Assembly (NCBI GenBank): GCA_029856045.1
Contig: JAHQWG010000044.1
Coordinates: 1 to 20,781 of the forward strand
DNA length: 20,781 bases
Source: Promethearchaeia archaeon
Lineage (GTDB): Archaea; Asgardarchaeota; Lokiarchaeia; Sigyniarchaeales; SOKP01
Reading direction: 5' to 3'
Below the pieces are notes generated by a model that was given only the letters and a program-made list of their open reading frames with translations, made no database searches and was not told where the DNA came from. Within the stretch, counting starts at the first letter, position 1; every line of letters begins with the position of its first letter. Of the stretch, positions 1 through 20,781 are shown one piece after another. A program made the position numbers and the translations under genes.

Positions 1-1
1 T

Positions 2-157
2 ATAGATTCGTGGGATACAGAGTTAGGTGCAAAACTATGGGAGACAGGTTTAATTCTAGGTTATCCTATCGAGAATACATTATCTCTCTATTATAAAGAT
101 TCAAAAAAAGTAAAGGAAAATAATAAACAAGCTTCATTTATAGATAGAAAATATTAA
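2..157 (+). CDS. 3' end of a hypothetical protein (truncated by window edge)
   Basis: Open frame from window start, IDSWDTELGAKLWETGLILGYPIENTLSLYY...DRKY, ending TAA 155-157; convergent with the ADH gene with a 4-bp gap. Confidence 0.6.
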   Translation: MDSWDTELGAKLWETGLILGYPIENTLSLYYKDSKKVKENNKQASFIDRKY

Positions 158-161
158 ATTC

Positions 162-1328
162 CTACCTCTTGTAGCTTCTTTTAATTAGAGTGTTTATTTC
201 CTCAAGAGTAGCGACTTTAGGATGAATAATATAGTTCCGAAGTTTGATTGTATCATCACCGATTGCTTTTAATATATTTTCAGGCACTTTTTTATCCTTA
301 AAATCCATCCACATACCGATTTTTTTAAGAAATATATCCATTTCATTACATGCTTCTTCCGCTGCAACTTCATCAGACTCATCTTCTAATTTAGGATTAA
401 ATAGTCTTCCTACCGTTGCATATTTAGATATTGCATGCTTCCACGTCCATCGGTTTATTTCAGGATACATAATTGCAAGAGATTCTCCATGCATTATATT
501 TGTCGTATGCCCTCCAATAGCCATACCTATTCCATGAGGTAAGGTTGTTCCCGTATTTGTAATACAAAGACCTCCAAGGGTACTACCTAGAGAAAGCGCT
601 TCTCTTGCTTTCCTATTTGACCCATCATCAACAGCAATTGGAAGATGCTTGATTACTAGTTTTATTGATTCCAACGCAATAAGATCGATATAATATGATG
701 CATTTATGTTTAAATAACTTTCAAATGAATGGCAAAAAGTATCAAAGCCAGCAGAAGCTGTAATATGTGGTGGAACCGTTAATGTGAGTTCAGGATCAAT
801 AATACTAACCCTCGGACAAAGAGACCAATCAGCAAGCGCAGATTTTATTTTTTTATTTGCATTTTTTACAACTGACATATTTGTGACTTCGGCACCTGTG
901 CCAGCTATAGTAGGAACTGCTATAATTGGAAGTAGCTTTTTATTATCAATTTGTTTTTGCCCCAGACGGTAATCCCATGCTTCTCCTTCATGGGTAGCAC
1001 CGACAGCCACAGCTTTAGCAGTATCAATGCTAGAACCACCGCCCACTCCTAAAACAACGTCAATTTTATTTTTAATTGCCATTTCAGAAGCAAGATTTAT
1101 ACATTCAATTGTTGGATTGGGAATAACTCCCTCAAAATGAAATAATTCAACACCTGCCTCAGTACATAAATTTTTTATCTTTTCAAATAATGGTTGTAAA
1201 GCTGGAAAGGATTTGACCGTTACCAAAAGACATCTCTTTCCAATACGCGCAATTACTCTCCCTATTTCATTCACACGACCCCATCCGAATCTAATACGGG
1301 TTGGTTGATAATAATTAAAATTTCTCAT
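162..1328 (-). CDS. Iron-containing (group III) alcohol dehydrogenase
   Basis: 388 aa; N-terminal PTRIRFGWG, GGGSSIDTAK, AVPTIAGTGAEVT and IIDPELT motifs; metal ligands in D-T-F-C-H, LPHG and MHG. Confidence 0.93.
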   Translation of the reverse strand: MRNFNYYQPTRIRFGWGRVNEIGRVIARIGKRCLLVTVKSFPALQPLFEKIKNLCTEAGVELFHFEGVIPNPTIECINLASEMAIKNKIDVVLGVGGGSSIDTAKAVAVGATHEGEAWDYRLGQKQIDNKKLLPIIAVPTIAGTGAEVTNMSVVKNANKKIKSALADWSLCPRVSIIDPELTLTVPPHITASAGFDTFCHSFESYLNINASYYIDLIALESIKLVIKHLPIAVDDGSNRKAREALSLGSTLGGLCITNTGTTLPHGIGMAIGGHTTNIMHGESLAIMYPEINRWTWKHAISKYATVGRLFNPKLEDESDEVAAEEACNEMDIFLKKIGMWMDFKDKKVPENILKAIGDDTIKLRNYIIHPKVATLEEINTLIKRSYKR

Positions 1329-1514
1329 ATTATTTTCTCAAATATTTATTAAAATTATTGAAAACTTTGATTATACTATTTGTGAGTTATCTATTTATTC
1401 ATTATCTTATTTTAATGTTTATTTTTATTTTTTAGATTGATTACTTATTCGCCACTCTTTACCCTTTTTTTAAAAAATATTTTCAATTATTAAATAAAAA
1501 AAAGGAATGATAAA

Positions 1515-1757
1515 ATGATTGAAGATACAGGAAATTTTTTTGTAAATTTTTGCCTTGATAGAGTTGAAACTCTAAGAAATATGAGAGAAGAAATATATAA
1601 AGAGATTGGAACGAAAAAGGGAGATATATTTCTGAAACATACCAACCAAATGGAACTTGATATAATGAAATTTAGTAATACTAATAATACAGATACTAAA
1701 TCACTGAATAAAGTACTCCTAAATAAAATTAACTTCAAAAAACTTCTTGAAAAATAA
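1515..1757 (+). CDS. Small hypothetical protein (80 aa)
   Basis: ATG-started ORF filling the gap; normal composition; no recognised family. Confidence 0.5.
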   Translation: MIEDTGNFFVNFCLDRVETLRNMREEIYKEIGTKKGDIFLKHTNQMELDIMKFSNTNNTDTKSLNKVLLNKINFKKLLEK

Positions 1758-1765
1758 AAAAAAAA

Positions 1766-2629
1766 CTAATACAAATTAGCAATAATTGGATTCAATAACG
1801 TTATTATCTCAGTCCTATGAGAAAATATTTCCTCCATTGTTATAGTTTCACGGTGAGATTTTGAATTTCTCAAATCAGCTAAATACAAACATGCATCTTT
1901 AATAATATGTAATGTCCCATTATCAATTTTATCCAATAAACAATCCTTAAATTCCTTTATTTCGATTAAACTCTCCTCATCCTCAAAAGATTCGATAATT
2001 TTTACCCAAACTCCCAATGGAATCGATTTATTATCTTTAAGCCATCCAAATTTTTTGTAAATATCAGGAGACATTTGTTTTTGAAAATATTTCTTTTTAA
2101 TTAAAGACTTAAAATGAACAGATATACATTCATCCAGCATAATTTCAAGCGCTTTAGCATAATTATTGATTATCGGAGAAGCATCAGGAAGATCATCATT
2201 TGATTTATAATATTCAAATATCTTCTCAGCAGAGATCAAAGAATCGCGAACTTTTTTACTCGTAATTTTATCAAGTTCTAATTTATCGGAATTATTTAAT
2301 TTTCTATAGATCTTATCTATCCTGGAAGCAATTTTACTAAGTAATTGCTTGTATTTCTCCAACCTTCCCTTCTGAGCTTTAGGATTTTCAATATATTGCT
2401 TGATCTCTGCTTCAATAAAAAACTTTATTACTTCTTTAATATCCTCTACCGATTTAAGACCGTGCTCGATTATCAGTTTTTTTAATTCTCTTTGTTGAAT
2501 TTGACCTTGGTTTAATCTCACAATCTTCTCTTTCAATACCACTAAATAATTCTCCTCAAAAAGAATATCCTTAATCGAATCTCCTAAAAAATTCAATTTG
2601 CCAAATCTCGGTTCTTCATTACCACTCAT
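1766..2629 (-). CDS. Hypothetical protein with putative C-terminal HEPN domain
   Basis: 287 aa helical protein; YAKALEIML helix followed by an RxxxxH motif (LRNSKSH) near the C-terminus. Confidence 0.6.
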   Translation of the reverse strand: MSGNEEPRFGKLNFLGDSIKDILFEENYLVVLKEKIVRLNQGQIQQRELKKLIIEHGLKSVEDIKEVIKFFIEAEIKQYIENPKAQKGRLEKYKQLLSKIASRIDKIYRKLNNSDKLELDKITSKKVRDSLISAEKIFEYYKSNDDLPDASPIINNYAKALEIMLDECISVHFKSLIKKKYFQKQMSPDIYKKFGWLKDNKSIPLGVWVKIIESFEDEESLIEIKEFKDCLLDKIDNGTLHIIKDACLYLADLRNSKSHRETITMEEIFSHRTEIITLLNPIIANLY

Positions 2630-3021
2630 AATCTTATTATTAATTTACGTCTCTTGCATAATTTTTTATTTCTACGTTCTTTTAATATAAGACGGGTTGT
2701 TATTAATTCTATAAATCATAAATAAAAAGAACATATATAAAGAAAAAATTGCAAAATGTAAGCTTATTATTCGTTTTTAGTTATTACATCAAAATTATAT
2801 TCATTTATTCGACAAATTTTTCTAAAAATCAATACATTATTTGAAATTAACCACTCAGATTTTAATAAAATTTTTAAGCAAACAACTTAATCCAAAATAA
2901 CTAAATAAAAGAACAAAAAAGTTTTAAATTAATCAATCAAAAATTAAAATTGTAACAATTAAAATCAATTTATTTTTGAAAATTAAATTGTTAAAAAATT
3001 ATTCATAAAAGTGTTAAAAAA

Positions 3022-3456
3022 ATGGTTGATAAAGGTAAACTTGCTAAGTTAAAGGAGAAAATGGAAGCAGGTGCAGATGCTGCTAGCGTTGATGATATTC
3101 CTCTTGTCTGGGACTTTTTTGTTGACCTAGCAAATGAAAACGAAGAAATCCAAGATGAGATCGCTGATGCCACTGTTCGAGTACAAATGGTTTTAACGGA
3201 CGCTGATAATAAGTATTGGTTAAGAGTAGAAGAAGGAAAAATGAGCTGGGGCGAAGGAACGATTGATGACCCCACATTCACGTTTAGTGCAGTTAAAAAA
3301 ATCGGAGTTGGGATGCTCTTCGGAGAAGTTGATGCCACCAGTGCATACATGGCGGGAGATATAACAGTTGAGGGGAACCTCCAAGATGCCATGTTCTTCC
3401 AGGAAATTATTGAACTTTCCATGGAAATTGCGGAAGATCTATTTGATGAATTATAG
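3022..3456 (+). CDS. SCP2 (sterol carrier protein 2) lipid-binding domain protein
   Basis: 144 aa; GEVDATSAYMAGDITVEGNLQDAM matches the SCP2 C-terminal pattern. Confidence 0.85.
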   Translation: MVDKGKLAKLKEKMEAGADAASVDDIPLVWDFFVDLANENEEIQDEIADATVRVQMVLTDADNKYWLRVEEGKMSWGEGTIDDPTFTFSAVKKIGVGMLFGEVDATSAYMAGDITVEGNLQDAMFFQEIIELSMEIAEDLFDEL

Positions 3457-3591
3457 GCTTAGCTTTAAGTAAATTAATAAAGTAACACTAAAATTTCCTT
3501 TTCTTTTTTTTTCCAAATTAATTAAAATTCAATTTTTTTTCTTTTATTTTTATTAAATAAACTAAGATGAATATCAATCTAAGAAAAATAA

Positions 3592-3699
3592 TGGCGCCCC
3601 CAGCGGGATTTGAACCCGCGTCGCAGGAGTGACAGTCCCGAATGCTCTCGGTCGGAACTCATTATAGAGTTTGCGAAGACCGGGCTACACTATAGGGGC
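3592..3699 (-). tRNA. tRNA-Asp(GTC) with 30-nt D-loop intron; CCA encoded
   Basis: Spliced 78-nt cloverleaf: acceptor GCCCCTA/TGGGGGC, anticodon arm CGGGA-CTGTCAC-TCCTG, T arm GCGGG-TTCAAAT-CCCGC, 3' GCCA. Confidence 0.95.
3647..3676 (-). other. tRNA-Asp intron at position 20b/21
   Basis: Central helix CGGT/ACCG, bulges CT^T and AG^A; removal gives the normal D-loop AGCCCGGTCTA. Confidence 0.85.
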
Positions 3700-3815
3700 A
3701 ATAGTATAAAATAATAATATGATAAATGGTAAAAAATTTAAAAATTTTATTGAAATTTTAGGACCAAGTTTTTAGGGGAAGATTTGTGTTTTAAAAGTTG
3801 TTTGTTTATTTCTTT

Positions 3816-4223
3816 TTAATTTTCATTTTTAAGTTTTTTGATGATATCTTCAAGAATGTTTATGATACGTTCCTTGTATGGTGTTTGATTGGGGTAATTA
3901 TAGCTGAAGGTTTTCCAATGGGGGCGTTTATGTCCCAGTTTAAATTTCACGCCGTTCATGGAAGTCATGTAGGAGTTATTATTTATTTTAGTGGCTATTT
4001 GGTCGGCTATTATATACCAATGAAATTTTGTTTTGATGGCGGCGCCAGTATTGGTAGGTGCAGGGTTGATTCTGGTTTTTATGGAATTGAATTTAAAATT
4101 CCATCTATCAGGAGTATTTTTAGTTTCATACCATTTACCATTCTTGTAATTCCAATGATGTGAATTACCAATTTTCATACCAGAATAAATTTTATTATTA
4201 TATGTTTTAAGGGAATCATACAT
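3816..4223 (-). CDS. Hypothetical protein (135 aa, basic, Trp/Tyr/His-rich)
   Basis: ATG-started ORF; YSGMKIGNSHHWNY and FHWYIIADQ segments resemble an uncharacterised family I recall from bacteria (unverified). Confidence 0.7.
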   Translation of the reverse strand: MYDSLKTYNNKIYSGMKIGNSHHWNYKNGKWYETKNTPDRWNFKFNSIKTRINPAPTNTGAAIKTKFHWYIIADQIATKINNNSYMTSMNGVKFKLGHKRPHWKTFSYNYPNQTPYKERIINILEDIIKKLKNEN

Positions 4224-4565
4224 TTTTTAAACACCAATTTTTCTATGTAATTCTTTAATTATTTGTTCTATCAACAATTTTTTCTAACTTATTGTGTCCC
4301 AAGATAATTTTTCTTAATATTAGTAATAGCCAATATAAAATTATCATATAAATATAATGAAGGTCTCCCAATTTTTCGTTAATAATCCCTTAAGCATTTA
4401 GAATTTTAATATTTGGATTTTAAAAGCAATATTTTATAAAAAAAACCTTTAATGAATGCATTAATTTTATTTAATTAAAGGAAAACCAAAAAATTAATAT
4501 ATTTGAGAGTTGCATTATTAAAACGTTGGGGTTTTTTTATCTATTTAAAGTTGTGTGCATAAATT

Positions 4566-4982
4566 TTGGTTGATGATAAAATCAATAAAGATTTGATTGA
4601 GAAGTTCAAAAAAGGAACCTTTAATTTGGAAAGAGATTTTAAAGACTACCTTAATTTAAATAAGGAGTATTCAGAAACAGATCCTGATTTTATCGATTTT
4701 ATTAAAGATATTCAAAAAGTTTTTCAAGTTAAATTAAGTGATGTTGATTTTAATTTTTGGGTGGACTTTTCTAATGGTAAGATAGAATATGATTTTAAAA
4801 TCCATCCCGATCCCAATGTAGTTATTCTCATGACTAAAAAAGTACTTACTGATTTTTTATTGGAAAAAATTGACCCTGCAATTGCTTATATGGCAGGTAA
4901 AATAAATATAATTGGGAGCGTTTCAGATGCACTCCTTCTTGGAAAATTGCTTAAATATTCTACTACTAAAATGCTTAAATAA
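4566..4982 (+). CDS. SCP2 domain protein (second paralogue), TTG start
   Basis: 138 aa; KIDPAIAYMAGKINIIGSVSDAL SCP2-type motif, similar to 3022..3456. Confidence 0.8.
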   Translation: MVDDKINKDLIEKFKKGTFNLERDFKDYLNLNKEYSETDPDFIDFIKDIQKVFQVKLSDVDFNFWVDFSNGKIEYDFKIHPDPNVVILMTKKVLTDFLLEKIDPAIAYMAGKINIIGSVSDALLLGKLLKYSTTKMLK

Positions 4983-5012
4983 TAAGAAATGACTTTTTGG
5001 AAAATTTTTTCC

Positions 5013-5246
5013 TTATTTTAATTTGAAATATTTTTTTTTTAAGTCTTTTTTGTATTTGAACCATGGTGGTATTAGTTGCATATCAGAGTGTTTATTAATA
5101 TTATAGCTAAAACTCAATGGATGGATTAATTTAATAATATCTTGGGCTGTTCCTTCATTTTTCAATTTTCCAGACTTTGCTATAAAGAAATCCAAAAATT
5201 CCTTTTTAATTGATTTTTTCTTAATTTTAGATTCATTTTTGCTCAT
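5013..5246 (-). CDS. Small basic hypothetical protein (77 aa)
   Basis: ATG-started ORF in an otherwise empty gap; no family recognised. Confidence 0.4.
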   Translation of the reverse strand: MSKNESKIKKKSIKKEFLDFFIAKSGKLKNEGTAQDIIKLIHPLSFSYNINKHSDMQLIPPWFKYKKDLKKKYFKLK

Positions 5247-5385
5247 AGAATCTTCATTTTACAAAAATTATTTCTAAAAAAAAAATATATAATAATCTAT
5301 ATAAAACTGTAAGGATTAAGTGTTTTTGTTAAATTAATCAAATATTATATATTGCATTGAAATTTATAATAATATGTAAATCTAT

Positions 5386-5488
5386 AGGGACGTAGCTCAG
5401 CGGATAGAGCGGTGGCCTTCGGAGCCAAGGGTCGGGGAAAGATTCCCGTTTCGGGGGTTTTCCGAAAGTTCAAATCCCTCCGTTCCTA
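5386..5488 (+). tRNA. tRNA-Arg(TCG) with 30-nt T-arm intron
   Basis: Spliced 73-nt cloverleaf: acceptor AGGGACG/CGTTCCT, D arm GCTC/GAGC with A20, anticodon loop CTTCGGA, T arm GGGG^G-TTCAAAT-CCCTC; CCA not encoded. Confidence 0.93.
5438..5467 (+). other. tRNA-Arg intron at position 52/53
   Basis: Central helix TCGG/CCGA, bulges GG^A and AA^G; intron stem AAGATTCCC/GGGGGTTTT. Confidence 0.9.
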
Positions 5489-5730
5489 CTAGAATTTCAA
5501 TAAAATATGTTTCTTTAGTTTGAAATAACATAGAAAAAAATTAGAAAAAAACTCACTTAAGATAAGTAAATGCTATTAAATTTAAATTAATAAGATATGG
5601 CAATCAAAATTAAAGTCGAAATATTACCAGAAGGATTTTTTATTGGATTTTTATACATAAGTCATTAATATGATTATTGGTTAAATTAAATATATATAGG
5701 TAAAAAGAGAATAGAAGAATAGAGTTCATT

Positions 5731-6081
5731 ATGAGTGTTGATCTTGATCTAATTATCCAAAATGTCACTCAAAAATTTTCAGGGATTTATTTTCTTCTTA
5801 TTGCTACTGAAAATGGAGTGGTGGAAAGATCATATATTAATGAGGATGAATTTAATCCGGCAAAAATCGCTATTAATATGTCTATGACGTATGAATCGTC
5901 AGAGGATATAACTTCTGAAATTGGGATTGAGAAACCGGATTTTTCTATCATTCATAGTCAGAACTTTTATATTTTAAGTATGAAAATTTTGGAGCATTTA
6001 ATTATTATATTATGTGATGATCAAATAAATATCTCTGACATTTTCACTACAATTAACGATTGCATAGTTTCATCTTCTTAA
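5731..6081 (+). CDS. Roadblock/LC7-like small protein
   Basis: 116 aa; alpha-beta-beta-alpha-beta-beta-beta-alpha pattern with GIYFLLIATENGVV, typical of roadblock-fold proteins. Confidence 0.65.
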   Translation: MSVDLDLIIQNVTQKFSGIYFLLIATENGVVERSYINEDEFNPAKIAINMSMTYESSEDITSEIGIEKPDFSIIHSQNFYILSMKILEHLIIILCDDQINISDIFTTINDCIVSSS

Positions 6082-6230
6082 AACTAGCATGATTAACTTT
6101 TTTATCTTCTTCTTTTACAAAAAAAAATATTTTTATTTAAAATGTTTCAAGGTCTGAAATTAATAAATAACAAGAAGCTTTAAAGATATTATAAAATTTT
6201 TTATAATATTAAAAAGGTTATAATATTATA

Positions 6231-6749
6231 ATGGAAGGTATCGATTTTCCTCCCTATTTGATTGAAAAAATCTTTCCCCCGAAAGAATGCATTAACCTAG
6301 TAGATACAAATGATGATGGATTATCTGATTCTATTCAAATTCAAGCAATAAATTGGGTTTTACCATTTACAATCCCTGAAACGATTGATTTAGGTGATTT
6401 TAATTTAGAAACAACTGATTTATCTAGTATGATACAAATTATGATCGATTCGGAACCTTTAGAAATCTATGATATGAAATATTTAAGAGAAAACGCAAGA
6501 TTTTTTTTCAAGGGAAATAATTTTACATTCAATTCCATTTTGGATGGAACACTTGCTGGACAAACTGTTGCTGTGGGAGATAAATTAACAATTTTATTGA
6601 AATTAAAGGAAGCAGATACGAAAAAGCTTGAAGAGAGTAAGGGAAAACATGAGATCATTATAAATATAAAAAGCCTCCCGACTTTAACTATAAAGTATGA
6701 GTTATTTGAAAAAAACATGAATATAAAATTTGATCCTAGTAAAACTTAG
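6231..6749 (+). CDS. Hypothetical protein (172 aa) with a DxNxDG-type loop
   Basis: ATG-started ORF; DTNDDGLSD resembles a Ca2+-binding Dx[DN]xDG motif; beta-rich C-terminal half. Confidence 0.7.
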   Translation: MEGIDFPPYLIEKIFPPKECINLVDTNDDGLSDSIQIQAINWVLPFTIPETIDLGDFNLETTDLSSMIQIMIDSEPLEIYDMKYLRENARFFFKGNNFTFNSILDGTLAGQTVAVGDKLTILLKLKEADTKKLEESKGKHEIIINIKSLPTLTIKYELFEKNMNIKFDPSKT

Positions 6750-6778
6750 GGGATTGGAAATATATAGAATAATGAAAT

Positions 6779-6792
6779 AATTAAATTTATAA
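6779..6792 (+). promoter_or_regulatory. Putative TATA-containing promoter of coiled-coil gene A
   Basis: AATTAAATTTATAA, repeated identically upstream of paralogue B (7819-7832); the AT-rich background limits confidence. Confidence 0.4.
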
Positions 6793-6844
6793 CAACTTAA
6801 AAAAAAAAAGATCATTATTACTAATAATATTTAGATGTGATTTA

Positions 6845-7660
6845 ATGAGTATTAATTGGGTTTCAATTGAAACTGATCCAAGTAAGAAGTTAAAGGTTGA
6901 GGGTCGAATTTTATTAGATTTTCGAGAGAAGGTAAATGCCTTAGAGAAAGTCTTGACTTCTAATAATGCAGAACTAAATAAAATGAAAAATGAGTTATCT
7001 GATACTAATGCGAAATTATTAGAAACTGAAACAAAATTATCGGTAAATGAAAAGAATCTAAATGAAGCTAATGATAAATTATCTTTGACAGAAGAGAGTT
7101 TAAGTGAAGCTAATGGGAAATTAGAAACAACGGAAAAGAAATTAAATGAAATAAGTGAGAAATATGAATCTACGGAAAAAAATTTAGCTGCCACTAATGA
7201 ATGGTTAGCTTCCACTGAGCAAAGTTTAAGAGAAGCAAATGAGAAAATAAATTCTTTTGAACAAGAATTAAATTCTACTAAGGATGATAAAGATACTGGA
7301 ATTCATAAAATGTCTGAACTTGAATCGACTTTAAAAGAAAGTAATACTAAAATTTCAGAATTAGAAGAACAATTATCTGAATCTAACAAAAAATTTAAGG
7401 AATTTGAAGGAAAAATCAATTTAATTACTGATGCCGAGCGAATTATCTCTGCAAAGGAGAAGGAAATTGAAAGTTTAAAAGTCGAATTAGAAGAAAAAGC
7501 TAATAATATAAATGAACTCAATAAAAAACTCCAATCTATCGAATCCGAACTTTCAGATGGAGATAAATTTCCAAGCCTATGTGCAAAAATTCAAAAACTT
7601 GCCGAACTGAAAGGTTTCATTACAGATAAGGATATCGAAGATCTCCTCAAAGAATTTTAA
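6845..7660 (+). CDS. Coiled-coil protein, paralogue A (271 aa)
   Basis: Head MSINWVSIETDPSKK, heptad rod with five 14-aa repeats (about 7046-7255), tail KGFITDKDI. Confidence 0.88.
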   Translation: MSINWVSIETDPSKKLKVEGRILLDFREKVNALEKVLTSNNAELNKMKNELSDTNAKLLETETKLSVNEKNLNEANDKLSLTEESLSEANGKLETTEKKLNEISEKYESTEKNLAATNEWLASTEQSLREANEKINSFEQELNSTKDDKDTGIHKMSELESTLKESNTKISELEEQLSESNKKFKEFEGKINLITDAERIISAKEKEIESLKVELEEKANNINELNKKLQSIESELSDGDKFPSLCAKIQKLAELKGFITDKDIEDLLKEF

Positions 7661-7818
7661 GAGTTAGTTAATATTTTAAACTCTTATAATTAAATCTCTC
7701 TTTTTTTCGGGTACTATTCGATTTTTAATTATTTTGCAAATTACTTTTCGATTGAGAAATTAAGATAAAACACAATTGCTAATACTTAAAAGAGATAAAA
7801 AAAAATGATTTATTTAAC

Positions 7819-7832
7819 AATTAAATTTATAA
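7819..7832 (+). promoter_or_regulatory. Putative TATA-containing promoter of coiled-coil gene B
   Basis: Identical 14-mer to 6779-6792. Confidence 0.4.
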
Positions 7833-7898
7833 TAATGAAAAATAGAAAGATAAATATAAAAATAAATTTAGAATTCAATATTTTAGAGGTGTTAAATA

Positions 7899-8717
7899 AT
7901 TAGCGTTGAATGGCCTAAAATTGAATCTGATCCATCTAAAAAATATAAGATTGACGGACACGTGTTATTAAATTTACGAGAGAAAGCAGATGAACTAAAA
8001 AATCAGTTAAATTCTTCTAAAGCAGGTTTAGAAAAAATAAGTGATGAATTAAATAAAACAAAATCGAAATTATTAGAGGCTGAAGCAAAATTATCAACAA
8101 CTGAAAAGAATTTAAATGAAGTTAATGAAAAATTAGTTGGTACAGAAAGGAATTTAAATGAGACTAACGAAAAGTTGAATTCTACTGAAAAGAGTCTAAG
8201 CGAAACTCAAGAAAGATTATCTTCCACAGAACAGCAATTGAGTGAAGCGACTGAAAAGATAGATTCTCTCGAACAAAACTTAAATGTAATTAAAGGAGAG
8301 AAGCAAGCTTTAACCAATAAATCAACTGAACTTGAATCTACCTTAGAATCAACTAAATCGGTATTACATGATATAAGAAATAAAGATTTTGATTTGGAAA
8401 AACAACTTGAAGCTTCAAAATTGAAAATTTCAGAATTAGAAGAACGAATACAGTCGACTTCAGGTAAATCATCTGATTTAGGGCAAAAAATGTTATCTAA
8501 AGAAAGAGAAATGGATGAAATAAAATCCGAATTAGAAGAGAAATCAAATGAAATAAATGAGCTTAACCATAAAATTAAAACATTATTATCTGAATTATCA
8601 GTAGGAGAAACGCTTCAGAAAGTTCAGACCAGAATACAGGAAGTGGTTGATTCGAAAGGTTTCATAACTGATAAGGAAATTGAGAAGTTAATTCGTGAGT
8701 TTAACGTGTCGCTTTAA
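7899..8717 (+). CDS. Coiled-coil protein, paralogue B (272 aa; probable ATT start)
   Basis: Frame extends 21 codons upstream of the ORF-track GTG to ATT-AGC-GTT-GAA-TGG (xSVEWPKIESDPSKK), which aligns with Met1 of A and C; SD GAGGTG at 7886-7891; in-frame TAA at 7893; four 14-aa repeats at about 8100-8267. Confidence 0.85.
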   Translation: MSVEWPKIESDPSKKYKIDGHVLLNLREKADELKNQLNSSKAGLEKISDELNKTKSKLLEAEAKLSTTEKNLNEVNEKLVGTERNLNETNEKLNSTEKSLSETQERLSSTEQQLSEATEKIDSLEQNLNVIKGEKQALTNKSTELESTLESTKSVLHDIRNKDFDLEKQLEASKLKISELEERIQSTSGKSSDLGQKMLSKEREMDEIKSELEEKSNEINELNHKIKTLLSELSVGETLQKVQTRIQEVVDSKGFITDKEIEKLIREFNVSL

Positions 8718-8859
8718 TAATGCGAGGAGTGTGAGTGGAGGGAATAGCACGCTTTAATATTTTAATTTTAAAAATCTTATTTTGATTTTTTTGAGTAATT
8801 AATCTTTTATAGAAATTCGTTTAATATATTTTATAACGATTATAAAAAAATTGATATTA

Positions 8860-9447
8860 ATGAGTATTGAATGGCCTAAAATTGAATCTGGTCCATCTAA
8901 AAAATATAAAATTGAGGGAAACGTATTATTAGATTTACGAGAGAAAACTTATGACCTGGAAAAACAACTCTCTGCTGTTAAAATGGATTTAGAAAAAAAT
9001 AATAATGATTTAAATGAAACTAAAGAGAAATTATCAACTACTGAAAAGAGTTTGATCGCTCTTAAAAAAGAAAAGGATGATTCAGATAAGAAAATAACCG
9101 AACTTAAATCTGAAATACAATCGGTTAAATCAGATTTAAATGATGCTAATGCAAAAATTTCTAAATTGGAAGAACAATTAAAAAAAGAATCTGAAGATAC
9201 ATCTGAATTGCATGAAAAAGCATCAACAAGATATCGAGAAGTACAAAAATTAAAAGAAATAATTGATGAAAAATCAAACGAAATTAACGAACTGAGACAT
9301 AAAATCAAAACTCTGATGTCTGATCTGTCTGTCGGACATACTTATGAAGGTGTTCAAAAGAAAATCCAAGAAGTCGTTGACCATAAAGGCTTCATTACAG
9401 ATCGAGAGATACAACAACTCTTCAAGGAGTTTGGATTAGATCTCTAA
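8860..9447 (+). CDS. Coiled-coil protein, paralogue C (195 aa)
   Basis: MSIEWPKIESGPSKK head, shorter rod, KGFITDREI tail; ATG 8860 preferred to TTG 8851 by paralogue alignment. Confidence 0.88.
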   Translation: MSIEWPKIESGPSKKYKIEGNVLLDLREKTYDLEKQLSAVKMDLEKNNNDLNETKEKLSTTEKSLIALKKEKDDSDKKITELKSEIQSVKSDLNDANAKISKLEEQLKKESEDTSELHEKASTRYREVQKLKEIIDEKSNEINELRHKIKTLMSDLSVGHTYEGVQKKIQEVVDHKGFITDREIQQLFKEFGLDL

Positions 9448-9707
9448 TTATTTAATTTATATAGCTTATTTTATTTTATTCTGAGCATTTTTTATTTATT
9501 TTAAACTTGGATAAGAATGAAATTCTAAATTAATCTCCCATATTTTTCAATAAAACACGCTTAACTACTCTATTAACTAAATTTTTAAAAATTATATATC
9601 CCTTTATCTGTTTTTCTTTAAATACATATATTCTATTTTTATTTTAAATAAATTAAAATTTAAAAATTTCAGAAGTAAGTTAATTATTTACTCGAAATTT
9701 CCAATTA

Positions 9708-12029
9708 ATGAATATTAATAAGTGGTCTAATTTGAGTGAGTTTGGAAATGATTATGACGATTGGAGTGATGATGATTTTCCTGATGATTGGGACGATGAA
9801 GGTGCAGATAATAAATATGTAGATAATGATGACGAGCTTCCTGATGATTGGGACAACGAAGATGTAGATATTGACTATTTAGATGACGATGATGATGATG
9901 AGCTTCCTGACGATTGGAATAATGAGGATATGGAATATAAAGAATTAGAAAATGATAACGATAACGATCTTCCAGACGATTGGAAGGATGATTCAATTAA
10001 TCCAAAAGAATCTTTCCAACCGAAAAATCTCTCTCTAACAGAAGATGATTTAAATCAAAATCATCAATTAGAGAATAACTTAAACGGTTTTTCTAAAGAT
10101 TTTGACGAGAAAATAGGAGAAATTGATTCTAGAATTAAAGGAAATATTTCAGAATTGTCCTTGATAAAAGATTTATTAAGAAATGATATAAAAACTTTTA
10201 CTCCATATGGAGATGCACAACACTATGATCTCATTATTGAAAATAACGATAAATTTTCAAGGATCCAAGTAAAGACTGGAACTTTTAATAAAGATGGATC
10301 TATATCCTTTCCACCATTTAGAACTTGTAAAGGTGAATACAAAAGTTATGAAGGAGATATTGAGTATTTTGGTATTTTTTGCCCAGAAAATAATAAATCC
10401 TACCTTATACCAATAGAGAGTGTTGGGTATGATAATAATTTTAGTATATTTCGAATAGGGAAGGAAAAGCAAGAGAAATTTATCATTGAAGTAGGTTCTC
10501 ATATTGATTATAAAAAAAATAAAAGTATAATTTCTAAAAATGACAATTCCATTCAATTAATGAAAGAAGGAAAAATAGTTTTAGATCAATTAGGCATAAA
10601 TAAAGAAAGAATTCTTATTTACGATGATAATATTAAGTTGAATGAAGGCAAAACCAAACATGTTTTTCATGAATTTAAGATTTCTGAAAAAAATAAACTT
10701 ATTGGTCATAAAATTACAACTCCTACACAAAAAGACATTTCTAAAGTGGCAGTTTCCTCAGATCTTATGAGAACAGGCATTATTATTAGTAATCCTATTA
10801 GAAACAATAATAATTATGATTTTATCCTAGTAAAGAATTATGAAGTAAATCGTAGAGATCTCCAATTTAAAGATAAAATCAAAGAGAATACACCGCAATT
10901 TTATAAAGTAAAAATAATTGAAGCAAAAATTGAAGAAAATAAGATTAAAGTCCCTTCAGATGAACTCAATTCAAAAACTCAAATTGATTATTGTGGGATA
11001 TATGATCCACGAGCTAATAAATCTTATCTTATTCCTGTTAAAGATATTCAATTTGAATTGAAAAATCCTAATGAATATTTGATTAATAAAAATAAAGAAT
11101 TGGTCGAAAATTTTGATCCAAAAAAGTATGGTGAAATAAATGAAATGATAATAGCTAGAGAATTTATGAAAAATGGCTATAATGTATTTACTCCCATTAT
11201 TGACAATGAAAGATATGATTTAGTCGTAAAAAAGAAAGGAAAATTTTACACAGTTCAAGTTAAAACTGGTAGAACTTATTGTGAAAAGGATAGTGCATAT
11301 GTGAGATTTGAAGCTTCTGTTCAAAAATCTGATAATTCTAGAGTTAATTATAAAGGTTATGTAGATTTTATAGCGGTAATTAATCGTAATTCGGATCATT
11401 GCTATTTAATCGATGTAGATAAATTACCTAATACTGATGGAAAATTAAAATTAAATGAAGAAGGAAAGGTTCATCACGGAACAATTTGGGCAAAGGATCA
11501 AGAATTTAAGAATATAGTTAAAATTGTACAAAAGTATGACATTGAGCAACAAAGAAAGATAACGATTAATAAACAAATACGTGAAATTACTAATAAACCC
11601 ATAGAAATTCGGCAAAATTTAGAAAGAAACCAAATAATAGACATTTTAAGCGGAAATATAAATTATGACGATATAAAATCAACAAACAAAATGTTAGATG
11701 AATATAGAAAAAATTTTGAAAATAAAAATCCTAAATCTAAGGCAATATATCAAAACATCATTACTAGAGATTTTAGAGATTTCCTTATAGAAGTCCCTGA
11801 ATTAAGAACTCAAATTATAGAGAAATTAAGACAAGAAGGTCTTTATGCGGAAGATGATAACAAACATCAAAATGTTTACGATTATATAGATAAATTTTAT
11901 GAGGAAAATGGCAGAGGTCCTAATACTACTGAGTTGTATCAAAAATTTTTAAATTGTAAAAGTTATATGTTAAGAAAAAAAATTAATGAAATTCGTAAAA
12001 ATAAACCACATTATTATAATGATTTATAA
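9708..12029 (+). CDS. Multidomain protein: acidic PDDW repeats, three group I intron-associated (I-Ssp6803I-like) PD-(D/E)XK nuclease domains, and a possible C-terminal wHTH
   Basis: Domain 1 KGNISE..PYGDAQHYDLII..RIQVKT..YLIP; domain 3 YGEINE..PIIDNERYDLVV..VQVKT..YLID; domain 2 degenerate (YDFIL..KVKII..YLIPV); tail YDYIDKFYEENGRGPNTTEL. Confidence 0.8.
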   Translation: MNINKWSNLSEFGNDYDDWSDDDFPDDWDDEGADNKYVDNDDELPDDWDNEDVDIDYLDDDDDDELPDDWNNEDMEYKELENDNDNDLPDDWKDDSINPKESFQPKNLSLTEDDLNQNHQLENNLNGFSKDFDEKIGEIDSRIKGNISELSLIKDLLRNDIKTFTPYGDAQHYDLIIENNDKFSRIQVKTGTFNKDGSISFPPFRTCKGEYKSYEGDIEYFGIFCPENNKSYLIPIESVGYDNNFSIFRIGKEKQEKFIIEVGSHIDYKKNKSIISKNDNSIQLMKEGKIVLDQLGINKERILIYDDNIKLNEGKTKHVFHEFKISEKNKLIGHKITTPTQKDISKVAVSSDLMRTGIIISNPIRNNNNYDFILVKNYEVNRRDLQFKDKIKENTPQFYKVKIIEAKIEENKIKVPSDELNSKTQIDYCGIYDPRANKSYLIPVKDIQFELKNPNEYLINKNKELVENFDPKKYGEINEMIIAREFMKNGYNVFTPIIDNERYDLVVKKKGKFYTVQVKTGRTYCEKDSAYVRFEASVQKSDNSRVNYKGYVDFIAVINRNSDHCYLIDVDKLPNTDGKLKLNEEGKVHHGTIWAKDQEFKNIVKIVQKYDIEQQRKITINKQIREITNKPIEIRQNLERNQIIDILSGNINYDDIKSTNKMLDEYRKNFENKNPKSKAIYQNIITRDFRDFLIEVPELRTQIIEKLRQEGLYAEDDNKHQNVYDYIDKFYEENGRGPNTTELYQKFLNCKSYMLRKKINEIRKNKPHYYNDL
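9750..9992 (+). repeat. Intragenic imperfect tandem repeat encoding (F/L)PDDW x4
   Basis: TTCCWGAYGATTGG recurs with a 60-66 bp period (aa 25, 45, 67, 89). Confidence 0.85.
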
Positions 12030-12092
12030 TAATCATTTGATTTTCAAAAAAGAATAATTCAGATGATTTTATGCCAAGGAGGGGATTTGAAC

Positions 12093-12122
12093 TTTCGGAA
12101 AGCCTCCGAGGTGGAAACTCTT
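12093..12122 (-). other. tRNA-Phe intron 2 (30 nt) at position 52/53
   Basis: Helix TCGG/CCGA, cuts GG^A and AA^G; stem AGAGTTTCC/GGAGGCTTT. Confidence 0.9.
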
Positions 12123-12160
12123 CCCCGATACCTGGATCTTCAGTCCAGTGCGTTCCCGGG

Positions 12161-12199
12161 TTGCGTTGCATAATGGAAAAATATTGATCCACTATACAT
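12161..12199 (-). other. tRNA-Phe intron 1 (39 nt) at position 15/16
   Basis: Helix GCGT/ACGC, bulges AG^A and AA^C; 11-bp intron stem TGTATAGTGGA/TCCATTATGCA. Confidence 0.9.
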
Positions 12200-12328
12200 C
12201 TACGCCACCTTGGCTTTTCTTTTTTATTTATTCTTTTACTATATTTTATTGGATTAATTAAAAATATTTTAAAAAATTATGTAATAATTGTTTTGTGAAT
12301 TAAACGATTTAAAAATATAAGAAGAAAA

Positions 12329-12399
12329 TGCGCCCGCCGGGAATCGAACCCGGGCCACAGGCTTGGAAGGCCTGAATACTACCTCTATACAACGAGCGC
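12329..12399 (-). tRNA. tRNA-Gly(TCC), intronless
   Basis: 71-nt cloverleaf: GCGCTCG/CGGGCGC, CAGGC-CTTCCAA-GCCTG, CCGGG-TTCGATT-CCCGG. Confidence 0.95.
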
Positions 12400-12461
12400 G
12401 CATTAAATTTTTAATATAATATTATTAAGAATAATCTATTTTTTTTTAATTTTTGGGAAAT

Positions 12462-13139
12462 TCATTCATATAATTTAATAGCCAATTCATAGAAAGTAAT
12501 TATTCTACTTGTGATAATCCATGAATCTAGATTTTCATTATAGAGGCAAATCAAGTTTTCAGATATAGATAAAATATCTTCATTAAACATTCCTTTTTGG
12601 AAACCGCCAATAAGAACTAACATTTTTTTAGTTAAATCTGAAGAAAATAAGGTAATTGGATTTTTGGTTAAGTTTCCTTTACTTGAGAGTAAAAATTTTT
12701 CATCAGGATTTATATCAATAATTAAATCTTTTAAGGAGCCAGAATATTCGGATATTAAAGTTTCTTTTTCGGATTTGATATTTCGGTTAATTAATAATTT
12801 TGCTATGAGACCTTTAAATCTCTCGTAATTACGTAGAATCCGTAGCCGCGGATTAATTTTAAAAATTTTATTATTTATAGTATGAATATAGAGTTGTAAA
12901 AGCCCCTTTTTATTTAATGGAGAGCCTAAGGAATTAAGTAGGAATTGATGCACGATATCGGGTCTCCCTCTTTTTTCAGCATTGGGAAGTTTATACATAA
13001 TTGGATGATATATTGCATTATCAAGGATCATAGAGGGGTAATAATTAGGATCATAGTTCTTATTTGTGATTTTTTCTGATTTTAATTCATTAGGTATTAA
13101 TTCAAGTCCAGTTTCTGCAAGAATTATAATTAAAGGCGT
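12462..13139 (-). CDS. nep1: 16S rRNA pseudouridine N1-methyltransferase Nep1/Emg1 (probable non-canonical ACG start)
   Basis: RGRPDIVHQFLL..SPLNK.G.L..YIHT, R..RNY.RF.GL and IGGF motifs; the conserved N-terminal strand (PLIIILAETGLELIP) lies 36 codons upstream of the first ATG (13031); exact start uncertain. Confidence 0.9.
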   Translation of the reverse strand, partial: TPLIIILAETGLELIPNELKSEKITNKNYDPNYYPSMILDNAIYHPIMYKLPNAEKRGRPDIVHQFLLNSLGSPLNKKGLLQLYIHTINNKIFKINPRLRILRNYERFKGLIAKLLINRNIKSEKETLISEYSGSLKDLIIDINPDEKFLLSSKGNLTKNPITLFSSDLTKKMLVLIGGFQKGMFNEDILSISENLICLYNENLDSWIITSRIITFYELAIKLYE

Positions 13140-13155
13140 AAGATTTCTCAGCTCT

Positions 13156-13515
13156 TTATGAATAATTTTCTTTTTTTTCTTTTCTTATTTTCGGGTTTTT
13201 CTTTTTAATATAATAACGAGTTTTATTATTACAAATAAAACAAGTTAAGGTCACATGAGAACCTTTTCCCCGACGTGATTGCATTCGATAACGACAATTT
13301 ACTCCGGGAACAAGAAATTTCTTACAGGAATGACAAATTCGCCTTTTTAATTCCTTGGGTATTTTTAAATTTGCACTCCGACTGTAAGCTTGGCAGAGTT
13401 CTATATATCTATTTGCCAGATCTTGATCTTTCGGAAATATTTCATCCGCTCTATCAAATAAAAATTTTATCCGTGAGAAAGCGATTTTTTTAATAATTTG
13501 TTTATTTTTTTTCAT
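13156..13515 (-). CDS. rnp4: RNase P protein component 4 (Rpp21)
   Basis: IA..RI..LF, LA.RY, KRRICHSC...L.PG.N, LTCFIC zinc ribbon. Confidence 0.93.
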   Translation of the reverse strand: MKKNKQIIKKIAFSRIKFLFDRADEIFPKDQDLANRYIELCQAYSRSANLKIPKELKRRICHSCKKFLVPGVNCRYRMQSRRGKGSHVTLTCFICNNKTRYYIKKKNPKIRKEKKENYS

Positions 13516-13808
13516 ATTATGGAATTTTTAGGAGAATATTTTTTTTTAATATCATATTTTGAAATGATGAAGGTGTGCCCTCGTACATCAAGTAAAAAAG
13601 AGTTTGTTTTATTTTTGACCAGTTCAGCTAAGTCTTTAATCTCTATTTCAGCCAAGGCTGATTTAAGGGCGTGAATTTTTAATATCTTTTCTTTTTTGAG
13701 CATTTTAGATATATGATTAATCAACCCCTCGGAAGTTATCCTTGTTTTTCCAATATTAACTAACGCTTTGCTATGTAATACATCAAAATACTTATTTCTC
13801 AGATTCAT
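13512..13808 (-). CDS. YhbY/CRM-domain RNA-binding protein
   Basis: VNIGK, ILKI..LK and VRGHTFII motifs; overlaps rnp4 by 4 bp, a known archaeal neighbour. Confidence 0.85.
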   Translation of the reverse strand: MNLRNKYFDVLHSKALVNIGKTRITSEGLINHISKMLKKEKILKIHALKSALAEIEIKDLAELVKNKTNSFLLDVRGHTFIISKYDIKKKYSPKNSII

Positions 13809-13922
13809 TATCTTAAATTATAAAATTTCCGAAAATTTTTTAATTTCTGTTGATTTTTACAAATAATAAATAAATTAAAATATTCATAAAATATCAAGTT
13901 TTGCTCGAGCAGTATAGAAGTT

Positions 13923-14345
13923 ATGTCGATTTATAGTGTAGAACCAATAATGTTGATACAAGCAGTATCCGAAAAATTAAAGGAATATTCAGAAATAACA
14001 CCCCCAGAAGATAGTCAATTCTGGAAGACCGCTTTTTACAAAGAGATCGCACCTTTGGACCAAGAAAATTTTTGGTATATTAGATCTGCATCGGTCTTGC
14101 GAAAGGTCTGGAAGTTTGGTCCAATCGGTGTAAATCGAATGAGAAAAAGGTATAGTGGAAAAAATCGAAGGGGTTCAAAACCTGCACATAGTGCAAAGGG
14201 CAGTGGCAAAATAATAAGAGTAGCAATGCAGCAATTAGAAGATGCAAAATTACTAGAAAAAACAGAAAAAGGCGGGAGAAAAGTATCTCCCGAAGGTATA
14301 TCGCTTCTAGAACGAACTGCTCATTGGATTCTACGAGAAAAGTAA
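13923..14345 (+). CDS. rps19e: 30S ribosomal protein eS19
   Basis: FWKT...KE..P, WYIRSASVLRK, PIGV.R....Y, GSGKIIR..MQQLE. Confidence 0.97.
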   Translation: MSIYSVEPIMLIQAVSEKLKEYSEITPPEDSQFWKTAFYKEIAPLDQENFWYIRSASVLRKVWKFGPIGVNRMRKRYSGKNRRGSKPAHSAKGSGKIIRVAMQQLEDAKLLEKTEKGGRKVSPEGISLLERTAHWILREK

Positions 14346-14405
14346 AAATCTGAACACACTTTTTTGCAGGGTCTATAAGTTCAGAATTAAAGGGTGTAAT
14401 AATTA

Positions 14406-14753
14406 ATGAGTAACGAAGATGAAGAACTGGAAAGAATAAGAAGAGAGAAATTATCACAGATTCAACAACAAGCTGCACAAGAAGAAGTTACAAAACAACA
14501 ACAAAAAGAACTCGAATTAAAAAAATATAATATAATGCGGCAAATTCTTTCACAAGAAGGAAGGCAACGATTAGAAAATATTAAATTGGTAAAACCAGAA
14601 TTTGCTCAAATGATTGAGTTACAATTAATTCAGATTTTTCAAGCAGGAAGACTAAGAGGTCAAACACCATTATCTGATGAACAATTTAAAAAATTATTAG
14701 AGCAATTAACCCAGAGTTCGAAAAAAAGAGATTTTAAGATTAAACATTTTTAA
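14406..14753 (+). CDS. PDCD5-like dsDNA-binding protein
   Basis: DEELERIRREKL, MRQILSQEGRQRLENIKLVKPEFA..IELQLIQ; canonical position after rps19e. Confidence 0.93.
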   Translation: MSNEDEELERIRREKLSQIQQQAAQEEVTKQQQKELELKKYNIMRQILSQEGRQRLENIKLVKPEFAQMIELQLIQIFQAGRLRGQTPLSDEQFKKLLEQLTQSSKKRDFKIKHF

Positions 14754-14791
14754 TTAAAAATTAAGTAAAATAGATATTAAAGCTGACAAAC

Positions 14792-14953
14792 ATGAGTAGA
14801 AATAAAGATTTAGCCCATAAACTCCGCAGAGGTAAAGCACTTAATCAAAATCGCTCAGTGCCAACATGGGTAACGATGAAAACACGTTCAAAAATAAGAA
14901 GTTCTCCTTATTCCCAACGACATTGGAGAAATCAGAAATTAAAGAAAGGATAA
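14792..14953 (+). CDS. rpl39e: 50S ribosomal protein eL39 (53 aa; absent from the ORF track)
   Basis: Manual translation MSRNKDLAHKLRRGKALNQNRSVPTWVTMKTRSKIRSSPYSQRHWRNQKLKKG. Confidence 0.96.
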   Translation: MSRNKDLAHKLRRGKALNQNRSVPTWVTMKTRSKIRSSPYSQRHWRNQKLKKG

Positions 14954-14970
14954 CAAGAATGGTGTGAAAC

Positions 14971-15459
14971 GTGGGTAAAAAAAAGGAAAAAGAAATTAGT
15001 CTTGACGACCTAGAGGAAGAATTAATTGAAGAAAAAGAAGAAACGGGAGACGAAGTAGTAGAGGAGGAAGAAGAGATTGAGGAAATCGAAGAAATCGAAG
15101 AATTTAGTTTAGATGAAGTAGCTGAGAAAGAAGAAATTGAGGAATTATTTGAGGAAGAAGAGGCAATTGAACGAGAAGAAGAAATTGAAGAAATTCCGAA
15201 AGAAGAAGAAATTATCGATGAAAGAATTTATATCGTTCCATTATATAAAGCTAGACATGGACCCAGAAAAAAATGGGCAAAAAAATCTGTTAGATATTTA
15301 CGAACATTTATGACTCGCCACTTTAAACCTGAAGCTTTAATTATATCTCAAGATGTTAATGAAAAAATATGGTCTCGAGGTATAAGTAAACCCCCACGAA
15401 AAATCAAAATAAGAGCAACAAAAAATATAGATGGACTAGTAGTGTGTTATCTGGCCTAA
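14971..15459 (+). CDS. rpl31e: 50S ribosomal protein eL31 with ~80-aa acidic N-terminal extension
   Basis: ERIYIVPL, RHFK, VNEKIWSRGISKPPRKIKIR; GTG start after GGTGTGA. Confidence 0.94.
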   Translation: MGKKKEKEISLDDLEEELIEEKEETGDEVVEEEEEIEEIEEIEEFSLDEVAEKEEIEELFEEEEAIEREEEIEEIPKEEEIIDERIYIVPLYKARHGPRKKWAKKSVRYLRTFMTRHFKPEALIISQDVNEKIWSRGISKPPRKIKIRATKNIDGLVVCYLA

Positions 15460-15490
15460 TTCTACTATTTAGACAAGAAAAGTGAACTGA

Positions 15491-16156
15491 TTGGTTATAG
15501 TAAAGTCAAAAATTTTTGGTGTCAATTCTTTAGGTGTCTATTTAGCAGCAAATAATTCTTGGGTCTTATACCCGCTGAGTATTGACCAAAATTTACTTTT
15601 AAAATTAAAGGAAAATTTTGATCTTTTAATTCCCATTAATATTAATAGATCTCCACTTCTTGGTGTCTATGTTGCATTAAATAATAATGGAATTCTCTTA
15701 CCTAGAATAGTATATGACGAGGAATTTAAAAAACTAAAAAGAGAAGTTGGAGATTCTTTTCAGATTGAAGTTATTAACTCATTGGACAATGCTTTAGGAA
15801 ATATGGTTTTATGTAATGATAAAGGTGCTATTATTAGTTCTTTTCTCAAGAACCATCAGAAAGTCATTAAAGATGTTTTAGATGTAGAAGTGAATGTATT
15901 TGAATTCGGAGGTAATCATCTTCCCGGCTCTAATGGAATTACTAACAATCATGGTTGTTGTATTCACCCCCTCTCTACCGATGAAGATGTTGATATTGTC
16001 TCTAATTATTTAAAGGTACACGTTGATCTCAGTACGATCAATCGGGGTATTCCCTATTTAGGTTCTGGGGCGATCGTAAATGATACAACTGGAATTTTTG
16101 GTTTACTTTCAACAGGTCCTGAATTGATGAGACTAACAAATGTTCTCCACCTTTAA
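15491..16156 (+). CDS. eif6: Translation initiation factor 6 (aIF6)
   Basis: GVY...N, NNNGILLP, ALGNMVLCNDKGAI, TNNHG..IHP, TINRGIPYLGSG, TGPEL. Confidence 0.95.
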   Translation: MVIVKSKIFGVNSLGVYLAANNSWVLYPLSIDQNLLLKLKENFDLLIPININRSPLLGVYVALNNNGILLPRIVYDEEFKKLKREVGDSFQIEVINSLDNALGNMVLCNDKGAIISSFLKNHQKVIKDVLDVEVNVFEFGGNHLPGSNGITNNHGCCIHPLSTDEDVDIVSNYLKVHVDLSTINRGIPYLGSGAIVNDTTGIFGLLSTGPELMRLTNVLHL

Positions 16157-16260
16157 TCTGTATTTTATTTTTATTAGAAATTACTAAAATTTTAATGTTT
16201 AAAAAAATATAAAAAATTAAATTAAAATAATCGAATCAATCAAATATCGTTGAAATTGCA

Positions 16261-16494
16261 GTGAGTGAAGTCAAAATCTTTAGAATTTCGGGATTTTACA
16301 CTAAGTCTAGAGTGAAATATTTATTTAGAAAAGATGTTCGGGCTATAAAAGAAGAAGATGCACTTGAAAAAGTCTTAACCTTAATAACTTCAACAGGTTT
16401 ATTAAGGAGGCATATTAAAATTGAGAAGGTTGAAGTAATTAAACCAGAAGAAACAAGTGATATGCTTTTAAGAGAAATTTCCACAACCAAATAA
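16261..16494 (+). CDS. rpl18a: 50S ribosomal protein eL20 (L18Ae/LX)
   Basis: VKIFRISG, F.KDVRA.KEEDALEKV, RRHIKIEKV; position between eIF6 and pfdA. Confidence 0.9.
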   Translation: MSEVKIFRISGFYTKSRVKYLFRKDVRAIKEEDALEKVLTLITSTGLLRRHIKIEKVEVIKPEETSDMLLREISTTK

Positions 16495-16531
16495 AAAATA
16501 TAATATTTTAATTAAATATTTTGTGATTAAA

Positions 16532-16963
16532 ATGAAAAATCAACAAGATCTCCAGCGCCAACTCCAAAACCTAAATTTCCTACAACAACAATTCGAATCT
16601 TTAAAAAACCAGATTGAAATTATCGATAATTCCCTACATTTAGTAAAAACTACTAAAAAAACAATAGAAGGTCTTACAGAACTTAAATCAGGAGATGAGA
16701 TAGTTGTTCCAATTGGAGGAATGGCTTATATTAAAGCTAATACTTTAGAACCTAATAAAATTCTTATGTATGTAGGCTCGGATGTTATTATTGAAAAAAA
16801 CTATGAAGAAAGTACTAAGTACATTGATGAGTTAATAAAACGTCACAATGAACAAAGAGAGTTATTAGAAAATCAATATATACAGTTAGATGCCCATATA
16901 AAATCAATAACACCAAGAGTACAACAACAACTGAGCCAATTTCAAGATGGTCTTCAAAAATAA
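16532..16963 (+). CDS. pfdA: Prefoldin subunit alpha
   Basis: Coiled coils flanking EIVVPIGGMAYIKA and ILMYVGSDVIIEK hairpins; ATG 16532 preferred to GTG 16523. Confidence 0.93.
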   Translation: MKNQQDLQRQLQNLNFLQQQFESLKNQIEIIDNSLHLVKTTKKTIEGLTELKSGDEIVVPIGGMAYIKANTLEPNKILMYVGSDVIIEKNYEESTKYIDELIKRHNEQRELLENQYIQLDAHIKSITPRVQQQLSQFQDGLQK

Positions 16964-17004
16964 ATAAAAATGATATTTTTTAGTGGAAGAAACCAATTTA
17001 AATC

Positions 17005-17919
17005 ATGCTGGAAAACCTAAGAAAGAGTTTATCCTCGTATGTTGAGAAAATTTCAAAAAAAACTTTATCACTTGAAAAGACAGAAAAACCGCTTAACACC
17101 TTAAAACTAATTTTATTGCAAAATGATGTTGCCCTAGATGTTGCAGAGAGGGTTTGTGCGTTAGTGAATGAAACTCTTGAAAATGAAATTGTTGGCCGAT
17201 TTAAATCTACTAAAAATTTAGTGAATTTTGCACTTAAAGATGCTATTTTTAAAATTCTTGATGTGAAACCTATTGATTTACTAAATGACATTGAAAAAAT
17301 AAATAATCAAGGCAAGCCATACATTATATGTTTTCTTGGTGTTAACGGTACAGGAAAAACTACTACAATTGCTAAGCTTGGAACATATTTAAAGAAACAC
17401 GGCTTGAGATGCGTTGTAGCTGCTAGTGATACATTTCGAGCTGGAGCAATTGAACAACTATTAGAACATATGAATAACGTTGGAATTAAGGTAATTAAAC
17501 ATGATTACAAATCAGATCCCGCCTCAGTAGCATATGATACTGTGGAACATGCGGCTGCAAAAAGTATAAATGTTGTTATGATAGATACTAGCGGCAGACA
17601 AGTTAGTAATAAAAACCTTATGAATGAAATGAAAAAAATTGTGAGAGTTGTTGAGCCTCATTTGGTTCTATTTATAGGAGATAGTCTTGCTGGAAATGAT
17701 GCCTTAAAACAAGCCAAAAAGTTTAATGAAGAAGTTGGAATTGATGCCTCAATTTTAACCAAATTAGATGCGGATGCAAAAGGAGGTGCAGCATTATCAA
17801 TTGTGTTTGAAACTAAGAAACCTATTCTCGCAATAGGAATTGGTCAAGGTTATGATGATATAGAATTATTTGATGTAAATACCTTCCTTGAAGAAATATT
17901 TAGTTTAGACTTGGCTTAA
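17005..17919 (+). CDS. ftsY: SRP receptor FtsY
   Basis: GVNGTGKTTTIAKL, DTFRAGAIEQL, DTSGR, TKLDADAKGG, GIGQGYDD. Confidence 0.97.
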   Translation: MLENLRKSLSSYVEKISKKTLSLEKTEKPLNTLKLILLQNDVALDVAERVCALVNETLENEIVGRFKSTKNLVNFALKDAIFKILDVKPIDLLNDIEKINNQGKPYIICFLGVNGTGKTTTIAKLGTYLKKHGLRCVVAASDTFRAGAIEQLLEHMNNVGIKVIKHDYKSDPASVAYDTVEHAAAKSINVVMIDTSGRQVSNKNLMNEMKKIVRVVEPHLVLFIGDSLAGNDALKQAKKFNEEVGIDASILTKLDADAKGGAALSIVFETKKPILAIGIGQGYDDIELFDVNTFLEEIFSLDLA

Positions 17920-18017
17920 TAAAATAATGAAACATTTCAGAAATTAATTTAAATTATAAGTAATAATTATTTTAATAAAAAATAGATTTAAATAACGATA
18001 AACCTTCATGATAAATT

Positions 18018-18245
18018 ATGAGTAAATATGAATCTCTAGCAAAATCAGAATCTTCGATTAAAGAAAGAATAAATAGTTTCCTTCAAAGTACAAAAAGAAT
18101 AATTAAAGTTGCAACTAAGCCATCCAAAAAAGATTATTGGCTTGTAACGAAAATATGTTTGATAGGTATGGTGATACTTGGAGCAATTTCCTATGTTATT
18201 CAGTTATTGTTCTCAATTTTATCCCAATTGTTGGGTTTTGTTTAA
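18018..18245 (+). CDS. secE: Protein translocase SecE/Sec61-gamma
   Basis: RIIKVATKPSKKDYW followed by a single C-terminal TM helix. Confidence 0.93.
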   Translation: MSKYESLAKSESSIKERINSFLQSTKRIIKVATKPSKKDYWLVTKICLIGMVILGAISYVIQLLFSILSQLLGFV

Positions 18246-18348
18246 TCTTCCTTCTTTTAATTGCTATTTAATTCTGTTTTAAAAAAATTATCAGGCTTTA
18301 AAGTTATTTATTTAATGAATTGGAATTTAATAGAGAATTTCGATTTTT

Positions 18349-18774
18349 ATGAAAATTAAGGTTAATTGGATTAATGATTTTGGTTTTACGGCAGAAGTTA
18401 GACATTTTAAAAATGTATTAATAGATGAACCTCTCTCTTTTAAGGGAAATGATCGAGGACCAAGTCCTGTTGAATATATATTAATTGGAATTGGCAGTTG
18501 TTTAGGTGCTTCATTTATTCACTGCTGTAAGATTAATAATTTTGAAATACAAAAACTAAATATTGTTGTAGATGGTAAAATGACTCATAGAAAACCTTAT
18601 AATCATTTAGAATTAGCATATGTAAATGTAGAATTAAATATTATTCATTTTGAAGAAAAAACAAATGAAAAATTTGAAAAATGCCTTGAAATTTTTAGAG
18701 AATACTGTGTAGTTTCAAACTCCCTTATAAGAGGGCTGCCTATTAATGTAAATATCAAGCAAGATTTCCGATAG
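18349..18774 (+). CDS. OsmC/Ohr family protein
   Basis: DEP...G.DRGPSPVE.IL...GSC and YCVVSNSL two-Cys pattern. Confidence 0.92.
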   Translation: MKIKVNWINDFGFTAEVRHFKNVLIDEPLSFKGNDRGPSPVEYILIGIGSCLGASFIHCCKINNFEIQKLNIVVDGKMTHRKPYNHLELAYVNVELNIIHFEEKTNEKFEKCLEIFREYCVVSNSLIRGLPINVNIKQDFR

Positions 18775-18836
18775 TTGGTCGCACTCTGTCAACTTAGTTG
18801 TCGTTCATTTTTTTAAAAAAAATAATTTCTGAATTA

Positions 18837-20086
18837 TTAAATCTTCAATACTTTTATTTGTCTCGGAATTTTCAAATCTTCTTCTGTTCCAACGCAAATT
18901 ATTGAATTTATTTTCATATTTACTGCCAAGGAAATTAGTCTTTTAGATAAAATACCATCTATTATTAAGTATTTTATATTTGAAAATTCACTCAAATTAT
19001 CAAATAATTCTGCAGTATTTAATTCAAAAAGAACATTTTCCTGTGAGTCAATTCCAATTGCTTTTTTTGTTCCTACAGAATTAGAAATATACTCACTAAT
19101 TTTTGATCCTTTATCGAGTTTCAATATTTTTAAAATATTTTTATATTTATTCTTCGAATCTTTTATTTTTTTTTCAATTATTGGTTTCCTTTTACGTGAT
19201 GTATCTACTGATGAATTTTTATTATTAATAATTTCTGAAATTGCTCTCTTATTTTGAAGTGCTTTAACCATCTGTTTTCTTGTTAATTCTTCAACTTCAA
19301 GACCATCAGGAGCTCTTGCAACATAATCAAGGTGTGCTACTTGCAATAATTCATTTAATATTATTGTGCCTCCCCGGTCTCCATCTAAAAAAGCAGTAAT
19401 TGGGCTTTTATTATGAGTTAATTCAATTATTGACTTAGGAATTTGAGTACCTTCCACTGCAATAGCATTTTTGATATCTATACGCAGTAAATTTAAGACA
19501 TCTGCTCTTCCTTCAACTATTAAGAGATCTTGGCTAATATCAACATCAGGACCTGCAGGTAAATTTTCATCTCCCCATTTTTTAATTTCACTAAGCCTAA
19601 TATCTTGAGAAATTTGCTCTTCAATTTCCCTTGGCTCGGGACTATTTTCATCCCATTTTTTTAATAACTCTGTGGCTCGTTCAATAATTTGTTTTCTTTT
19701 GTTTTCGCGAATATCTTTGATATCTTTAAGGTCAATTTGTGCGGAACAAGGACCTACACGACTTACGGTTTCTATTGTCGCTGCCAATAAAACGGTCTCT
19801 TTTCTTGTTAGACTTGATGGTATAATTATTTTACCTTTAGAAATTCCCTCTTCGGTCGTTAATTCGACCTCAATTCTTCCTATTCTCCCACTTTTTTGTA
19901 AATCCCTTAAGTCTAAATCCGATAAAAGACCTTCGGTTTAGGCGATATGACCGAAGTGGCTATTTATCTTTGCCCAAAAATGGCACCGACAATATCGCTC
20001 TTTTCAACCACTCCATTTACTTTATAATTTGCTATGATATGGTATTTCGTAGTGAAATTAGAAGTATAATGATCATTATCTGAAAT
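18837..20086 (-). CDS. dnaG: Archaeal DnaG (exosome-associated, TOPRIM); two exons, join(20086..19970, 19937..18837), ~405 aa, probable ATT start
   Basis: Exon 1 ..KYHIIANYKVNGVVEKSDIVGAIFGQ; exon 2 TEGLLSDLDLRDLQKSGRIGRIEV..RVGPC..IVEGRADVLNLL..AFLDGDRGG; SD-like GAGGAGTGTGA (20104-20094) 7 nt before ATT. Confidence 0.9.
19938..19969 (-). other. Putative 32-nt BHB/BHL-type mRNA intron in dnaG
   Basis: GGGC-AA^A-GATA...TATC-GCCT-AA^A; cleavage after the 2nd bulge nucleotide on each strand rejoins CAA|ACC (Gln|Thr) in frame. Confidence 0.85.
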
Positions 20087-20600
20087 TATTTAATCACACT
20101 CCTCTTTTTTTGTAATTTAATTTTTATCTAAATTTTTCAATTTTTAAATGAATAATATATAATAGTGAAATAATTTTGATTTATACTAATTTCGTCATAT
20201 AAATTATTTTTATTAACAATATTAAAGTAGAACTTTTCAAATTTATTTTTTTGGAATTTAAATTCAAATTTACCTAATACTTAGGTATTATTCTATTATT
20301 TAATTTTTAAATGAAAATATTAATATTATGTATTGGGATGAGAAAATAATTGAAAAGATATTTACAACTCACATTCATAAAAATTTTAAGACAATATATA
20401 AAACAAATTTTGGTAGATTCTATCTCTATTTTAAAAAGGATAATGAAAATGAAATCTCTGGTAGAGTTGTTTTTTTTCCTTCATCTTATTGAAATTCTCC
20501 TAATATTTTTATTAAACCAGTTAAAAAAAATAACAATCTTAAAATTAGGAAACAATTTTTATAGATTCACCTCTTTTTTATTCCAACAAAGTAATTATAT

Positions 20601-20781
20601 ATGACTGGAAATAATTTGATAGAATACTTACTGGTGTTTGGTGGGAAAGGAGGGGTAGGAAAAAGTTCTATTAGCAGTGCCACTGCGGTTAAAGTATCTG
20701 ATCTATTACCAAATAAAAAGATTCTTTTGATCTCCTTTGATATTGCTCATAATTTGACTGATTTATTTGGAGTTAAGATAG
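20601..20781 (+). CDS. ArsA/Get3-family ATPase (5' part, truncated by window edge)
   Basis: Manual translation MTGNNLIEYLLVFGGKGGVGKSSISSATAV...KKILLISFDIAHNLTDLFG; deviant Walker A plus DxAH motif. Confidence 0.88.
   Translation, partial: MTGNNLIEYLLVFGGKGGVGKSSISSATAVKVSDLLPNKKILLISFDIAHNLTDLFGVKI

Follow-up and report, generated by a model that had tools for sequence, protein, structure and literature searches.

Can a conserved protein gene of an archaeon be expressed only after its message has been spliced in the manner of a tRNA? This question is raised by dnaG on the minus strand of the stretch of DNA analysed here (20,781 nucleotides, hereafter the window), where 32 nt stand between the two halves of the motif GAIFGQTEGLL. 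The window is the entire contig C43 of genome G000 (3.34 Mb, 55 contigs, 100% complete by score; GC content 29.4%), whose host belongs to the Asgard archaea, as the initial annotation had supposed. The evidence collected from the locus, from its relatives and from public RNA data indicates that the insert is very probably a genuine mRNA intron of the BHB (tRNA) type, spliced by EndA and RtcB, with cleavage by EndA itself as the presumed step.

The interrupted dnaG gene and the fold of its junction

The 3' end of exon 1 reads ...VVEKSDIVGAIFGQ (GAIFGQ), with 19970 as its last base and AGA TAA as the next codons. On the other side of the insert, a TAA immediately precedes ACC (19937), from where exon 2 reads on through 366 aa before its stop at 18837. 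The insert supplies the in-frame TAA to exon 1 as well as the TAA abutting exon 2, and stops interrupt both exon frames across the 32 nt with no read-through. Standard gene calling of dnaG gives a truncated ORF, and the frame of exon 2 alone yields only 316 aa from its earliest TTG/ATG. The joined frame encodes GAIFGQTEGLL, as it does in insert-less relatives, and the predicted junction peptide of the spliced product is SDIVGAIFGQTEGLLSDLDLR.

No ATG, GTG or TTG was found upstream of the conserved FTTKY in exon 1, which opens with TAA ATA ATT (20092-20084). For this reason, the product length of about 405 aa given in the initial annotation, which excision does restore together with the invariant DnaG motif, presupposes an ATA or ATT start (40 + 366 = 406 aa); the candidates are ATA at 20089-20087 and ATT at 20086-20084, and the choice is uncertain. 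In most relatives dnaG starts with a GTG located within the conserved (E)V-IKIT. In the window genus (20084-20105, minus strand; also L002-L005 and L013) this GTG is out of frame (GTG ATT AAA TAA) and the dnaG frame opens with TAA ATA ATT, preceded by GGAG. Translation in this genus is therefore probably initiated at ATA or ATT, or by some coupling to the 3-codon upstream ORF. In genome G010 (L013), an in-frame TAG was observed as the third codon of the same start stretch.

Re-reading of the minus strand returned the insert coordinates (19969-19938), the stops and the helices exactly as the initial annotation had listed them. From 5' to 3', the junction RNA reads UUU-GGGC-AA↓A-GAUA...UAUC-GCCU-AA↓A-CCGAAGG, where the arrows mark the splice sites (Table 1). 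The central helix is fully paired, since its G-U, G-C, G-C and C-G partners all pair, and its 5' strand together with two bulge bases corresponds to the last six bases of exon 1 (GGGCAA). The intron's first nucleotide is base three of the 5' bulge, and its last two nucleotides are bases one and two of the 3' bulge. A cut after the second base of each bulge excises 32 nt and restores the frame, the exact position being ambiguous by at most 3 bases owing to the AAA/AAA repeats.

The junction has the features of a BHB motif, namely a 4-bp central helix and two 3-nt bulges on opposite strands. From the strict hBHBh' form it has the inner helix and lacks the outer exon-exon helix: next to the 3' bulge, 0 bp of outer helix were found in 55 of 55 insert-bearing loci, and the best outer pairing is a displaced UUY/GAA which leaves a 5-nt bulge. 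As the outer helix has 0 bp at the 3' bulge, the predicted motif is assigned to the relaxed (HBh'-like) BHB class as defined in PMC5829648, and not to the strict one. The relaxed, BHL-like character claimed in the initial annotation is thereby retained, with the correction that the central helix is perfect and that the outer exon-exon helix is the missing part.

When the region is folded in isolation, its minimum-free-energy structure differs from the BHB fold. The intron loop CUUCGGU (19950-19956, minus strand) can pair without mismatch with the 7 nt that open exon 2, ACCGAAG (19931-19937), and this 7-bp pairing dominates the unconstrained fold; a similar pairing was seen in family f3. It was considered as a functional element and not treated as such, because no covariation with the ACN synonymous site was found in the relatives (alignment A1; family f1). 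Rfam gave no match at the insert site, neither at the gathering threshold nor at E up to 0.1. A self-splicing intron of group I or group II was rejected on this result and on size (32 nt versus a core of hundreds of nt). Membership in the cbf5 intron family by homology was rejected as well, the host gene being dnaG (Toprim; GAIFGQTEGLL), though the insert works like the cbf5 intron.

Table 1. Features of the dnaG locus and of two tRNA introns in the window.
Feature	Position	Strand	Remarks
dnaG exon 1	19970..20089	-	40 codons, IISDNDHYTSNFTTKYHIIANYKVNGVVEKSDIVGAIFGQ; kept in relatives
dnaG exon 2	18837..19937	-	366 codons + stop, TEGLLSDLDLRDLQKSGRIGR..., P0001; Toprim domain at residues 138-217
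BHB-type intron, 32 nt, AGATAAATAGCCACTTCGGTCATATCGCCTAA	19938..19969	-	Alignment of relatives; RNA contig skipping 32 nt
Central helix, 5' strand GGGC	19972..19975	-	Gly codon GGG + C of Gln CAA; pairs 4/4 with 19940-19943
Central helix, 3' strand GCCU	19940..19943	-	Intronic; 100% of cells paired
5' bulge AA↓A	19969..19971	-	5' splice site after second base
3' bulge AA↓A	19937..19939	-	3' splice site after second base; without closing exon-exon helix
Intron arm	19944..19968	-	Inner helix GAUA (19968-19965)/UAUC (19947-19944) closing hairpin GCC-ACUUC-GGU
tRNA intron, 30 nt, T arm	5438-5467 (tRNA 5386-5488)	+	UCGG/CCGA central helix
tRNA-Phe intron, 30 nt, T arm	12122-12093 (tRNA ~12060-12165)	-	UCGG/CCGA central helix

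Same-site inserts and covariation in relatives

In order to see how the site behaves elsewhere, dnaG was searched in relatives, and the junctions of 99 loci of the same class were fetched and scored by script. An insert at the identical codon boundary was found in 55 of them (44 distinct sequences), with lengths of 29-43 nt, most of which are not divisible by three (37 nt in 17 loci, 32 nt in 8, 40 nt in 7, 29 nt in 6, 38 nt in 6, others rarer). The other 44 loci join the motif precisely and without interruption, so that the site shows a clean presence/absence polymorphism. The insert was already present in 17 of the 30 assemblies of relatives fetched first, which excludes the misassembly against which the initial annotation had cautioned.

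All 55 inserts have four of four central pairs and 3-nt bulges (AA↓A, AG↓A, AA↓U or AA↓G in the relatives), a recurrence of the same architecture that exceeds chance. In alignment A1, built from the 44 distinct sequences, the central helix is 100% paired, the inner helix (11-13/45-47, GAU/AUC) is 93% paired and the hairpin helix is 100% paired where aligned; slid registers pair in 11-50% of cells only. At pair 6:49, which joins the synonymous third base of the Gly codon to its intron partner, the counts are CG 27, AU 7, UG 6, GC 2 and GU 2. The covariation score is 0.149 versus 0.069 in shuffles and is reached in 0 of 500 shuffles, a figure that is not a probability because the relatives share ancestry. 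A pair whose type switches from genus to genus while the exon base concerned is synonymous is nevertheless the signature of a selected RNA helix. The commonest type of intron in family f1 (e.g. L014, L046, L049) holds a tandem repeat (A/U)AUCGGCU, of which copy 1 forms the 3' strand of the intron hairpin and copy 2 the inner helix and the central-helix strand; this repeat permits an alternative register.

The protein encoded by exon 1 has also been maintained. In the insert-bearing lineages, exon 1 shows a pN/pS of 0.165 over 78 pairs, and L001 and L005 differ by 10 synonymous and 3 non-synonymous changes, which indicates that purifying selection acts on exon 1 where the intron is present. Exon 2 was likewise found to be under purifying selection.

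In family f1, fetched junctions confirmed the genomes with the insert, and most of those without it were inferred from open frames of at least 35 codons upstream of exon 2; the denominators given here are therefore partly inferred. The insert was present in all genomes examined of g1 (5/5), g3 (6/6), g4 (3/3), g9 (2/2), g5 (1/1) and g8 (1/1), in part of g2 (~18/38) and g11 (~15/53), and in none of g6 (0/8), g7 (0/5) and the single genomes of g10, g12 and g13. All five genomes of the window genus carry the intron at the same site. Open-frame length was discarded as the sole proxy for the intron, five short-frame loci of f1 (L043, L044, L059, L062, L081) being without insert. In genome G141 (genus g2), two dnaG copies were observed (contigs C91 and C40), one intron-bearing (open frame of 352 aa) and one intron-less (413 aa); they may reflect a mixed bin or a real polymorphism.

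Outside f1 but within the class, scoring relied on directly fetched junctions: the insert is present in f3 (1/1) and absent from f2 (12 genomes), f4 (4) and f5-f7 (7). The intron-less family f2 is the one with cultured relatives. A wider sample of the phylum comprised 110 further genomes. Introns at the same site were found in f9 (32 nt, GGCC/GGUU) and in f13 (31 nt, GGUC/GACC). In f17 (L107-L109, L141, L142), a BHB intron of 28-31 nt is located 13 nt downstream of the GQ-TE boundary, inside a Leu codon, with the helix GCCU/GGGY, the bulges AC↓A and AA↓U and an intron stem of 4-9 bp; its removal restores GQTEGLLGEDLDL. No dnaG intron was seen in the fetched loci of 19 of the 20 other families of this sample, the twentieth (f10) being unscored with two fetched loci and a recognisable junction in neither. 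The intron is not peculiar to the window genome and shows a patchy distribution over several Asgard families.

A broader reading of this distribution, put forward with considerable reserve, is that the GAIFGQ-TEGLL motif could be a place where small mobile BHB introns have inserted repeatedly in Asgard archaea, with DnaG output perhaps tuned by EndA/RtcB. Behind it stand the same-site introns with unlike interiors in f1, f3, f9 and f13, the second site in f17, and the co-existence within g2 and g11 of genomes with the intron and genomes cleanly without it. If it were true, introns of the tRNA type would be actively gained and lost in protein genes of those prokaryotes that are most closely related to eukaryotes, and the output of DnaG (exosome/primase) might be tuned by EndA/RtcB activity.

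Spliced RNA and the candidate splicing enzymes

Public Logan contigs were matched to the window at 85% likeness. From metatranscriptome run X2, a contig of 530 nt (depth 34) matches positions 19501-19936 and then 19969-20017, skipping 32 nt. As the AAA/AAA repeats make its placement ambiguous by 3 bases, its product is exactly the predicted GGGCAA↓ACCGAA, and the spliced transcript foreseen in the initial annotation is found with precisely the 32-nt deletion. Run X3 of the same study gave a contig of 5929 nt spanning 19790-20110 without gap, in which the insert is kept; the run is unlabelled and was taken as DNA because its longest contig has 107 kb. The contigs of X2 and of X3 differ from the window identically at all listed positions (19531-19842), and since these differences agree they are attributed to one strain, about 94% identical to the window. 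A functional frame is thus accompanied by a spliced RNA in the form of one assembled contig of this close relative, a type of record that gives no splicing ratio; among the contigs of X2, none covers the insert. The spliced contig is chimeric at its far end, its last 30 nt lying on the opposite strand at 20037-20066 (region 20017-20066); this fold-back may be an artefact of the library or of the assembly near the 5' part of the transcript. Runs X1 and X6 span parts of dnaG only, and X1, which has the insert, is of doubtful library type and was left out of the evidence.

The contig from X2 could alternatively derive from the dnaG, as DNA or RNA, of a co-occurring strain which never bore the insert, the insert of the window then not being removed in RNA. 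Insert-less alleles do exist in the same family, even inside g2 and g11, metatranscriptome Logan contigs can contain DNA, and the matching was done at 85% likeness. The listed strain differences shared by the X2 contig with the insert-containing X3 contigs, and the same-site intron in five of five genomes of the window genus, argue against such a strain, which moreover could account neither for the covariation nor for the purifying selection on exon 1. It is therefore regarded as very improbable.

It is even harder to credit that dnaG is a pseudogene, or a gene in the course of inactivation by a small insertion, from which exon 2 alone or nothing is made. The truncated ORF of standard calling, the 316 aa available from the first TTG/ATG of the exon-2 frame and the exon 1 without a canonical start codon would fit this explanation. 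Against it, the genome, with its completeness score of 100%, has a single dnaG, so that the intact second copy considered in the initial annotation is not there; 55 loci have retained the insert while compensatory changes arose in it; the protein of exon 1 is preserved despite many synonymous changes, a dN/dS near 1 having been tested and not found; and spliced RNA exists. Ribosomal bypass of the 32 nt, by translational hopping or frameshifting on an unspliced RNA, deserves equally little credence: the insert is short and structured, with a stop codon two codons in, like known bypass sites, and cbf5 introns were once mistaken for frameshifting by early annotators (PMC2738675), but an RNA contig without the 32 nt exists, insert length varies from 29 to 43 nt, and what is conserved is the BHB geometry with its exon-intron covariation and not take-off and landing codons. 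The reading as an mRNA intron accordingly stands, and because the sole dnaG is broken by the intron and a spliced message is present in public RNA data, expression of dnaG needs RNA splicing.

Two EndA paralogues, of 197 aa (contig C15) and 203 aa (contig C14), are encoded in the genome, and RtcB is also present. The 197-aa protein is most similar to the catalytic alpha chain found in the heterotetrameric enzymes of Aeropyrum, Sulfolobus and Pyrobaculum and aligns a Lys with Lys44 of the crenarchaeal (CSL/L1) loop. The 203-aa protein has EPAKY where catalytic subunits have EHSKY and so lacks the catalytic His. From these comparisons, both proteins are predicted to form an alpha/beta pair of the broad-specificity type. 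Asgard archaea possess an (alpha-beta)2 EndA with the L1 loop, and relaxed motifs are cleaved only by that type and by epsilon2 (PMC5829648); a cognate EndA for relaxed motifs and the RtcB ligase are both encoded here. Removal of the insert from RNA by other means, such as another nuclease and ligase or a self-cleaving fold, is scarcely plausible: the motif is without outer helix and the action of EndA is deduced indirectly, but no Rfam family occurs at the site, a length of 29-43 nt is far below that of group I or II introns, EndA reads precisely the features that are conserved here, and the EndA alpha of this genome has the loop permitting relaxed substrates (PMC5829648).

Both tRNA introns of Table 1 have the bulges GG↓A and AA↓G and obey the rule of cutting after the second bulge base, which the initial annotation had proposed for the tRNA introns of the window and which holds in these two, checked by hand. 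ARAGORN miscalled the tRNA at 5386-5488 as Pro with a 9-nt intron, and ARAGORN and Rfam together detected 2 tRNAs only in the window, the intron-bearing tRNA-Phe being missed.

Outside the window, the motif GKTILFGE↓HFVVYG of mevalonate kinase is split by an insert of 31 nt (G000:C36:116809-116839, plus strand), with a central helix GGCG/CGCA (3/4 pairs), bulges AA↓A and AU↓C, and a hairpin containing the same 9-mer as the dnaG intron, CCACTTCGG. To judge from its sequence, this insert looks like a second mRNA intron of the genome. An intron family defined by this exact word was rejected as too weak, with 9 occurrences versus ~3 expected. Scanning for the hairpin word C[CT][AG][CTA][TC]T[CA]GG recovered dnaG and one candidate (C15:+147154-147197) and missed the mevalonate-kinase insert. 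A de novo scan of the genome for BHB motifs joining two open frames gave 4145 candidates versus 3946-4284 in slid-register controls, with no excess at any folding-energy cut-off. Without homology such a scan cannot separate real mRNA introns from chance, and no intron count was therefore drawn from it.

Proposed splicing of dnaG and comparison with known systems

Starting from the anatomy, conservation and covariation of the junction, from the spliced RNA and from the enzyme genes, we infer that EndA and RtcB act at the dnaG site, and where exactly the cuts fall. In the pre-mRNA, the GGGC of the Gly-Gln codons would pair with GCCU close to the 3' end of the intron, placing the splice sites in the AA↓A bulges that flank the 4-bp helix, with the GAUA/UAUC helix of the intron closing the 5' bulge. 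A heterotetrameric (alpha-beta)2 EndA would then cut after the second base of each bulge, and RtcB would presumably ligate the exons to GGGCAA↓ACCGAA, the excised intron being expected as a circle. Translation of the spliced mRNA would give a DnaG of about 406 aa with an intact GAIFGQTEGLL, and unspliced RNA would give only a peptide of 41 residues. The initial annotation had stated that, through the intron, an exosome subunit is tied to the machinery that splices tRNAs. This stands as a dependency, which by itself does not demonstrate regulation; a regulatory role, with the level of DnaG following EndA/RtcB activity, is no more than a possibility.

In Asgard archaea, a core gene that is both conserved and single-copy is thus seen to depend on the tRNA-splicing pathway, on the evidence of covariation and of a spliced transcript. 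In practical terms, dnaG is labelled as truncated or split in dozens of Asgard genomes, and marker-gene and phylogenomic pipelines may mishandle the split gene. The observation also bears on the routes by which protein genes acquire and lose introns in the lineage closest to eukaryotes, and the clean presence or absence within genera offers a natural system for studying intron gain and loss.

The literature search found no paper linking dnaG with an intron, in agreement with the novelty presumed in the initial annotation. Recent papers on Asgard archaea cover tRNA introns only (PMC11291895; bioRxiv 10.64898/2026.10.13.758758), and cbf5 is described as the only archaeal coding sequence with confirmed BHB splicing (PMC2738675; same statement in 2020, PMC7714728). 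The dnaG intron is the same kind of system as the cbf5 intron, in a new gene and a new phylum. The cbf5 pre-mRNA intron of Aeropyrum, Sulfolobales and Desulfurococcales (Watanabe 2002; Yoshinari 2006; Yokobori 2009, PMC2738675) is likewise a short and often relaxed BHB intron within a coding sequence, occurs in hosts with hetero-oligomeric EndA, is patchily distributed with gains and losses, and has been annotated as a split or frameshifted gene. The two differ in gene and in lineage (Asgard archaea of the Lokiarchaeia type instead of Crenarchaeota), and no sequence relation between them is claimed. In contrast to cbf5, half of the central helix of the dnaG motif is made by two invariant codons (Gly-Gln), and across several Asgard families introns are found in the motif, at two separate positions.

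Two further systems are close. The BHB intron of Haloferax volcanii HVO_1309 (PMC7714728) also resides in an mRNA, was found by circular-RNA sequencing and is cleaved by EndA in vitro; it is located in the 5' untranslated leader and leaves the coding sequence intact, whereas the dnaG intron interrupts the coding sequence. The non-canonical tRNA introns of Asgard archaea and Thermoproteales (relaxed HBh'/hBH; PMC5829648, PMC11291895, bioRxiv 10.64898/2026.10.13.758758) resemble the dnaG intron in size (~30 nt), in the bulge rule and, presumably, in the enzymes involved, and the tRNA introns of the window share with it the H-bulge geometry and a similar hairpin of the UUCGG type. In contrast to these, dnaG offers no tRNA body as a recognition aid and, the host being an mRNA, its splicing must restore the reading frame.

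Follow-up and report, generated by a model that had tools for sequence, protein, structure and literature searches.

How did a 32-nt intron of the type removed by the tRNA-splicing endonuclease come to interrupt the dnaG gene of an Asgard archaeon, and did it come from a tRNA? Eukaryotes have no closer known relatives than the Asgard archaea, which lends wider interest to protein-coding genes of this group whose mRNA must be spliced by protein enzymes. For the arrival of archaeal endonuclease-spliced introns at new sites, a proven jump from a tRNA into an mRNA would give a route; a recent preprint found no general one in Asgard archaea (10.64898/2026.10.13.758758). The locus studied here has been proposed as such a case: in the window, by which we mean the whole stretch of 20,781 nucleotides that was analysed, the intron-bearing dnaG gene lies on the same contig as two tRNA genes with 30-nt introns in their T arms. 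An earlier note on this DNA had seen that the three introns share a central hairpin and register, and had proposed either a family of mobile ~30-nt BHB introns in tRNA and protein genes, with a possible jump from a tRNA into an mRNA, or a shared loop recognised by a protein.

The locus and its host genome

The contig (C43) belongs to a genome of 3.34 Mb with 29% G+C, whose relatives in the public record are labelled Promethearchaeota (Loki-type Asgard archaea). ARAGORN found only 25 tRNAs in this complete-looking genome. For the processing of introns, it encodes two EndA paralogues of ~200 aa (PF01974 matches, 103 and 69 bits) and one RtcB (PF01139 match, 579 bits). The features on which the comparison is built are collected in Table 1. 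As a separate observation, a 773-aa ORF in the window (9708-12029, plus strand) contains three PD-(D/E)XK endonuclease (PDDEXK_5) repeats (E 3e-54) and adjoins the tRNA-Phe and tRNA-Gly genes.

Table 1. Introns of the window and the parts of the genes around them (positions refer to the window; spans are given as read)
Feature	Position	Strand	Remarks
dnaG exon 1	19970..20089	-	no ATG, GTG or TTG in the open frame; start probably ATA/ATT at 20089-20084
dnaG exon 2	18840..19937	-	366 codons; Toprim domain (Toprim_4, E 3.6e-08)
dnaG mini-intron, 32 nt	19938..19969	-	BHB type, relaxed; exon-exon outer helix of length 0
dnaG exon strand GGGC of the 4-bp central helix	19972..19975	-	pairs with GCCU at 19943-19940
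5′ bulge of the dnaG intron	19971-19969	-	reads AA|A
dnaG intron strand GCCU of the central helix	19940..19943	-	partner of exon GGGC
3′ bulge of the dnaG intron	19939-19937	-	reads AA|A
dnaG core CC-ACUUC-GG	19951..19959	-	hairpin apex: GCC/GGU stem and pentaloop
First 7 nt of dnaG exon 2, ACCGAAG	19931..19937	-	complementary to intron CUUCGGU at 19956-19950
tRNA-Arg(UCG) gene	5386-5488	+	30-nt intron at position 52/53
tRNA-Arg(UCG) intron, 30 nt	5438..5467	+	core CCGTTTCGG at 5446-5454, then 7 nt, CCGA, AA
tRNA-Phe(GAA) gene	12072-12214	-	two introns, 39 nt and 30 nt
tRNA-Phe intron 1, 39 nt	12161-12199	-	without the core
tRNA-Phe intron 2, 30 nt, position 52/53	12093..12122	-	core CCACCTCGG at 12114-12106, register as in tRNA-Arg
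tRNA-Asp D-loop intron, 30 nt	3676-3647	-	putative, hand-parsed; loop TATAAT; without the core

A relaxed BHB intron interrupts dnaG

Exon 1 of dnaG ends with ...GCC ATT TTT GGG CAA at position 19970 and exon 2 opens with ACC GAA GGT at 19937, and the predicted spliced junction runs from ...GGGCAA to ACCGAAGG. Joining the exons yields the in-frame motif ...AIFGQ|TEGLLS..., which is unbroken at exactly this point in intron-less dnaG relatives. The intron combines two 3-nt bulges with a 4-bp helix, the basic layout of a BHB motif, with predicted cleavage after the second base of each bulge, and has GAUA/UAUC as its inner helix. It departs from the strict hBHBh′ form, in which helices flank both bulges, in that it has an inner helix only. 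The host also encodes the splicing endonuclease and the RtcB ligase expected for a BHB intron. Most likely, then, the tRNA-splicing endonuclease would cut the dnaG intron from the mRNA and RtcB would rejoin the exons.

The start of the gene deserves a comment of its own. The ATA/ATT is preceded at 6-10 nt by a GGAGTG that resembles a Shine-Dalgarno motif and reads GGAGTGATC in relatives (window 20084-20108, minus strand). At another dnaG locus (L009), the sole GTG falls within the Shine-Dalgarno-like motif and is followed immediately by TAG; translation of dnaG in the host's family therefore seems to start at ATT (or ATA).

The dnaG intron is shared across genera and keeps its apex

Is the intron a newcomer at this site? 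The same GQ|TEG codon junction holds an intron in 27 of 80 further dnaG loci taken from public Promethearchaeota genomes, and none in the other 53. All five genomes of genus g1 have the intron there, as do 9 of the 14 other loci examined of the family and a second family of the order; five genera lack it. The 29 distinct intron sequences follow one plan, roughly A-GAU-AA...RYC-NNNUC-GGY-(5-6 nt)-AUC-GGCU-AA (alignment A3), with a 5′ spacer of variable length. Their central helix is paired in 29 of 29 cases, and the intron changes in step with the Gly codon at its wobble base (CG 22, AU 3, GC 2, GU 1, UG 1), a degree of pairing and covariation that none of 500 shuffles reached.

The apex is retained along with the splice site. 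RYC-N5-GGY, with its G+C apex, occupies the site of the core in 25 of the 29 orthologous introns. Within the pentaloop, the first three positions are variable, while position 4 is U in all 29 introns and position 5 is C in 28, which makes these two bases as conserved as the splice-site helix. The core is therefore a long-standing part of the dnaG intron, also in genera in which the T-arm family was not found. Thus the CC-RYYTC-GG core, whose disappearance from dnaG orthologues the earlier note had named as evidence against its proposal, persists in them, in the broader form CC-NNNUC-GG.

What could hold the loop in place? The UCGG of the intron is complementary to C-N-G-A in the Thr-Glu codons at the beginning of exon 2, a site right after the 3′ bulge, where the absent outer helix would lie; in the gene studied here, the complement extends to 7 bp. 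The resulting CUUCGGU/ACCGAAG pairing between intron and exon 2 could flank the 3′ bulge. In the minimum-energy fold of the 80-nt dnaG region, the intron pairs with exon 2 at -18.0 kcal/mol, compared with only -7.7 for the BHB. The Thr codon is ACC in 9 of 25 intron-bearing dnaG genes versus 3 of 45 intron-less ones, although these counts ignore relatedness. A caveat raised with the original proposal, that CTTCGG might instead be explained by pairing with exon 2, finds some support in the complement and in the preference for ACC. The UC of the loop could be held by pairing with the invariant GA of the exon 2 Glu codon, or else by recognition by a factor. As a cause of the UC loop, however, pairing with exon 2 does not transfer to the introns of the tRNA genes or of the mevalonate kinase gene described below.

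Many dnaG introns further contain a tandem 9-nt repeat at their 3′ end (A3; L127, L143, L156), for example AUUCGGCUA twice, or AUCGGCUUA and then AUCGGCUAA. The strand on the 3′ side of the apex is thus a copy of the 3′ splice-site strand, and AGCCAA on the 5′ side of the apex is similar to the exon end GGCCAA. This repeat could be an alternative 3′ splice module or point to an origin by duplication. AUCGGCU occurs twice, 9 nt apart, in many relatives, and the apex was considered as a second 3′ splice module; in g1 and a few others the alternative helix shows no covariation with the exon, and the repeat is left here as an observation.

The T-arm introns form a family that is gained and lost among tRNAs

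Removing the predicted introns gives a good cloverleaf for tRNA-Arg and a perfect one for tRNA-Phe. The T-arm introns of the two genes are identical at 21 of 30 positions, and compensatory pair changes are found between them; when the family is extended to a third tRNA, its members share 21-24 of 30 positions. Their loops read ACCUC, GCCUC, GUUUC, UUUUC or AUUUC.

Comparison of genomes within g1 reveals how unevenly these introns are distributed. G000, G002 and G004 have the T-arm intron of tRNA-Arg. The orthologous locus of G001 (...GGGTCGGGG|GTTCAAATCC...; L024 ~1473-1545) lacks exactly this intron, which confirms the intron boundaries. The tRNA-Arg of G003 has no T-arm intron and carries an anticodon-loop intron instead. 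The third tRNA harbors an intron of the family at 52/53 in G002 and none in the G000 orthologue. Changes are also seen elsewhere in these genes: the D-arm intron of tRNA-Phe in G001 and G002 (L033, L034) differs from that of G000, and an extra anticodon-stem intron is found there, so tRNA introns turn over rapidly within the genus.

A relative of the hairpin is found outside g1. A tRNA of genus g8 (L189, G011:C9 ~2629-2663, minus strand) has a 30-nt intron in its T loop, at 59/60, with UUCG/UGAA as a different splice-site helix. The hairpin of this intron, AAAAUUCC-AUUUC-GGAAUUUU, hardly differs from the T-arm hairpin of G002, and the intron is one of the weaker matches to the covariance model of the T-arm family (R1, see below). 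The hairpin module is therefore older than g1 and able to occupy different sites.

We also attempted a census of tRNA introns, in which strict BHB motifs in G+C-rich islands were sought, up to three candidates were removed per gene and the products were passed to ARAGORN. The scan recovered 21 tRNAs and few introns, because many introns of this genome have relaxed motifs, and it was dropped as a census; the Arg and Phe structures were validated by it.

The dnaG intron does not qualify as a member of the T-arm family

The observations behind the proposed jump hold in every coordinate: the dnaG, Arg and Phe cores, the 7-nt spacer, the 4-nt helix strand, the AA at the end and the A at the start are all in place, and tRNA-Phe intron 1 and the hand-parsed Asp intron do lack the core. 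But do they make one family of the three introns? We approached this with two covariance models, R1 for the T-arm family and R2 for the dnaG intron. In 31 genomes, R1 scored 57-63 bits on seven loci only, distributed over four genomes of g1; six of these seven top loci had been used in building the model and the seventh is identical to one of them. The best match of R1 outside the family, at C27:217650, reached 22.6 bits and is a false positive, a palindrome in coding sequence. Even with filters off, R1 did not report the dnaG intron at E 10, and its only match in another intron is a 15-nt stretch at the apex of the mevalonate kinase intron, with 12 bits. Conversely, R2 applied to the whole genome reported dnaG alone, at 46.1 bits, and none of the T-arm, mevalonate kinase, mutase or ychF introns. 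The comparison by covariance model that the earlier note had suggested is thus negative both ways between dnaG and T-arm introns.

Direct comparison leads to a similar picture. When the introns are aligned at their 3′ ends, 15-17 of 30 positions agree between dnaG and the T-arm introns, nearly all of them at the apex and at the fixed ends; beyond the 9-nt apex, the sequences are unrelated. A jump had led to the expectation that some relatives would have dnaG introns closer to the tRNA introns. Those of other genera with the same register are less alike, at 12-14 of 30 positions versus ~16 of 30 for the dnaG intron of g1, so that only a small excess of likeness is left in the genus that bears the T-arm family. 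Distributions differ as well, in that the dnaG intron spans genera whereas high-scoring T-arm members occur in four g1 genomes only. Of the four features that define the T-arm family, three (model score, identity and distribution) separate the dnaG intron from it; the fourth, the apex with its 3′ register, is found in the dnaG intron and also in that of the mevalonate kinase gene. Given the age of the dnaG intron, the negative model tests and distribution, and a motif that shows no genomic enrichment, there is no support for a recent jump of a tRNA intron into dnaG, and the dnaG intron does not appear to belong to the T-arm family.

Could the remaining likeness be a coincidence, with two short G+C-closed hairpins in ~30-nt BHB introns agreeing in 7-8 of 9 apex bases by chance? 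Only ~9 nt are common, and the match was chosen after five introns had been viewed. The core motif is not enriched, with 238 occurrences in the genome and 286 in the reversed genome, and a loose search for the core in a BHB context was abandoned as uninformative, since such contexts are no more common in the genome than in its reversal (1,287 versus 1,413 matches). The 22.6 bits reached by a coding palindrome illustrate that chance hairpins arise in an A+T-rich genome, and 30 nt is a common intron length here, seen for instance in the Asp intron. Against chance speak shuffles that preserve the pairs and loops of dnaG: an identity of 16/30 to a T-arm intron was obtained in 1.8% of trials (P 0.018) and a core match of 8/9 in 0.37% (P 0.0037). 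The likeness is therefore nominally above chance, with the reservation that the match was picked after the fact. We regard pure coincidence as improbable, also in view of the loops of further introns described in the next section.

A strict search for core, register and BHB returned as real introns only those of tRNA-Arg, tRNA-Phe and dnaG, and that of mevalonate kinase with one mismatch in the central helix. One further sequence with core and register (C11:40381-40412) lies within an uninterrupted hydrolase reading frame and was discarded as a false positive.

Other mini-introns carry a pentaloop ending in UC

The mevalonate kinase mRNA carries a 31-nt intron (C36:116809-116839; L046/L049) whose core, CCACUUCGG, is identical to that of dnaG and is followed by 7 nt, a helix strand and 2 nt in the dnaG register. 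In the orthologues of four other genera the loops are ACUUC, AUUUC or AAUUC, and the stems change. Within g1, the intron is present in G000 and missing from G001, G002 and G004 (L050-L052); its absence from three genomes of the genus and presence in four other genera suggest a recent and precise loss in g1. As an alternative to the jump, the earlier note had considered a shared loop recognised by a protein. The weaker idea of a shared loop or a wider set of introns is partly supported: dnaG orthologues keep CC-NNNUC-GG, the mevalonate kinase intron has the identical CCACTTCGG and a T-loop intron of another genus bears the T-arm hairpin.

The gene of a B12-binding mutase small subunit offers the opposite case. 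Its 32-nt intron (G000:C32 ~5673-5717; L047/L191) has the loop AGUUC and occurs, among 11 orthologues with a readable junction, only in G000 and G004 (L194); the gene is intron-less in L192, L193 and seven other genera. Together with the intron come five synonymous flanking changes that build a G+C-rich exon helix, from CCA GGT ATT GAT GGT in the intron-less gene to CCC GGC ATA GA|C GGG in G000. The mutase intron thus looks like a recent gain in a coding gene.

Pentaloops ending in UC are accordingly found in four intron lineages: dnaG, mevalonate kinase, T-arm and mutase. All four hairpin lineages have this ending, compared with 5.6% of the 11,793 hairpins in the genome that have 7 bp and a loop of 5 nt, and loop positions 4 and 5 are kept in the 29 dnaG introns as well as in the mevalonate kinase and T-arm lineages, both of which speak against coincidence. 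The ychF intron, the Asp intron, Phe intron 1 and several A+U-rich anticodon-loop introns do not have the loop. The UC pentaloop is hence a feature of a subset of mini-introns, conserved within old lineages. Since UC is kept in these lineages while the stems diverge, selection on the loop is needed whatever its origin.

A genome-wide search for further coding introns, based on BHB pairing and restoration of the frame, recovered the ychF intron; its 177,449 raw candidates fell to 286 after folding, mostly noise, and were set aside.

Does the common loop point to a common origin? Introns of tRNA and protein genes in this lineage could have been seeded by a single mobile hairpin module, its NNYUC pentaloop closed by G+C, so that the dnaG, mevalonate kinase and T-arm introns would be diverged copies; the direction would then be from an old mRNA intron or a common pool into tRNAs, and not the reverse. 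Several observations fit such a history: the identical CCACUUCGG of dnaG and mevalonate kinase in the same register, a mevalonate kinase apex that matches the Arg/Pro T-arm apex at 12-13 of 15-16 positions (hand count) and to which R1 locally gives its 12 bits, the same hairpin at 52/53 in g1 and at 59/60 in g8, the turnover of introns in both tRNAs and coding genes (mutase, mevalonate kinase) of g1, and shuffle P values of 0.004-0.02. However, there is no similarity beyond the apex, neither covariance model detects the introns of the other group and the motif search brought no hidden family to light. In the old dnaG and mevalonate kinase introns, the stems diverged while UC stayed, and selection on the loop alone can yield such a likeness; the young mutase intron shares the type of loop only, with 3-9 of 30 positions. 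Moreover, almost no copying of tRNA introns across isotypes was found in the Asgard lineages studied (10.64898/2026.10.13.758758). On balance, we consider a common origin unlikely.

Discussion

How, then, are the dnaG and T-arm introns best understood together? We favor, at a probability of roughly 60%, an old dnaG intron with an apex of its own and a separate T-arm family, the likeness between the two being confined to a shared design of short introns. The dnaG intron would be an old, vertically inherited mini-intron, of which the CC-NNNUC-GG apex would itself be a conserved part. The T-arm introns, taken at that same joint probability, would make up a separate mobile family of 30-nt hairpins that moves among the T arms of several tRNA types and is gained and lost within g1. 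What the two would have in common is the design: they begin with A, have an inner stem of ~9 bp and a pentaloop that is closed by G+C and ends in UC, and carry a helix strand of 4 nt and two bulge bases. The evidence for this account consists of the anatomy of the introns, their conservation and covariation, their distribution among genomes and the negative model tests. The shared hairpin design with its conserved NNNUC loop is real and may reflect either a common constraint or a common origin of the module.

Small introns have evidently been gained and lost on a short time scale in g1, in tRNA genes as well as in protein genes as judged from the comparison of loci. This short-term turnover in both types of gene keeps a common process in play as a minority reading. 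The ~30-nt mini-introns of Lokiarchaeal tRNA and protein genes might all stem from one ongoing process, in which the UC pentaloop hairpin, ~9-10 bp from the splice motif, would act as a functional recognition element; we find this rather unlikely. If it were true, the gains of the mutase and T-arm introns, the losses of the mevalonate kinase and tRNA-Arg introns and the old dnaG intron would be stages of one life cycle.

We would like to place these introns into the context of known systems. The closest published case to the dnaG intron is the intron in the cbf5 pre-mRNA of Crenarchaeota, for which splicing was shown experimentally (Yokobori et al. 2009, PMC2738675, and earlier work cited there). 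Both introns are short, lie in a protein gene, have a BHB or relaxed motif and show patchy gain and loss. For the hosts of the cbf5 intron, a broad-specificity heterotetrameric endonuclease is expected, and the host studied here has two EndA paralogues, as do hosts with that enzyme. The two cases differ in gene (dnaG) and phylum (Promethearchaeota), and in that splicing of the dnaG intron is predicted from its sequence. No published description of the dnaG intron was found in a full-text search of the literature, nor any publication that links BHB introns of mRNAs and tRNAs in Asgard archaea.

For the tRNA introns, the parallel is with the transposition families of Thermoproteales (Sugahara 2008, Fujishima 2010, as cited in 10.64898/2026.10.13.758758). 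Like these, the T-arm family described here spans tRNA types, is present or absent among close relatives and has a related hairpin at another T-arm position in another genus, g8. Unlike these, it occurs in an Asgard lineage, and that preprint found such families nearly absent from the Asgard lineages it studied. The dnaG intron does not qualify as a member of this transposition-like family, its ~50% identity being confined to the apex and the models being negative. Heavily interrupted tRNA genes are known from Asgard archaea (Valentin-Alvarado et al. 2024, PMC11291895; preprint 10.64898/2026.10.13.758758), and the tRNAs of the present genome likewise have multiple, non-canonical introns, including ones in the T arm. 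In a term search of the text of these two sources, neither introns of protein genes nor a shared loop motif were mentioned.

Although the evidence speaks against a jump from tRNA to mRNA in the case of dnaG, the locus provides material for the question of how introns arrive at new sites: a genus, g1, in which mini-introns of tRNA and protein genes are present or absent between close relatives, and an intron family found in several types of tRNA, with a relative that occupies another position of the T arm. The NNNUC loop that is common to otherwise unrelated mini-introns adds a feature that can be tested.

A last observation concerns the T-arm introns themselves. They contain UCGGGGGUU (UCGGAGGCU in tRNA-Phe), which equals the mature exon junction UCGG GG|GUU, and their strand CCGA can pair with the exon or with an intron-internal copy across a 7-nt loop. 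These hints make it plausible that the T-arm introns originated by local duplication of the T arm.
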